Of a DNA stretch of 61,712 nt, positions 1 through 61,712 are shown piece after piece. Every line of letters begins with the position of its first letter. Positions within the stretch are counted from its first letter, which is position 1. Source of the DNA: Candidatus Melainabacteria bacterium (GTDB lineage Bacteria > Vulcanimicrobiota > JABDET01); assembly GCA_013286945.1 (NCBI GenBank), contig JABDET010000002.1, positions 1 to 61,712 on the forward strand, read 5' to 3'. The notes under the pieces were generated by a model. The model was given only the letters and a program-made list of their open reading frames with translations. It searched no databases and was not told where the DNA came from. Made by a program: the position numbers and the translations under genes.

Positions 1-404
1 TTGACGATGGACAACGTTTCTTCTCCCTGGAATAGGAGGTCAAATTGAACGTCAAGGGTTTTGCCAGGCTTCACGAGCGTTGCCTCAAAATAACCGTCAG
101 CTCGCGGAGAGCTTGCTAGCGTTATTCGAAGAAAGGAATTTCTGAGCTTTGCTTCCTGACTCTGAGGAACCAGCTCGGCGTACGCGAAGATGAGGAGGGC
201 TTGTTCCTTGAGGTTTCGATTCAGCAGGGGGAGATTAAAACGAAGGGAAAGTTCCGCTCCCTTCTCGAGCTTAACAAACGTGTTGGCATGATCTGAATCG
301 ACTTGGAGATCGGCATCTCCCCGAAACTTTAACGAGAGCCGGTCAAGAGCAAACAGTAAAAGGATGCCCAAAAAGAGAACGAAGCAAATCATAAGGAGGG
401 TCAT
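1..404 (-). CDS. hypothetical membrane-anchored protein, C-terminal part cut by window edge
   Basis: Minus-strand frame is open from ATG 404 to the window edge. It is absent from the ORF track because no stop lies in the window. My translation MTLLMICFVLFLGILLLFALDRLSLKFRGDADLQVDSDHANTFVK... shows one N-terminal hydrophobic helix. It lies 12 nt downstream of the stop of the preceding same-strand gene. Confidence 0.4.
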   Translation of the reverse strand, partial: MTLLMICFVLFLGILLLFALDRLSLKFRGDADLQVDSDHANTFVKLEKGAELSLRFNLPLLNRNLKEQALLIFAYAELVPQSQEAKLRNSFLRITLASSPRADGYFEATLVKPGKTLDVQFDLLFQGEETLSIV

Positions 405-416
405 AGACCCTAAAGG

Positions 417-1199
417 TTACTCTTTTGAAACCCTGGCTTCCTTCTGTTCATAGATGAGGAAGATGTTCGTCATCATTCGTGCTGGCCTCACCACAATTTT
501 TCCACGGTAGTACAGTGCGGTGGACGAGCCTCCATCCAAGGCGATTGCATGCTCGGCTCCAAGGCTCTTCATAATCCAAGCCATATCGCGAAGTCTGATG
601 GGAGTTCGGACCGACACGAGCAACAGCTTGCGGTTTCGCGTGATACCCAGAGCGCTTCGGCTGGCAGGCCGGAATAAGGCGGGATCATGAAATCTTTCAA
701 GTGAAGGGTAAACGTGCGTATGCCCGTTTTGCACCAACGTTGGGCCGGTGGAAAGAACCACTTTGTAGCTCTTCCACGGGAAGTTCTTCAGATCGCGGAT
801 CTTATAAAAACCAACCTGGTTACTCTTATCAAAACAAACGGCAGTCCCGTGGGATCCCATTTGAAACATCTGGCCATCTGCGGCCAATGTTCCTACCGGA
901 ATAAACGTCCGGGTATCATAGTACGTTCCATTGATCGCCGCCGTGGGCTGAGTCTTCCCAACCATGAAGTGAAAGGTTTCATGAGGGAAAGAGCGATTGC
1001 TGGGATGATGGGAAGCCACGTACAAATCAAGTGCCACGCGGTCTGAATTAAGGTCAGCGGTGACGACGTACGCACGAACGTGGCCTACTTTGACTTTTTG
1101 GTAGGTCACTGACTGACTTTGCCCAACTCCCGGTGTGGAGAGGAAAAAGCAAATAAAAAAGAAGACCACCAAAACATGATCCACTTTCACTTTTATCAA
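417..1199 (-). CDS. phosphodiester glycosidase family protein (DUF2233/NAGPA-like), secreted
   Basis: Motifs AINGTYYD, STGPTLVQNGH, RSALGITRNRKLLLVSV and AIALDGGSSTALYY are typical of DUF2233. The track ORF extends to TTG 1253. I prefer TTG 1199 or GTG 1190, because AAGGAGGGAAAGG lies upstream and the product then starts with a signal-peptide-like IKVKVDHVLVVFFFICFFLSTPGVG. Confidence 0.7.
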   Translation of the reverse strand: MIKVKVDHVLVVFFFICFFLSTPGVGQSQSVTYQKVKVGHVRAYVVTADLNSDRVALDLYVASHHPSNRSFPHETFHFMVGKTQPTAAINGTYYDTRTFIPVGTLAADGQMFQMGSHGTAVCFDKSNQVGFYKIRDLKNFPWKSYKVVLSTGPTLVQNGHTHVYPSLERFHDPALFRPASRSALGITRNRKLLLVSVRTPIRLRDMAWIMKSLGAEHAIALDGGSSTALYYRGKIVVRPARMMTNIFLIYEQKEARVSKE

Positions 1200-1336
1200 A
1201 TGCTCACAATCCTTTCCCTCCTTTATTGTAACACAATCTATTGAAAATAGCAAGTACTGGAGCCGTTTTTACACTACCAGGGAACTTAAAGAGGCAGCGC
1301 GAAAAGGCTAAGAGTGAGAAAAGGGGACGCCAGGGC

Positions 1337-2962
1337 ATGAAGGGTAAAGTAACCATTCTTTGCAGTCCAAATTTCAAGTTTTTTGCAGGACGAGACGAGG
1401 AAGAGCTGTTCCTTTACCGAGAAAAAAATCGCGTTTGGCAAAAGAAACTCCCTGATCCCGATACAACCCTCGTGGGTGTTGCCAACAATGGAACGATCCT
1501 CGTTTCCACGCTTGAAGGGTTGTTTACTTACGGAGAAAAGGGGGAAAATGATCCCGCTCCGATTGAACGCTATCGTCAAGCTGTTTTAGGAGCGGATGGG
1601 ACCGTTCTTCGAAAGATCGTGTTTCTGGAACAAGGGAGCGGATTCATTGCAGAGAAGCTCACGGAAAAAAAGGACAATTCTCTCCTTGGAAGACTCAAGC
1701 CGGGGGGAGATTCCCGACAGCTTCGTTTTGAAATTGTCCGGTACAATCTTTTTGACGACAGCGAAGAACAAGTTTGGCAATTTACCACAGAACATGGGAA
1801 GGGGAATTTTTTCTGGGCAGCCACGAGCGGTTTAAACTACCTGGCTGCTGCAGAAAAAAGGTCCAAAGTTTTCCCCGGAAGAGGATTTCAAACCCAAGTT
1901 TTTCTTTATGACCTAACCAATGGAAAGAGTCTTTATAATGCTACACTTCCTGATGCGCAGATGAGCGAACTTTGCTTAAGTCAGGAAGGGCTTTTGTTTC
2001 TTCGAGTTGATTCCGAAAATGAGACTCAATTGGTGGGTGTTTATCCCGATGGAAGAAAATTTTTCATTACCCCTGCTGCCGTTGATCCTCATTTGCATCA
2101 CGTCGGAAAAGAATGTGTGGTCCTTTTCGATCGAAGTCGAAAGGCGTATTACTTTAAGACCTTTGACGATCGACTTCGATTCTCAATGGACATGCAGATT
2201 CTCGATGAAATCAAGGCACAATACACCCTCTTCTTCAGGCCCAATGATGATGTGGTCTTAGCAGGCTTTGACCAGGCGGACGACACGTTTAGAGTTTCAT
2301 ACAGCACCATCGAAGATTTGCAAATCGAATACAAACGATGGCAGCTTCAAGCCAAATCGGCCAAAGAGTTGGTGGTTCAAGAAACGCGTACCAAAGAAAC
2401 GGAAATCATAGAGAAAAAGAGACAAGAAGAAGCCTTTGCAGAAAAAAAAGCCATGTTTCATTCAGCCTTGCTGGAAGAAACCATCAAACCGAAATCCATT
2501 TCTCTCGAATCCGCTTTTGAAAAACCTGCCGCATCGTCAGAAGCCAAGCCAACGGTTCCTTCAGGAGGTGCGGCATCAAAGAGTCCTTCCGCATCGCGGA
2601 AAACGGAGGTTGCCAAAGAACTGGAGCGAGTGAAGCTTCAACTCATTACCGGGGCAATTTCTGAGCTGGAAGCCGAAACCAAGCGAAACGAATTGGCGCT
2701 CCAATTGGAAAGTCCTGATAGCAACCGAGAAACCGAGAGTACTCCGACCAAACAACTCGCACTTGCTCCACTGGATGAATCGCTTCTTCCAGTCCAAAAT
2801 GAATCGGCTGAAAAGGGGCGATTGCTGGAGCTACTTGAAAAAATCGAAGAACGATTTATCCGAGGAGAAGTTACTGAATCAACTTATTTGGAACTCAAGC
2901 GTAAATATCAAAAGAAATTGAACGATTTCTTGATGAGCGAAGATCCCCCCAACCTTTTTTGA
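1337..2962 (+). CDS. hypothetical protein: beta-rich N-terminal region, Lys/Glu coiled-coil middle, two SHOCT-like C-terminal motifs
   Basis: ORF 1241..2962. ATG 1337 is preferred because AAGGGGA lies about 10 nt upstream and it avoids overlap with the divergent gene. No family recognised. C-terminal LELLEKIEERFIRGEVTESTYLELKRKY and LQLITGAISELEAETKRNEL resemble SHOCT motifs. Confidence 0.6.
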   Translation: MKGKVTILCSPNFKFFAGRDEEELFLYREKNRVWQKKLPDPDTTLVGVANNGTILVSTLEGLFTYGEKGENDPAPIERYRQAVLGADGTVLRKIVFLEQGSGFIAEKLTEKKDNSLLGRLKPGGDSRQLRFEIVRYNLFDDSEEQVWQFTTEHGKGNFFWAATSGLNYLAAAEKRSKVFPGRGFQTQVFLYDLTNGKSLYNATLPDAQMSELCLSQEGLLFLRVDSENETQLVGVYPDGRKFFITPAAVDPHLHHVGKECVVLFDRSRKAYYFKTFDDRLRFSMDMQILDEIKAQYTLFFRPNDDVVLAGFDQADDTFRVSYSTIEDLQIEYKRWQLQAKSAKELVVQETRTKETEIIEKKRQEEAFAEKKAMFHSALLEETIKPKSISLESAFEKPAASSEAKPTVPSGGAASKSPSASRKTEVAKELERVKLQLITGAISELEAETKRNELALQLESPDSNRETESTPTKQLALAPLDESLLPVQNESAEKGRLLELLEKIEERFIRGEVTESTYLELKRKYQKKLNDFLMSEDPPNLF

Positions 2963-2964
2963 AT

Positions 2965-2994
2965 TTGACACCCCCTTCCCATCTTTTTTAGATT
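2965..2994 (+). promoter_or_regulatory. candidate sigma70 promoter for hup (TTGACA-18-TAGATT)
   Basis: TTGACA at 2965-2970 and TAGATT at 2989-2994. This would give a 5' UTR of about 105 nt. Confidence 0.35.
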
Positions 2995-3104
2995 CCATGG
3001 GAAAAGACCAATTTTTTTTTGAAAGGAAGAGGAGGAGTTCAAGTCTGGGCACAAGAAAGACAAGGAATCGTAATTTAAAATTATAAAAGAAAGGAGTGGG
3101 AAGA

Positions 3105-3401
3105 ATGGCAGAAAAAAAGGCTAAAGTACTCACCAAGGCGGCTCTCATCGAGCAGATCGCTAAGAAGACGAAGTTGACGAAGAAAGAGACCGAGAAAACA
3201 TTGAATTCTCTCTTCGATACCGTCAAAGAGACGCTAAAGCGTGGTCAAAAGGTTCAGCTGATTCCTTTTGGCAGTTTCGAAGTACGCCACCGTGCAGCAC
3301 GGAACGGACGAAATCCACGAACCGGCGCCCGGATCACCATCCGAGCTCGCAAGGTTCCAGCATTTCGACCTGGCAAAGCTTTGAAAGAAGCGGTTCGATA
3401 A
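3105..3401 (+). CDS. hup: DNA-binding protein HU/IHF family
   Basis: LTKKETEKTLNSLFDTV...GQKVQLIPFGSFEVRHRAARNGRNPRTGARITIRARKVPAFRPGKALKEAV is the classic HU arm. AAAGGAG SD lies before ATG 3105. Confidence 0.9.
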   Translation: MAEKKAKVLTKAALIEQIAKKTKLTKKETEKTLNSLFDTVKETLKRGQKVQLIPFGSFEVRHRAARNGRNPRTGARITIRARKVPAFRPGKALKEAVR

Positions 3402-3420
3402 TAGGGACTGATAAATTGAG

Positions 3421-3452
3421 GAGGGAGGGGTTGTTAGACCCTCTCTTTTTTT
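3421..3452 (+). terminator. rho-independent terminator after hup
   Basis: GAGGGAGGGGT / ACCCTCTC stem with one bulge and a 6-nt loop, followed by T7 (3446-3452). Confidence 0.65.
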
Positions 3453-3494
3453 CTGCTTTCTTTCTTCTTCTCTGTTCGCGAATGGCAATTCCAC

Positions 3495-4529
3495 ATGGGG
3501 TTTCGAGAGGCTTCTAACTTGAGTTCAGCAACGAAGACCCAAATGTTCCGCGAAATCCTTGAGCAGCCAGAAAATCTTGAGAGACTTTGGATTGGACGGA
3601 ATGACTTTGTTCGACTGGCAAAAAAGGTTTCCAAGAGTTCCATGATTTACTTCACTGCTTTCGGGAGCTCCTATAACGCTGCATTATATGCTCAATATTT
3701 GCTGTACCATTTTTTGGGACTTCCTTCGGTGGTGGCCACACCCACCTTTTTCTTAAATCCGCGAAAAAAGCTTCGAGAGAAGGCTGGTCTTGCCATTGCC
3801 ATCTCGCAATCAGGGAAAGTGCATGAAGTCATTCTCGCGATACAAGCATTAAGAAAAGCAGGCTTGCAGACCCTCGCCATAACAAACAACGCGAATTCTG
3901 ATCTTGCCAAAAATTGCCACGACGTGCTTCCGTTGCAAGCAGGCCCAGAAAAAAGTGTTCCTGCCACCAAGACGTTTACAGCCACCTTGTTCAGTCTTCA
4001 ATTGCTGGTGGCGCATTGGGGGGCAAAATCGATGCTTCGTGGGCTTTCACAGACACCAAGCTTGTGCCAGAAGATTTTGGAAGGCACGCACGAAATGAAG
4101 CTCGTGGCTTCCAGATTGGGTACGGCGACGCGAGGGTTTGTGCTAGCCCCAGAAGCGTTAAGACCCATAGCTCTTGAAGGAAGTTTAAAGCTTAACGAAT
4201 GTGCTTATCTGATGGCTGAACCGTTTGAGTGGAAAGAATTCTTTCATGGCCCAGTGGCTTTAGCCGAGAGAGAAACACCCGCATTGCTTCTTCGTCAGCC
4301 TGACGATTTGAAATCTTCGTTTCAAGTGGAGAAGCTCCTTAAGAAAATTGGGGTTCGATCACTTCCGATAGGACTGGAAAGATTTAAAGAGATCAAAGAC
4401 TCCAACATGGCCGCAATCCCCTTTACCCTTCTCTTTCAATTGATCGCCCATCATCTTGCACTCCTTCGCGGAAGGAATCCCGATCATCCCCGTCATCTGC
4501 AAAAGGTTACCCAAACTCCCATCGGATGA
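3495..4529 (+). CDS. SIS-domain sugar isomerase/deaminase (GlmS C-terminal-like, no glutaminase domain)
   Basis: EILEQPENL, FGSSYNAALYAQY and AISQSGKVHEV...LAITNNANSDLAK are SIS signatures, and the length fits two SIS domains. Alternative start is ATG 3543. Confidence 0.7.
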   Translation: MGFREASNLSSATKTQMFREILEQPENLERLWIGRNDFVRLAKKVSKSSMIYFTAFGSSYNAALYAQYLLYHFLGLPSVVATPTFFLNPRKKLREKAGLAIAISQSGKVHEVILAIQALRKAGLQTLAITNNANSDLAKNCHDVLPLQAGPEKSVPATKTFTATLFSLQLLVAHWGAKSMLRGLSQTPSLCQKILEGTHEMKLVASRLGTATRGFVLAPEALRPIALEGSLKLNECAYLMAEPFEWKEFFHGPVALAERETPALLLRQPDDLKSSFQVEKLLKKIGVRSLPIGLERFKEIKDSNMAAIPFTLLFQLIAHHLALLRGRNPDHPRHLQKVTQTPIG

Positions 4530-5584
4530 AGATACTTGTTGCTGGAGGGGGGGCGGTCGGGTCATATCTGGCGGGAAAGCTTTCCTTGGCCAAGCATGAC
4601 GTTGTCGTCCTTAACCGCAACCTTGACTATTGTGGTGCGGTAAATCGGCGAGGTCTCACCATCGTGGATGAAGGAGTTTCTTCGGTGGCTTCTGTGAGAG
4701 CTTATTTGGAGCTTTCGGATCTCTTCAACAAGGAAGGGGAATTTTCGCTGGCGATCATCACGGTAAAGGGGTTTTCAACTCGGGGGCTCTTCGAAAGCAT
4801 GTCCAGTTACTTTCAACACGTGGAACATTACCTTTCGGTTCAAAATGGGCTTGGCAACGAGGAAACAATTCTTTCTTTTCTTTCACCAGACTGGTTAACG
4901 GCTGGAAGCTTAACCACCGCAGTCACGATCAAGCAACCTGGACGGGTTGAAGCAGAAAACAGAGGAGGATTGGCGCTCGCTTCCATTCTCCCAGGTTCGC
5001 CGCCTGGTTGGGAAGTCGATCTTTTTAAGAAGGCTCGCTTTCGAATTCAGGTTCGCCGCGATTGGAAGTCAATGAAATGGTCAAAACTGTTGCTCAACAT
5101 TCTCGCTAACGCCACCTGCGCGTTGTTTGACATGTCGGCTGAAGAAGTCTTTGGCAATCCTGCCACATTCAGACTTGAACGGGAAGCCTTTCTTGAGGCC
5201 GTTTCTATCATGAAAGCCAACGGACTTTCTCCCGTATCACTTCCATGTCAGCCTGTTCCGTTTTATGCTTGGGCGATTCGCACGCTTCCGGAAGCTTTGT
5301 TGCGTGCTGCTTTCAAGCGTAAGATGGCCAAGGGGCGTGGAAACAAATTGGCTTCGCTTCACCTTGACTTCGTGCAGGGGAAGAAAGAAACCGAATGGCC
5401 TTATCTTTATGGCGCACTTGTTGAAAGTGCAAGAGAAAAGGGGATCAAGGCTCCGGTCCTTGAGACAATTTGCTTTTTTCTTGAAGAAGTGAGTTCGGGA
5501 CGGATTGCTCGCCAAACACTTTGGAAGAACCCTGAACTGGTGATTCGACAAGTATTAGAAGCGAAACGGGGGCTTACCCGTTAG
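4526..5584 (+). CDS. panE: 2-dehydropantoate 2-reductase (PanE/ApbA family)
   Basis: N-terminal MKILVAGGGAVGSYLAGKL Rossmann motif, WSKLLLN motif, and ATGA overlap with the upstream stop. Confidence 0.65.
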   Translation: MKILVAGGGAVGSYLAGKLSLAKHDVVVLNRNLDYCGAVNRRGLTIVDEGVSSVASVRAYLELSDLFNKEGEFSLAIITVKGFSTRGLFESMSSYFQHVEHYLSVQNGLGNEETILSFLSPDWLTAGSLTTAVTIKQPGRVEAENRGGLALASILPGSPPGWEVDLFKKARFRIQVRRDWKSMKWSKLLLNILANATCALFDMSAEEVFGNPATFRLEREAFLEAVSIMKANGLSPVSLPCQPVPFYAWAIRTLPEALLRAAFKRKMAKGRGNKLASLHLDFVQGKKETEWPYLYGALVESAREKGIKAPVLETICFFLEEVSSGRIARQTLWKNPELVIRQVLEAKRGLTR

Positions 5585-5596
5585 GGATTGCTCGTC

Positions 5597-5941
5597 TTAC
5601 GGATTATTCTCGAAACTCTCGAGGATTCGCAGGTATTTTTGCCAGTAGTCAAGATACTTTCGGAGGTTTTGGTAATAGCGATCAAGGGTTTCCAAGTGCC
5701 TTGGATCCGACTTAATCTTTTCAATGATCGCGGCCTGCATCTTTTTCAACGCTTCTGGATTTTTGTTCCCGAAGGCTATGCCAAGAAAGTCAGCCACGAC
5801 CTCTTCAACCGACAAGTTGTTCTTGGCTTTCAGGTTTAGGGCGTGTTCGCGGGCCAGGTTTAACAAGGAATGTCCTTGCCTGTCTTTTGGGGTGGCTTCT
5901 GCCACGTTGGCTGGCTCCTGGGATGATCTCATAATGAACAT
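5597..5941 (-). CDS. hypothetical small protein, divergent from flgB operon
   Basis: 114-aa ORF with no recognised motif. Helical Lys/Glu-rich C-terminus. Convergent with panE. Confidence 0.4.
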   Translation of the reverse strand: MFIMRSSQEPANVAEATPKDRQGHSLLNLAREHALNLKAKNNLSVEEVVADFLGIAFGNKNPEALKKMQAAIIEKIKSDPRHLETLDRYYQNLRKYLDYWQKYLRILESFENNP

Positions 5942-6071
5942 AACCCCTTCTTTGAAATTGCTTCCAAAGTCTATTTTCTAACTGTTTCACGACATCCTTC
6001 CCTTTTGTCAAGATCTCAAGATCGTAAAGATTTTCATCTGAAATTCAGAATGTTTACATGTTTGTAACAAG

Positions 6072-6100
6072 TTGATAATCAATCGTTAATAGCATAGTAC
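6072..6100 (+). promoter_or_regulatory. weak candidate promoter for flgB operon (TTGATA-17-TAGTAC) in AT-rich spacer
   Basis: TTGATA at 6072-6077, 17-nt spacer, TAGTAC at 6095-6100. The surrounding 6000-6125 region is AT-rich. Confidence 0.25.
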
Positions 6101-6144
6101 TAAAATTAAAACAAGAGAATGCTGAATTGGAAAGGAGCGCTAAG

Positions 6145-6543
6145 GTGAGTTACCGAGACAAATTTTTTGGCGGCTACGCTGAATACATGAGGACTGCGCT
6201 GGATGCCATTGCCCTCCAGCAGAAAGCCACCGCTCAAAACATCGCCAATGTCAACAACGCCAACTACCATCCAGAACATGTAAATTTCCAGGATCACCTG
6301 AAGAAGATGTATGACAAGATGTGGGGAGGGGAAGGGGATCTGGATGTCAAGCTTGACTTTGACCCGGAGATCGCCGGAGAGGAAGCCCAATCTCCGGCGA
6401 GTGTCGTGCGGGACCCAGTCAATCACGTCGATCTCAACCATGAAATGGCCGATCTCTCAAGGATTCAGGTGATGTACGCTGTTGCTGAAAATGCAGGTCG
6501 CAATAGTTTTTCCAAATATGTCATTGAAACGTTAACCAAATAG
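6145..6543 (+). CDS. flgB: flagellar basal-body rod protein FlgB
   Basis: NIANVNNANYHP rod-protein N-terminal signature. GTG 6145 is preceded by AAAGGAG. Confidence 0.9.
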   Translation: MSYRDKFFGGYAEYMRTALDAIALQQKATAQNIANVNNANYHPEHVNFQDHLKKMYDKMWGGEGDLDVKLDFDPEIAGEEAQSPASVVRDPVNHVDLNHEMADLSRIQVMYAVAENAGRNSFSKYVIETLTK

Positions 6544-6554
6544 GAGGAATAGCC

Positions 6555-7010
6555 GTGGGAATTTTTGATACATTTAATATCGCTGCAAGTGGGATGACCG
6601 CCCAACGAGATCAGATGGATCTCATTGCCACCAACATTGCCAATGTCAACACAACGCATACGGTGGCCGGGGGGCCCTACCGCCGGCAAGTGGCTATCTT
6701 CCGAGAAAAGATGAACTTCGATCAATTTTTTACCCCAGCTTCCTTTGGATTTGACCATGACGATCCTGATCAAGCACTTGGCGGAGGGGTGACCATGGCG
6801 GGCGTGGTGCGTGATTCAGCTCCGCTTAAAAAGGTTTATGACCCGAACAACCCAGACGCCGATGAGCATGGCTACGTGAGCATGCCCAATGTCGATTTAA
6901 TCACGGAAATGACGAACATGATTCAAGCAAGCCGTGGCTATGAAGCCAATGCAATGGTTGTTGAATCAACCAAAACAATGTTAATGAAAGCACTTGATTT
7001 TACACGTTGA
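6555..7010 (+). CDS. flgC: flagellar basal-body rod protein FlgC
   Basis: GMTAQRDQMDLIATNIANVNTT and C-terminal SRGYEANAMVVES. TAGGAGGAA SD. Confidence 0.92.
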   Translation: MGIFDTFNIAASGMTAQRDQMDLIATNIANVNTTHTVAGGPYRRQVAIFREKMNFDQFFTPASFGFDHDDPDQALGGGVTMAGVVRDSAPLKKVYDPNNPDADEHGYVSMPNVDLITEMTNMIQASRGYEANAMVVESTKTMLMKALDFTR

Positions 7011-7027
7011 GCTCTTAGGAGGATAAA

Positions 7028-7357
7028 ATGAGTTTCATGCCATTACAACCCATCGTTCCCCTCACCGATCCGTCCAAAAACGCTCAAGTGGAGTCGTTCT
7101 TCGCGGATGGCCAAAAAAATCAACCGGGCCCGCATCAGCTTCCTTTTGAAAACTATCTGCAACAAGCCTTGGTCGGTGTGAACGACAGCGTTATTAACAT
7201 GGCGCAGGGTTATCAAAGGGTCTTGTCTGGAGACGTCAACTATTTGCACCAAGCCACGTTGGCAGAAAATCAAACCGAAGTTTTGCTCAAGCTTGCCACC
7301 GCGGTTGCTTCTAAGATTACATCCAATGCGACAACCTTATTCCAAATGCAATTCTAA
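7028..7357 (+). CDS. fliE: flagellar hook-basal body complex protein FliE
   Basis: Size, position after flgC, and C-terminal LLKLATAVASKITSNATTLFQMQF. Confidence 0.85.
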   Translation: MSFMPLQPIVPLTDPSKNAQVESFFADGQKNQPGPHQLPFENYLQQALVGVNDSVINMAQGYQRVLSGDVNYLHQATLAENQTEVLLKLATAVASKITSNATTLFQMQF

Positions 7358-7393
7358 TCGCAGTCTTAACCAAGATCGAGGAGGACAGATAGC

Positions 7394-9049
7394 ATGGCTA
7401 CGGGAACAGCACCAGTGACGGGAACGGTTCGGACAGGGATGACAGGAATGCGCCCCCCCCAGTCAAGACAGCCTATTTGGGCTCGAATGCTGCAATGGTG
7501 GAACACGCAGACCCAAAAGCAGCGCACGATGTGGTCCATGGTGGCCGTTGGGGCTGTTCTTGCAGTCGGACTTCTGTTCACGATTCATAAAACCACCGCC
7601 TATGTTCCACTGTATGAAAATGCTCTTTCTTCGGATGACATCTCCGATGTGACCTCGACACTGGCTAAGCTGAACATCCCGTATGACAAGACGCTGGATA
7701 ATCACGTGACTGTTTCTCCAAGCAAAAAGGTGCAAGCGTTAACCGAATTGACCCGAGAAGGAATTCCGCACCATCCATTCACTGAATCTACAACAGGGTC
7801 TACCACTCAAACTCCGGAGCAATTTACTGAAGAACAACGGCGAAGTTTAGAGCGAGATATTACCACGGTGTTGCGCCAATTCGACGAGGTGGCAGATGCC
7901 AATGTGAAGCTGGTCATCCCTCCAGAAAATGCCATCTTTTTTGGGGATGATAAAGAACATTCAAAAGCAGCGGTTGTCTTGAAGCTGAGAGCTGGCTACG
8001 ATAAGCTCCCATTAGACAAGGCAAGAGCGATTGTAAACATGGTGGCTGCCTCGGTTCCGAAACTCCAACCAGAGAATGTGGAACTGACCGACACCAATGG
8101 GCGACTTTTGAGTGAAATGCTAAAAAAATCAGAAGATGAGATGGCACCGAATGGCATGATTGAACAGAAAAAGGCGCTTCAGCAACAACTTGAGTCACAA
8201 ATTCGACAAGTCTTGGATGGACCGATTGGTTCTGGCAAATACGCTTTGGTCGTCAATGCTGAACTCGACTGGAACAAGGTTAAGCGGGTCGAACAAATTC
8301 ATGGGAGCCAGCTTAATGTCAGAGGCATTTTGCCCCTCGAACGAAAGGTAGATTCGGAAACCTATACAAAGAACGGCACGCAACAACAAAGCTCTCCCGG
8401 AGTAAAACCGCTAGCGTACTCAAATGAAGAGTCAGGCGGAGGAGTCAAAGGGGGAAATTATGTTCGGACATCGACCATTGAAAAAAACATTCCCAATTCC
8501 ACGGAGACTCAGACCGAATTTACTCCCGGCCAAGTGAAACGGCTGACTGCTTCCGTTTTCACGGATGAACAATTAAGTGATGAAGTTAAGAACCAGTACA
8601 GAGCTGCAGTAGAAGGAGCCATTGGCTTTGATCCGGAGCGAGGCGACAGGGTTTTCTTCGGGATGCTCCCCTTTCATTCTCATGAAATTCAAAACATGGC
8701 TACCGCGATGAACAACCCCGGTTGGCTAGGACGTGATTCTTCACCTTTCTCAGGCGGCTTGCTCATGCGGGTTGTTCTCGGAGCCTTAATTGCGGGAGTC
8801 GTTGGCGTTGGGCTGTATCTATTCCGAGAACAAAAAGCACAAATGGAGAAAACACAGCTGGTTCTTTCCGCAAGCCCTGCCACAACGGTTTCGGACATCA
8901 GCGATCTTTTAAACGAAAAAACAGGAAAAGTCACGGTTCCAGAAACGTCGCAACCGGTGGCACAAACGCAGAAGCTAGAGCAGTTAGTGAAGGAAAAGCC
9001 AACCAAAGTGGCTGAGCTTCTGAAAACAACCTGGCTTGCAGAAAAGTAA
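7394..9049 (+). CDS. fliF: flagellar M-ring protein FliF
   Basis: 551 aa with a TM helix near the N-terminus and a second near the C-terminus. YscJ/FliF-like LAKLNIPYD. Position before fliG. Confidence 0.9.
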   Translation: MATGTAPVTGTVRTGMTGMRPPQSRQPIWARMLQWWNTQTQKQRTMWSMVAVGAVLAVGLLFTIHKTTAYVPLYENALSSDDISDVTSTLAKLNIPYDKTLDNHVTVSPSKKVQALTELTREGIPHHPFTESTTGSTTQTPEQFTEEQRRSLERDITTVLRQFDEVADANVKLVIPPENAIFFGDDKEHSKAAVVLKLRAGYDKLPLDKARAIVNMVAASVPKLQPENVELTDTNGRLLSEMLKKSEDEMAPNGMIEQKKALQQQLESQIRQVLDGPIGSGKYALVVNAELDWNKVKRVEQIHGSQLNVRGILPLERKVDSETYTKNGTQQQSSPGVKPLAYSNEESGGGVKGGNYVRTSTIEKNIPNSTETQTEFTPGQVKRLTASVFTDEQLSDEVKNQYRAAVEGAIGFDPERGDRVFFGMLPFHSHEIQNMATAMNNPGWLGRDSSPFSGGLLMRVVLGALIAGVVGVGLYLFREQKAQMEKTQLVLSASPATTVSDISDLLNEKTGKVTVPETSQPVAQTQKLEQLVKEKPTKVAELLKTTWLAEK

Positions 9050-9076
9050 TCGAGATCCACGCAGTGGATCTCGATT
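9048..9076 (+). other. perfect 13-bp stem / 3-nt loop hairpin overlapping the fliF stop codon
   Basis: AATCGAGATCCAC-GCA-GTGGATCTCGATT. No U-tract follows. Confidence 0.7.
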
Positions 9077-9151
9077 ATCCTGAGCGAAGCGAAGGATCTC
9101 GAGAAACCCGGAGTCAGGCGTTGAGATAAAAGAGTCTTTGTGTTCGCGGGC

Positions 9152-9180
9152 TTGCCACTGTGAGCCTGATTTGGTACAAT
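9152..9180 (+). promoter_or_regulatory. sigma70-type promoter with extended -10 upstream of fliG
   Basis: TTGCCA (9152-9157), 17-nt spacer ending in TGg, TACAAT (9175-9180). Confidence 0.55.
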
Positions 9181-9240
9181 AGTAGGAGAAGCCCGCTTTG
9201 CTGTTGGGGTTCGCGAGAACAGGCGTGAGGGGAGTGGAAC

Positions 9241-10224
9241 ATGAATAGTACTTCAGGCTACAATCTGTCACCTCGTCAAAAGGCAGCCATTTTTATCATG
9301 AGCCTGCCGCCAGAACTTTCTTCTCAGGTGATTCGTTCATTTCCACCCGAAGAGGTTCAAGCGCTTACCCTTGAAATGTCGAAGGTGCCGAACGTTCCGG
9401 AACAAGTCAAGAAATCGGTCATCGAAGAATTTTTGGAGAACCCTGCCCTCAACATGGTTGCTCCGCAGCAATCCGGCAGTGCCGATGGTGGGGGGATTCG
9501 GGACAGCCAGTCGGGGAAAACCGAGGTTCGTCACGCGGGGCGCAGACCTTTTGCGTTTCTCTTGCGTGCTGATCCGAAGCAGCTCTTGGCTCTCATCGAA
9601 AAGGAGCATCCGCAAACGGTGGCATTGATTCTCTCCAACCTAACCGCGGCACAAGCCACAAAAGTTCTCGAGGAAATCAAACCTCCTTTGCAAGGAGAAG
9701 TCGCGCGCCGGATCACCGAAGTCGGAAAAGTTAGGCCAGAAATCTTAAGAGAGCTTGAGATGGTTTTGGAAGAGCAGTATTATCGATTGATGGATCGCGG
9801 GTTCGAAGACCCCAAAGGACGCGATGCCTTAATGGAAATTCTCAACCGGTCCGATCGGGCTACCGAAGAAAAGATTTTATCTGGGTTAGCCCGCAAAAAC
9901 CCAAAACTTGCTAAGGATCTCAAGAATCATCTTCACGAGTTTGAGGATCTTTCTTCCTTGGATCGGGTCGCCATGCAGCAGCTATTGAAAGCCACGGACA
10001 TACGCGACTTGGTCTTGGCACTGAAGGGAGCGAGCCCTGATGTGGCAAGGTGTGTTTACGACGCGGTGACACCGGAACGAGCAGAAGCCATTCAAAACGA
10101 TGTGGAATCCTTGAAGGTGACTGATTGGGAAGAGATTCGTGGGGCCCAACAACAAGTACGAAACAACTTGAGGGGTTTGGTTATCATTGGCAAGATTAAA
10201 CTGAATCAACAAGGGGAAAATTAG
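9241..10224 (+). CDS. fliG: flagellar motor switch protein FliG
   Basis: LSPRQKAAIFIMSLPPE, HPQTVALILSNL and C-terminal torque-helix region. Confidence 0.92.
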   Translation: MNSTSGYNLSPRQKAAIFIMSLPPELSSQVIRSFPPEEVQALTLEMSKVPNVPEQVKKSVIEEFLENPALNMVAPQQSGSADGGGIRDSQSGKTEVRHAGRRPFAFLLRADPKQLLALIEKEHPQTVALILSNLTAAQATKVLEEIKPPLQGEVARRITEVGKVRPEILRELEMVLEEQYYRLMDRGFEDPKGRDALMEILNRSDRATEEKILSGLARKNPKLAKDLKNHLHEFEDLSSLDRVAMQQLLKATDIRDLVLALKGASPDVARCVYDAVTPERAEAIQNDVESLKVTDWEEIRGAQQQVRNNLRGLVIIGKIKLNQQGEN

Positions 10225-10225
10225 G

Positions 10226-11206
10226 ATGAGCCTGATTAAAAAGGGGGACGCGAAAAAAAACGCTCCTCCCGCTGAACCAAGCGCTTCTCCGAAAAAAGAG
10301 GAGAGCAATCCTCTCATTATCAAAGGGGCAAGGCTTCTTTCCGAACTTCGAAAAGAAGGTTTGGCCGGAAAAGGGGAAGTCAGCTTAACCCAAACGATCA
10401 TCAAGAAAGGAAGCGCATTGTACGAACCGATTCCAATTTCGTATGATGAGAAGGCACAACCAGAATCGCCGCTTCTTAAAAGCGGAGAACCTTCACAAAT
10501 CCCGGACGTTCTGGATGTTTATGCGAAGCAAAACGCGGAAGAAGAATTAAAAAAGATTAGAGAAGAAGCCCAAAGAACCGTGGCGGGTGCCAAGGATGAG
10601 TCGGCGCAAATCTTGGCGGATGCACAAGGCAAGGCAAAGAAGTTGATTGAGCAATCCAAGCTGTATTGCGAGACTGCTCATGCCAACGCGGAACGCGAAG
10701 GCTTTGCAGAAGGGAAAGAGAAGGCTCACCAAGCCGCTCTGGAAGAGCTAAAAGAAGTGATGTTTTCTGCGCGCGAGATGCTGGAGCAAGTTCGACACCT
10801 TCATGAAGATCTTGCAAGAAAGATGGAGCCTGGACTGGCACGCCTCGCCGTTAAGATCGCGGAAAAAGTGATTGCACACGAAGTTTCAGTCAATCATGAC
10901 GTGGTGCTTAACATGGTGCGGTCACACTTGGAAAAGGTAAAAGAGCGTGAGCGAGTGATCATCCACGTGAATCCAGAAGATTACGAGTTTGTTCGACACA
11001 AGAAAGGGACTTTTGAGCAGCTTGTTCCAGGGGTTCGTTCGCTCGAAATCCAGCCTGATCAGCGGGTGGAACGAGGAAGTTGCATGGTGGAAACCGATTT
11101 GGGAACTGTTGACGCGAACATCACCACGCAGCTTGAAGCCATTAACCTGGCTTTCTCGCAGTCCCCGGACGGGCCGATAGAAGAGGAACCCAATGTTGAA
11201 AATTGA
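10226..11206 (+). CDS. fliH: flagellar assembly protein FliH
   Basis: Coiled-coil AEEELKKIREEAQ... and C-terminal IIHVNPEDYEFV...GSCMVETDLGTVDA. Position before fliI. Confidence 0.85.
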   Translation: MSLIKKGDAKKNAPPAEPSASPKKEESNPLIIKGARLLSELRKEGLAGKGEVSLTQTIIKKGSALYEPIPISYDEKAQPESPLLKSGEPSQIPDVLDVYAKQNAEEELKKIREEAQRTVAGAKDESAQILADAQGKAKKLIEQSKLYCETAHANAEREGFAEGKEKAHQAALEELKEVMFSAREMLEQVRHLHEDLARKMEPGLARLAVKIAEKVIAHEVSVNHDVVLNMVRSHLEKVKERERVIIHVNPEDYEFVRHKKGTFEQLVPGVRSLEIQPDQRVERGSCMVETDLGTVDANITTQLEAINLAFSQSPDGPIEEEPNVEN

Positions 11207-12512
11207 TCTTTCTCGATATGAAAACTTGCTTCCCGAGATTGACTCCGTCAAGGTTTACGGGAAAGTCACTCAGGTGATCGGATTGGTGATTGAATCGGAA
11301 GGCCCAGGGGGAAAAGTCGGAGAGCTTTGCTACATTTACTCGAAAGACAATCCAGAGCCCGTGTGGGCTGAAGTGGTTGGATTTCGAAACAACAAGGTTC
11401 TTCTCATGCCCCTCGGAGAAAATCGTGGAATAGGTCCTGGAAGCGAGATTCGCACCACCGGCCACCCCCTTTCCGTGAAAGTGGGTCCCCACCTTCTTGG
11501 GCGCGTGATTAATGGACTTGGGAATCCAATTGATGGGAAAGGTCCGCTGGATTACCAAGGTGAGTATCCCATTTATAACGAGCCTCCAAATCCGATTACC
11601 CGGCCAAGAATTACCGAACCGCTTTACACCGGGGTTCGCGTGATCGATTCGATGCTGACCTTTGGAAGAGGTCAACGAATCGGAATTTTCGCGGGCTCAG
11701 GCGTGGGAAAATCGACCTTGCTTGGCATGATTGCGCGACATTCAGATGCGGATGTGAACGTGATTGCCCTCATCGGCGAACGGGGGCGAGAACTTCGTGA
11801 TTTCATTGAACGCGACTTAGGCGAAAGAGGAATCAAGCGCTCGGTTATTGTGTGTGCAACCAGTGACCAGCCGGCACTTGTGCGATTGAAGGGGGCCTAT
11901 GTCGGAACCGCCATAGCAGAGTACTTTCGCGATCAAGGCAAAGACGTGCTCTTCATGATGGACTCCGTGACTCGCTATGCCATGGCTCAACGAGAGGTCG
12001 GGTTGGCTGTGGGAGAACCTCCAGCCACCAAAGGGTACACGCCCAGCGTTTTTGCGCTTCTTCCAAAGCTGATGGAACGCTCAGGCACCAGTCATCTTGG
12101 TTCCGTCACCGGTATTTACACGGTCTTGGTTGAAGGGGATGACATGAATGAACCGATTGCCGATACCTCCCGAAGCATCTTGGATGGGCACATTGTGTTA
12201 TCAAGAGCCATTGCCCATCAAAACCGGTATCCCGCGGTGGATGTGCTTCAAAGCATATCGCGACTTTTTCCAGAAATTACCACTTCCGAGCATCAGGACG
12301 CTACGGGGAAGATTCGAGAAGTTCTCGGCATCTACCAAAAGAATGAAGATCTCATTAATATTGGTGCCTATCAAGATGGAAGTGATCCCAAAATCGATCA
12401 CGCCAAACGGATGATCAACTCCGTTTACGAGTTCTTTAAACAGCGAGGGAATGAGCCAGCTTCACGCTTCGAGGACACGTATTCAGAGTTGCTGGCTTTG
12501 GCCTCCCAGTAA
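11193..12512 (+). CDS. fliI: flagellum-specific ATP synthase FliI
   Basis: Walker A GSGVGKSTLLGMI, Walker B VLFMMDSVTR, F1/T3SS ATPase fold. Confidence 0.95.
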   Translation: MLKIDLSRYENLLPEIDSVKVYGKVTQVIGLVIESEGPGGKVGELCYIYSKDNPEPVWAEVVGFRNNKVLLMPLGENRGIGPGSEIRTTGHPLSVKVGPHLLGRVINGLGNPIDGKGPLDYQGEYPIYNEPPNPITRPRITEPLYTGVRVIDSMLTFGRGQRIGIFAGSGVGKSTLLGMIARHSDADVNVIALIGERGRELRDFIERDLGERGIKRSVIVCATSDQPALVRLKGAYVGTAIAEYFRDQGKDVLFMMDSVTRYAMAQREVGLAVGEPPATKGYTPSVFALLPKLMERSGTSHLGSVTGIYTVLVEGDDMNEPIADTSRSILDGHIVLSRAIAHQNRYPAVDVLQSISRLFPEITTSEHQDATGKIREVLGIYQKNEDLINIGAYQDGSDPKIDHAKRMINSVYEFFKQRGNEPASRFEDTYSELLALASQ

Positions 12513-12525
12513 AGGATAGCCGATC

Positions 12526-12990
12526 ATGCCTGCCCGCACATTTAAGTTCCGGCTACAAACCGTTCTTGAGTACAAACAAAAACGGGAGGAAGAAGAACAG
12601 CGCGAGCTTGCTCGGCTTAAAGAAGTTCTAGCCAAAGAGCAAAGAAAGCTTTACACTTTGAAGCATCTCCAAGAAACGCGCCGAGACGAACTCTCCAAAA
12701 AAAGTGAGCGAGGACGTCTTAATGTGGAAGAACTGAAGATGTACCATGAACAGCAAAAAAAGTTAGCGAGAGAGATTTCTGCTCAGCAGATTCGAGTTCA
12801 GCAGGCGGAAGGGGACGTGGAAATTCAGCGACAAAAGCTTTTGGAAGCCACAAAAGAAAAAAAGACTTATGAGAAGCTGAAGGAGAAACACCTCGAGGTT
12901 TACCAGAACGAAGTCAATGAAGAAGAACGAAAGCTTTTGGATGAAATTGCCACCACCAAGTTCGACCGGGTGGGGGACAAGTTCTTTTGA
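12526..12990 (+). CDS. fliJ: flagellar export chaperone FliJ
   Basis: FKFRLQTVLEYKQKREEEEQREL coiled coil, size, and position after fliI. Confidence 0.85.
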   Translation: MPARTFKFRLQTVLEYKQKREEEEQRELARLKEVLAKEQRKLYTLKHLQETRRDELSKKSERGRLNVEELKMYHEQQKKLAREISAQQIRVQQAEGDVEIQRQKLLEATKEKKTYEKLKEKHLEVYQNEVNEEERKLLDEIATTKFDRVGDKFF

Positions 12991-13014
12991 AAAAACCGCT
13001 GGACTTCTTTAGCT

Positions 13015-13398
13015 TTACGATGAAACAAGGCTCGTAATTTCGGCTTTAAGTTTGTTGTAAACCATCTGGGTAAGTCGTGGTAATTCCTGAAAGGGTATGA
13101 TTTCTTCGTCTTCCGGTTGCTCGAGGAATTCTCTCACGGTAAAAGTACTCCCGCTGGCATGGCGAGTTCTTTCAAGGATTTCAGCTTTTTGCCAAGGCCG
13201 CATCGTTAGCACATACGTATTCTGTATGATCATTGGCTCAGTCACGACGTTTTGTTCTTGAAGTCCTGCAGATCTAGCGATAAGCTGATCGGCAAGCCTC
13301 TCATTTCTCGCCAGCTTATTAAACCTTGCTTTCATTCCCTGGCCAAGAAAGCTGTCTCGGGTACTAACGAAAAGGACTGTGCGTACGGGGCCACCCAT
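13015..13398 (-). CDS. LMW-PTP / arginine-phosphatase-fold protein with all catalytic residues replaced (pseudophosphatase)
   Basis: It aligns by eye to YwlE-type LMW-PTPs: VLFVSTRDSFLGQGMKARF vs IIFVCTGNTCRSPMAEALF, RSAG, VLTMRPWQKAEI vs VLAMTHQHKQII, TFTVREFL vs VFTLKEYV. The CX5R Cys is Ser, the Arg is Leu, and the DP acid is IP. Confidence 0.55.
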   Translation of the reverse strand: MGGPVRTVLFVSTRDSFLGQGMKARFNKLARNERLADQLIARSAGLQEQNVVTEPMIIQNTYVLTMRPWQKAEILERTRHASGSTFTVREFLEQPEDEEIIPFQELPRLTQMVYNKLKAEITSLVSS

Positions 13399-13610
13399 GA
13401 CTTATTCTCCTTGATTTTATCTGTTTAGACTGATTTTATCATAGCCCCTCAGGCGCCACAAGGGGCTGGATATTGCTAGCCTGTTAACTTTCCGCTAGCC
13501 TCTCAGGCAAGCTAATTTTTGACATGAAAGTCATAATGTTAACGGTTTTTTTACATTTTGGCAACGACTTCGAAATCTCGAAAGACTATAGTAAAGATAA
13601 GGGAGGAACC

Positions 13611-14252
13611 ATGGAATTGAACACAGGAGTAGAGCTTACCGGACGCATCGATGCACACATGGCCGAGGTTCAGGCCAGAATGCAGGCCATTGACCAACAA
13701 TTCGAAGGGTCCGAAGCGATTTCTTTCCCGGCAGTCTATTCGATTTACGACCAGCCAACGATTCCCCAAGCCCCCCCACTCCCTCCGGCCCCATCCGCTC
13801 CTTCCTTACCCGGGAGTGCGGGAAACAACAGCTCCTTGCCTTTTTATGACATCGTCCAAGAAGCAGGGTCCCAATACGGGGTTGATCCGTTGCTCATCGA
13901 AGCGGTCATGCGACAAGAGTCTGGCGGAAATCCGAATGCGCGAAGTCCAGTGGGGGCCATGGGGCTCCTGCAGCTCATGCCTGAAACCGCAAGCTCGCTT
14001 GGGGTCACCAATGCCTATGACCCGAGGCAAAACATCTTCGGAGGTGCAAGGTACCTTCGAGGCCTCCTCGATCAGTTTGGAGGAAACACCTCTCTTGCGC
14101 TAGCCGCCTATAATGCAGGATCAAATGCCGTTCGGCGCTATGGTGGAATTCCTCCCTATGCAGAGACACAAAATTACGTAAAAAACATCTTAAGCACTTA
14201 TGGATCGATGCGAACTCAAGGAAGTCCCGCACCATCTCCGGTGAGTCATTGA
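13611..14252 (+). CDS. SLT-domain lytic transglycosylase, flagellar-cluster associated, no signal peptide
   Basis: [33 protein letters not shown]...[10 protein letters not shown] is the SLT catalytic signature (ES...GLMQ...AYNAG). ATG 13611 is preceded by AAGGGAGGA. The N-terminal 60 aa are hydrophilic, followed by a Pro-rich linker. Confidence 0.85.
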
Positions 14253-14290
14253 AGCTTGAAATTTGTTTGAAAGCAGGTGGTTAATTCAAA

Positions 14291-15157
14291 ATGAGTACTT
14301 TGCGGGTCGAATCGAAGGAAAAGGTAACCCAAGGCTTAAGTCAGCCGATGAACCTTTCAGGAAAAGAAAAGAAAAAGGAACAAGATTCATTTTCAAAGAT
14401 TCTCCTTGACGAAAAATCTAAACGATCAGAAAACAAATCACCTGACAACGAAAAAGGGGCCTCAAAAGAAAAAGATGACAACACTCAAGCGATCCTAGCT
14501 AAGAAGACACAGGATTTGCAACAAGAATTAACCCCGCTTCATCGGTTTCTTTATGATTTGGTTTATCGCGATCCATCCACCTGGAGCACTGCTGACAAAG
14601 CGCACTATCACGTTGAAAAAGGCCAAGTAAGTCTTCGAGAGTTTTACAAGATGATGGAGGATCGAAAACTAAAAATCCACGAATTGTCAGAAGCACAAAT
14701 TGGTCGAATTGCTCGCATGGATACTCGCCGCCAGTTGACTTTATTCCTCGACGGGATTTCACGCGATTCACTTCTGGGGCAGCAGCAAGCCTCTGCTCGA
14801 AGATTCGATCGGCCTTTTGGTGATCTGAAAACATCGCTTCAAGAAATCCAACAAACCCAGCGGATCAAGGAAAGCGAAATCATAGAGCAAGTGGTGAGAC
14901 AGATTTCGTTAAGAAGGGTTGGGAAAAGTTCCGAGGTGAACATCATCTTGAATCCGGAAGCTCTGGGTGAAGTGAGACTCCAAATTTTGGTTAAGGAAAA
15001 TCAAGTTACAGCAAAGTTCAAAGCGACGAGTCACGCTGTTCGTGAGATTTTGTCCACTCATCTTGATGAATTAAACCAAGCTCTCGTGAAACAGGGGCTT
15101 GATGTTAAAGGATTAGAAGTCGAAAAAATTCATGGAAAGGGGATCAGCTATGTTTGA
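14291..15157 (+). CDS. fliK: flagellar hook-length control protein FliK
   Basis: C-terminal EVNIILNPEALGEVRLQILVKENQVTAKFKATSHAVREIL is Flg_hook-like. Lies upstream of flgE. Confidence 0.8.
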   Translation: MSTLRVESKEKVTQGLSQPMNLSGKEKKKEQDSFSKILLDEKSKRSENKSPDNEKGASKEKDDNTQAILAKKTQDLQQELTPLHRFLYDLVYRDPSTWSTADKAHYHVEKGQVSLREFYKMMEDRKLKIHELSEAQIGRIARMDTRRQLTLFLDGISRDSLLGQQQASARRFDRPFGDLKTSLQEIQQTQRIKESEIIEQVVRQISLRRVGKSSEVNIILNPEALGEVRLQILVKENQVTAKFKATSHAVREILSTHLDELNQALVKQGLDVKGLEVEKIHGKGISYV

Positions 15158-15995
15158 TATTTACAAAGGTTTTAACTCGATGTCCAATGAGATGTCAGTC
15201 ATCAATCTCATGACTTCCAACGTGCAAAACGCCACAACCCCAGGCTTCAAGGCAGGCGATTTGAATTTTCAGGAAATGATGGATAATGGGGTTGGATTGG
15301 GAGCATTCCGCGAAGGGAACACGACCACGTTCACTCAAGGCAATGTTCGAAAAACGGGCAATGCCCTTGACTTAGCCATTAAAGAAGGACCATCGGGTGT
15401 TGCATGCACCACTTTCTTCGTACTTTCAGATGGGCAGCGAACTCGCTACACCCGGGGAGGGCATTTTGATTTCAAAGAGGGCAAGCTGGTTGATCCCTTT
15501 TCGCACCTGAACGTTCAAGGATATCTTTTAGACGAAAATGGAAACAAGAAATCAGACAAGTTAGAAACCATCCAACTCCCTTATGATCCAGAAACCAAGC
15601 TTTATGGCGGCACCTATTCCGGATTTCGATTTGGTGAGGGAGGAAGGCTTTTGGGTGAGGTGCACATCAACGATCCCCTTACCCATCAAGAGGTTACGAA
15701 AACGGTCCCGATCTATCAAGTAGGCCTGGCCAGCTTTACAGATCCAGGGGCTTTGGCTCAGGATGGGCCAACCACCTACCAAGCCACTGAGGCGTCAGGA
15801 AAACCCCAGTGTGGTGTTGCTGGAGAAGACTTCATGGCCGCCCAGGTTGAATCTCAGCACTTGGAAATGTCAAATGTTGATCTCCCTTCCATGTATCAAT
15901 CCATGATCGTGGCCAAGATGGTTTATGATGCGCAGATGAGCGCATTTAAAGCCATGACCAAGATGACAGAAACCGCGACAAGTCTAGTGAAGTAA
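15150..15995 (+). CDS. flgE: flagellar hook protein FlgE (short, Firmicutes-size)
   Basis: N-terminal rod/hook signature LMTSNVQNATTPGFKA and C-terminal LEMSNVDLPSMYQSMIVAKMVYDAQ. ATG 15150 follows AAAGGGGA. Confidence 0.8.
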   Translation: MFDIYKGFNSMSNEMSVINLMTSNVQNATTPGFKAGDLNFQEMMDNGVGLGAFREGNTTTFTQGNVRKTGNALDLAIKEGPSGVACTTFFVLSDGQRTRYTRGGHFDFKEGKLVDPFSHLNVQGYLLDENGNKKSDKLETIQLPYDPETKLYGGTYSGFRFGEGGRLLGEVHINDPLTHQEVTKTVPIYQVGLASFTDPGALAQDGPTTYQATEASGKPQCGVAGEDFMAAQVESQHLEMSNVDLPSMYQSMIVAKMVYDAQMSAFKAMTKMTETATSLVK

Positions 15996-16041
15996 CATTA
16001 TACATCGTACTGCTCAAAAGAGAGGTTTTTCGAATTAGCAA

Positions 16042-16085
16042 GAGGGATGGTCCCCTGGAAGAGAGGAGGGGAGTTCCCTCGTTTT
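16042..16085 (+). terminator. rho-independent terminator after flgE
   Basis: GAGGGAtggTCCCCT / AGGGGAgtTCCCTC (6+6 bp) followed by GTTTT. Confidence 0.6.
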
Positions 16086-16122
16086 GCATACGCCAGGAAT
16101 GAAATGCCAACACCTGTTTAGA

Positions 16123-16151
16123 TGGACACGCTGTTTTGGATATGTTATAAT
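16123..16151 (+). promoter_or_regulatory. sigma70 promoter with perfect extended -10 upstream of fliM
   Basis: TGGACA (16123-16128), 17-nt spacer ending in TGt, TATAAT (16146-16151). Confidence 0.55.
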
Positions 16152-16172
16152 GAGGGGAGGCCCACGGCAACC

Positions 16173-17240
16173 ATGGGTCAAGACGTAAGGAGCGAGGGAC
16201 GTCGTGAATCAAAGAATATCCTTCCTCGACGGCAGGGAGTCTCGGTGAAGGGGAAGCCCTTCCAGCCCAGGCCTAAAGAGCCTGTTCCCCCAGTTGAGGT
16301 CCGTATCAATACGGTTAAAAAAACATTGCCGTCTCAGGTTTCGAAAGTAGACTGGCAATCGGAGAAATTTACCCCTGAACAATGGCGATTGCTCAATCAC
16401 CTGCACAAGCAGTTTGCTGAATTTCTCGCCGCTCATCTAACACCCGTACTTCAGCTTCGTGCTCAGGTGGATCTGAAAGAAGCGAAACAAGAGTCTTTCA
16501 AGGAGTTGCTGGACCGGCTCCCTACGCCAACCCTTGTGGCCATTTTCAACATTGATGACAAGAGCAAGGGCTTGTTCGCCATCGACGTTTCAATAGCGTT
16601 GGCGATTTTGGATTATGTTCTGGGGGGCAAGGGAGAAATTCTCGAAGAAGCGCGGGAACTCACGGAGATTGAAAAGGTTTTGTTCCAAAACCAGATTCTT
16701 TCCAAATTTCTTTCAACTTATGACGAAATCTGGAAAGAATTTGCTCCTTCGTCTAACTTGAAGTTTGAATCCCTTGAATTTTCTCCAGGCAATCTCGTGA
16801 TTTATTCGTATGGGGAATTGGTGGTTTCCGCTGAATTTACCCTTCGGGTCGGAATTGCTTCTGGTCGTGTGGTTTTGGTCCTCCCCTTTAAGTACGTTCG
16901 CGAAGTGATTCCAAGAAATCTGGAACAACTGACCACACAAACCTTTTTGCGAAAAACTCAGGAGCCGGTTGCTCCAGGTTCGCCCATGATGGGAAAGAAA
17001 ATTGAAACCACGAAGTTAAACGTTTCCGTTGAACTCGGAAACTGTGAAGTGCTTTTCCAAGATTTGCTGAGTTTAGAAGAAGGGGATACGCTTGTCTTGG
17101 GGACAAAACGCGGGGAACCGCTCCAGATCAAGGTAGCAGAAAGAACCAAGTTCCTTGGCAAGCCAGGCGCTTCCGATAAAAAGATTGCCGTTCGAATCAC
17201 GGACATTATAGAAGAAGGGGATGAGAGCTTTGACGACTGA
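16173..17240 (+). CDS. fliM: flagellar motor switch protein FliM
   Basis: [16 protein letters not shown]...[18 protein letters not shown] and C-terminal SpoA/FliN-like domain. ATG 16173 follows GAGGGGAGG. The track start TTG 16122 would lie upstream of the promoter. Confidence 0.88.
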
Positions 17241-17556
17241 TGATCGCGAAGAACTTGAACCAACGGTGCGCCCATTGCAATTTGGCCCACTGGAAGGGCC
17301 ACCACCCATAAGCAATGCTCCAACAAGTATTGATTTGCTTCGAGATGTTCCACTCACGGTCACGGCAGAGCTTGGCAGAACCAAAATGGTCGTGAAGGAA
17401 ATTCTGAAGCTCGGCGTCGGTTCAGTGGTCGAGTTGGAAAAATTGACGGGTGAGCCTGTCGATATTTTGGTGAACGGAAAGATCATTGCCAGGGGAGAAG
17501 TGGTGGCCATTGATGAGAATTTTGGGGTTAGGATTACGGAGGTCGTGAATCGATGA
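17221..17556 (+). CDS. fliN: flagellar motor switch protein FliN
   Basis: [67 protein letters not shown]. Confidence 0.92.
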
Positions 17557-17621
17557 GTCCAAGCCCCCCCGCCTTTCTCTTGAGTCCAAGCCCTCCGGCC
17601 CTCCCCTTCGATTCAAACCCC

Positions 17622-18002
17622 ATGTCTGGAGTTCCCGGCTTTGCCTATGCGGTGGGAGTTCTCTTTCTTGTTTGTGTCGGAGCTTACTTCACGGTGAAGT
17701 TTTTGTACGGGCGCGGGTTTCAAGGTCGACTCGGTGTGGGAAAGCGCTTGATTCGAGTTTTGGATCGATACACACTGGCAGCACAGCGCTATCTCTTGGT
17801 TGTGGAAATAGGGGGCAAGGCTTATCTCATTGGGGTAACCGAGCAACAGGTCACCTTCTTGACCCCCTTGGATCTAGAAGCTCTAGCCAAGGATATCGCG
17901 TGGATGGAGCAAGCTCAACCAAACTTCACCCCATTTAATTCTTATTTGAGCGCCTTCAGTCGTCGTTGGAAAAAAGACAAGAAGGAGCCCCCGGATGGTT
18001 AA
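17622..18002 (+). CDS. fliO: flagellar biosynthesis protein FliO/FliZ
   Basis: Single TM helix, then RLIRVLDRYTLAAQRYLLVVEIGGKAYLIGVTEQQVTFL. Start is ATG 17622 or the upstream ATG 17553. Confidence 0.8.
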   Translation: MSGVPGFAYAVGVLFLVCVGAYFTVKFLYGRGFQGRLGVGKRLIRVLDRYTLAAQRYLLVVEIGGKAYLIGVTEQQVTFLTPLDLEALAKDIAWMEQAQPNFTPFNSYLSAFSRRWKKDKKEPPDG

Positions 18003-18789
18003 GAAGATGTCCTTTCTAAATCAAAGACGGTTGATGGCTTTTCTTTTTGTTGTTTTTGTTTTAGGGTTGGCTTTTTCTTCCCCGCATTATGTTCACGCGG
18101 CCACAACCCCGACCATTGTGATGCCTAACATCAAGATCGAGGGACAAGCGGTAAAGCCAAAGTTCTTTGTCATCCCGATGCAGATGTTGATGTTGCTCTC
18201 GGTTCTTTCCTTGGCCCCCTACTTGCTCATGATGATGACCAGTTTCATACGTGTGACCATTGTCTTGTCGTTTATTCGCTCAGCGCTTGGAACTCAACAA
18301 GTCCCTCCAACGCAAGTGCTCATGGGCTTGGCTTTGTTTATCACGTTCTATATCATGGCCCCAGTAGGAAAGGAAATAAATACGCAAGCCATCCGCCCCT
18401 TAATGAAGGGAGAAATCTCTCAGGTGGATGCCTTTGGGCGCGCTTCATCACCGGTGCGTGAGTTTATGTTACGTCAGGTTCAAAGAGAAGACTTGGCTCT
18501 TTTTTTTGATTTGGCCAAATTGCCACGGCCAAAAACGAGAGAAGATGTTCCTTTGTATGTCTTAACGCCAGCATTCATGGTGAGTGAGATCAAGGTGGGC
18601 TTTGAAATTGGCTTTTTGATCTACATTCCATTCTTAATCATCGACATGGTGGTGGCCAGTGTGCTGATGAGCATGGGGATGTTCATGCTCTCTCCCATGA
18701 CCATTTCGCTCCCCTTTAAGCTGCTTTTGTTTGTGATGGTGGACGGCTGGGAACTGATCATCAAGGGACTGATCCTAAGTTTCCGCTAG
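17995..18789 (+). CDS. fliP: flagellar export apparatus protein FliP
   Basis: LSLAPYLLMMMTSFIRVTIVLSFIRSALG...FMVSEIKVGFEIGFLIYIPFLIIDMVVASVLMSMGM. Confidence 0.95.
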   Translation: MVKKMSFLNQRRLMAFLFVVFVLGLAFSSPHYVHAATTPTIVMPNIKIEGQAVKPKFFVIPMQMLMLLSVLSLAPYLLMMMTSFIRVTIVLSFIRSALGTQQVPPTQVLMGLALFITFYIMAPVGKEINTQAIRPLMKGEISQVDAFGRASSPVREFMLRQVQREDLALFFDLAKLPRPKTREDVPLYVLTPAFMVSEIKVGFEIGFLIYIPFLIIDMVVASVLMSMGMFMLSPMTISLPFKLLLFVMVDGWELIIKGLILSFR

Positions 18790-18798
18790 GAGTTTAGC

Positions 18799-19080
18799 AT
18801 GACAGAAACTTACATTTTGGGAATCGTGAGTAAGGCACTTTACCTCATTCTCTTTTGTTCGGCTCCGATGCTCATTTCGGCTTTGGTGGTGGGCTTAGTG
18901 ATTAGTGTGATTCAAGCCACAACTCAAATTCAAGAACAAACGTTAAGCTTTGTTCCGAAGATTATTGCCACCTTTGTTTCAGTCCTTTTGGCTGGACCTT
19001 GGATTGGTGGCGCCATTGGACGCTTTGCTGTCCAACTTTTTATGGACATTCCGCGCTTGACTCGTGGGGGAGGTCCATGA
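18799..19080 (+). CDS. fliQ: flagellar export apparatus protein FliQ
   Basis: LISALVVGLVISVIQATTQIQEQTLSFVPK. Confidence 0.93.
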   Translation: MTETYILGIVSKALYLILFCSAPMLISALVVGLVISVIQATTQIQEQTLSFVPKIIATFVSVLLAGPWIGGAIGRFAVQLFMDIPRLTRGGGP

Positions 19081-19081
19081 A

Positions 19082-19876
19082 ATGGACGCCATCGACCTGG
19101 GGATTCAGAGCTTTCTTTTCTTCTTACTTGTCTTTGCACGTCTCGTAGGCGTGTTTGTCCAAGCCCCGTTGTTTGGTCGCCCGAGAGGGGTGCCGATGGC
19201 GGCTCAAGTCGGTTACAGTTTAGCCATTTCTCTTGTTCTGTTTCATGTCTTGCCGATTCCAGCCCACATGCCAGACACGCCACTCACCTTTGCTTTTACC
19301 ATTGCAGGTCAAGTGCTGATTGGCTTGGTGCTTGGATTTGCTGCTTACATTGTGGCCGCCGGGGCTCAGTTTGCGGGTGAACTGGTCGACATTCAACTTG
19401 GACTGTCCGTGGCGGCAAGTTTTGATCCAAGCAGTGGTGGAACGGTTAACCTGATGCGGCAATTTGAATTTCGGCTGGCACTTCTCGTTTGGATTTTCAT
19501 TCATGGCGACTATTTTTTCTTTCGAGCTGTGGCCAGAAGCTATGAGCTCATCCCGGCTGACACTTTTTCTCTTCCACCTGCGGCGATCATGAAGCTTGTC
19601 GACATGTCGAACGGCATTTTTGTGATGGCGATGGAACTCAGTGCGCCGGTTTTGGTGGCCATCTTTATTACCCAGCTTGGTTTGGGTCTCCTCAATCGAG
19701 CGGCGCAACAATTCAATGTTTTCATGATTTCTTTTCCGGTTAACATCTTAATCGGTTTAGGGGTTCTTATCTTGAGCCTTTCCCCGATGCTCTATAAAGC
19801 GCTTCCAAATCTTTACTACCATTGGAACCAGGACTATATCAATTTGATCTTGGCGTTAAAAAAGGGGGCGCATTAG
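19082..19876 (+). CDS. fliR: flagellar export apparatus protein FliR
   Basis: Polytopic protein with FLLVFARLVGVFVQAPLFG. Alternative start 19064. Confidence 0.9.
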   Translation: MDAIDLGIQSFLFFLLVFARLVGVFVQAPLFGRPRGVPMAAQVGYSLAISLVLFHVLPIPAHMPDTPLTFAFTIAGQVLIGLVLGFAAYIVAAGAQFAGELVDIQLGLSVAASFDPSSGGTVNLMRQFEFRLALLVWIFIHGDYFFFRAVARSYELIPADTFSLPPAAIMKLVDMSNGIFVMAMELSAPVLVAIFITQLGLGLLNRAAQQFNVFMISFPVNILIGLGVLILSLSPMLYKALPNLYYHWNQDYINLILALKKGAH

Positions 19877-19890
19877 AAATAGTCATAGGA

Positions 19891-19943
19891 ATCCAGCGGT
19901 TTTTCACATCCGTGTGACCGCTGGATGAATTCATCCTGAATTC
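19891..19943 (+). other. two adjacent perfect hairpins between fliR and flhB
   Basis: ATCCAGCGGT-N16-ACCGCTGGAT (19891-19926), directly followed by GAATTCA-tcc-TGAATTC (19927-19943), then AGATTTTGG. Confidence 0.6.
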
Positions 19944-19995
19944 AGATTTTGGATTGAAGAGTTAACAAGCTACAGCCAAACGGAGGTGGTTAAAC

Positions 19996-21135
19996 ATGGC
20001 TGGCGATGATGGTGAGAAGACAGAAGAACCAACAGAACATAAGCTACAAGAAGCAAGAAAAAAGGGACAAGTTTTTAAAAGCATGGAGATCATCTCCGCC
20101 CTCCAATTTGCGGCCATGGCTTTAACGTTGGCATGGAGCAGTGCCTGGGGGATCCGGGGCCTCTCTTCTTTTACGCAAGACCTGTATCGCAGCATCGCCC
20201 ATCTTTCCTTTCAAAGTCAAGACGTTTGGATTCTCTGGGTGCATGCGTTGGAACTGCTCGCCAAGTTGTTGCTTCCTGTTTTGGGAGTGGCTGCACTAAC
20301 AGCGCTAATCTTGAACATTCTTCAAACAGGAATTGTTTTTTCTACTGAACCGTTAAATCCAACGCTCGAGAAGATTAGCCCCATTGAGGGCTTTAAGCGG
20401 ATGTTTTCTCGCAAATCTTTGGTCGAACTTTTTAAACAACTTTTCAAGATCACCATTATTGGTTGGGTTTCATACAAGATCATGCGAAACTCCCTTGATT
20501 CTCTCGTGAATACCGTGGTTTGGGATTTGCATCAAGTCCTTGCTTTTGCCAAGGACCTGATGTTTCGGATCATCTGGTACATCTCGGCGGCTTATCTCAT
20601 CATGGCCGTGGTCGATTTCTTGATTCAGAGGAAACTTTTCATGCGCCAGATGAGGATGTCTATTCAGGAATTGAAAGATGAGTTTAAGGATACGGAAGGC
20701 GATCCGCACATCAAGGCGAGAATGCGCCAGATGCAACGCCAACTCTTAGAGCAAAGCATGATGCGCGACGTTCCAAATGCCAGCGCTGTCGTGACCAACC
20801 CCACGCATTTGGCTATCGCTCTTAAATATGAACAAGGGAAAGCGGAAGCCCCCGTTGTGGTGGCCAAAGGGGAACGCCTTGTGGCTCAACACATCAAGGA
20901 ATTGGCGGAAGAAAATCAGGTTCCCATTATTGAAAACGTGGGGCTTGCACGAGCGCTTTTTGAAAGCTGCCAGATTGGGCAACTTATTCCAGGGAATCTC
21001 TATAAAGCTGTGGCTGAAGTTTTGGCCTTTGTTTATCGGCTGAAGCGAAGAAGAGAACTGGCCAGGAAACGGTCGATTTTGCGAATACGGGAACCGCTCC
21101 CTCGAGAGAAGTCAAAAACGATGAAGGGTCGATAA
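19996..21135 (+). CDS. flhB: flagellar export switch protein FlhB
   Basis: EKTEEPTEHKLQEARKKGQV N-terminus and NPTH autocleavage site (VVTNPTHLAIAL). Confidence 0.95.
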   Translation: MAGDDGEKTEEPTEHKLQEARKKGQVFKSMEIISALQFAAMALTLAWSSAWGIRGLSSFTQDLYRSIAHLSFQSQDVWILWVHALELLAKLLLPVLGVAALTALILNILQTGIVFSTEPLNPTLEKISPIEGFKRMFSRKSLVELFKQLFKITIIGWVSYKIMRNSLDSLVNTVVWDLHQVLAFAKDLMFRIIWYISAAYLIMAVVDFLIQRKLFMRQMRMSIQELKDEFKDTEGDPHIKARMRQMQRQLLEQSMMRDVPNASAVVTNPTHLAIALKYEQGKAEAPVVVAKGERLVAQHIKELAEENQVPIIENVGLARALFESCQIGQLIPGNLYKAVAEVLAFVYRLKRRRELARKRSILRIREPLPREKSKTMKGR

Positions 21136-21136
21136 C

Positions 21137-23278
21137 GTGGATCAAAATACCCCCTTAGGACGTCTGCTCCGTAATTCGAACGTCTTAGCTGCCTTGCTCT
21201 TGGTGGCCATTGTTTTCATGTTGATTATCCCCTTGCCGCCACTCCTGTTGGATATGCTTTTGACCATTAATATCTTGATAGGAATCGCGGTGTTGGTCAT
21301 CAGTATTTACATTAAAGATCCCCTCGAGTTTGCCGTTTTCCCATCCGTGTTATTGACAGCTACCCTTTTCCGGTTAGCCTTGGATATCTCGGCTGCGCGA
21401 TTGATTCTTGTTTATGGACATCTCACGACCAAGGTCCCTCCGATGGGCTTGCCTGTTGCTGGGCAAGACGGAAGCGTGGGACAGGTGATTCCTCGTATTG
21501 CCGACGTGATGGTTAAGGGGGATATTGTTACTGGGCTTATCGTGTTTATCATGCTAATCGCCGCACAATTTATCGTGATTACCCAAGGTGCTGAACGTAT
21601 CGCACAAGTGGCTGCCCGATTTACCTTGGACGCCATGCCTGGCAAGCAAATGGCGATTGATGCTGACCTTCATTCTGGGTTAATCGACCCTGAAGCGGCC
21701 AAGCAACGGCGCCGAGACATAGAACGCGAAGCTGACTTTTATGGGGCCATGGATGGCGCAGGGAAGTTTGTTAAAGGGGACGCCATGATGGCCATTGTGG
21801 TGATGATCGTTGGGATCATCGGTGGATTGATTGTGGGAATGGTTCAACATCACATGTCAGCTCATGAGGCTCTTTCTCTTTACATTTTGCTTGTGGTCGG
21901 AAACGGATTGGTGACCACGATTCCCGCATTCTTGATGTCGACAAGCATGGGCATGGTGGTGACTCGCGCGGCTTCGGAAGCCAACTTGGGTGCTGATGTG
22001 ATTCGACAAGTGACCCAACAACCGGTGGCTTTAAAGGTGGCGGGTTGGGGCTCAGTATTTTTGGCCTTTCTGGGTTTTACCGACATTTTTCCACTTCCGT
22101 GGTTTTCGTTCGCGGTGATGGGTACGATTCTTCTCGTGGTCGGGCGCCTCTTATCACGCCAAACCGAAGACGAAAAAGTGGTGGTTCGCCAACAAGAGAA
22201 GAAAGCGGCGGAAGATGCCACCAAGCGACCCGAGAGTGTGGTTTCACTCATGCAAGTGGATCCACTCAGCGTGGAGGTTGGGCGTTCCTTGCTCCCCTTG
22301 GTCGATCCGAATCAGGGAGCGAAACTTCTTGAACGTGTGAGCTCGATTCGAAAACACATTGCGATGGAAATGGGAATCATCGTCCCGGGTGTGCGGTTTA
22401 GAGATAATCTTCAGCTAAAGCCAAACGCTTATTCGGTCAAGATTAAGGATGTGGAGGTTGGACATGGCGAGGTAATGATGAATCACTTTTTAGCCATCGG
22501 TCCGGACAATCAACTAAAAAACCTTCGAGGAACTCGGACGATTGATCCAACCTATGGGATGCCCGGAGTTTGGATTCCGCCAGAACAGCGAGGAGAGGCA
22601 GAGCGATTGGGGTGCATGATTTTTGATACGGTGAGTGTGGTGGCTACCCACATCACGGAAGTGGTCCGCACCCACGGGGCCGACCTCTTGGGTCGCCAAG
22701 AAACCCAGGCCTTGATTGATACGGTGAAAAAGACCCATCCTGCCGTGGTCAAAGATGTGATTCCAGAATTGATTTCCCTTGTCGAAGTTCAGAAAATCTT
22801 GCAAAATCTCGTGAAGGAACGGGTGAGCATCCGTGACTTGGTGACCATTCTTGAAACCATTGGCGACTATGTTCACGTGACCAAGGACCCGGACCTCCTC
22901 ACCGAATATTGCCGACAAGCCCTTTCGCGGGTCATTTGTCGGGAGTACGTCAACAATGAGGGGAACATTAATGTCTTCACGTTGGATCCTCAGATCGAAC
23001 AAATGATCACCCAATCGATCCAAAGAACGGATTATGGCTCTTTCTTAGCCCTTGACCCTCAAGTGGGTCAGGAAATTCTAAGTGCGATTGGAGAACAGTT
23101 GAAAAAGCTAACCGATCGCGGATTGCAGCCGATTGTTTTGTGTAATCCCCAGGTGAGACTCTATGTTCGAAAGCTCACGGAGCGCGCCTTCCCAAATCTC
23201 ATCGTCCTTTCTTACAATGAGATTGCACCCAAAGTCAACATTCAATCCGTAGGCCAAGTCAGCCTTACGATGGTGTAG
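21137..23278 (+). CDS. flhA: flagellar export gate protein FlhA
   Basis: FHIPEP signatures: ITQGAERIAQVAARFTLDAMPGKQMAIDADL, with the cytoplasmic domain intact. Confidence 0.95.
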   Translation: MDQNTPLGRLLRNSNVLAALLLVAIVFMLIIPLPPLLLDMLLTINILIGIAVLVISIYIKDPLEFAVFPSVLLTATLFRLALDISAARLILVYGHLTTKVPPMGLPVAGQDGSVGQVIPRIADVMVKGDIVTGLIVFIMLIAAQFIVITQGAERIAQVAARFTLDAMPGKQMAIDADLHSGLIDPEAAKQRRRDIEREADFYGAMDGAGKFVKGDAMMAIVVMIVGIIGGLIVGMVQHHMSAHEALSLYILLVVGNGLVTTIPAFLMSTSMGMVVTRAASEANLGADVIRQVTQQPVALKVAGWGSVFLAFLGFTDIFPLPWFSFAVMGTILLVVGRLLSRQTEDEKVVVRQQEKKAAEDATKRPESVVSLMQVDPLSVEVGRSLLPLVDPNQGAKLLERVSSIRKHIAMEMGIIVPGVRFRDNLQLKPNAYSVKIKDVEVGHGEVMMNHFLAIGPDNQLKNLRGTRTIDPTYGMPGVWIPPEQRGEAERLGCMIFDTVSVVATHITEVVRTHGADLLGRQETQALIDTVKKTHPAVVKDVIPELISLVEVQKILQNLVKERVSIRDLVTILETIGDYVHVTKDPDLLTEYCRQALSRVICREYVNNEGNINVFTLDPQIEQMITQSIQRTDYGSFLALDPQVGQEILSAIGEQLKKLTDRGLQPIVLCNPQVRLYVRKLTERAFPNLIVLSYNEIAPKVNIQSVGQVSLTMV

Positions 23279-23287
23279 GCTTCGAAT

Positions 23288-24139
23288 TTAAACTAAGACA
23301 AGTTGAGAGTCCCGTGGCGTGGCTAGGGTGTCCCCCCAAGATTCTTCATCCTCTTCGTGGTCTAATCTAATCTCGTTATGTGTCATGAACCAACGGACTC
23401 CAGCTGATTTAAGTCCAATCGATTGAATGATGGTCATTTCGATGCTTTGCCACTGAATCAATAATTCCAAATCCACACGTTGGTCATTCTTGGGATGGAC
23501 TACCTTTTCGATTTCAAGAGTTTGGCTTAGGCTCGGATGACCGGGATAGATTTTATTGTAAGTTGTTGATTGTACAAAACAGTATCGTTTCCTAAGATAA
23601 GGAGTATGAGGGAGTTCCACTTCGGTAATGGGGGAACTTGTTTTATAAAAACCTTGATCAATGAGTGAATCAAACTCTCCCAGATTTTCAACCTTGAGTT
23701 CATCAGCATGTTCGATAATGCCAGAACCTCTTTCCTTGAGTTCTTTTAATAATTCCGAATCGACTTCTCCACCAATATCTAACTCAGAATTGCTGCTCCC
23801 AAAGCACTTATTAATCGTGACTCTTCTCTCCGCCCAATCCCAGCCGAGCTGATGGCGAAGCGGGCTACTAAAGGTATTCAAATGAACAATATCCGGATCA
23901 AAGTCAAGGGTTTGTCCTTGTCTCCCTTTATCTTGGGTAAAATCCACCCAGTAACTTTCCCCTCTCCTTTTTTGGAGGTAAGTGATGGTTTGTGGGTGGG
24001 AAAAGATCTGTTTTAGGTCAGCAAAAGGAAGGCTCATACGTTCTAGAAAAGCGGTATGAACTGCAGAGTCTATTTGAAGTTGACCTGTTTGGTCACGAAG
24101 TAGCCTTGGAGCTAAAGTGATTCGGTTCACCGTGGTCAT
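23288..24139 (-). CDS. hypothetical protein (orphan, AT-richer than neighbours)
   Basis: 283-aa uninterrupted ORF convergent on flhA. No recognisable motif, no obvious SD. Confidence 0.45.
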   Translation of the reverse strand: MTTVNRITLAPRLLRDQTGQLQIDSAVHTAFLERMSLPFADLKQIFSHPQTITYLQKRRGESYWVDFTQDKGRQGQTLDFDPDIVHLNTFSSPLRHQLGWDWAERRVTINKCFGSSNSELDIGGEVDSELLKELKERGSGIIEHADELKVENLGEFDSLIDQGFYKTSSPITEVELPHTPYLRKRYCFVQSTTYNKIYPGHPSLSQTLEIEKVVHPKNDQRVDLELLIQWQSIEMTIIQSIGLKSAGVRWFMTHNEIRLDHEEDEESWGDTLATPRDSQLVLV

Positions 24140-24200
24140 TGCTCAAGAATACTTAATCAAAGAAGGGAAAACCTTTCAAAACGGCTAATCTTCGTATTCT

Positions 24201-24352
24201 TGCCGCAGACCGTGGGCCCAATGCTGATGAAGCATGGATAATGGAACTCTGGTTCCACCTACCGAGGCACACTCAGTGAAAAACCAAAACTGATTGTTGA
24301 AGCGCTTGCCTATTTTCAGCCTTCGCTTTTGTCTGCGGAGGCTTTATTATTT
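24201..24352 (+). promoter_or_regulatory. putative rplJ (L10) leader with terminal attenuator hairpin
   Basis: Nested helices TGCC(24201)/GGCA(24266), CCAATGC/GCATGG and GGAAC/GTTCC. Then AGCCTTCGC-N8-GCGGAGGCT (24318-24343), followed by TTATTATTT just 5' of the rplJ SD. Confidence 0.4.
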
Positions 24353-24378
24353 AAGGAAATTTTATGGAAAGGAGGTAG

Positions 24379-25113
24379 ATGATGAGCCCAACGAAGGCCA
24401 AAGAAGTTCGACCCGAAAAATTGGAAGCGGTCAAGGAAATCAAAGAAAGATTTCAACGGGCCAAAATTGCCATCTTCACGGATTATCAGGGACAAAAGGG
24501 TCTCCCCGTGACCGAAGTGCAAAAGCTTCGTCGCAAGCTTCTTGAGAGCAAAGGGGAACTCAAGGTGATGAAAAACAGTTTGGCAGAAAAAGCACTCGAA
24601 TCCCTTAAAATTGAAAAGCTTTCGACCTACTTTAAACACGCGTCTGCGGTGGCATTTGGCTATGATGATCCTGCATTGACAGCCAAAGCACTCTTCGAAT
24701 TCACGAAGGATACAAAAAAGGACAAGAACGATCCAGGCTTGCCGATCATTAAAGGAGCTTGGTATGGTGAAGCCATTATTGGACCGGACCAGGTTCGTTT
24801 TCTCGCTTCACTCCCCCCTAAACCGATTCTCCTGTCCCAATTGCTTGGAACCATGAATGCTCCAATCACCGGATTGGTAACGGTTCTAAGCGGAACACTG
24901 CGTGGATTGGTTACCGTCCTTGCCCAGATTCGAAAACAAAAGGAAAGCAGTGCTCCCCCTGTGAAGCCTGCCCCAGTGAAAGAGGAAGCTGTGTCGAGTG
25001 CAGAACCTGCTCCAGCAAAAGACAGCCCTGTGCCAACCGTGGAACCTGAACTAGCCCAAGAGAGCGGCGCGGCAAGTGTGGAGCCTACTCAACCCGATGA
25101 AGGTGTGAAGTAA
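24379..25113 (+). CDS. rplJ: 50S ribosomal protein L10 with about 55-aa Pro/Ala/Glu-rich C-terminal extension
   Basis: KERFQRAKIAIFTDYQGQKGLPVTEVQKLRRKL...AVAFGYDDP. GGAAAGGAGG SD. Confidence 0.9.
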   Translation: MMSPTKAKEVRPEKLEAVKEIKERFQRAKIAIFTDYQGQKGLPVTEVQKLRRKLLESKGELKVMKNSLAEKALESLKIEKLSTYFKHASAVAFGYDDPALTAKALFEFTKDTKKDKNDPGLPIIKGAWYGEAIIGPDQVRFLASLPPKPILLSQLLGTMNAPITGLVTVLSGTLRGLVTVLAQIRKQKESSAPPVKPAPVKEEAVSSAEPAPAKDSPVPTVEPELAQESGAASVEPTQPDEGVK

Positions 25114-25158
25114 ACGTAAGTAAGATTGATTGAATTATCCTTAAGGAGGAACAACATC

Positions 25159-25554
25159 ATGGCAACAAAGACATTAAGCAAAGAAGAAATCTTGGATGCA
25201 ATCGCTTCTCTCAGTGTGCTGGAACTTGCAGAATTGGTGAAGGCGCTTGAAGAGAAATTTGGCGTGAGCGCGGCTGCGCCAGTAGCCGTTGCTGCGGCCG
25301 CCGCACCCGCGGCTGGCGGAGGTCATCCCGCAGCCGAGGAAGCCGCCACGGTTTCCGTGATCTTGAAAGAGGCCGGACCGAACAAGATCAATGTCATCAA
25401 AGTCGTTCGCGAAGTCACCCCGTTGGGGTTAAAGGAAGCCAAAGACTTGGTGGATGGTGCTCCAAAAGCGGTTAAGGAAGGGATTGCTAAGGAAGAAGCC
25501 GCGACCATTAAGAAGAAGTTTGAAGACGCCGGCGCCAAAGTCGAAATCAAATAA
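25159..25554 (+). CDS. rplL: 50S ribosomal protein L7/L12
   Basis: [31 protein letters not shown]...[40 protein letters not shown] before ATG 25159. Confidence 0.95.
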
Positions 25555-25577
25555 GGGATTCATTAGGTTCGGATGTT

Positions 25578-25618
25578 AAAGCTTGTGGTGATGAGCATTT
25601 GCTCGCCACAAGCTTTTT
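25578..25618 (+). terminator. rho-independent terminator after rplL
   Basis: AAAGCTTGTGG...CCACAAGCTTT stem followed by a T-run. Confidence 0.75.
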
Positions 25619-25682
25619 CGTTGGAGAGGCCCATCCCCGTTCATTTCTGTGGAGGGGTGCCTCGATAATTTGACGAAGAGTG

Positions 25683-25711
25683 TTGCGAAATTGGTCAAAT
25701 CAGAGTAGAAT
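25683..25711 (+). promoter_or_regulatory. sigma70 promoter for pdxST (TTGCGA-17-TAGAAT)
   Basis: Hexamers at 25683-25688 and 25706-25711. Confidence 0.5.
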
Positions 25712-25747
25712 GAGAGTAGAAGCAATTTCGGGAGGTCTAAGCCGTTC

Positions 25748-26632
25748 ATGGCCAAAGAAGGCACAATCACCGTAAAAAGAGGCTTGGCGCAGATGCTTAA
25801 GGGTGGCGTCATCATGGATGTCATCAACGCAGAACAAGCCAAGATCTCGGAAGAAGCGGGCGCTGTGGCCGTGATGGCCTTAGAGCGCGTTCCATCTGAC
25901 ATTCGTGCAGAAGGGGGCGTAGCGCGGATGGCCGATCCGGCTATCATACAGAAGATCATCGATGCGGTATCCATCCCGGTCATGGCAAAATGCAGAATTG
26001 GGCATTTTGTCGAAGCTCAGATCTTGGAATCTCTTGGAGTCGACTTTATTGACGAGAGTGAAGTTTTAACCCCTGCCGATGAGCACTTCCATGTGAACAA
26101 GCAATCGTTTAAAGTTCCCTTTGTTTGTGGTTGTCGCGATCTCGGTGAAGCCTTGCGGCGCATTGGGGAAGGGGCCGCCATGATTCGAACCAAGGGAGAA
26201 GCGGGAACCGGAAATATTGTGGAAGCGGTCCGCCACATGCGGACTGTCATCGATGGAATCCGGAAGCTTTCAGTTCTTCCGAAAGAAGAACTCATGACCG
26301 AGGCAAAGAACTTGGGTGCTCCTTATGAACTCGTGCTAGAAGTAGCGAAAACGGGGCGATTACCGGTGGTGAACTTTGCTGCAGGGGGTGTTGCCACACC
26401 AGCCGATGCAGCCCTGATGATGCAGTTGGGTTGTGATGGCGTTTTTGTCGGATCAGGAATTTTCAAATCGAGTGATCCAAAAAATCGCGCTAAAGCGATT
26501 GTGGAAGCCGTAGCCCACTACGATGATCCAAAGCGATTGGCAGAGATTTCAAAAGGCTTGGGAGAGCCGATGCCGAGTCTCGACGTCCGAAAACTCCCCG
26601 AAAAAGAATTGCTCGCAACTCGCGGATGGTAA
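25748..26632 (+). CDS. pdxS: pyridoxal 5'-phosphate synthase lyase subunit PdxS
   Basis: [42 protein letters not shown]... is highly conserved. Confidence 0.97.
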
Positions 26633-26646
26633 AAAGGAGCTCCGAC

Positions 26647-27237
26647 ATGAAAGTGGGTGTCTTAGCTTTCCAGGGAGATGTGGAGGAACATTTGGAGATC
26701 TTAAAAACTCTGGGCGTTCAAACCATCGCTGTGAAGCGTCCGTATGAGCTTGAAATTGTCGATGGTCTTATTCTTCCAGGGGGAGAATCAACGACCGTCG
26801 GGCTTCTCTTGAAAGAAACAGGTTTGGATCAGGCCATTCGGAAACGAGCGAAAGAGGGGATGCCGGTCTGGGGAACTTGCATGGGAATAATCCTCATGGC
26901 AAAAAAACTCTTAGATAATCCGATTGAACAGCCGATTTTAGGATTGATGGACATTACGGTAAGGCGAAATGCGTTTGGCCGTCAAAGGGAGTCCTTCGAA
27001 GAAGAAATATCCATTCCAGCGTTGAAGTGCGAGGCATTCCCTTCGGTTTTTATTCGCGCTCCCATCGTTGAGGCCGTGGGTCCGGAAGTGGAAACGATGG
27101 CTTTGTATCAAGGGAAAGCCGTTCTTGTCCAAGAAAAAAATCTCATGGGGAGCACGTTTCATCCGGAGATTGCAAAAGACAGTCGTATTCATCAGCATTT
27201 CCTTAATCTCATTAAGGAGCGGGGGTCGAACAACTAA
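26647..27237 (+). CDS. pdxT: pyridoxal 5'-phosphate synthase glutaminase subunit PdxT
   Basis: MKVGVLAFQGDVEEH, GLILPGGESTT, PVWGTCMG, FHPE. Confidence 0.95.
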   Translation: MKVGVLAFQGDVEEHLEILKTLGVQTIAVKRPYELEIVDGLILPGGESTTVGLLLKETGLDQAIRKRAKEGMPVWGTCMGIILMAKKLLDNPIEQPILGLMDITVRRNAFGRQRESFEEEISIPALKCEAFPSVFIRAPIVEAVGPEVETMALYQGKAVLVQEKNLMGSTFHPEIAKDSRIHQHFLNLIKERGSNN

Positions 27238-27244
27238 ACCATTG

Positions 27245-28045
27245 GTGAATCTGGTCGTCTTGATGACCGATTTTGGAATCCGTGACCCGTTTGTGGGGAT
27301 CATGAAGGGCGTGATAGAAAAAATTGCTCCTGCGCTCCATGTGAGTGACTTAACTCATGCTATCCCCCCCCAAAATATCCAGGTTGGAGCGTTCATCCTA
27401 AGCGCGAGCTTCCGCTATTTTCCCGAGCGAACGCTTTTTGTTGCGGTGGTGGATCCTGGGGTTGGTTCGGCCCGCAGGATCATCTATGCCGAGACCCCGA
27501 AGTACCGTTTTCTTGCACCAGACAACGGTCTTCTTGGGATGATTTTTGACGAAGAAGAGCCTACACAAGTGGTTGAAGTTTCAAATTCGAAGTACTTTTT
27601 GCACCCAACAAGTCACACATTTCATGGACGGGATATTTTTGCGCCAGTGGCCGCTTATCTTTCGAGAGGGGTCAAACCAGAGGAATTGGGCCCGACAATC
27701 AATCCGGGGGATCTCTCACCGCTCCCATTCACAAAACCTTATCAAGATGAAAAGGGGGAGTGGCATGGTGAAATTGTCTACATCGATCAGTTTGGGAATC
27801 TGATTACCAATTTTTCACAAAACCAACTTGGCTTGAATGGAAAGGAGACCGTTGAGCTCCGGGTAAAAAATCGCGCCGTAAAAGGACTTGCTGAAAGTTA
27901 TACCCAAGGGAATGGCGAACCGATCGTGGTGTTGGATTCGTTTGGAACTTTGGAGATCGCTCTCTTCAAAGGGAGTGCCCAAGACTTTTTGAATGTTAAG
28001 CAAGGAGAAAAGGTTAGTTTGCGATGTCAGACGTGCTACTCTTGA
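27245..28045 (+). CDS. SAM hydrolase / SAM-dependent halogenase family protein (DUF62, SAM hydroxide adenosyltransferase)
   Basis: VVLMTDFGIRDPFVGIMKGVI, VVDPGVGS, HTFHGRDIFAPVAAYL. Start is uncertain (TTG 27242, GTG 27245 or ATG 27263). The upstream part of the track ORF overlaps pdxT. Confidence 0.8.
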   Translation: MNLVVLMTDFGIRDPFVGIMKGVIEKIAPALHVSDLTHAIPPQNIQVGAFILSASFRYFPERTLFVAVVDPGVGSARRIIYAETPKYRFLAPDNGLLGMIFDEEEPTQVVEVSNSKYFLHPTSHTFHGRDIFAPVAAYLSRGVKPEELGPTINPGDLSPLPFTKPYQDEKGEWHGEIVYIDQFGNLITNFSQNQLGLNGKETVELRVKNRAVKGLAESYTQGNGEPIVVLDSFGTLEIALFKGSAQDFLNVKQGEKVSLRCQTCYS

Positions 28046-28521
28046 ACTTTACTTATGAGGCGCTTCACGTGACCAATTTGCGTCGCGCCCTAAAACTCCT
28101 TATTTCGGGGAAAGCGGAAATTGTGCAAACCTCGGATGGGAAGATGGTTCATTCCCCATCCAAACAAATCCCATTGCCTTCCATCATTCGATTACGTTAT
28201 TTTGTCAGTCGTCCTTTCTTGGAAGTTCCGTTGACACGAAAAAATATTTTACTGCGTAACAACTACACTTGTCAGTATTGTGGTTCCAAAGATGTGAAAA
28301 GCATGACCGTGGACCATGTGCTTCCAAAAAGCATGGGAGGACAATCGAGTTGGGAAAATCTCGTTTGTGCTTGCAAGAGCTGCAATTCAAAGAAAAAAGG
28401 GAGGTCTCCTCACGAAGCTCAGATGAAATTGTTAAGCAAGCCAAGGAAACCGAAACTCATTCCATGGCGTCCATTCCGCAAGGAGGTGCCCGAACCATGG
28501 CTTCCGTTCCTGTTCAGTTGA
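28024..28521 (+). CDS. HNH endonuclease
   Basis: CQYCGSKDVKSMTVDHVLPKSMGGQSSWENLVCACKSCNSKK. Overlaps both neighbours (22 nt and 25 nt). Confidence 0.85.
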   Translation: MSDVLLLNFTYEALHVTNLRRALKLLISGKAEIVQTSDGKMVHSPSKQIPLPSIIRLRYFVSRPFLEVPLTRKNILLRNNYTCQYCGSKDVKSMTVDHVLPKSMGGQSSWENLVCACKSCNSKKKGRSPHEAQMKLLSKPRKPKLIPWRPFRKEVPEPWLPFLFS

Positions 28522-29999
28522 AACGTTCGGAGATCTCAAAAGAGGAACAACGGAAGACACCTTATCTTGATGCTTTGCTGGCTTATGTCCGGGAAGAAAC
28601 AGTTCCATTTCACGTTCCGGGGCACAAACAGGGGAGAGGAATTCACCCGAAACTAAAGGATAATCTCGGCTCGCTCTACCTGGCCATGGATCTCACCGAG
28701 GTCTTGGGGTTGGACAACCTCAGTCATCCAACAGGCGTTTTAAAAGAGGCGCAAGAGCTGGCGGCAAAGGCCTACGGAGTCGATTATTCGTTTTTCCTGG
28801 TGAACGGTTCATCGAGTGGCTTGCATTCGATGCTCATGGCTGTGTGTAATCCTGGCGATTCGGTCATCCTCCCGCGCAATGTTCACAAATCAGCCTTTTC
28901 GAGTTTGATTTTTAGCGGGGTTGTTCCAATTTACATGATGCCAGAATTTGATGAAAAGCTTCAAGTGGATCACACCGTCACTGAAAAAACGCTTGAGAAG
29001 GCTTTGAACGACAATCCGAATGCCAAGGCTGTCTTACTCGTTTCACCCACCTACTATGGTGTCTCCGCAGACGTGAAGCGATTTGTAGACATGATCCATG
29101 CTCATGGGAAAATTGCAATCGTGGATGAAGCATGGGGTCCGCACCTCCACTTCCATCCAAAGCTTCCTTTCGCGGCTACCGACGCGGGTGCAGACTTAGT
29201 TGTAAATTCCACTCACAAGCTTTTGAGTAGCCTCACACAAAGTTCGATCTTGCACCTATCCGGAAATCGAGTCGATCGGAGTCGACTTGAGGCTGTGCTT
29301 CAGCTGTTCTTAACTACAAGTCCGAGTTGTCTTCTTTTAGCCTCCATCGATGCCACGCGGATGCAAATGGCCACAGAGGGGGAAAGGTGGTTGGATAAAG
29401 CCATTATGCTTTCCGAAGATGCCAGGGCTCGAATCAACAAGATTCCTGGCCTGAGTTGCATTGGTCGTGAGATTATCGGAAGGCCAGGCGTTTTTGCTCT
29501 CGATCCGACGCGCTTGGTCGTCTCTTCAACAGAGCTTGGGTACACCGGTTATGAGGTAGAAAATATTTTGCGAAAAAAGTATCATGTTCAAGTCGAGCTT
29601 AGCGATTTGTTTCATGTGGTGGCCTTGGTGACTTTAGGGGACGACCAAGAGCAGATTGATCGTTTGGTGGATGGCCTTTCTAGGCTTGAAGCCAATGATT
29701 CCGGTGAACCTCCAAAGCCACGGATCACCAAGAATGTAAAGCTCCCGGATTGGCCCCCGTTTCGTTTAACGCCAAGAGAAGCCTTTGTGGCTCCCCATGA
29801 AACCATTCCGTTTGAGAGGGCTGTTGGAAGGATCTCGACTGAGCTCATTACCACTTACCCCCCCGGAATTCCGAGCTTGGTCCCCGGAGAAGAATTAACA
29901 CGCGATGTTTTGGATTACTTAGTCATTGAGCGAGACGCCGGATCACGTATTACTGGAGCAGCCGATTCGACTCTTAGCACATTAAGGGTGGTGAAATAA
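28497..29999 (+). CDS. Orn/Lys/Arg decarboxylase family (PLP fold type I; YaaO/SpeA-like)
   Basis: TPYLDALLAYVREETVPFHVPGHKQGRG and STHKLL (PLP Lys). AAGGAGG lies 10 nt before ATG 28497. Confidence 0.8.
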   Translation: MASVPVQLKRSEISKEEQRKTPYLDALLAYVREETVPFHVPGHKQGRGIHPKLKDNLGSLYLAMDLTEVLGLDNLSHPTGVLKEAQELAAKAYGVDYSFFLVNGSSSGLHSMLMAVCNPGDSVILPRNVHKSAFSSLIFSGVVPIYMMPEFDEKLQVDHTVTEKTLEKALNDNPNAKAVLLVSPTYYGVSADVKRFVDMIHAHGKIAIVDEAWGPHLHFHPKLPFAATDAGADLVVNSTHKLLSSLTQSSILHLSGNRVDRSRLEAVLQLFLTTSPSCLLLASIDATRMQMATEGERWLDKAIMLSEDARARINKIPGLSCIGREIIGRPGVFALDPTRLVVSSTELGYTGYEVENILRKKYHVQVELSDLFHVVALVTLGDDQEQIDRLVDGLSRLEANDSGEPPKPRITKNVKLPDWPPFRLTPREAFVAPHETIPFERAVGRISTELITTYPPGIPSLVPGEELTRDVLDYLVIERDAGSRITGAADSTLSTLRVVK

Positions 30000-31582
30000 T
30001 GTTAGGGCCAAGACCATTACCATTACCAACCCCTGGACGATCCAGTCTTCCCCAGCAAGAGGTTCATATCACCGACGATCTTGAAAACCTCTTGGATATT
30101 TTGCCAAGGCATGTACGCGAATCTCTCAATCAATTCGAGCCCTTGGAAGAGCTTCTAGAAGTGGTGCTTGATTTAGGGCGACAACCTGAAGCCCGATTTC
30201 CGAAGCGCTTTTATTTCTTGAGTGAAGACTACGTGAGCGAAGAAGATATTCAATATGTTGTGAGTCGAGTTGGAGAGTTTGGAAAGGACAATCGCGCTGG
30301 AATCGCGCGAACCCTTCACCGGATTTCTGCCATCCGGAATCGAAGCGGCAAAATCATTGGCCTAACGTGCCGTGTTGGGCGCGCGGTCTTTGGGACCATC
30401 TCCATCATTCGCGATGTGGTTGAAATGGGGAAAAGCGTTCTCTTTCTTGGAAGACCCGGTGTTGGAAAGACCACCATGCTCCGGGAAGTAGCGCGCGTTT
30501 CGAATGATGAGCTTAACAAGCGCGTGGTGATTGTTGATACTTCGAATGAAATTGCGGGAGATGGCGATATTCCGCATCCAGGCATCGGACGAGCTCGGCG
30601 AATGCAGGTGCAGTCGTATGACACTCAACACAACGTGATGATTGAAGCGGTTGAGAATCATATGCCCGAAGTGGTGGTGGTGGATGAAATTGGGACCGAA
30701 GCGGAAGCGTATGCGGCGCGCACCATTGCGGAGCGAGGCGTTCAGCTCATTGCCACCGCTCATGGAAACACACTCGAAAACCTTTTCCTTAACCCCACCC
30801 TTTCTGATTTGGTAGGGGGAATCCAAGCCGTTACCTTAAGCGATGAAGAAGCACGTCGTCGCGGTACCCAAAAAACGGTTCTGGAACGGAAAGCTCCCCC
30901 CACGTTTGATGTGGTCATTGAAATCCAAGAGATTGATCATTTCGTCATTCATGACAACATCCCCAAAGTGATCGATCTCATGTTGCGGAACACGCCACCA
31001 CAGCCCGAAGTCCGTGTTCGCGAACATGGACAAATCAAAGTGATTCAAGAATCCAACCTTCCGCAATTAGAGGCGGATGTCGACAACGGGGATGAAGATA
31101 CGCTTCCACAAGACGTTTTGGATACCATGAAAGGGGTACGAATCTTCCCTTATGCGGTAAGTCGCACCCGCCTCGAGCGAGCGATTCAGAATCTTCGAGT
31201 TTCGGCTAAGGTAGTCAAGAATTGGAATGATGCGGATATCGTGTTAACCTTGAAGGTTCAAGAAAGACGCAACTATAAGAAATTACGCGAACTCGAAAAG
31301 CGAAACATCCGAACCTACGGAATCAAATCAAACACGATCAATCAGATTCAAAATTTCCTCCGCACTGTTTTTCACTTACCAAGCGTGGATCTCGAGGAGC
31401 TTGCGTTGCGTGAGGCCGAAGAAGCTTCCCTCGAAATTTTGCGCCATCCCGAGAAAATCCTTGAACTTACTCCTCAAAATCCGTATATTCGCCGGCTGCA
31501 ACATCAGGTTATCGAGAAGTACAACCTGAAGAGCCGAAGTGTGGGGCAAGAGCCGAATCGACGGGTGACCATTTATTCATGA
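29999..31582 (+). CDS. R3H-domain AAA ATPase (SpoIIIAA / Ycf45-like)
   Basis: Walker A GRPGVGKTT, VVVVDEIGTEAEA, IATAHGN. C-terminal R3H-like NPYIRRLQHQVIEKYNLKSRSVGQEPNRRVTIY. Confidence 0.75.
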   Translation: MLGPRPLPLPTPGRSSLPQQEVHITDDLENLLDILPRHVRESLNQFEPLEELLEVVLDLGRQPEARFPKRFYFLSEDYVSEEDIQYVVSRVGEFGKDNRAGIARTLHRISAIRNRSGKIIGLTCRVGRAVFGTISIIRDVVEMGKSVLFLGRPGVGKTTMLREVARVSNDELNKRVVIVDTSNEIAGDGDIPHPGIGRARRMQVQSYDTQHNVMIEAVENHMPEVVVVDEIGTEAEAYAARTIAERGVQLIATAHGNTLENLFLNPTLSDLVGGIQAVTLSDEEARRRGTQKTVLERKAPPTFDVVIEIQEIDHFVIHDNIPKVIDLMLRNTPPQPEVRVREHGQIKVIQESNLPQLEADVDNGDEDTLPQDVLDTMKGVRIFPYAVSRTRLERAIQNLRVSAKVVKNWNDADIVLTLKVQERRNYKKLRELEKRNIRTYGIKSNTINQIQNFLRTVFHLPSVDLEELALREAEEASLEILRHPEKILELTPQNPYIRRLQHQVIEKYNLKSRSVGQEPNRRVTIYS

Positions 31583-31658
31583 GAAATGTCAGCAGGTACA
31601 TCCACGCTGGTGGCTGAAAGCTCATAACGAACAACGGATTAATGTTTGAAAGAGGTGA

Positions 31659-32333
31659 ATGATGGGTTTGAAAGGGCGCGGGCTCTTGATCACGTTTGAA
31701 GGAATCGAAGGCTCTGGGAAGACCACCCAGTTAAAGCGACTGGCGGCTGCCTTGAAGAAACAGCGATACCCTGTCGTGAGCACGCACGAACCTGGAGGAA
31801 CGCCACTTGGAGAGAAGATTAGGACTCTTCTGGTTCACTCCAAAACAAAAATATCTCCCGAAACTGAGCTTTTCCTATTTGTATCCGATCGGTCAAATCA
31901 TGTGAGAAATGTCATCATCCCCTCCCTTCAAAAAAAGCAGATGGTTTTGTGCGATCGGTTTACCGATTCCACAATTGCCTATCAAGCTTTTGGTCGAAGC
32001 CTTTCTCAAAAGCTTTTGGACGGAATGAACAAGCTGGCAACCGGGGGATTAAAGCCCGACATCACGTTTTTTCTCGATCTCCCAGTTCAAGCAGGACTTC
32101 GCCGAGCGAAGAGCCGTGGGGCATTAAATCGTTTGGATCGGGAAAGTTCGACTTTTTATGCGAGGGTTCGAAAAGGGTATTATTTTCTTGCCAGGAAAAA
32201 TTCTCGAATTGTCATCATTGATGGTTCGCAATCAGCCGAAGCAATTCATGCACAAATTTTGCAAAAAGTGAATATGCTCCTTTCGAAATTTGGCCAGGCT
32301 TCCTCGTCTAATGGTCGCAATCGATCAAAGTAA
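31659..32333 (+). CDS. tmk: thymidylate kinase
   Basis: LITFEGIEGSGKTTQ, CDRFTDSTIAYQ. Confidence 0.93.
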   Translation: MMGLKGRGLLITFEGIEGSGKTTQLKRLAAALKKQRYPVVSTHEPGGTPLGEKIRTLLVHSKTKISPETELFLFVSDRSNHVRNVIIPSLQKKQMVLCDRFTDSTIAYQAFGRSLSQKLLDGMNKLATGGLKPDITFFLDLPVQAGLRRAKSRGALNRLDRESSTFYARVRKGYYFLARKNSRIVIIDGSQSAEAIHAQILQKVNMLLSKFGQASSSNGRNRSK

Positions 32334-33246
32334 ACAATTCATAACCAAGATTTTATCAAGCGATTCTCCAAGCCACGCTTATCTTTTCTTTGGGTCTCCC
32401 TTGTCGTCGAAGGAAGAGAATGCAAGAGAGTTTGCTAAAGGGTTGCTTTGTGGGAACCTTGCCGCTCGTCCTTGCGGGACTTGCAATTCGTGCCATAAAT
32501 TCGAGTCGGGAAATCATCCTGATTTTCGCTTGATTAACGCTGAAGGGGATAAGATTAAGATCGCTCAAATTCGAGCTGTCAAAAGCGAGCTGCAATACCC
32601 CGCATTGGAATCGAAACGGAAGGTGTTCCTTCTCTTGAAGACGGAGGGGCTCACAGAAGAAGCAGCAGAAAGCATGTTGAAGATTCTCGAAGAGCCGATG
32701 ATTCCCGCGGTGTTCATTCTGGTGGCTTCACATCCTTCAAGCCTCTTGCCTACGATTGTTTCGCGTTGCCAACGAGTTCCATTTCAAGTTTCGGGAACCG
32801 CTTCACAAAGGGATAGGCTTGTCGAAGAAATGGGGGTGGCTCCTGAAGTGGCAACACTTCTGGCCGGCCTAGAGGTGCCAAGAGAAGAAGCAAAAGAGTG
32901 GGAGGGGGTTCTAACGGATGTCATGCCGGCTCTTTTTTCTGAAACGCGAACCCCGCTGGAGCTTTTAGATAAGGTGATTGTTTTGGAAGACCATAAAGAA
33001 CATGCGGAATGGATTATTCATTTACTCTATGGGTTCTATCGGGATGTGGCGGTCTTGAAGTCTGGATGGGAAGAGGGGGTTTTGCTCTCCAAGTTTAAGG
33101 CGCACATTTTTGCTGTGTCAAACGAACTGGAATGGGGCCAAGTTTGGGAAAGAGCTCAGATGATTCTTGAAGCGCGGAAACACTTGGAACATTCAGGCAA
33201 CTTTCGATTGGTGTTCGAGAACCTACTCTGGAAGTTGAGGAGCTGA
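32311..33246 (+). CDS. holB: DNA polymerase III delta' subunit
   Basis: SHAYLFFG, Zn module CGTCNSCHKFESGNHPDF, SRCQ. Alternative start 32290. Confidence 0.85.
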   Translation: MVAIDQSKQFITKILSSDSPSHAYLFFGSPLSSKEENAREFAKGLLCGNLAARPCGTCNSCHKFESGNHPDFRLINAEGDKIKIAQIRAVKSELQYPALESKRKVFLLLKTEGLTEEAAESMLKILEEPMIPAVFILVASHPSSLLPTIVSRCQRVPFQVSGTASQRDRLVEEMGVAPEVATLLAGLEVPREEAKEWEGVLTDVMPALFSETRTPLELLDKVIVLEDHKEHAEWIIHLLYGFYRDVAVLKSGWEEGVLLSKFKAHIFAVSNELEWGQVWERAQMILEARKHLEHSGNFRLVFENLLWKLRS

Positions 33247-34044
33247 CTAGCCGAGGCGGGCGTTTTTCAAAGCTTCGTGGCATTCGCACTTTTCATCGGG
33301 ATTCATCCGTTTGATCATTTCGAAGATGAGCTTTTTCACCTTTTCGGTGTTGTCGTTAAAAACACGAATGACTTCTTCGTGGTTCACGGGGGGCGCACCC
33401 TCGGCTCCCACATCATAATCGGTAATCAAAGAGACATTGACATAGCACATTTCCAACTCACGCGCTAGCATGCATTCAGGGTATTGTGTCATGTTGATCA
33501 CTTCCCAACCTTGGGAAGCAAACCACCGACTTTCACTGCGTGTGGAGAATCGCGGCCCTTGAATCACCACGACGGTTCCTGTTTTTTTTGCGGGGATCTT
33601 CAAGTCTTTGCACGATTCCACCGCAATGTGCCGCAAGCTGTTGCAGTACGGATCGGCGGCTGAAACATGTGTGGTAACGGGTCCATCGTAAAAAGTGTCG
33701 ACACGGCCTGAGGTGCGGTCTACAAATTGATCGCAAATGACGAATTCGCCAGGCTTCACATCGGCTTTTAAAGAGCCAGCCGCGCAAGGGCCAATGATTC
33801 GACTAACTCCCAAATGCTTCATGGCCCACAGGTTTGCACGATAAGGGATCATATGTGGGGGAAGATCGTGATCTTTCCCATGTCGAGGGAGAAAGGCCAC
33901 TTTTTTCCCGTGCAGTGATGCTAAAGCAATCCGATCGCTCGGAGCACCGTAGGGGGTCTCAACTTTGACTTCTTCCACATTTTCAAGCAGCGAATAAAGT
34001 CCGGAGCCACCAAAGACTCCGATTTGGGCACGTTTTTCAGTCAT
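33247..34044 (-). CDS. mtnP: S-methyl-5'-thioadenosine phosphorylase
   Basis: IGVFGGSGLY, FLPRHG, GPRFSTRSES, INMT. Confidence 0.9.
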   Translation of the reverse strand: MTEKRAQIGVFGGSGLYSLLENVEEVKVETPYGAPSDRIALASLHGKKVAFLPRHGKDHDLPPHMIPYRANLWAMKHLGVSRIIGPCAAGSLKADVKPGEFVICDQFVDRTSGRVDTFYDGPVTTHVSAADPYCNSLRHIAVESCKDLKIPAKKTGTVVVIQGPRFSTRSESRWFASQGWEVINMTQYPECMLARELEMCYVNVSLITDYDVGAEGAPPVNHEEVIRVFNDNTEKVKKLIFEMIKRMNPDEKCECHEALKNARLG

Positions 34045-34545
34045 TTAGTCCTTATCTTTTCCTTCCTCGCGTCCTTTAAGGAAATCGCTTGGTTTCAAGT
34101 TTTCGATAAATCTTTTAAATTTCTTTTGTTCTTCATCCCCGGCTTGCTTGTCCGCCACGGTTTCCTCGAGCACAATCCGCTCGGAGACAAAAATGGGCGC
34201 ATTGGTTCGAAGGGCTAAAGCAATCGAATCTGAAGGTCTTGCATCGATTTCAAGGGTGCCTCCGTTTGACTCAAGCACCACTTTAGCGTAAAACGTGTTT
34301 TCTTGGATATCATGGATGATAATCCGAGCTACTTTTGCTTTGAGCGAGTGAATAATCGAACGCATTAAGTCGTGCGAAAGAGGGCGTGGAACCGGTGTCC
34401 CTTCCAAGGCCAAGGCAATGGCTGTGGCTTCAAAAGGGCCAATGAGGATAGGAAGGTATCGCTTCCCCTCAAGATCCTTCAAGATAACAACCGGATCGTG
34501 GGTCAAGAGATCAATCCCGAGTTTGTCGACCTTCATCCTTCGCAT
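34045..34545 (-). CDS. bifunctional nuclease family protein (BFN/DUF151)
   Basis: LPILIGPFEATAIALALEG...RPLSHDLM...IDARPSDSIALALR. Confidence 0.8.
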   Translation of the reverse strand: MRRMKVDKLGIDLLTHDPVVILKDLEGKRYLPILIGPFEATAIALALEGTPVPRPLSHDLMRSIIHSLKAKVARIIIHDIQENTFYAKVVLESNGGTLEIDARPSDSIALALRTNAPIFVSERIVLEETVADKQAGDEEQKKFKRFIENLKPSDFLKGREEGKDKD

Positions 34546-34738
34546 TGCTCAAACACACTCTCTTCCAAACCATGACTAACGAATATAAAAAATTAAACCC
34601 AATCCCCCAATTTTATTATAGCACAAGGGTGTTTGAAAATAAAGAACCCCTTCCAGTTTTCTAGAACTGTGTGCATTTCGGTTTTTTTCGACAAACAACA
34701 GGAACCCCCTCTTGAAGCCTTTTGCTTCGCTTGAGAGC

Positions 34739-35926
34739 ATGATTCTTCGCTCTGGGGCTTCTGAATTTTCGTTTGGAGGGGTAGGGCAAGATTCCTCGAA
34801 AACGCGCCTTGTGTGGACTCTTGCTTGGAAAGGTGCATTCAGTCTCAAATTTCGCACTTGGCTGACCCTTATCGGTTTAGCGATGGGGACTTTCGCTTTG
34901 ACCACCTTCGGTTCCATGGTGGTTCATTTTCATAAAATGGCGAGTCGCTTCGAAAACTACGCAGAGGGAAAGATTTTCATTCGCGATCGGTCAGGTTTTT
35001 TCGGAGCAGGGGCCATTGAAAAAGACGAGCTCTTAACGCTGTCGCAAATGGCCGGGGTTAAGGAAGTTATCCCCATGATCGTGGCTCGTCTACACAGCCG
35101 CGAATTGATGGCCTTTGGACTTCCGCAAATTGTTCTTGGCGTCCCCAAAGAAAAACTTCCGGAATTGTTTAAGGACACTCCGCTCCTTTGGGGGAGTTGG
35201 CCCGAGAATTCAGGCGACTCCCTTCTTGGGATTGACGTGGCAGAAGAGCAAGGGAATCTTCATTCCTCATCTTTCACCTATGCGGGGAAGAAATTTCGAG
35301 TTTCGGGTGTCATGGCCCGAACCGACGGGCCCGAAGATCATCAGGTGACCGTTCCCCTTTCGGATCTGGAAAAGCTCTTAGGAAGAGAGGGTCTGGTTTC
35401 CTATGGTGTTGTGATTCCAAAGCCGGGAGAAAGCGCTTCAGCATTGGCCCAATTGATTGGGAATAAGCATTCCAATTGGGATGTCCTTCCTCCGACTCTT
35501 GTATCACAAGGAATCCGGGGCAGCGAAAGACTTTGGGGTGCACTCACAATGGGAGTGGGCTTTCTGACGGTGTTAATCGGGGGGATTGGAATTTTGACGG
35601 TGATGATGATGGCTGTGCGAGAAAGAATTCGCGAAATCGCCATCTTGAAGGTTTTGGGGGCAAGCAGAAGCCAGATTTTTCTCCTCTTTCTCTTTGAGGC
35701 ATTTATTCTTTCCCTCCTTGGGAGTGTGGCAGGGTTGCTCCTCGGGATGGTTTTCATCTTGGGAGTGAGCCACCCCTTGGCGAGGCAGGGAATGGTTCTT
35801 TTTGAGCCTACGACTTTGCTCATTTTTCTTAGTTTTTTCTTAGCCCTTGTTTTGTCGCTCCTCGGAGGGCTTTATCCTGCCTTCTATGGGGCTAAAATCA
35901 AGCCTGCTGACGTGCTTCGCACATGA
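34739..35926 (+). CDS. ABC transporter permease (FtsX/MacB-type)
   Basis: N-terminal TM, large periplasmic loop, and C-terminal FtsX domain REIAILKVLGASRSQIF. Alternative start TTG 34712. Confidence 0.85.
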   Translation: MILRSGASEFSFGGVGQDSSKTRLVWTLAWKGAFSLKFRTWLTLIGLAMGTFALTTFGSMVVHFHKMASRFENYAEGKIFIRDRSGFFGAGAIEKDELLTLSQMAGVKEVIPMIVARLHSRELMAFGLPQIVLGVPKEKLPELFKDTPLLWGSWPENSGDSLLGIDVAEEQGNLHSSSFTYAGKKFRVSGVMARTDGPEDHQVTVPLSDLEKLLGREGLVSYGVVIPKPGESASALAQLIGNKHSNWDVLPPTLVSQGIRGSERLWGALTMGVGFLTVLIGGIGILTVMMMAVRERIREIAILKVLGASRSQIFLLFLFEAFILSLLGSVAGLLLGMVFILGVSHPLARQGMVLFEPTTLLIFLSFFLALVLSLLGGLYPAFYGAKIKPADVLRT

Positions 35927-36615
35927 GCGCATTTTTGGAATGTCATGATCTCAAGAAAACCTACCAACAAGGGAGAAAGCTTGTTTCAGCGTTGCAAGGG
36001 GTTACCCTGTCCGTTCTAAAGGGAGAATTTCTTTGCATTCGCGGGAGATCGGGGAGTGGCAAGACCACGTTGCTCAATTGCCTGGGGACGCTTGATACGG
36101 CCGACAGTGGACAGATCAGCTTGGAAGGCAAACTCATTGAAAGCCTTTCGGAGAAAGCCTTGCTGAGCCTTCGAAGAGATTCATTTGGATTTGTGTTCCA
36201 ACAATTTTTCCTAATTCCGTATCTTTCGACAACGGATAATGTGGCGTTGCCTCTTGTGTGCCGAGGTGAGCGTTGGAAAGAGGCGAGAAATAAAGCAAGA
36301 AATCTGCTTCAAGAAATTGGTTTTTCCGAGCGAAATGATCAGCAAGCCCTTTGGTTGTCTGGAGGAGAAGCACAGCGCGTTGCTATTGCCCGCGCGTTGA
36401 TTTCAAATCCAACACTCCTATTTGCGGATGAGCCTACGGGCGAGTTGGATACCGCTACCGCCAAACAAGTTATTGACTTGCTAACTGCGTACAAGAAACG
36501 TGGACTTACACTGGTTGTGGCCACCCATGATCCCTTGATCGAGCATGAAGCTGACCGTATTCTAGCGCTTGAAGACGGGAAGATTTTGGGAGAAGCCCCA
36601 ACGACTACTTCTTAG
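35923..36615 (+). CDS. ABC transporter ATP-binding protein (MacB/LolD-type)
   Basis: GRSGSGKTTLLN, LSGGEAQRVAIARAL, LLFADEPTGELD. Confidence 0.92.
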   Translation: MSAFLECHDLKKTYQQGRKLVSALQGVTLSVLKGEFLCIRGRSGSGKTTLLNCLGTLDTADSGQISLEGKLIESLSEKALLSLRRDSFGFVFQQFFLIPYLSTTDNVALPLVCRGERWKEARNKARNLLQEIGFSERNDQQALWLSGGEAQRVAIARALISNPTLLFADEPTGELDTATAKQVIDLLTAYKKRGLTLVVATHDPLIEHEADRILALEDGKILGEAPTTTS

Positions 36616-37456
36616 CTTTTTCAGCCTTGTCGACTTGAGAAATTCGCTCTTTGATCACCGGGTTGTTCGGGTCAAGTTTCAAAGCGTCTTGGAAAGCTTG
36701 GCGAGCATCTTGGAATTGTTTGTTTTGCAAGTAGATGTCCCCTAGGCCGATTTTCGCGTCCGTTCCGCGGCCAACCCCTAGGGAGTCTAGGCTCACCGTC
36801 TTTTGGTATTCAGCAATGGCTTCATCACTTTTCCCGAGAGCATCCAAGGCAGAGGCACAGTAATAGTGTCCGTCAGGGTATTGCGGAACGAGTTTTAGTT
36901 CTTGTTGGAAGTAGGCTAGCGCCCCTTCGGGGTCGTTATCAATCGAAAGGAGAATTCTTCCCATGTATTCATACGCCAAGACATCTTTCGAATTCATGTC
37001 CATGGAACGTGCAAATTCCTTTTTGGCTCGGGTGAAATTTCCTACATCGAAATAGGCAATACCCAATCCCGTATGGACAATTGCAGAAGGGCCTAGACGA
37101 GCCGCATCTCGAAACTCCGTTAAAGCGCGATCAGGTTTTTGATCTCGAACCAAGGCTTTGGTGTAATAGAAAAAGCCCAGCTTGACTTGAGTTAATTGAT
37201 CGTTCGGATTGTCGATTAAAGCATCTTCCAGGTCTCGAAGTTCGTGCTCAGAGGTTCCAAGCCAAAACGTGGAGACGATGTAATAAACAAGCGCCAGAGA
37301 ATCCTTCGGATCCTCTCGAATTCCTTGTTTGAAATTGGAAGCAGCCTCCGACCATTCCTTTTGGTAATACGCATTGAGTCCGTCGGTTACCGGGCTTGCG
37401 TGAGCTGCTTGGAAAATGATTAAAGCAAGAAGAATCAAACTCGCCAGTCGTTTCAT
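36605..37456 (-). CDS. secreted TPR-repeat protein
   Basis: Signal peptide MKRLASLILLALIIFQAAHA from ATG 37456. Repeated TPR-like A..Y/F..A motifs. Confidence 0.8.
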   Translation of the reverse strand: MKRLASLILLALIIFQAAHASPVTDGLNAYYQKEWSEAASNFKQGIREDPKDSLALVYYIVSTFWLGTSEHELRDLEDALIDNPNDQLTQVKLGFFYYTKALVRDQKPDRALTEFRDAARLGPSAIVHTGLGIAYFDVGNFTRAKKEFARSMDMNSKDVLAYEYMGRILLSIDNDPEGALAYFQQELKLVPQYPDGHYYCASALDALGKSDEAIAEYQKTVSLDSLGVGRGTDAKIGLGDIYLQNKQFQDARQAFQDALKLDPNNPVIKERISQVDKAEKAKK

Positions 37457-37581
37457 AGTTCGGCCTTTTTCGACTCCTGAACGGCTTTCTCCTTGTGGGG
37501 ACGCTTCCCGCTGGGTCGTGGAAAAGTTAGGAAGTGTCCCCATTCGTAGGAAGTGTCCCCTCGTTGGCGAATGGGGGGACC

Positions 37582-38454
37582 GTGCACATTCGATTAGCCC
37601 ACAGCCCTGATGCTGATGATGCTTTCATGTTTTATGCGCTTGCTAAGAACAAAATTTCTTCGCGAGGGCATACATTCGAACACGTTCTGTCGGACATCGA
37701 AACGCTCAATCAGGAGGCCTTTCTGGAAAAGTTTGAGGTGACTGCCCTTTCCCTTCATGCTTTTGCCCATGTTTCCGACAAGTACTGGCTGTTACCCAAC
37801 GGAGCAAGCATCGGTAAGGGATACGGGCCAATCGTGGTGGCTCGGGAACCGATGCCTCTTTCCAGGTTGTCCGAAATTGTTGTGGCCATTCCAGGCCAAT
37901 ACACTACCGCTGCATTGATGATGGGTCTTGTCCTTGGGGAAAAATTTCAGTCCAAAGTAATCCCCTTTGACCAGATTATTCCTGCGGTTCTTCGTGGAGA
38001 AGTAGAAGCTGGGGTTATCATTCACGAGGGGCAGCTGACTTATTCTGACACGAAGCTAGCCAAAATTTTGGATCTTGGCCAATGGTGGGAAAAGAAAACA
38101 GGGTTACCTCTTCCTTTAGGCGTGGATGCGGTGCGAAAAAATGTTGGCCTCGACACGGCGCGAGAAATTGCGATAATTCTCGAAGAAAGCATTCGTTACG
38201 CCATCGAACACGAAGATGAAGCACTTGATTATGCGTTAGATTTCTCGCGAGGAACAAACCGCGAGACCGCGCGAAAATTCGTGCGCATGTATGTGAATGA
38301 ACGAACGTTGCGTTATTCGGAGGAAGACAAGAAAGCGGTCCAAATGGTTCTCTCAGAGGGATACAAAGCGGGCCTACTCCCTTTTCTTCCTCAAGTCTCG
38401 TTCGATCTAGTCGATGTAGGTTCCAATCGGCTGTCGAATTCCGATGTAGGTTGA
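37582..38454 (+). CDS. MqnA/MqnD-family menaquinone (futalosine pathway) biosynthesis protein
   Basis: IRLAHSPDADDAFMFYAL...DIETLN...GASIGKGYGPIVVA resembles MqnD (1,4-dihydroxy-6-naphthoate synthase). GTG 37582 follows a GGGGGG tract. Start is uncertain. Confidence 0.65.
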   Translation: MHIRLAHSPDADDAFMFYALAKNKISSRGHTFEHVLSDIETLNQEAFLEKFEVTALSLHAFAHVSDKYWLLPNGASIGKGYGPIVVAREPMPLSRLSEIVVAIPGQYTTAALMMGLVLGEKFQSKVIPFDQIIPAVLRGEVEAGVIIHEGQLTYSDTKLAKILDLGQWWEKKTGLPLPLGVDAVRKNVGLDTAREIAIILEESIRYAIEHEDEALDYALDFSRGTNRETARKFVRMYVNERTLRYSEEDKKAVQMVLSEGYKAGLLPFLPQVSFDLVDVGSNRLSNSDVG

Positions 38455-39723
38455 AAACCCCTTAACTTTCGCAAGAAAATCTTTCTTGAGTCGAGTCCCA
38501 CGCGGGATAATTACAAAGCCTCGCTCTGTTAGAACATCCTGAGAGATGACCATGCCATCCTGGAGTTCATCCAAAGAGACAAACTTTTCTTTTCTTTCCG
38601 CCACTTCGTGTTGCAAAAATTCGATAAAGTGTGGAATGAGTTGTGGGTCAAATTGAATTTCCGAATTTTCTTTGAGGAACTTAATTCCTTTTTCTTGGCT
38701 TGATTCTTTGCTGCTTTTAGTGCGATTGGCTTCCAGCAAAAACTCATCGTAGCCATCGGGGATCGCGATGATGCGAGCAGCTAGAGGAATGGCGTCTCCC
38801 TTGAGACCATCCGGGAACCCTGCTCCATTCCACCACTCATGATGGTGTCGAACGCCGGGTGCGACATCCATGAGGCGTTCGGAAACCAGAAGAACGGCTT
38901 CGCTAAGCAAGGGGTGCTGGCGATAGTAGTTTTCAGCGGCTTCCGTGGTGGCCCCCGCTCCTTTGACCACCCAATCCGGCAATCCCATTTTCCCCAGATC
39001 ATGCAGATGGGCAGTTTGAACGGCTTTCATGGTTTCTTCTTGTGATAGGCCAAGTTTTTGGCAGATAAACTCGGTGGCTTGGGCAACAAACAAGGCATGC
39101 CTTCCGGTGTCGGGATCTTTCAGTTCGCCCAAAGTTCCAAGGATACGAAGGATTTCGAGGTTGGTTTTTTTGAGCTCGTTTTGATAGTTCTCCAATGATT
39201 TGTTCTTGTCCATCAGAACAAGAACAAGCTGGTGTTTTTCTTGTTCGAGTCGATAGCGTTCCAGTGCTTGCTTAACCTCGATCTTCAAGTAACTGGGATC
39301 TGCCGGCTTTGTAATATAGCGATGAACTTCCCCTTTATTAATCGCCTCCATTAAATCCCGAGTTTCGGTGTATCCCGTTAGGACGATCTTCATGACTTTC
39401 GGATAAATCTTGTTAATTTCTTCAAGAAACTGGGTTCCGCTCATCTTGGGCATTCTTTGATCCGTGAGGACAAGATCAACGTGTGGTTTCTTTGTTCGGA
39501 CATGCTCAAGAGCATCGACCGCACTGGTGAAGGGGAGCACCTCATAGTCGTTCTTGAAGGTTTCTACGAGGGCATCCAAGTTCAGTTGCTCGTCCTCTAA
39601 AATCAGAAGGGAATATCTTTTTTTGGGAAGAAGCCCTTTTTCGTCATCGGGGGAAGTCCCTTTTGGTTTCAGCTCTTCCAGTCGTTTGCGGAGTTTTTCT
39701 CTCGCTTGCTCAAGAGATTCCAT
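38407..39723 (-). CDS. response regulator with HD-GYP c-di-GMP phosphodiesterase domain (RpfG-type) plus C-terminal extra domain
   Basis: REC domain: LLILEDE...VLTDQRMPKMSG...KIVLTGY. HD-GYP domain: HLHDLGK...HHHEWWNGAGFPDGLKGDAIPLAARIIAI. Confidence 0.85.
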   Translation of the reverse strand: MESLEQAREKLRKRLEELKPKGTSPDDEKGLLPKKRYSLLILEDEQLNLDALVETFKNDYEVLPFTSAVDALEHVRTKKPHVDLVLTDQRMPKMSGTQFLEEINKIYPKVMKIVLTGYTETRDLMEAINKGEVHRYITKPADPSYLKIEVKQALERYRLEQEKHQLVLVLMDKNKSLENYQNELKKTNLEILRILGTLGELKDPDTGRHALFVAQATEFICQKLGLSQEETMKAVQTAHLHDLGKMGLPDWVVKGAGATTEAAENYYRQHPLLSEAVLLVSERLMDVAPGVRHHHEWWNGAGFPDGLKGDAIPLAARIIAIPDGYDEFLLEANRTKSSKESSQEKGIKFLKENSEIQFDPQLIPHFIEFLQHEVAERKEKFVSLDELQDGMVISQDVLTERGFVIIPRGTRLKKDFLAKVKGFSTYIGIRQPIGTYID

Positions 39724-41144
39724 TACCGAGCGTCCCTCCCTATTTTTTCTTTGGTCATTCCCGGAATTCCGGGTTCTGTCATGGCGAGAAGATTCAAGAT
39801 CTCGTCAAGTTTTTCTTTGGGGAGAAGTTTCTTTTCGATCACCAAATCTCGAATTCGCTTTCCAGTTTTTAGTGATTCTTTGGCAATCTCGGCGGCTTTC
39901 AAGTATCCGATGTAAGGGTTCAACGCTGTCACAATGGACAGAGAGCGTTCTGCATAGTCCTCGCAACGCGCTTTGTTGGCTTCTATTCCGGCAACGCATT
40001 TCTCTGCAAAAACATGGAGGGCATTCCCCAAAACGTAAACCGTAGAAGGGAGTAGATAGCCCACCAAAGGCATCATCACGTTCAATTCAAGTTGGCCGGC
40101 CTGGGAAGCCATGGCAATCGATGTATCGTTCCCAACAACATAAAAGCAAACCATGTTGAGCATTTCAGCCATGACCGGGTTAACCTTTCCAGGCATGATC
40201 GAGCTTCCTGGTTGAAGGTCTGGAAGGTGAATTTCATGCAGGCCGGTATTGGGGCCGGAAGACAATAAGCGCAGATCATTGGCAATGCGAATGAGGTCAA
40301 GCGCAAGGTTGCGAATCGCCCCTGAAACGGCCACAAAGGGGGCCATGGATTGCATGGCTTCAAAGAAATTGCTGGCTGGACGAAGAGAGAAGCCCGTTTG
40401 TTTCGTGAGCTCTTGAGCAATTTTTTCGCGATAAGCGGGGTGAGCATTCAAACCGGTTCCGACGGCGGTTCCACCTAGACCGATTTCGTGGAGATCCTCG
40501 TTGGCTCTCAAAAGGCGGTTTCGATGTTTTTCGATACAGGTCGCGTATCCCGAGAATTCCTGACCAAGGCGCAGCGGGGTTGCATCTTGTAGATGGGTTC
40601 GCCCTGATTTTACGATCGAATCAAATTCTTTACTTTTTTGACCCAAAGCTTTTTCGAGTTTTTCAAGTTTATGGATGAAGTCGCGGAGCTCGAAGAGAAC
40701 GGCAATCCGGATCGCCGTTGGAATGACATCGTTTGTGCTTTGTCCCATGTTCACGTGATCGTTTGGGCTGATGTACTCGTATTCTCCCTTATTTCGCTTC
40801 AAGAGCTCCAACGCTCGATTGGAAAGAACTTCATTGGTGTTCATGTTGTGACTGGTTCCTGCTCCCGCCTGGAAAACGTCGACAACAAATTGATCCCAAA
40901 GTTTTCCTCCCAGAATTTCATCGGCGGCTTGAACAATGGCATCTGCTTTTTCCGCTGGCAGGAGGTGGAGTTCCTTATGAACAATGGCGGCAGCCCGCTT
41001 GATGTGGACCGTGGCTTTAATGAAGGTGGCATGAGCCCGCCCAGAGCTGATCGGAAAGTTTTCTACGGCTCTAGCGGTCTGGACCCCGTAATAGGCGTGA
41101 TCTTCTAACTCTTTGACTCCGAAGGAATCCTTTTCTTTCCTCAT
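39723..41144 (-). CDS. aspA: aspartate ammonia-lyase
   Basis: KDSFGVKELEDHAYYGVQTARAVENFPIS and GSSIMPGKVNPVMAE. The N-terminal pattern favours AspA over FumC. Confidence 0.8.
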   Translation of the reverse strand: MRKEKDSFGVKELEDHAYYGVQTARAVENFPISSGRAHATFIKATVHIKRAAAIVHKELHLLPAEKADAIVQAADEILGGKLWDQFVVDVFQAGAGTSHNMNTNEVLSNRALELLKRNKGEYEYISPNDHVNMGQSTNDVIPTAIRIAVLFELRDFIHKLEKLEKALGQKSKEFDSIVKSGRTHLQDATPLRLGQEFSGYATCIEKHRNRLLRANEDLHEIGLGGTAVGTGLNAHPAYREKIAQELTKQTGFSLRPASNFFEAMQSMAPFVAVSGAIRNLALDLIRIANDLRLLSSGPNTGLHEIHLPDLQPGSSIMPGKVNPVMAEMLNMVCFYVVGNDTSIAMASQAGQLELNVMMPLVGYLLPSTVYVLGNALHVFAEKCVAGIEANKARCEDYAERSLSIVTALNPYIGYLKAAEIAKESLKTGKRIRDLVIEKKLLPKEKLDEILNLLAMTEPGIPGMTKEKIGRDAR

Positions 41145-41182
41145 GACGTAAACATTTCACTTCTCTATCGAGAAACCTTTTG

Positions 41183-41578
41183 TTATTGTGGACGAAAACG
41201 ACGCACTCCATCCACACGTCGTTCTCGATTTGAAAGTTCTTTTAAGAAGTTTAGGAAAGGCGAGGAATTCTGGCTTCCTGGACCAACAAATCTTACGCCA
41301 TGAGTGAAAGTTCCATCGGTGTTTCTTTTCGTCCAAACCAGCTTCAGCCCAAACTGGAACCGAGAGCGAGGAGCTTGCAGTCGTAGTACATAGAGGGCCT
41401 CGCGATGCAGGGAAGATTCAGAACAAATTCTGGCCCCTTCTTTTGAAATGTCTTCAAGGATGATTAGGAGAGACTCTTTGGATTCTGTAAGCAATGTGCA
41501 GGCAAATTGACGATAAAACCGGGGTGATGATCGCCGGTCGCGACTCAGCTTACTCAATAAGCGATTCAGCAAGTTCAA
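41183..41578 (-). CDS. stand-alone PilZ-domain protein
   Basis: RRSSPR (RxxxR) and EDISKEGARI (DxSxxG). TTG start with GAGGTGA SD. Confidence 0.75.
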   Translation of the reverse strand: MNLLNRLLSKLSRDRRSSPRFYRQFACTLLTESKESLLIILEDISKEGARICSESSLHREALYVLRLQAPRSRFQFGLKLVWTKRNTDGTFTHGVRFVGPGSQNSSPFLNFLKELSNRERRVDGVRRFRPQ

Positions 41579-41596
41579 GATTAAGTCACCTCATAT

Positions 41597-42697
41597 TCAT
41601 ATGGTGATGTGTTCTTGTAGGTAGAAAAAGACGAGCCGAATTACAGCAGCCATTGGGATGCTTAAGACTAAGCCCCAAATTCCAAAGAGCTCTCCGCCAG
41701 AGAACATCACAAACAAGATCATGAGTGGCGAAATGCCAATGCTTCTCCCCATAACAACCGGGAGAAAAATGTTATCAGCGACAAGCCCCCAAGCGGTCAC
41801 GGCAAACAAAACCCAAAAGGTGGCATACCCGCTTCCGGTTTGGGCATACGCTAAGATTGGAGCCACCAGACGAGGGGCCCAAACACCAATGAAAGGAATC
41901 GGGTAAAGGAATCCGGCGGCAAGAGCGGTGAGGAGGCTATAATCATAATGAACACCAACAAGATTAATCAGGAGAAGAGCGCAATAAGTTCCAGTCGCCA
42001 CCAGAAAGCCCAAGATGAGCTGCCCTCGAATAAATACGCCAACCACTTGCCCTACATTGTGAAAGAGTTGTTCTGTATCCTGTCTCCATGCTTTTGGAAA
42101 CATCTCAAAAAAGTTTTTCTTGATGTTCTTCTCATCCAAGATGATGTAAAGAGAAAAAATAAGAGCAGCCAAAACAATCAAAAGCGCGGTAAAAACTTTG
42201 AGGACGCCGGAAGCGAGATTAGCCGCGAGAACCGAAATGACTGGACTTGCCTTATCCAGGAGAAACTGTCCATACTTTTTCAAGTTTTGTTCCATGGATG
42301 GAGAAACTTTAAGGTCATTGTACCACGTTTGAAGCCTGGCCAGGTGATCCTCGACCGTTCGGAGATAGGTCGGCATCGAAGACGCCAGCGAACTTGATTG
42401 TGAAATGACAAGTGGAATGAGCGTTATCGTGAGCAAGATCAATAGCCCAAGAATCACCGAGTAAACCATGAAGGTGGCGACCGTCCAAGGGATTCTTCGT
42501 TTCGTCCCTGGCAACTTAATTTTTGAGAGCCCTTGCACGACCGGGGAAACCAGATAAGCAAAGAGGGCGGCCAAAGAGAAGATAAGCACTGTTGTAATAA
42601 TGTGTGCCACAACCCAAAAGAGCGAAACAATAATGAGGACCCAGATGATGAGTTTGACAGGATTCTTTGAGAGCTGGATGACGTCAGCGGTTTTCAA
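41597..42697 (-). CDS. AI-2E family transporter (PerM/UPF0118)
   Basis: Polytopic protein, with C-terminal GISPLMILFVMFSGGELFGIWGLVLSIPMAAV typical of the family. Confidence 0.85.
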   Translation of the reverse strand: MKTADVIQLSKNPVKLIIWVLIIVSLFWVVAHIITTVLIFSLAALFAYLVSPVVQGLSKIKLPGTKRRIPWTVATFMVYSVILGLLILLTITLIPLVISQSSSLASSMPTYLRTVEDHLARLQTWYNDLKVSPSMEQNLKKYGQFLLDKASPVISVLAANLASGVLKVFTALLIVLAALIFSLYIILDEKNIKKNFFEMFPKAWRQDTEQLFHNVGQVVGVFIRGQLILGFLVATGTYCALLLINLVGVHYDYSLLTALAAGFLYPIPFIGVWAPRLVAPILAYAQTGSGYATFWVLFAVTAWGLVADNIFLPVVMGRSIGISPLMILFVMFSGGELFGIWGLVLSIPMAAVIRLVFFYLQEHITI

Positions 42698-43557
42698 GCA
42701 TCGACCTCCGCATCGCCGATGATGAGGTACGAAATGTTGTTTCCTGGATCAGGAAAGGTTCGAAGTTGGAGTGAGAATTTGTCCGCTTCTCGAACGCTTC
42801 CCACGCTGATAATCCGCTGGCTCTTGCTTACAAGCGCTGCCATGTGATTCTTCCAATCGCGGGGAGAATGACCAGCAGGAAAGATCTTTGGCTTAGGAAT
42901 GGTGATTGTTCTCCCTTGCTTTAACCACTTTTTCCATTGTTTCTTTCGAAATTCTGTCCGTTCTTGGAATCCCCTTGTGTTGACAAGAGGACTTACGCTG
43001 AAGAGAAAAACCTTTGAAATTTCTTGTTGCTTCAGCCAATCGAGATAGGGAGTCAGTTCTTTTGCACGTTGAAAAGCAGCGATGACCTGTGGTGCGATGA
43101 GTTGGAGTTTGGCCAGTTTAAAGGCGAAAGCAGCGTCTCCCTTCACAAATCCCGTCGTGTTAACGAGAATGGCAGAAGCGCCAAGTTGTGTTGCTTTTTC
43201 CACGAGTTGCTTTGTTCCCACGAGGCAGGGAAGAAAATGCCCAGTCGGATTCGGGGAACCGACAAATTTTAGCTCTTCTGGGACCAGTTCATCCAAGGAG
43301 CGAAACGGGGCAACGGGAAAGGAAAGTCCGAGCGTTCCAGGCGGACCAATGTGGGATTGTCCAATGTCTGCATCCACAATCGCAAACTTGATTTTCTCTT
43401 CAACAAATCGGTGAGCAATCCAAGTCACAAAACTTGATTTCCCGGAGTCACCTTCACCGAGAGTAAAGAGTATGCCTCGACGCTTCCTGAATTTCTCATA
43501 AAACGCTTTCCAAGAAGGAAGAGGAACGAGTCCCTGCGAGTTAGGAGACATTGTCAT
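42694..43557 (-). CDS. Clp1/Grc3-type P-loop polynucleotide 5'-hydroxyl kinase homolog
   Basis: GEGDSGKSSF (P-loop), IVDADIGQSHIGPPGTLGL, KFVGSPNPTGHFL and ILVNTTGFVKGDAAFAFKLAKLQLIAPQVIAAFQRAKEL match the CLP1_P pattern as I recall it. ATG 43557 lies just after the pheT stop. Confidence 0.65.
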   Translation of the reverse strand: MTMSPNSQGLVPLPSWKAFYEKFRKRRGILFTLGEGDSGKSSFVTWIAHRFVEEKIKFAIVDADIGQSHIGPPGTLGLSFPVAPFRSLDELVPEELKFVGSPNPTGHFLPCLVGTKQLVEKATQLGASAILVNTTGFVKGDAAFAFKLAKLQLIAPQVIAAFQRAKELTPYLDWLKQQEISKVFLFSVSPLVNTRGFQERTEFRKKQWKKWLKQGRTITIPKPKIFPAGHSPRDWKNHMAALVSKSQRIISVGSVREADKFSLQLRTFPDPGNNISYLIIGDAEVDA

Positions 43558-43561
43558 GGAC

Positions 43562-45937
43562 CTAAGCGATGCGCAGTGTGGCGTCAAAAGCGGAGGCAAG
43601 TTCTTTTTGAATGCGTTCGTGAACTTGGGTTACTTCTTCGTCGGTCAAGGTTTTTTCTAAAGAACGGTAGGTGATGGCAAAGGCAAGTGATTTCTTGTTG
43701 GCCGGCACCTGGGGCCCTTGGTACACGTCAAAAATCTTGATCCCTTCCACGAGAGTTCCACCATGACTTCGGATGAACTCAATGATTTCCCCTGCGGGGA
43801 CTCTCTCTTCCACAATCATCGAGATGTCGCGTCTTGACTCAGGGTAAAGTGGGATGGGCTTCATCTTGAACCGACCCGCGAGAGACTGCAATTGGTCTAC
43901 CGAAAGCTCAAGGGCCATCACGCGTTGGTCAATGTCAAGTGAGCGAAGAAGGTTCGGATGCAATTCGCCAAGGATTCCTAGCCCATGACCTTTGTGGCGA
44001 ATCGATGCACATCGAAATGGATGGAACTGGTCCTTGGTTTCTTCATGAAGGGTAAAGGGGGTTTCAATATGAAGCGCTTGCCACAGGCGTTCCAAGACTC
44101 CTTTCAGGGTGTAAAAATTTGAAGAGGTTCCCCAGGGAAAGTCTCCCGTCAGAAGCACGGCCAAACTTCGCTTTTCCTGTGGGCCAGCTAACTTCTCAAA
44201 CGTTTTGCCAATTTCAAAGAAATGAAGATGCGTGTTTTTTAAGTGAAGATTTCTTCGAAGATTCATCAGCATTTCGGGGTAAAGCAAAGGCCGAAGTGCT
44301 TTCCGGTCTTCGGTGAGCGGATTTTGAATAAGCACTAAGGGGCGAGAATAGAATTTTTCGAAATAGGGAGGATCTCCGAGTGAATAACTGAGCATTTCGA
44401 GAAGGCCCACAGAAGAGAGGAACGTCCGCAAGGTTTCTTCAAACGTTTCTTCCGCATCAACCGTGGCAGGGAGAAGCATTCCAGCTGGAAGTGTCGCAGG
44501 GATGTGACTATAGCCATAATGACGAGCCACTTCTTCGATAACATCCACGTCTTCATGAATGTCGCAGCGAAAAAGAGGGGGGCCAACAAAGAGTGGGTCC
44601 TCAGTGCGCACTTCAAAACCAAGACCCTTCAGAATGTTGACGACCTGAGAGAGTTCTAAATCCGCGACCCCAAGGAGCTTTTTCATCTTCTGCAAATTCA
44701 AGCCGATTTCTTGAGGCTTTGGAATAGCAGGCTGAGTGTCGATGGCGCCATCTGCAATTTGACAACCGAATTGCTGAAGGAGGAAAGAGGCCCTTCGACT
44801 CCCCCAATCGGCCCCAATCGGGTCAAGTCCCTTTTCAAATCGGCGAGAACTTTCTGTTCGAATACCAAGCTTTAAAGAAGAGCGGCGTACCAAGCCGGCG
44901 TTGAAGTTGGCGGCTTCGAGGAGAACCTCTGTCGTTGTTTCCGAAATCTCAGTTCGCTTCCCACCCATAATACCGCCAAGGGCTACCGGGCCCGTTTCAT
45001 CCGCGATTACCAAGATGTTCTGGAGCGAATCGTATGTTTTCTCGTCGAGTCCCACCATTTTTTCGTTCGGTTTTGCCTGTCTAACCACAATGCGTTTCCC
45101 TTGGATGCGCGAGCAATCAAACGCATGCAAAGGCTGACCCAATTCCAGTAAGACATAGTTCGTGACATCCACCACGTTGTTGATGGGGCGAATTCCGGCC
45201 GCATTAAGTCGAACGGCCATCCACAACGGTGAAGCGTTCACTTTGACCTGGCTTGCATATCGCGCAATGTATCGAGGAGATTCTTGAGAGCTTTCTACGG
45301 TCACCTGAATTTTGCCGTCAAGGGTTCCTGGCGTCGCGGCATAAAGATCAGGATTTTTCAAGGGGAGATGATAAATGGCTGCTGCCTCACGAGCTACACC
45401 GTAGATGCTGAGATAATCTGGGCGATTTGCAAAAGGCTCAAGCACAAGAATGGCTTCCCGAAGACCGAGCATTGGAGCCAAGTCGATTCCAATGGGGGTG
45501 TCAGAATCAAGAATCAAAACCCCTTCACGTTGAGTTGGGGGGAGATATTCCTTGAAGTCTAAAGCAAGCTCATCGGCTGAACACATCATCCCGAGAGAAG
45601 GGAGGCCACGCAGTTTGGTTTCTTGTATGATTTTTCCACCAGCCAGTGTTGCTCCAACCCTTGCTACCGGAATGATATCGGAAGCGGCAACGTTGGAAGC
45701 ACCGGTAACGATTTGAAGTTTTTCTTTTCCAAGATCAACCAGGGCCACTCGCAGTCGGTCTGCATTAGGATGCGGCGTTAGGGTTTCGATTCGCCCAGAA
45801 AACACTTGGGTTATCCCGGCGCTTAAATACTCCACATGAGTAACGGGGACCCCAACTTGGCGGAGCTTTTCCGCCGCCACTTCGGGTGAGTCCGGAATCT
45901 TGATGAAATCGTTAAGCCATGAGAATGGGACTCGCAT
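43562..45937 (-). CDS. pheT: phenylalanine--tRNA ligase beta subunit
   Basis: MRVPFSWLNDFI N-terminus, with tRNA-binding, B3/4, B5 and FDX-ACB domains in order. Confidence 0.95.
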   Translation of the reverse strand: MRVPFSWLNDFIKIPDSPEVAAEKLRQVGVPVTHVEYLSAGITQVFSGRIETLTPHPNADRLRVALVDLGKEKLQIVTGASNVAASDIIPVARVGATLAGGKIIQETKLRGLPSLGMMCSADELALDFKEYLPPTQREGVLILDSDTPIGIDLAPMLGLREAILVLEPFANRPDYLSIYGVAREAAAIYHLPLKNPDLYAATPGTLDGKIQVTVESSQESPRYIARYASQVKVNASPLWMAVRLNAAGIRPINNVVDVTNYVLLELGQPLHAFDCSRIQGKRIVVRQAKPNEKMVGLDEKTYDSLQNILVIADETGPVALGGIMGGKRTEISETTTEVLLEAANFNAGLVRRSSLKLGIRTESSRRFEKGLDPIGADWGSRRASFLLQQFGCQIADGAIDTQPAIPKPQEIGLNLQKMKKLLGVADLELSQVVNILKGLGFEVRTEDPLFVGPPLFRCDIHEDVDVIEEVARHYGYSHIPATLPAGMLLPATVDAEETFEETLRTFLSSVGLLEMLSYSLGDPPYFEKFYSRPLVLIQNPLTEDRKALRPLLYPEMLMNLRRNLHLKNTHLHFFEIGKTFEKLAGPQEKRSLAVLLTGDFPWGTSSNFYTLKGVLERLWQALHIETPFTLHEETKDQFHPFRCASIRHKGHGLGILGELHPNLLRSLDIDQRVMALELSVDQLQSLAGRFKMKPIPLYPESRRDISMIVEERVPAGEIIEFIRSHGGTLVEGIKIFDVYQGPQVPANKKSLAFAITYRSLEKTLTDEEVTQVHERIQKELASAFDATLRIA

Positions 45938-45938
45938 A

Positions 45939-46976
45939 TTAAAATTGCCTCAGGAATCGTTCATCGTTTTCATAAAAAAGTCGAATGTCATTGATGCCAT
46001 ATTTTAGAAGGGCAATTCTTTCGATGCCAACGCCAAAGGCAAAACCGGAGTAATGAGCCGGATAGTCCACCACCCGAAGAACAAAGGGATGAATCATTCC
46101 GGCGCCAAGAACTTCGATCCATTTTTCTCCCCCGCAAAGGCTGCACTTTCCGGTCGATGATTGAGCGCAATTAAAACAATCAATATACACTTCGACACTT
46201 GGTTCGGTAAACGGGAAGTAGCTTGGAACAAACTTTACTTGACGATCTTGGCCGAACACCAAACGTGCGAAGGTCGACAAAACCCCTTTCAAGTCCGCAA
46301 AGCTCACTTCTTCATCCACCATAAAGCCTTCGACTTGATGAAACTGAAAGCAATGGGTGGCATCCACCGCGTCTCGGCGGTAACATTTTCCGGCAGAAAT
46401 TACGCGTAGAGGGGGTTTTCGTTTTTCCATCACGCGAATTTGAACCGGGGAAGTGTGTGTGCGTAATAAGGTTTTCTCATCCAGGTAAAGGGAATCCCAC
46501 ATTTCCCGTGCTGGGTGATCTGGGGGGATGTTCAAGGCTTCGAAATTGTAATAGTCCGTTTCAATTTCGGGCCCTCTGGCCACCTCAAATCCCATCCCTC
46601 GAAAAATGTCTTTGACTTCGCGAAGCACTTCTGAAATGGGATGAAGTCGACCTGATGGAAGGGACTCCCCTGGAAGTGAATAATCAATCCGTTCATTTTG
46701 GAGTCGAATTTCCAGCGAAGATTGGCTTAATTTTTGAAGTCGGTCGTCAAGAACCTGCTCGATTTGAAGTTTGATCTCGTTGGCCTTTTTCCCGACAGCA
46801 GGTCTCTTGTCTTGGGGAATGGATCCAAGATTTCGAAGGAGCGCCGTCAACTCTCCCTTTTTCCCGAGGATTTGGTGGCGAACTTCTTCTAATTCTTTCT
46901 CATCTTGGGCCTTGGTGATCTTTGATTTGGCTTCATCTAGCAAGGAATCCAGCTTATCAAGAACCGCTTCTGACAT
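45939..46976 (-). CDS. pheS: phenylalanine--tRNA ligase alpha subunit
   Basis: HPISEV..., LLRTHTSPVQIR, FRPSYFPFTEPS-like FVPSYFPFTEPSVEV, GFAFGVGIERIA. Confidence 0.96.
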   Translation of the reverse strand: MSEAVLDKLDSLLDEAKSKITKAQDEKELEEVRHQILGKKGELTALLRNLGSIPQDKRPAVGKKANEIKLQIEQVLDDRLQKLSQSSLEIRLQNERIDYSLPGESLPSGRLHPISEVLREVKDIFRGMGFEVARGPEIETDYYNFEALNIPPDHPAREMWDSLYLDEKTLLRTHTSPVQIRVMEKRKPPLRVISAGKCYRRDAVDATHCFQFHQVEGFMVDEEVSFADLKGVLSTFARLVFGQDRQVKFVPSYFPFTEPSVEVYIDCFNCAQSSTGKCSLCGGEKWIEVLGAGMIHPFVLRVVDYPAHYSGFAFGVGIERIALLKYGINDIRLFYENDERFLRQF

Positions 46977-46994
46977 GGCTCACCCTTTCCGCAC

Positions 46995-47027
46995 AAAAAA
47001 TGGAAAACCCTCCCGTTAGGGAGAGTT
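46995..47027 (-). terminator. terminator/attenuator-like hairpin abutting the pheS SD
   Basis: Minus-strand RNA AACUCUCCC-UAAC-GGGAGGGUU (9 bp, one G-U), then UUCCAUUUUUUG. The U-run ends 4 nt before the SD GGAAAGGGUGAG. Confidence 0.55.
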
Positions 47028-47062
47028 CTCACATCAAGATTAAATTTAGTTAATGAGTGCGA

Positions 47063-47152
47063 TTAGTTTTCTGTGAGGATCACCTTGTAGAGTAGGTAAG
47101 CAGTAACGGAGCCTGTGGTTTGGAATATGCGCCAATAGAAATTGGTGTCCAT
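47063..47152 (-). CDS. mini-ORF B, 29 aa, YqzL-like
   Basis: My translation is MDTNFYWRIFQTTGSVTAYLLYKVILTEN. TAGGAGGTGA SD lies 11 nt upstream. Paralogous to mini-ORF A. Below the ORF-track length cutoff. Confidence 0.6.
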   Translation of the reverse strand: MDTNFYWRIFQTTGSVTAYLLYKVILTEN

Positions 47153-47170
47153 TTAACCGTTCTTCACCTC

Positions 47171-47278
47171 CTAGGATTTAAGCTTGCAATACATGATATA
47201 AGCGACGAGCGAACCTGTGTTTTGGAAGAGTTGCCAGAACAGCTCGGGCGTTTCTTGTGCGGAAGTTATAACGCTCAT
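47171..47278 (-). CDS. mini-ORF A, 35 aa, YqzL-like
   Basis: My translation is MSVITSAQETPELFWQLFQNTGSLVAYIMYCKLKS. GGAAGGAG SD lies upstream. It is the C-terminal part of track ORF 47171..47380. Confidence 0.6.
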   Translation of the reverse strand: MSVITSAQETPELFWQLFQNTGSLVAYIMYCKLKS

Positions 47279-47336
47279 CTTCGCTCCTTCCAGGACCTTG
47301 CACGGAGTGCTTAATCTTCCGTGTGCCTTCAAGTTG

Positions 47337-47366
47337 AGTATAACATACCTGTCAAGACTAAGGCAA
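47337..47366 (-). promoter_or_regulatory. sigma70 promoter with extended -10 for the mini-ORF/pheST transcript
   Basis: On the minus strand: TTGCCT (47366-47361), 18-nt spacer ending in TGt, TATACT (47342-47337). A CACGGA/TCCGTG hairpin lies in the predicted 5' UTR (47300-47327). Confidence 0.45.
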
Positions 47367-47379
47367 GCATTCAGATACA

Positions 47380-47403
47380 AGCATTAGAGTTAACTCTAAT
47401 GCT
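47380..47403. promoter_or_regulatory. perfect 24-bp palindrome (candidate operator) in divergent promoter region
   Basis: AGCATTAGAGTT|AACTCTAATGCT. Confidence 0.5.
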
Positions 47404-47505
47404 TCTTGAAAACATTGAGTTTTCGATGTTTGTCACTCTTTTGACAACCTTGGGTTATGATGTCGCATAAGCAAGATTTTTCGAGCTTGGAAGGAGGTGA
47501 ATTTC

Positions 47506-47745
47506 ATGAAGAAGATGTTCATACCGTTGATGCTGTGTAGCCTTCTCTTGACATCGGCGGGGTCTGGTGCTTGGAGCCACACCAATTCGACTTCCCCTCG
47601 AATTCAGGTTTCCTCCCAGGATCAAACACCAAAGCCCCATCGCAAGAAGGGAAGGCATTCGCACAAAAAACATAAGGGGAATACGGATCAGAATGCCGGG
47701 ACCGATAAGCCGACCAACTCAACTCCCGACGACTCAAAGAAGTAA
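47506..47745 (+). CDS. small secreted His/Lys-rich protein
   Basis: GGAAGGAGG SD. Signal peptide MKKMFIPLMLCSLLLTSAGSGA, then PKPHRKKGRHSHKKHKGN. A strong terminator follows. Confidence 0.6.
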   Translation: MKKMFIPLMLCSLLLTSAGSGAWSHTNSTSPRIQVSSQDQTPKPHRKKGRHSHKKHKGNTDQNAGTDKPTNSTPDDSKK

Positions 47746-47763
47746 ACGAGGAAGACATGTGAA

Positions 47764-47791
47764 GGAGAGCCCGCGGGCTCTCCTCTTTTTT
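47764..47791 (+). terminator. rho-independent terminator
   Basis: GGAGAGCC-CGCG-GGCTCTCC followed by TCTTTTTT. Confidence 0.8.
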
Positions 47792-47823
47792 ATAACCGTA
47801 AATCGTCAATCGAAAATCAACGT

Positions 47824-48057
47824 CTAGGGGTTTGTTAATAGATGGTAGGCTTCATCCAATCCCTGCTTCCATTCCCCGGCATGATCCGGGAATACGAGGA
47901 CTCGATTGCTTTTCCAGCTACCGTCGATGTTACGGGATTCGCTTACCACCAAATATCGGCTCCCATTCTTTTCCGATTGTTTGACATCAATGAAATAGCT
48001 TCTTCCTACACCACCAGGGACCCGTTTACTGAAAAGTGTCTTACCGTGTTCTGCCAT
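47824..48057 (-). CDS. bacterial PUR-alpha-like nucleic-acid-binding protein (DUF3276-like)
   Basis: LFSKRVPGGVGRSYFIDVKQSEKNGSRYLVVSESRNIDG...NRVLVFPDHAGEWKQGLDEA matches the PUR-repeat pattern as I recall it. AAGGAG SD lies before ATG 48057. Confidence 0.55.
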   Translation of the reverse strand: MAEHGKTLFSKRVPGGVGRSYFIDVKQSEKNGSRYLVVSESRNIDGSWKSNRVLVFPDHAGEWKQGLDEAYHLLTNP

Positions 48058-48162
48058 GACAATCTCCTTTATTTGAAATTTGAATTTCAAGGCCCATGGT
48101 ATCAATCACGAATCAAAAAAGTGTCAAAGGAAGAGCCTCTTTGGATTCCGAATGAAAATAGA

Positions 48163-48936
48163 GTGAAACCTGAGAGCCAATCACGTCCAATCAAGGGAGT
48201 CATCTTTGATTTGGGTCACACATTGATGAATTTCCACGGAGATTGGGACGATGTCTACCGACAGGGGAACGAAGCGCTTCATGATTTCTTGACGAAGAAA
48301 GGATATTCGGTTTCTCCCGAGGTCATCCAGCACTTTTTCTCAAGGCGGTATGAGGGACATTTGGAGGCAGATAAAACCTGGGTCGAGCATACCGCGGTTA
48401 AAGCACTCCAAGAGACATTTCAAAAATTCAACCTCAATGGAACCAAAGAGGGGCTTCTTTTGGATGCTCTTGAGACTTATTTCTTGCCAGAAATTGAAAA
48501 CTGGAAACCCTATCCAGACAGTATTTCCACTCTTGAAAGATTGAGAAAAGAGGGGTATCGACTTGCCCTCATCTCCAATGCTACTCACCATCCGTTTATT
48601 CTTTCTTGCCTTCAACGTTTTGGTTTCGAGGAGTATCTAGATCCAGCGGTATCGAGTGCCGCGTTTCCGGTGCGGAAACCACACCCAGATATATTTCTGC
48701 ATGTAAAAAACGCTTGGGGATTTGATCCAGAGGAAATCGCGTATGTGGGGGACCAGCTTTTTTTCGATGTTTTTGGAGCGCATCAAGTCGGGATGAAAGG
48801 AATCTGGTTCAAACAAGAGACAGACAAAGCGCACACCTATATCCCCGAAGATCTGAAAAATGATCCGCGCCTTACTCCAGACGCCACCATTTTGCAGCTC
48901 AGCGATCTCCCGAAGGTGCTCCAATCTTGGAAATGA
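48163..48936 (+). CDS. HAD-superfamily hydrolase
   Basis: IKGVIFDLGHTL (motif I DxD-like), ISNA (motif II), VGDQLFFDVFGA (motif IV). Start is uncertain (GTG 48121 or 48163). The upstream part of the track ORF is the shadow of the PUR-like gene. Confidence 0.75.
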   Translation: MKPESQSRPIKGVIFDLGHTLMNFHGDWDDVYRQGNEALHDFLTKKGYSVSPEVIQHFFSRRYEGHLEADKTWVEHTAVKALQETFQKFNLNGTKEGLLLDALETYFLPEIENWKPYPDSISTLERLRKEGYRLALISNATHHPFILSCLQRFGFEEYLDPAVSSAAFPVRKPHPDIFLHVKNAWGFDPEEIAYVGDQLFFDVFGAHQVGMKGIWFKQETDKAHTYIPEDLKNDPRLTPDATILQLSDLPKVLQSWK

Positions 48937-48937
48937 A

Positions 48938-49828
48938 ATGAAAAGAAACGCTTTCGAAGGTCGGCTCCTCGGTGCTCACATGTCGATTGCTGGTGGTGTG
49001 GATAGCGCTATTGGTCGAGGTGAGCGTGTTGGGTGTACCGCGATTCAGATTTTCACAAAGAATAACAATCAATGGAATGCCAAGCCTTTAAGTGGTGAAG
49101 AGATCGGTGCCTTCAAAGAAGCGCAACAAAAAACAAAGGTTGTCGCTTCCTTGGCCCATTGCGCCTATCTCATCAATTTGGCTTCTCCAGACAAAGGAAA
49201 CTGGGAACGCTCTTTTAATGGAATGAAGAATGAAGTGCTTCGGGCAGGGGAATTGGAGATTCCTTATCTTGTTCTTCATCCAGGCTCCCATACCGGCTCC
49301 GGCGCTACAGAAGGGATCAAGCGAATTTCTGATGCCATTAATCGGATCCACGAAGAACAAGCACATCGACTCCCAATGATTTTACTGGAATGCATGGCAG
49401 GTCAGGGTTCCAGCATCGGATCCAAGTTTGAAGAACTGAGGGATATTATGGCAGACATTAAAGATCAATCGAGAATTGGAATCTGCATTGACACTTGTCA
49501 CATGTTTGCTGCGGGCTACGATATCCGAACTCGGGAAACTTATGACGCATCGTTTCAGGAGTTTGACCGGATCGTTGGGTTAGAATGGATTAAGGCATTC
49601 CACTTGAATGATTCAAAGAAAGATCTAGCGTGTCATGTGGATCGGCATGAACATATCGGCAAGGGGTTCATCGGACTTGAAGCGTTCCGGTGTCTGTTAA
49701 ATGATCCGCGGTTTTCCAAATTGCCCATGGTTCTTGAGACCCCCAAAAATGAAGATGACTCCTGGGACTTGATGAATCTTGATGCGTTGGAAAGCTTGTT
49801 TACGCGGAGCGAAAAGGTAAGGAGTTAG
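48938..49828 (+). CDS. nfo: deoxyribonuclease IV (endonuclease IV)
   Basis: LGAHMSIAGG, IQIFTKNNNQW, LVLHPGSH, CIDTCHMFAAGYD, FHLNDSK. Confidence 0.93.
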   Translation: MKRNAFEGRLLGAHMSIAGGVDSAIGRGERVGCTAIQIFTKNNNQWNAKPLSGEEIGAFKEAQQKTKVVASLAHCAYLINLASPDKGNWERSFNGMKNEVLRAGELEIPYLVLHPGSHTGSGATEGIKRISDAINRIHEEQAHRLPMILLECMAGQGSSIGSKFEELRDIMADIKDQSRIGICIDTCHMFAAGYDIRTRETYDASFQEFDRIVGLEWIKAFHLNDSKKDLACHVDRHEHIGKGFIGLEAFRCLLNDPRFSKLPMVLETPKNEDDSWDLMNLDALESLFTRSEKVRS

Positions 49829-49829
49829 G

Positions 49830-50195
49830 ATGCAAAAGGTTTTCTTGATTCTCGGCGCCTGTTCTGCATTTGTTTCGGTTGCTGCTGGTGCTTTCGGAGC
49901 TCATTTTCTCAGGGAGAAGGTTTCACAAGAATACCTGGCTGTTTTCGAAACCGGTGCACGGTATGAAATGTATCATGCGCTTGCTTTGATTGGCGTGGCT
50001 CTTGCGCTCACCCAATGGCCAAGTTCAAGGCTCATCCTTGCCGGATGGTTTTTTGCAGGGGGGACGGTTCTTTTTTCGGGGAGCCTTTATCTCTTAGCTT
50101 TAACCCAAATCCGTATCCTCGGAGCCATCACTCCACTGGGTGGCGTGATGTTCCTTGCCGGATGGGCTTGGATGATCTGGGCTTTTGCTGGGTAA
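49830..50195 (+). CDS. DUF423 membrane protein (YgdD/TMEM256 family)
   Basis: Four TM helices, GAFGAH and YHALAL motifs. Confidence 0.85.
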   Translation: MQKVFLILGACSAFVSVAAGAFGAHFLREKVSQEYLAVFETGARYEMYHALALIGVALALTQWPSSRLILAGWFFAGGTVLFSGSLYLLALTQIRILGAITPLGGVMFLAGWAWMIWAFAG

Positions 50196-50238
50196 GACCC
50201 CCTTTCCCAAGGGTTAACAAAATGGTAACATTTCTGAC

Positions 50239-50268
50239 TTGACGCGAAGTTTCACGATCAGTTAAGAT
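50239..50268 (+). promoter_or_regulatory. candidate sigma70 promoter (TTGACG-18-TAAGAT)
   Basis: Hexamers at 50239-50244 and 50263-50268, upstream of the 50290 gene. Confidence 0.4.
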
Positions 50269-50289
50269 AGGTTTTTGGAGGTATGCCCG

Positions 50290-51486
50290 ATGAACACCCA
50301 ATCAATCAGTCCTATTCTCCCATTGGTTTCGTGGGTACAAGACCTTCCCACGCGTGGAAGGCCACCTAAAGCTGAAGAGTTTGAGCAGGCAGCTCATGAA
50401 CTTCATGTTGCGCCAGAACAAGCGGTTGGAGTTTATCTTGCTCAGCAAGCAAAAAACGAGGGCTACTTTGCTCCTTTCGCTGAATTTTCACTAAAAGATG
50501 CATTTGGCGTAGCCGCCAATTTGGCGATCCCGGGAATGGGAATAAGACTTGACTCTTTTGGAGAACTGATTGAGAACGCCCAGAAAGAATGCAATCTAAA
50601 TAATAAAGAACTAGCCGATCGGACCAAGGTCGATCCCGTATCGATTTTACATTACAAAGCAGAGGCCCATTTTCCCCCTTACAATACTTTTCGGTCATCT
50701 CCTTTGGCTGAGTTTATTCATCTTCATTGTGGGGTTTCTCCTATGGAAAGTCTGGCCTTGCGTAATGCAAATGAAATTGTAAAACGTTACAATACAGAAC
50801 CGGTTGCCCTAAAAAGGGGAGCCATAGAGATTTTAACTGGCAAACCGAAAGTTAAAGTAGGTCAAACGCGATGGGCTTATTTTCTTACCAACTTCGTAAG
50901 AACATTCAACGAGAAGCGAGTGGATAAAATTAATTTTTCTCGTTTGGGTCGAATTTTAAACGTATCGAGAGCCGTGGTTTCCTCCTATCGTACTGGTGTT
51001 AGGATGCCAAATCCTGATAATTTTTTTCTCCTAAGAAAACGGCTGGAGGCTGCTCGATTATGGGATGCGGTAGAGGAAGCCACGACTGCTTTCATCGTGA
51101 CTGAAATTCAAAAAAAATACTCAGAAGAACCTGAGGGGCTTAATCGTGCCATGCGACTTATTAGCAATACAAGACTCACGGCAGCGATTACTAACAACCC
51201 TTTTGGAGAGGTTCTGATGAGGATTTCAATCACACAAGATCATGAGGAAGCTTTAATTGAGAAGCTAGGAATAAACAGAGTTTCTTTAAGGGCGTATAAA
51301 TTAGGATTGCGGTTTCCCTCCACTGCGATATTTTCTCGCATGATCCCCTGCCTGCGTGATGATTATAGAGTTCCCCCTCTCCAAGTAACTGGAGCGTTTT
51401 TGGCCAGCAAAGCCAGGAAAATTACCGGTTTGCCTGAAATGAAAGCAGCCCTTCAATTTGCCGGTCAAGTTGTGGATGAACTCTAA
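50290..51486 (+). CDS. hypothetical protein with three tandem XRE/Cro-like helix-turn-helix modules
   Basis: Repeats: FGELIENAQKECNLNNKELADRTKVDPVSILHYKAEAHFPPYNTF / FLTNFVRTF..INFSRLGRILNVSRAVVSSYRTGVRMPNPDNFFLL / FGEVLMRI..EALIEKLGINRVSLRAYKLGLRFPSTAIFSRM. GGAGG lies 9 nt before ATG 50290. Confidence 0.55.
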   Translation: MNTQSISPILPLVSWVQDLPTRGRPPKAEEFEQAAHELHVAPEQAVGVYLAQQAKNEGYFAPFAEFSLKDAFGVAANLAIPGMGIRLDSFGELIENAQKECNLNNKELADRTKVDPVSILHYKAEAHFPPYNTFRSSPLAEFIHLHCGVSPMESLALRNANEIVKRYNTEPVALKRGAIEILTGKPKVKVGQTRWAYFLTNFVRTFNEKRVDKINFSRLGRILNVSRAVVSSYRTGVRMPNPDNFFLLRKRLEAARLWDAVEEATTAFIVTEIQKKYSEEPEGLNRAMRLISNTRLTAAITNNPFGEVLMRISITQDHEEALIEKLGINRVSLRAYKLGLRFPSTAIFSRMIPCLRDDYRVPPLQVTGAFLASKARKITGLPEMKAALQFAGQVVDEL

Positions 51487-51521
51487 GTAGCGCAGCCACT
51501 GACCACCAAGCAGTCCTGGGA

Positions 51522-52043
51522 CTAATACTCTTTGCCCCGGAATGCTCGGTCCACTTCACGCTGTGCTTCTTTTTCGCGGATGGATTGCCTCTTGTCAAAG
51601 AGCTTTTTCCCTTTAGCTAAGGCAATTTCTACTTTAGCCCAACGGCCTTTGAAGTAAACGCGCGTGGGAATGAGCGAATAACCGCGTTCGTTCACCTTTC
51701 CAATGAGGCGGCGTATTTCGGCGACGTGAAGCAGCAGTCGGCGTTTTCTTTTTGCCTCAGGCTGAAAATGTGAACCGGTGTCCCAAGGATTGATGTGCAT
51801 TCCATGTAGCCAAAGTTCATCCCCTTCAGGTCTTGCAAAAGCATCTTGGATGGAGGCGTTCCCGGCACGAAGGCTTTTGACTTCTGAACCAACCAAGGAT
51901 AAACCCGCTTCAAAAAATTCTTCAAGGAAATACTCAAACTTGGCCTTTCGATTGAGAGCAACAGTCTTGTATTCCTTTTTCTTCTTTGACTCTTGATCGC
52001 TCGGAGGGGCTGCGCTCTCCAAGCGTATCGGCTTCTTTGCCAC
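51522..52043 (-). CDS. smpB: SsrA-binding protein SmpB
   Basis: NRKAKFEYFLEEFFEAGLSLVGSEVKSLR...LHGMHINPW...RKRRLLLH. About 20-aa N-terminal extension. Confidence 0.93.
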   Translation of the reverse strand: MAKKPIRLESAAPPSDQESKKKKEYKTVALNRKAKFEYFLEEFFEAGLSLVGSEVKSLRAGNASIQDAFARPEGDELWLHGMHINPWDTGSHFQPEAKRKRRLLLHVAEIRRLIGKVNERGYSLIPTRVYFKGRWAKVEIALAKGKKLFDKRQSIREKEAQREVDRAFRGKEY

Positions 52044-52080
52044 TAGTTCTCCTCACCCTTGATCGCATTTTCTTGGGAAT

Positions 52081-52518
52081 TCACTTTCGGACCACTTCCT
52101 TGACTTTTGCAAGTAAGCCTTGTGCAGTAACGACGACTTTTCCTTTGGCATTACGGATTTCTCCAGTCGCTTCCACCATTTTGCCTCGATCGTGAACCAT
52201 CCAAGCGGAGGCTTCCATTGATTCGCCCGCAATAATCTTTGCCCTGAACTTGATTTCCATCTTCGCCGTAACCGTTGGAATCTCGTGATAATAAAGAGAG
52301 TAGATCATGAGTTCGTCCAAGATAGTGGCTAAAATCCCCCCGTGGATGATCCCTCCGTAACCTTGATATTCTTTCTTAAGGGTAAAAGAGCAGACCGCCT
52401 TTTGCACGAGTTTTTTGTCCATTTCCGTGGCAACCTGGCGAATGTGAAGCTTCAAGCCAAGGGGATTGTTTTTACCACAAGCAAAGCAATGATCATCGAT
52501 AACAAGCGAGTTTTTCAT
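52081..52518 (-). CDS. PaaI-family hotdog thioesterase
   Basis: CFACGKNNPLGLKL and GGIIHGGILATILDE. Confidence 0.8.
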   Translation of the reverse strand: MKNSLVIDDHCFACGKNNPLGLKLHIRQVATEMDKKLVQKAVCSFTLKKEYQGYGGIIHGGILATILDELMIYSLYYHEIPTVTAKMEIKFRAKIIAGESMEASAWMVHDRGKMVEATGEIRNAKGKVVVTAQGLLAKVKEVVRK

Positions 52519-52537
52519 GTGCGCGAGAGGGGGTTGC

Positions 52538-53125
52538 CTAAATTCTGGTCCGCAATAATTCCCATTCTTTTTCTAATTCTTCCTTTAGCTCTTCGGGTGA
52601 CCCCGTATTCTCGAAGACCCGATCGGCATGTGCCAACTTCTCTTCTGCTGGGAGTTGACTCCTAATCATCCTTAAGGCTTCTTCTTTTGAAATCCCTTCT
52701 CTTTCCATCAATCGTCTTGTCTGGATATCAACTGGAGCATGGATCAACCAAACCTCGTCCACCATCTGATGCAATCCGGCTTCGATGAGGAGGGGCGCCA
52801 CCACAATGCAAACTTCTTTGGCACTGTCTTTTATGGCTTGGAGCACTTCTTTGATGATCACGGGATGAAGAATCTTGTTCAGCTTCTCTCGCTCTTCACT
52901 TGAGTTAAAGATGATGTGTCCTAATTGTTTTCGATCCAGCACTCCGGTAATGAAGGTTTCTGGCCAATTGGTTTTGAGTTTGTCCTGAATTTCGGGAAGG
53001 TTGGCTACTTGCCGAGAGATCTGATCGGCATCGATCACCTCTGCCCCCAAACTTTCGAGGACGTGTGCTGCTTCTGACTTGCCTGCAGCAATTCCGCCGG
53101 TTAATCCGATGACTCGCGATTTCAT
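52538..53125 (-). CDS. coaE: dephospho-CoA kinase
   Basis: VIGLTGGIAAGKS. ATGA overlap with the polA stop. Confidence 0.9.
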   Translation of the reverse strand: MKSRVIGLTGGIAAGKSEAAHVLESLGAEVIDADQISRQVANLPEIQDKLKTNWPETFITGVLDRKQLGHIIFNSSEEREKLNKILHPVIIKEVLQAIKDSAKEVCIVVAPLLIEAGLHQMVDEVWLIHAPVDIQTRRLMEREGISKEEALRMIRSQLPAEEKLAHADRVFENTGSPEELKEELEKEWELLRTRI

Positions 53126-55761
53126 GTTGAGGTTCCGCCGATTCGCTGTGGGAGCAAGAGGGGTGCCCCATCGGCCCAATCTTCTCCCATGGCCAAATCA
53201 ACAACCAAGGGAATGTCGAGCGGATGGACATTCTCCATTTCTTCTTTAACCATTGATGCCAGTTGTTTCGCATCCGATTCTAAGACCTCGAACACGAGTT
53301 CATCATGGACCTGAAGGACCATGGTGGCAGCCAATTTTTGCTGCTCGATCTTTTCTTGGATGCGAGTCATGGCAATTTTGATCAAATCTGCGGCAGTTCC
53401 CTGAAGAGGCGCGTTCACCGCAATGCGTTCAGCTTGTTGGCGCATGAAGCTGTTTCCACTTTGCAACTCCGGCATTAACCGAATTCGCCCAAACAAGGTT
53501 CGCGTGGTCCCGCTGTTTCGAGCTTCGAGAACGGATTGTTGAAGATAAACCTCCACCTGAGGAAAACGTTCGAAGTATTTTCTTATGTACTCCCGTGCTT
53601 CTTCCCTCTTCATTTTCAGGCTTTGTGCCAACCCATGTTCGGTCATCCCATAAATAATTCCGAAATTGACCACCTTGGCCATTCGCCTCATTTCGGAAGT
53701 GATGTTTTCTTTGGAAACTCCAAAGACTTCTCCAGCGGTTCTGGCGTGGATGTCTTCCTGATTGAGAAAGGCTTCGCAAAGAACGGGATCCTTTGAAACA
53801 TGAGCAAGCAGGCGAAGTTCGATCTGAGAGTAATCCGCACTTAAGATTTTCCAATCAGATTTTTCGGCACGGAAAGCTTTTCGAATTTTCTTTCCATAAG
53901 ACGTACGGATCGGAATGTTTTGAAGGTTTGGATCTTTGGAAGAAAGCCTTCCGGTGGCTGTTCCCGTTTGGATATAGGTGGTGTGTAGTCTCTTGGTCTG
54001 TGCACTTACCATCTTAGGGAAAGTATCCAGATACGTGTTTTGAAGTTTAGAGAGTTCTCGGTATTGAAGTAGCGCCAAAGCAACAGGCGAATGCTCAGCC
54101 AAGCGTTCGAGTTCTTCCACATCGGTGGAATAGCCAGTCTTCCCTTTTCTCCCCTTAGGAAGGAGCAGTTTTTGATACAAGATTTCGGCAAGCTGTTTTG
54201 AAGAATTGATGTTAAAAACCGTTCCAGCTTGTTCATAAATTTGTTGTTCAAGCTTTGCCAAATCGGTTTTTAGCTCTTCGGACAGTTGTTTTAAGTACAC
54301 CAAATCGATGGCAATTCCGCTCCATTCCATTTGCGCCAGAACAGAGATCAGTGGCAGTTCAATCTTTTCGTAAACACTTTCAAGCTGCAGAGCTTGAAGC
54401 TTAACCTTAAGCGTGGTTCCAAGCTTAAGAAGCACAGAAGTCCAGCTTGCAAGAACCGCAGGTGATGGTGAACCTTTCGGTTGATCCGGGAGCGGAATCG
54501 CTAGATTTTCTCTTGCCAAATCCACGAGGGATGGGCTTGTTCGCAGGCTGTTGCAAAGCCAACCCGTGATCAGAACATCGTGAACAAGCCATTTCGGGGT
54601 TGGGAGTTTTTCAGCGCGAAATGCCAGTAAAAATGATTTCCAATCATAGACCATGGCTTCTTTCAACGAATCATGGGATACAAGTTGGTGAAGCGCTTTC
54701 TTGAAATGAGATGGGGGAATGATGAACCTTCTCTCATCAGGCAATTCGATACCGAGAAAGTGTTCATTCAGGAAAGGAGAAGGGGCTGGCCAAAGGAGCA
54801 AACCTGCTTGACTTGATTGCTTCAATTGTCCATTCATTTCATCGAGTAGATTTTCCGAGTCAACAAGCGTAAACTCAGGGGTTGTGAGGGTAACCGATTC
54901 TGAGAGACCAAGGCGTTCAATAAGGCCACTGAACTCCATCTCTTCAAGAAAGTGACGAAGTTTTTCCCGATTGAAGGGATTGAGTTGAGCGGTTTCAGGG
55001 TTAAACCCCAAGGGGGCGTCTTGCCTTAAGGTGACCAGATTTCGGTTAAGAGCGATCTTCTCGGCAGAAGTGCCGAGTGTCTCGCGGATCTTCGGCGGGA
55101 GTTCAGAAAGATGGTTGACAGCGTTTTCGAGGCTTCCCCATTCTTGAAGGAGCTTCGTAGCGCTTTTTTCTCCAAGGCCCGTAACTCCTACGATGTTATC
55201 GCTTGGATCGCCAACCAAGGCTTTTAAGTCAACAAGCTGTGAAGGATGAAGCGAAAAGCGTTTCTTGATTTCATCCAACGTGTACCGGGTTAATTGGCTG
55301 ATTCCCCGTCTGCTGGCCAACACCACCGTTTTTTCGTTAACAAGCTGGAGCAAATCGAGATCGCCAGAAAGAATGGCAATTTCTCCAGCTGTTTCTTGTG
55401 CTTGTTTCGTCACGGTGGCAATCCAGTCATCCGCTTCGTATCCGGGCTCTTCAATCACTGGGACATCCATGGCGCTGAAAAGTTCTTTCATGAGAGGGAG
55501 TTGGCTCAGAAAATCATCAGGGGGCTTTTGGCGATTCGCTTTGTACTCCGGATAGGCTTCGAGCCTGAATTTCGGGGTTTCTCGGTCAAAAAAGACCATC
55601 AGGTGCGTTGGCTTTTCTTCTTTTAAGATCTTAAAGATCATGTTTGCCATGGCAAGAACTGCCTGGGTGGATTGACCCTTGGAGTTGGAAAGAGAAGGCA
55701 TGGCATAGAAAGCCCGATACGCTAATGAATGCCCATCAACCAGAAGGAGTTTCATGGCCAT
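53122..55761 (-). CDS. polA: DNA polymerase I
   Basis: 5' nuclease N-terminus LLLVDGHSLAYRAFYA. Pol motifs DYSQIELR, RRMAKVVNFGIIYG, QVHDELVFE. Confidence 0.97.
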   Translation of the reverse strand: MAMKLLLVDGHSLAYRAFYAMPSLSNSKGQSTQAVLAMANMIFKILKEEKPTHLMVFFDRETPKFRLEAYPEYKANRQKPPDDFLSQLPLMKELFSAMDVPVIEEPGYEADDWIATVTKQAQETAGEIAILSGDLDLLQLVNEKTVVLASRRGISQLTRYTLDEIKKRFSLHPSQLVDLKALVGDPSDNIVGVTGLGEKSATKLLQEWGSLENAVNHLSELPPKIRETLGTSAEKIALNRNLVTLRQDAPLGFNPETAQLNPFNREKLRHFLEEMEFSGLIERLGLSESVTLTTPEFTLVDSENLLDEMNGQLKQSSQAGLLLWPAPSPFLNEHFLGIELPDERRFIIPPSHFKKALHQLVSHDSLKEAMVYDWKSFLLAFRAEKLPTPKWLVHDVLITGWLCNSLRTSPSLVDLARENLAIPLPDQPKGSPSPAVLASWTSVLLKLGTTLKVKLQALQLESVYEKIELPLISVLAQMEWSGIAIDLVYLKQLSEELKTDLAKLEQQIYEQAGTVFNINSSKQLAEILYQKLLLPKGRKGKTGYSTDVEELERLAEHSPVALALLQYRELSKLQNTYLDTFPKMVSAQTKRLHTTYIQTGTATGRLSSKDPNLQNIPIRTSYGKKIRKAFRAEKSDWKILSADYSQIELRLLAHVSKDPVLCEAFLNQEDIHARTAGEVFGVSKENITSEMRRMAKVVNFGIIYGMTEHGLAQSLKMKREEAREYIRKYFERFPQVEVYLQQSVLEARNSGTTRTLFGRIRLMPELQSGNSFMRQQAERIAVNAPLQGTAADLIKIAMTRIQEKIEQQKLAATMVLQVHDELVFEVLESDAKQLASMVKEEMENVHPLDIPLVVDLAMGEDWADGAPLLLPQRIGGTST

Positions 55762-55770
55762 CGATTCCTT

Positions 55771-56055
55771 CTAATGAATTTCAACATCACATTGAATCAC
55801 TTCGAGATCGGGTGCCCTTTCAATGAAGTGAATGATTTTTTGAATCACTGATTCTGCTTCGCGTGTAGCGGCACTGACACAAGCAACCCCTAAAGTGCAC
55901 CGCTGCCAGACGTCCTGATTTCCTACCTCCGCAATCGAAACTGGAAAGCGATGGAGAATTCGATCTTTCAACGATCGAATGACCATCCGCTTCTCCTTGA
56001 GGGATTGCGGTTGACTCGTCAGCCTTAGGTCAATTTCGCAAGCAACCACAATCAT
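55771..56055 (-). CDS. DUF503 protein (YlxP-like)
   Basis: MIVVACEIDLRLTSQPQSLKEKRMVIRSLKDRI...SIAEVGNQDVWQR. Confidence 0.8.
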   Translation of the reverse strand: MIVVACEIDLRLTSQPQSLKEKRMVIRSLKDRILHRFPVSIAEVGNQDVWQRCTLGVACVSAATREAESVIQKIIHFIERAPDLEVIQCDVEIH

Positions 56056-56987
56056 AAGGGGCCGGAAGTTTTTTCATTTCCGCGAAGGAGAGCTTCTGCA
56101 AACGCAGGAGGGTCAAAGGGCTGGAGATCGTTCATCGACTCCCCAACCCCAATAAACTTGATGGGAACTTGGAGTTCCTGACAGATGGCCAAGACAGCCC
56201 CCCCTCGAGCTGAACCATCCAACTTCGTGAGGATGATTCCAGAGATGGCCACTGCTTCTTTGAAGATCTTGGCTTGACTTAACGCATTTTGTCCAGTAGT
56301 GGCATCTAAGACCAATAGGGTTTCATGTGGAGCTTCCACGATTTCTTTTTGAATGACCCGTCGCATTTTTTTTAGCTCTTCCATCAAGTTGGTTTTGGTC
56401 TGAAGTCTTCCCGCCGTATCGATGAGAATCACATCGGCATGGCGGGCGTTTCCGGCTTTCACCGTGTCATAGGCTACGGCTGAGGGATCCGCTCCTTCTT
56501 TGTGACTGATAATCTCAACTCCCGCTCGTTCTGCCCAAACTTGCAGCTGATCGATGGCTGCAGCTCGGAAGGTATCAGCAGCCCCAAGAAAGACTTTTTT
56601 CCCTTGGCTTTTGAAATAAGCTGACAGTTTTCCAAGGCTCGTGGTCTTACCACTTCCGTTGACACCCACGATGAGAATCACGGTTGGCCCCGCAGAGGCA
56701 AAGCGGATTGGACTTAACTCTTTTCCAAGCAACGTAATGATTTCGGCCTTAAACAAATCAAAGAGCTTCCACGAGTCTTTGAGGTGATTCGCTTCTACGG
56801 CTTGGCGAAGTTTTGAAAGGAGTTGGGTGGTTGCGGGAACCCCGACATCGGCTTCAATCAAAAGCTCTTCAAGCTCTTCCCAAAGTTCTTCGGTAATGTC
56901 ACCTCGTCGGAAAAGATCGGTGACCTTTCCAAAAAAAGTGTCCCGAGTTTTGGTGAGCTTGTCGGTAAGTTCTGAAAGCCATTTCAT
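56052..56987 (-). CDS. ftsY: signal recognition particle receptor FtsY
   Basis: LIVGVNGSGKTTSLGKL, DTAGRL, TKLDGSARGG. Confidence 0.95.
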   Translation of the reverse strand: MKWLSELTDKLTKTRDTFFGKVTDLFRRGDITEELWEELEELLIEADVGVPATTQLLSKLRQAVEANHLKDSWKLFDLFKAEIITLLGKELSPIRFASAGPTVILIVGVNGSGKTTSLGKLSAYFKSQGKKVFLGAADTFRAAAIDQLQVWAERAGVEIISHKEGADPSAVAYDTVKAGNARHADVILIDTAGRLQTKTNLMEELKKMRRVIQKEIVEAPHETLLVLDATTGQNALSQAKIFKEAVAISGIILTKLDGSARGGAVLAICQELQVPIKFIGVGESMNDLQPFDPPAFAEALLRGNEKTSGPL

Positions 56988-57141
56988 CGGTCTTCTCCTC
57001 TATTCGATTCCCACTCTTGACAAATGGATCCTTCAGGGTTTAATGAAGCCCTATCGCTTGGCAGGTTTCACTTGCAAACCCACGAAGTTTTAACCCGTTT
57101 AGAAACATCAAAGATCATTCGAGGGAAAGGAGCAGTGCATC

Positions 57142-57534
57142 ATGCCAATAAGTCCCACGACCGCCCCCACGCAGCTTCCCCTACTCGGCTTTTTTGAAGG
57201 ACTTCAGAAGAACAGAGGCATATCGATGACGAGATTCCTTGTTGATATGGTGGATCAATGCATTAAATCCCCACCCGATGCGGAGGAGCGAAGATTGGAT
57301 GCCCTCAACCGCATGGCTTCATTCTTTAGCATAGGCGATGATGATCGAAGGGGAATTCAGGATCGCCTGGAAACTGCGGGAATTCACGATCAAGAGATCA
57401 TTTCACGTGTTGTTTCGACCGTTACCCTTTCTGCCTTTGCTGCCATGCTCGGACCGGAGAACCTTGAGAAAATGCTCCTTATAAGCAAGGGTTTCCATAA
57501 TCAAAATGCCGGGGTTCCGGCATCTGGCAAATGA
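57142..57534 (+). CDS. hypothetical protein
   Basis: 130-aa ORF with GGGAAAGGAG SD. No recognised motif. Confidence 0.5.
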   Translation: MPISPTTAPTQLPLLGFFEGLQKNRGISMTRFLVDMVDQCIKSPPDAEERRLDALNRMASFFSIGDDDRRGIQDRLETAGIHDQEIISRVVSTVTLSAFAAMLGPENLEKMLLISKGFHNQNAGVPASGK

Positions 57535-57573
57535 GAAATAGGATTGATTTTTGCCTGCAGGCGATGAGTAGCT

Positions 57574-58983
57574 ATGCCTGAACTTCAATTCTTAGGTGCC
57601 ACCGGAACGGTGACCGGATCGAAGTATCTCTTAACCACAGGGAATCAAAAAGTCTTAATTGATTGTGGTTTGTACCAAGGCCTTCCAGCGCTTAAAGATA
57701 AGAACTGGAAGCCGTTCCCGATTCAACCCAATGAAATTGATGCGATCTTTATTACCCACGCCCATCTTGATCACACCGGTTATCTTCCCAAGCTTGTTCA
57801 GCTCGGCTATCGCGGACCGATTTATGCCACTTCTTCCACCGCCGAATTGATGAACATTGTTCTCCTTGACTCAGCACATCTTCAAGAAGAGGAAGCTTCT
57901 TTTCACAAACAAGGGAATGGGTGTTGCCCAGATGCCGAGCCCCTTTATACGGTGCAGGATGCTTCTGAAGCGCTTCATTTGATTAAGCAAATTCGTTTTG
58001 GCGAAAAGTTCGAGCGAGGAAACCTTACGGTAGAATTTCTTCAAGCAGGACACATTTTGGGATCGGCCTTTATTCGAATAACGGTTAAAGAAAATGGAAC
58101 CGAGGAGACCATTTTATTCACGGGAGACATGGGACGGTATGGTTCTCCGATATTAAATGATCCGACACCCGTCACGGAGTCTGATTATCTTTTGCTTGAA
58201 TCAACGTATGGGGATCGAAGCCATTCGACGATCTCGCGAGAAGATGCTTTGCTCCCACCAATCCAAGAATGTCTAAAGCGGAAAGGGTGCCTTCTAATGC
58301 CTGCATTCACCATTGGAAGAACTCAAGAAATTCTTTACACGATCCGTGTGCTGCTTCAACAAAACAAAATTCCGCCGATTCCTGTGTACATTGATAGCCC
58401 AATGGCCATTGACGTAACGCACATCTATGCGACCCATCATGACGAACACGATCTCGATTTGGAAAAAATGGAAAAAGAAGGGAATTCCCCATTTCAATTC
58501 CCATCCTTGAACTACGTGAGAACGGTGGAGGCTTCAAAGGCATTGAATGAAGCAAAAGGCCCAATCATTATTATCTCGGCCAATGGAATGGCCACAGGTG
58601 GAAGAATCATGCACCACCTGGTTCACCGTTTACCCGACCCAAACACCATCTTGCTCTTTGTTGGTTATCAAGCAGAAGGGACTCGCGGAAGACAGCTCCT
58701 CGAAGGGGCAAAATCAGTGAAGATTTTTCATCAAGACATTCCAGTGAAAGCCACCATCATGCAGTCGGATACATTTTCCGCTCATGGAGATTTCACCGAA
58801 ATTCTCCGCTGGCTGGCTGGGTTCACCAAGCCTCCTGGGAAAGTTTTTCTGGTGCACGGAGAACCTGACGGGCGAGAAGGGCTGAAAAGACATATTCTCG
58901 AGAAATTCCCTTCGTGGAACATTGAGCTTCCCGCGGAAGCCGCGACCGAAGACTTAACCCTCACGCTGCGGCGTTCTTCCTAG
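57574..58983 (+). CDS. MBL-fold beta-CASP RNA-metabolising hydrolase (CPSF/RNase J-related)
   Basis: IDCGLYQG, ITHAHLDHTGYLP, beta-CASP ESTYGD. C-terminal FSAHGD...LVHGE. Confidence 0.85.
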   Translation: MPELQFLGATGTVTGSKYLLTTGNQKVLIDCGLYQGLPALKDKNWKPFPIQPNEIDAIFITHAHLDHTGYLPKLVQLGYRGPIYATSSTAELMNIVLLDSAHLQEEEASFHKQGNGCCPDAEPLYTVQDASEALHLIKQIRFGEKFERGNLTVEFLQAGHILGSAFIRITVKENGTEETILFTGDMGRYGSPILNDPTPVTESDYLLLESTYGDRSHSTISREDALLPPIQECLKRKGCLLMPAFTIGRTQEILYTIRVLLQQNKIPPIPVYIDSPMAIDVTHIYATHHDEHDLDLEKMEKEGNSPFQFPSLNYVRTVEASKALNEAKGPIIIISANGMATGGRIMHHLVHRLPDPNTILLFVGYQAEGTRGRQLLEGAKSVKIFHQDIPVKATIMQSDTFSAHGDFTEILRWLAGFTKPPGKVFLVHGEPDGREGLKRHILEKFPSWNIELPAEAATEDLTLTLRRSS

Positions 58984-59192
58984 CGTCCTGTCCCGCGAGG
59001 TTTCCATACAATCGTTCATACCTTTCGCTCATGGTACCCTTCCGACCGCGGTACTCCCACTTCTAACGTCGACCAGCGCATACGCGATATATTCCGGTTC
59101 CCGACGTTAGAAATGGGTCCTCCACGGTCGGAAATCCATTCGCGAAAGGTCAGAACAGATGTCTGGAGCAGTTGGCACAGGACGCTAGGAAG
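58976..59192. repeat. 217-nt imperfect long inverted repeat / rod-like structured element bridging two convergent stop codons
   Basis: Perfect 16-bp termini CTTCCTAGCGTCCTGT (58976-58991) / ACAGGACGCTAGGAAG (59177-59192), plus nested helices at 59021-28/59142-49, 59031-34/59136-39, 59040-51/59122-33, 59056-59/59114-17 and 59061-71/59102-12. Confidence 0.7.
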
Positions 59193-59913
59193 GGGGGATC
59201 TGCAATACCCCATTCTCGTCCACCCAAGGTTGGCGTAGAATCTTTTGCCGCTTATCTCCCCATTGAATGGCCTTCTTTACTGAATCAAAATGCGACAGTT
59301 CGGCAAGGGTGATCACGGTGGGGGGCATTAGGGGAAGAGCCCCTTCTTCATTTTTCTTGAGAGCAATTTGTGGACTCATCCATAGACCTTCCGAAGTTTC
59401 GTGCAGGTCGGGTGTGAGGTTGAACCCTTCCGGAAGCTCACTCATAAAAAAACAAGTGTTGTATCGAACGGGAAAAAGTGTTGGAGTAAGCCAATGGGCG
59501 TAATAGGTCAGTTTTTCGGGAGAGAGCTTCAATTGAAACGATTCGATCAAGGGAAGAAAACATTTACCTTCATGCAATTGGGTTCGAATCTCTTGGATCA
59601 CGTCAGGAGGGCAAGGCCTCTCCGAGAGAAGGAGCCCTGATTCTTCGAGCAATTCTCGGAGTGCTGCCACATGGAAACCAAGGGGTGATTTCGGAAGAAT
59701 ATCGGTCATTCTCTCTTCCATGGCTTCACGCGTGAGGTGTGAGAATAAGGAAAACCATCGCGGATTTTGATCTTCCTCGTCAACTTTTCCTCCAGGGAAT
59801 ACATAGGCCCCAGCAGCGAATTCAAGACTCCGCGATTTTCGAAGAAGGAAGACTTCGAGCAATTCCTTTCCTTGCCGAAGGAGAATCACCGTTGAAGCGT
59901 CTTGGGGTTCCAT
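59185..59913 (-). CDS. NUDIX-family hydrolase
   Basis: VFPGGKVDEED ... AALRELLEESGLLL (Nudix box with a long insert). Confidence 0.6.
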   Translation of the reverse strand: MEPQDASTVILLRQGKELLEVFLLRKSRSLEFAAGAYVFPGGKVDEEDQNPRWFSLFSHLTREAMEERMTDILPKSPLGFHVAALRELLEESGLLLSERPCPPDVIQEIRTQLHEGKCFLPLIESFQLKLSPEKLTYYAHWLTPTLFPVRYNTCFFMSELPEGFNLTPDLHETSEGLWMSPQIALKKNEEGALPLMPPTVITLAELSHFDSVKKAIQWGDKRQKILRQPWVDENGVLQIPPS

Positions 59914-60011
59914 AGGCTTTGGGATCCATTTTTGGCTTCTTGAAAGAAGTCCCCTCTTAAAAGAACAAATTGACGAAAGAGAAGGGGGGAAAGCGTCGAA
60001 TAGCCTAAGCT

Positions 60012-60203
60012 ATGGACGAAAAGCACGAGATTCCCGCAAGTCAGTTCCTGGTTCAGAAACATGCTGAAATTGAGGCTGGAGGTGGGGCCTGGCTCTCCTT
60101 GAAGATGTTTAAGAATCGTCAAGAAGCGGAGAAATATTTAAGCGATCTTCATCTTGGAGACCAGGGGCGTATCATCGAAGCTGTGTTTGAATCAGCTAAG
60201 TGA
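60012..60203 (+). CDS. possible small hypothetical protein
   Basis: 63-aa ORF between divergent genes. No convincing SD. Confidence 0.25.
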   Translation: MDEKHEIPASQFLVQKHAEIEAGGGAWLSLKMFKNRQEAEKYLSDLHLGDQGRIIEAVFESAK

Positions 60204-60213
60204 ACCGGTTTAA

Positions 60214-61712
60214 ATGTTAAGCTCCATTAATCCCAGAAACGGAACAGAAATTGGAAAAACTCAAATTGTTTCTCGAGAAGAGGTTTACAAAAAGGTAGCT
60301 CTTGCTCGGGAAGCACAAAAAGAATGGGGAAATAAACCCATTCGGGAACGACTTCACCATTTAAGAAATCTATGTCACCTCTTGTCTGAAAAAGCCGAAT
60401 CCTTTTCTGAACTCATCATGCAAGAAACCGGGAAATCGCTTGTGGATGCTTTAACCGGAGAGATTCTCCCCTCGCTCTTTTGGATTGATTATGTTTGTCG
60501 AAACAGCGAAAGGCTGTTGGCTCCTCGGAAGATTTCATCTGGTTTTCTCTTCAGCCATGAAAATGTGGTGACCTTCGATCCCCTTGGAGTGGTTGGGATC
60601 ATCACCCCTTGGAATTTCCCGGTGTACATTACACTCACGTCAGCCGCTGCCGCCCTTGCTGCTGGGAATACCGTGGTTACAAAGCCTTCACACCTCACTC
60701 CCCTGTGCATCTTGAAGCTAGAGGAAATCATAGAGGAAGCGGAATTTCCACCCGGTGTTTTCCAAGTCATTCCGGGTGATTCGACCACAGGAAGCGCCTT
60801 GGTTGAAGCGGGCATCGACAAAATCGTATTTACAGGGAGCGTAGAAGTAGGGCGAAAAATTGCCATGGAATGTGCCGAAAGATTTATCCCGTTCAGTTTG
60901 GAGCTTGGTGGCAAAGATCCGATGATTGTTCTTGAAGATGCTCCGATGCCACGAACGGTTCATGGAGCTTTGTATGGCGGGTTTTGTCATGCGGGACAAA
61001 TTTGCATGAGTGTGGAGCGAATTTATGTGGCTGAACCGATCGCGGAGAAATTTGTTCAAGGTGTTGTAGAGGAAACAGCCAAGCTTCAGTTGGGAAAAGA
61101 GATTAGTCCCATTCAAAGCCAGGAGCAATTGCTTAAAATACAAACCCAAGTCCAAGAAGCGATTGAACGGGGTGCCATTCTCCTCGTGGGAGGGAAACGG
61201 GTTGATTCTCCCGGCAATTTCTACCCACCCACAATTCTTTTTGATGTTCCGGAGAATGTCGCTCTTCTGAAAGAAGAGACCTTTGGACCGGTGATTCCAA
61301 TCCAGATTGTGAAAGATGAAGAAGAGGCGATTCGCCTAGCCAACGCAAGTTCTTATGGCCTGACCGCAAGCGTTTGGTCAAGGAATCTGGAAAGAGCCAA
61401 AAAAGTGGCAGAACAGTTGCATGCCGGGAGCGTTTACATCAATGACAACTTGACCCCTGCCGCCAATCCTCATGCTCCATGGGGAGGGGTTAAGGAAAGC
61501 GGAACGGGAAAGCAGCGGGGTGAATGGGGGTTGTACTCGATGGTTTCCGTGCGTCATTTTGGGTGGAACCGTTTTCTTTTCGCGAAAGATCCATTCTGGT
61601 TTCCCCGAACCAAGAAGCAAGAGAAACTTGCACTCAGTTTGATTCGCGGATTGTTCTCGAGGAAATTTCAAGACAAGCTGGCGGGCTTGTGGGATGCACT
61701 TAAGGCTTTTCT
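60214..61712 (+). CDS. aldehyde dehydrogenase family protein, C-terminus cut by window edge
   Basis: Absent from the ORF track because no stop lies in the window. My translation from ATG 60214 is MLSSINPRNGTEIGKTQ...GIITPWNFP...ELGGKDP...CHAGQICMSVERIYV...EETFGPV...GLTASVWS. Confidence 0.85.
   Translation, partial: MLSSINPRNGTEIGKTQIVSREEVYKKVALAREAQKEWGNKPIRERLHHLRNLCHLLSEKAESFSELIMQETGKSLVDALTGEILPSLFWIDYVCRNSERLLAPRKISSGFLFSHENVVTFDPLGVVGIITPWNFPVYITLTSAAAALAAGNTVVTKPSHLTPLCILKLEEIIEEAEFPPGVFQVIPGDSTTGSALVEAGIDKIVFTGSVEVGRKIAMECAERFIPFSLELGGKDPMIVLEDAPMPRTVHGALYGGFCHAGQICMSVERIYVAEPIAEKFVQGVVEETAKLQLGKEISPIQSQEQLLKIQTQVQEAIERGAILLVGGKRVDSPGNFYPPTILFDVPENVALLKEETFGPVIPIQIVKDEEEAIRLANASSYGLTASVWSRNLERAKKVAEQLHAGSVYINDNLTPAANPHAPWGGVKESGTGKQRGEWGLYSMVSVRHFGWNRFLFAKDPFWFPRTKKQEKLALSLIRGLFSRKFQDKLAGLWDALKAF

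Follow-up and report, generated by a model that had tools for sequence, protein, structure and literature searches.

Organization of the convergent gene junction

The window analyzed here is the whole 61.7-kb stretch of the contig. Toward its right-hand end, a beta-CASP RNase-family gene and a Nudix hydrolase gene face each other across an imperfect palindrome that overlaps the stop codons of both. The features of this region, in window coordinates, are as follows.

57574–58983, plus strand: beta-CASP / metallo-beta-lactamase RNase-family gene, 469 aa
58957–60011, no strand: extra segment specific to this lineage, comprising the variable tail, the hairpin, the Nudix gene in reverse orientation and a spacer of 98 nt
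58976–59192, no strand: whole imperfect palindrome, 217 bp, a rod-like hairpin on either strand
58976–58991, no strand: left terminal inverted repeat CTTCCTAGCGTCCTGT, 16/16 paired
58981–58983, plus strand: TAG stop of the beta-CASP gene, positions 6–8 of the left repeat
58992–59020, no strand: sub-terminal zone of the left arm, weakly paired (partner 59150–59176)
59021–59071, no strand: inner left arm, strongly paired through helices of 8, 4, 12, 4 and 11 bp (partner 59102–59149)
59072–59101, no strand: apex of about 30 nt that contains a GCG/CGC mini-hairpin as well as a stretch rich in AT
59177–59192, no strand: right terminal inverted repeat ACAGGACGCTAGGAAG, 16/16 paired
59185–59187, minus strand: TAG stop of the Nudix gene, positions 6–8 of the right repeat
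59185–59913, minus strand: Nudix hydrolase gene, 242 aa, a lone minus-strand gene
60012–60203, plus strand: conserved 63-aa ORF, homologous to a 65-aa ORF at related locus L009 and a 62-aa ORF at related locus L080
60214–61712, plus strand: aldehyde dehydrogenase gene, cut off by the contig end and 63% identical to its L009 counterpart

The left terminal repeat is the exact reverse complement of 59177–59192, and the terminal arms can be extended to 19 nt (to 58994 on the left) with one mismatch, i.e., 18/19. Within the inner arms, the pairing runs from an 8-bp helix (CCTTTCGC, 59021–28, with GCGAAAGG, 59142–49) through a 4-bp helix (ATGG, 59031–34, with CCAT, 59136–39), a 12-bp helix containing one C/T mismatch (59040–51 with 59122–33) and a second 4-bp helix (CCCA, 59056–59, with TGGG, 59114–17) to an uninterrupted 11/11 helix (TTCTAACGTCG, 59061–71, with CGACGTTAGAA, 59102–12). 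An earlier note on this DNA had described the perfect 16-bp ends and each of these helices, and all of its structural statements were confirmed; the helices read directly from the sequence were recovered both by folding and by a repeat finder. Alignment of the two arms showed about 69–80% complementarity, with 12 gap columns and with mismatches of which 4 would be G.U pairs on the plus strand, 6 would be G.U pairs on the minus strand and 12 are of the transversion type. The element begins with CT and ends with AG, and its GC content of about 55% forms a local peak above a background of 47–48%.

Both convergent genes end in Ser-TAG inside a terminal repeat, as the earlier note had claimed and as both the sequence and the ORF reading bear out. 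The beta-CASP ORF terminates with TCC-TAG at 58978–58983 and the Nudix ORF with TCC-TAG at 59190–59185 on the minus strand, the two stops having equal phase relative to the element end. One of the three reading frames entering the element stops immediately and the remaining two add 29 or 44 residues; it is the immediate-stop frame that both genes use. The conserved C-terminus of the beta-CASP protein ends in ...EDL (at about 58956) and is followed by an 8-aa lineage-specific tail, TLTLRRSS, the last codons of which are supplied by the element. The Nudix protein is without a C-terminal tail of about 40 aa that is present in most homologues, and no remnant of this tail was found in the element or elsewhere. 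Truncation of the Nudix gene by the element is nevertheless unproven, because the tail is also missing in some homologues.

Comparison with related loci

The junction formed by the hairpin and the Nudix gene is specific to this lineage and interrupts a row of genes that runs from the beta-CASP gene through the small ORF to the aldehyde dehydrogenase gene. Two related genomes have a 62–65-aa ORF immediately after the beta-CASP gene, at a distance of 4 nt in L009/L010 and 106 nt in L080, and in one of these, L009, the aldehyde dehydrogenase gene comes next, after the small ORF. The 63-aa ORF of the source contig is 46% identical to the L009 65-aa ORF (E = 6e-14), and here an extra segment of about 1.03 kb separates the beta-CASP gene from the small ORF and the aldehyde dehydrogenase gene. 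Neither the Nudix gene nor the hairpin is present at any of the eight related beta-CASP loci, which makes a covariation test at the orthologous locus impossible. Across the eight relatives, six further neighbor arrangements were seen. The L079 locus was considered as a possible empty site, since a convergent gene there overlaps the beta-CASP gene by 4 nt; that gene proved unrelated to the Nudix gene and the candidate was set aside.

The closest Nudix homologue found anywhere has 39% identity, with no orthologue above that level, and the neighborhood of the best homologue (P0002) is unrelated and of actinobacterial type. A repeat search revealed no meaningful repeats bounding the 1-kb extra segment. 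As L009 and L080 are sisters, the tree does not set whether the segment was inserted here or deleted elsewhere. Judged from these sequence comparisons, the lineage-specific interruption of the gene row is the most solid new information of the analysis.

Folding strength and relation to terminators

The predicted fold of the element is far stronger than chance would give, in answer to an earlier suggestion that it be compared with shuffled controls. As RNA, the plus strand folds at -111.7 kcal/mol (z = -11.25) and the minus strand at -126.8 kcal/mol (z = -13.28), with 0 of 200 shuffles as good in either case, and as DNA the element folds with z = -11.1. The predicted rod contains 80–84 base pairs. 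Among 1,538 real 217-nt windows of the contig, mean folding energies were -58 (plus) and -55 kcal/mol (minus) with an SD of about 8.5 and minima of -89 and -80 kcal/mol, respectively, making the element the top outlier among 217-nt folds of the 61.7-kb contig. A chance palindrome is ruled out by the shuffles together with this background. The minimum free energy structure of the minus strand contains 7 G.U pairs and that of the plus strand 2, a difference that is not significant. Strand asymmetry in G.U pairs was accordingly rejected as a mark of RNA-level selection, whether counted from the arm alignment (4 vs 6) or from the minimum free energy structures (2 vs 7).

No T/U-run follows the element on either strand, and a terminator scan called nothing there. 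Ordinary terminators consisting of a hairpin plus a T-run are present elsewhere in the contig, indicating that the element is not the terminator type normally used by this genome. The earlier statement that the structure is not a normal bidirectional terminator is therefore correct. In canonical bidirectional terminators, an A-tract and a T-tract border a short stem that is rich in GC. Like them, the element is one hairpin common to two convergent units; it differs in having about 80 base pairs, in lacking a U-tract on either strand and in overlapping both stop codons. The earlier note had also proposed a dedicated structure for 3'-end processing or insulation, related to the adjacent beta-CASP RNase gene. 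An insulating or 3'-end role is plausible at a head-on junction; the link to the RNase is not upheld, as all eight related beta-CASP loci are without such a hairpin.

Search for further copies

Further copies of the element, which would be expected of a mobile repeat such as the earlier note had considered, were found neither in the 61.7-kb contig nor in the collections searched, which do not hold the source genome. The window contains no other long palindrome. A single match to the terminal repeat with 2 mismatches, at 34062, lies within a BFN-domain gene, shows no further similarity and was dismissed as chance. The 19-mer of the extended terminal repeat gave only 6 unpaired chance matches in 596 Gb of species-representative genomes, which do not include the source genome, and 0 matches in the JGI metagenomes. 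The 16-mer gave 55 unpaired singletons in the JGI metagenomes, none of which extends, and 7 matches in viral contigs, none of them a copy; plasmids and phages contained no match to the terminal repeats. A BLAST search of the element against 78 fetched loci and a search for degenerate inverted partners remained at chance level. In order to catch gene calls made over other copies of the element, a six-frame pseudo-protein built from the long stop-free frames was searched against 5.8 billion proteins, with no match at E <= 10. As the DNA collections lack the source genome, this copy search covered less than 5% of it.

The searches were equally negative for a cognate insertion sequence, with no paired or extended 16-mer or 19-mer match in genomes, metagenomes, viral contigs, plasmids or phages. 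No transposase or integrase was detected in the 42 kb of the window scanned by Pfam (the first 19 kb lay outside the scan).

A candidate relic of a mobile element

The best reading of these observations, held tentatively and short of even odds, is that the element is a relic of a MITE-like or foldback element that now serves as a bidirectional 3'-end hairpin. We infer both the past mobility and the role at the RNA level from structure and position. Bacterial MITEs are defined by a small size of about 100–300 bp, their non-coding nature and an end-to-end stem-loop (PMC2229807). The element is small and non-coding (217 bp, with stops in every frame and no protein match), has terminal inverted repeats (16/16, or 18/19 when extended) and is predicted to yield an end-to-end stem-loop transcript of 80–84 base pairs. 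In this it resembles the Correia/NEMIS elements of Neisseria, ERIC, YPAL/RU-2 and RUP, which are about 100–200 bp long, non-coding, bounded by terminal inverted repeats and folded into a single long stem-loop, and which occur at gene 3' ends, are co-transcribed, can fuse to ORFs and affect mRNA fate (PMC2229807). Those families are multi-copy, usually A+T-rich, often carry terminal TA and make target-site duplications (PMC2229807), whereas the element is a singleton in the searchable data, has about 55% GC and CT...AG ends in place of the terminal TA and A+T-richness of most MITE families, and shows no target-site duplication, its flanks reading ...GGCGTT on the left and GGGGGAT... on the right. 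The ends can alternatively be parsed as an 8-bp repeat with a duplicated palindromic CTAG on either side, the outer CTTC/GAAG match then being a coincidence. Thus, of the earlier suggestion of a mobile inverted repeat of MITE or REP type, the architecture and the lineage-specific junction speak in favor, and the lack of a second copy, a cognate insertion sequence or a target-site duplication speaks against; because no second copy was found, the reading as a mobile relic is unproven.

REP/BIME and SPRITE-type repeats are, like the element, GC-rich palindromes; they are enriched where genes converge and have been proposed to act in mRNA stability or termination (PMC3184786). REPs are units of 20–40 nt present in tens to hundreds of copies, whereas the element is one 217-nt unit that is not repeated; nothing of a REP/REPIN system with its RAYT transposase was seen, there being no repeats of the unit and no transposase-like gene in the 42 kb scanned.

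Under the mobile-relic reading, the element would be a stand-alone, non-coding 217-bp copy or relic of a foldback-type non-autonomous element; it lies at the outer border of the lineage-specific segment of about 1 kb that holds the hairpin and the reversed Nudix gene. The palindromic CTAG in each terminal repeat presents a TAG stop to the frame entering from either side, so the element would have overwritten the 3'-terminal codons of the two facing genes, each of which now ends in Ser-TAG. Transcription from either gene would produce a rod of about 80 bp, which would act as a two-way barrier and as a 3'-end structure that could block 3' exonucleases or offer a site for RNase III, and which could limit antisense read-through between the newly head-on genes. 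Correia hairpins are known substrates of RNase III (PMC2229807). The pattern of pairing, with perfect ends that stop abruptly at both flanks, a weak sub-terminal zone and a strongly paired core, looks like that of terminal inverted repeats and not like decay outward from an apex. The absence of strand bias in the arm mismatches fits an origin at the DNA level better than selection on the RNA of one strand.

Alternative explanations

The main rival, which is possible but which we consider unlikely, is a non-mobile bidirectional 3'-end hairpin that was selected at the new head-on junction and was never transposable. Such a hairpin could have arisen in place, e.g., by inverted duplication of a 3' flank, or could have arrived together with the Nudix gene, as its 3' structure. 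It would have been kept because the Nudix gene stands head-on in a once co-directional row, where the hairpin would insulate the units and stabilize both 3' ends. Consistent with this, the element is single-copy across the searched collections, with no target-site duplication and no transposase nearby, its complementarity extends along the full length and is not confined to the ends, and it sits exactly at the newly made convergent junction, where read-through is antisense to both genes. The minus-strand RNA, i.e., the Nudix 3' UTR, is also 15 kcal/mol more stable and has more G.U pairs (7 vs 2), but this G.U difference is not significant. Further points weigh against such an origin: the most perfect helix is the one at the very base and has an abrupt end, an unusual arrangement in a structure that grew from its apex; the 12 transversion-type mismatches and 12 gap columns give no sign of structure-preserving evolution; no U-tract is present although the genome uses canonical terminators elsewhere; and there is no orthologous copy for covariation.

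It is conceivable, though improbable, that the segment represents a single-gene mobile unit of an undescribed kind, in which a 3' palindrome of about 200 nt would be the insertion module that carried the Nudix gene in backwards, into a housekeeping gene row and outside any integron. The CTAG-containing ends would then be built to hand an immediate stop to whichever genes face the insert. The hairpin coincides with the border of the extra segment and has a strong fold as single-stranded DNA, both compatible with this proposal, although its position is the one point of positive support.

An assembly artefact, either a foldback chimera or a false contig join through a repeat, is very improbable. 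The question arises from the independent Logan assembly of the same sample, which breaks inside the element on both sides. Its left contig ends at 58991, 16 nt into the element, and its right contig at 59163, 30 nt into it and hence at exactly k-1, such that the flanks lie on separate contigs and the 171-nt interior (58992–59162) is without independent confirmation. Breaks of this kind are what a repeat or a polymorphism would cause, which favors the mobile-relic reading. They are weak evidence and could be explained by low coverage, because the same assembly also breaks in single-copy genes (PolA at 55320 and aldehyde dehydrogenase at 60476). A simple deletion allele with loss of 58992–59162 was rejected, as a TGTC micro-homology predicts ends at 58992/59160 and the observed ends are 58991/59163. 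Against an artefact, the Logan assembly matches both flank-to-repeat junctions base for base, and the arms are only about 69–80% complementary, where those of foldback artefacts are near-perfect. Nor is the contig chimeric at this point, because the beta-CASP gene and the small ORF with the aldehyde dehydrogenase gene are also neighbors in relatives.

An independently transcribed, rod-shaped small RNA gene between the two genes, 6S-like or other, had been proposed in the earlier note and is not supported; we regard it as highly improbable. The element does share with 6S RNA a rod-like fold of roughly 200 nt, interrupted by small internal loops. However, the whole window gave no Rfam match at gathering score, and a local search gave nothing meaningful even at E <= 10, with 6S RNA undetected. 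On either strand, the sole match was to the precursor of a plant miRNA; its 35 bits fall below the gathering score of 105 and signify no more than a long hairpin. Unlike 6S RNA, whose large central bubble mimics an open promoter, the element has no covariance-model match, no such bubble (only small internal loops and the apical loop of about 30 nt) and no promoter of its own. Neither the element nor its immediate surroundings contain a promoter-like site, a terminator is likewise missing, both of its ends overlap coding sequence and stop codons, and the hairpin is missing from all eight related loci.

It is just as improbable that the Nudix gene arrived in a single-gene cassette and that the element is the folded, attC-like recombination site of this cassette. 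As in an integron attC, an imperfect palindrome lies directly at, and extends over, the 3' end of a gene that was apparently acquired and is extra relative to relatives, and the palindrome has a strong single-stranded DNA fold. attC sites measure 57–141 nt and have R'' (RYYYAAC) and R' (GTTRRRY) cores that pair at the base. At 217 nt the element exceeds this range, and it has no such core pair at its ends, the nearest candidate, GTTGGCA (59170–76), failing the consensus and having an unpaired partner. No integron platform is in evidence, neither an integrase nor an array of attC sites having turned up in the 42 kb that the Pfam scan covered, and the 1-kb segment is not bounded by meaningful repeats.

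Least probable of all is an inverton, in which the perfect 16-bp inverted repeats would flank a 185-bp core able to flip: the end of the left Logan contig does coincide with the inner edge of the left repeat, which coexisting orientations would predict, but the right contig end (59163) lies 14 nt inside the core and not at the repeat edge (59177), there is no promoter-like site inside, the 42 kb covered by the Pfam scan contain no recombinase gene nearby, and flipping would change little because the core is itself palindromic.

Implications

Through the comparison of gene rows, what had been an isolated curiosity becomes an event that is dated and tied to one locus, and that the raw reads of one public run can test. 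If the MITE-like reading is true, the locus would show a small palindromic element reshaping gene ends in a very poorly sampled bacterial lineage, where two genes would have been stopped at once and a newly head-on pair given a shared 3' structure. It would introduce no new principle, and would illustrate how a genome may patch a disruptive gene insertion.

Structure of the element

The spacer between the convergent beta-CASP and Nudix genes is occupied by a 217-bp imperfect palindrome (58976-59192; here the element). The outer 16 nt of its left end, CTTCCTAGCGTCCTGT, are by sequence reading and repeat finder the perfect reverse complement of 59177-59192, in exact agreement with the perfect 16-bp ends described in the earlier note, and the terminal match of the arms reaches 19 nt with one mismatch. 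All helices listed there were recovered by folding and the repeat finder.

Features of the element and of the two genes that end in it (inner helices detected by folding and repeat finder)
57574-58983, + strand, beta-CASP open reading frame, ending TCC-TAG within the left terminal repeat
59185-59913, - strand, Nudix open reading frame, ending TCC-TAG within the right terminal repeat
58976-58991/59177-59192, terminal inverted repeats
59021-28/59142-49, inner helix
59031-34/59136-39, inner helix
59040-51/59122-33, inner helix with one mismatch
59056-59/59114-17, inner helix
59061-71/59102-12, inner helix

Pairing between the arms is patchy: the 16-bp termini are perfect and end abruptly at both flanks, approximately 25 nt inward of them are poorly paired, and good pairing resumes in the inner arms (59021-59071 and 59102-59149), which enclose an apex of ~30 nt. 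The aligned arms show 77 matches and 12 gap columns; of the mismatches, 4 would be G.U on the plus strand, 6 on the minus strand, and 12 are of transversion type, so there is neither strand bias nor any indication that substitutions preserved the structure. A DNA-level origin, as terminal inverted repeats with a diverged core, is mildly favored by this over an RNA selected on one strand. The element is also a local GC peak (~55% versus 47-48% around it). Reading of the open reading frames bore out the claim that the stop codons of both genes lie inside the terminal repeats, each as TCC-TAG. Both frames cross into the element in one and the same phase, with a codon of one flank base and CT followed by TCC and TAG, while the remaining two entry frames run for 29 or 44 extra residues before a stop.

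The RNA fold of the element reached -111.7 kcal/mol on the plus strand (z = -11.25) and -126.8 kcal/mol on the minus strand (z = -13.28), and the plus-strand DNA fold -63.1 kcal/mol (z = -11.1), each against 200 shuffles, and no shuffle in the three runs was as stable; the control proposed in the earlier note thus came out strongly in favor of a real structure. Among 1,538 real 217-nt windows of the contig (mean -57.9 on the plus and -55.2 on the minus strand, SD ~8.5; lowest -89.1 and -79.9), the element is the most extreme case, and its structure is far beyond chance. The strongest plus-strand background fold (-89 kcal/mol; windows starting 25161-25281) lies inside the L7/L12 gene.

The element is not a normal bidirectional terminator, as had been noted: no T-run lies beyond it on either strand and a terminator scan is silent there. 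Classical terminators, a short GC hairpin followed by a T-run, exist elsewhere in the contig (for example 47763-47784 and 24318-24343 on the plus strand, 47030-47003 and 9077-9047 on the minus strand) and look different, which rules out the element as the organism's normal terminator type. Two of the best of these (47030-47003 and 47763-47784) bracket a gene-poor stretch (46977-47841, ~860 nt) that separates pheS from a HAD hydrolase gene, contains only a possible 82-aa secreted-protein ORF (47497-47745) and has no Rfam match at E <= 0.1.

A lineage-specific junction

The relatives of the beta-CASP protein form a small clade at 63-72% protein identity, and their loci were fetched for comparison. 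L009/L010, L015, L080 and the window share the upstream order FtsY to beta-CASP. On the 3' side, a rearrangement hot spot, six different neighbor arrangements occur across eight related loci.

Genes following beta-CASP in related loci (beta-CASP protein identity to the window)
L009/L010, 69%: 65-aa ORF (4 nt away), aldehyde dehydrogenase, GlyS (-)
L080, 63%: 62-aa ORF (106 nt away), where the contig stops
L016, 67%: GlyS (-)
L015, 71%: NDH-2 (+)
L079, 72%: unrelated 213-aa gene (-), 4-nt overlap
L011-L014, 65%: glutamate dehydrogenase (-)
L081, 66%: Nramp (-)

No hairpin or comparable long inverted repeat was found at these eight loci, which speaks against the suggested tie between the structure and the adjacent RNase. 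In L079, the closest relative, the overlap covers the stop codons of the two convergent genes (L079 1711-1714), so tight junctions lacking a spacer do exist in the clade.

On the far side of the Nudix gene from beta-CASP, a 63-aa ORF of the window (60012-60203) has homologues in the small ORFs of L009 (46% identity, E = 6e-14) and L080; the next gene, here as in L009, encodes aldehyde dehydrogenase, the two copies sharing 63% identity across 463 aa. The window therefore differs from L009 and L080 by ~1.03 kb between beta-CASP and the small ORF, a stretch containing the hairpin, the Nudix gene in reverse orientation and 98 nt of spacer. The small-ORF family (62-65 aa; L009 7418-7615, L080 3839-4027) has no Pfam family and carries the motif ...GAW(L/I)SLK(M/I)F...G(R)(I/V)(I/F)EAV...; the L009 member overlaps the aldehyde dehydrogenase gene by 1 nt and shows translational coupling to it.

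Beta-CASP homology, in DNA and protein, stops at a conserved ...EDL (about 58956), beyond which every relative carries a tail of its own (5-16 aa). The extra segment therefore begins <=20 nt from the outer end of the element on its left side, and the beta-CASP protein of the window is not truncated. No meaningful repeats bound the segment, and no transposase or integrase was found in the 42 kb of the window scanned. The surrounding genes are core chromosome (PheST, PolA, CoaE, SmpB, FtsY, flagellar export genes, L10/L12, Tmk, HolB and fumarase). Ahead of L10 and L7/L12 (24379-25554) lie genes for flagellar export and a hypothetical gene on the minus strand, and behind them pdxS, not rpoB/rpoC; at 244 aa the L10 ORF is long, and Rfam detects no L10 leader.

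L009 and L080 group as sister lineages (100% bootstrap); on the tree alone, one insertion in the lineage of the window is as parsimonious as one deletion in the ancestor these two share. The Nudix protein is isolated, its best homologue among 5.8 billion proteins, the relatives' own samples included, being 39% identical with no orthologue above that value; this favors acquisition of the extra segment in the lineage of the window over loss in the relatives. The protein ends ~40 aa short of most homologues, which share a conserved C-terminus (YPGDP...PGPTRL...RFEP). Truncation is unproven, since the same short length occurs in some homologues and the window holds no trace of this tail.

Copy number

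The contig holds no second copy of the element by BLAST or by search with the 16-mer end at up to 5 mismatches; a near-match at 34062 lies within coding sequence and is a chance match. The 19-mer end consensus gave six unpaired matches in unrelated phyla, about chance level, in 596 Gb of species-representative genomes, and none in JGI metagenome contigs, where the 16-mer end gave 55 unpaired singletons (seven singletons in viral contigs). In the 78 fetched loci, no BLAST match extended, and degenerate inverted partners of the ends numbered 5 pairs versus about 8 expected by chance. The 217 nt had no match in plasmids and phages in distant mode, nor did a pseudo-protein of all long stop-free frames at E <= 10 among 5.8 billion proteins. 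As the window had no self-match in the genome and metagenome scans, its source genome is absent from those collections; by sequence search the element is currently an orphan, and the organism is otherwise seen only as short Logan contigs of one run (SRR8433451).

Origin and possible role

We tentatively read the element as a MITE-like (foldback-type) non-autonomous element, or a relic of one, that landed at, or came with, the new convergent junction. The MITE half of the earlier MITE/REP proposal fits in that the element is small and non-coding, with terminal inverted repeats and an end-to-end stem-loop; it does not show a target-site duplication or AT-rich sequence with a terminal TA, and the searches brought up no cognate IS. 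The CTAG palindrome in each terminal repeat means that a frame entering from either side would meet TAG at once in one phase of three. Insertions in that phase would be the least damaging, which may account for the observed geometry, in which both genes use it, at a junction specific to this lineage. A hairpin with no mobile past, built or imported at the locus and retained as an insulator, is a rather less likely origin; its function would be the same.

An assembly artefact is improbable. Logan contigs of SRR8433451, assembled independently from the same sample, are 100% identical to 55320-58991 and 59163-60476 and cross both flank-to-repeat borders, independently confirming these junctions. 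Both contigs, one with beta-CASP and one with Nudix, stop inside the element, the first precisely where the left repeat gives way to the interior (58991, 16 nt in from the outer end) and the second exactly 30 nt inside the right end (59163), which is k-1 for k = 31. A repeat or polymorphism would be expected to leave such ends in a de Bruijn graph, but they are only weakly suggestive: the same assembly is also broken inside the single-copy genes PolA and aldehyde dehydrogenase, so low coverage suffices to explain them, and repeat, polymorphism or coverage drop-out are all possible.

The chance that the element is an sRNA gene is slighter still. No Rfam family was matched, and 6S, the type proposed earlier, was undetected at E <= 10; the sole local match, a plant miRNA precursor (35 bits versus a gathering score of 105), arises merely because the element is a long hairpin. 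No family reached its gathering score in the whole 61.7-kb window, which also has no tRNA or tmRNA, although smpB is present (51522-52043). An attC-like cassette site, defined by core sites and a length limit, is just as doubtful as an sRNA gene, the element having no such core sites and exceeding attC length. Least probable is an inverton; no simple inversion or deletion allele accounts for both Logan end positions. Some probability is reserved for explanations not considered here.

Under the MITE-like reading, a transcript of either gene would fold into a rod of ~80 bp, and the hairpin would separate two genes otherwise transcribing antisense into each other, within a row kept tight and co-directional in relatives. 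In mode of action the element may resemble Correia/ERIC/YPAL-type MITE hairpins, rods that stabilise upstream mRNA or are cleaved by RNase III (PMC2229807), or alternatively REP- or SPRITE-type elements, small palindromic repeats being over-represented at convergent gene junctions (PMC3184786). The element combines a striking structure with an informative comparative context, and no new mechanism is needed to accommodate them.
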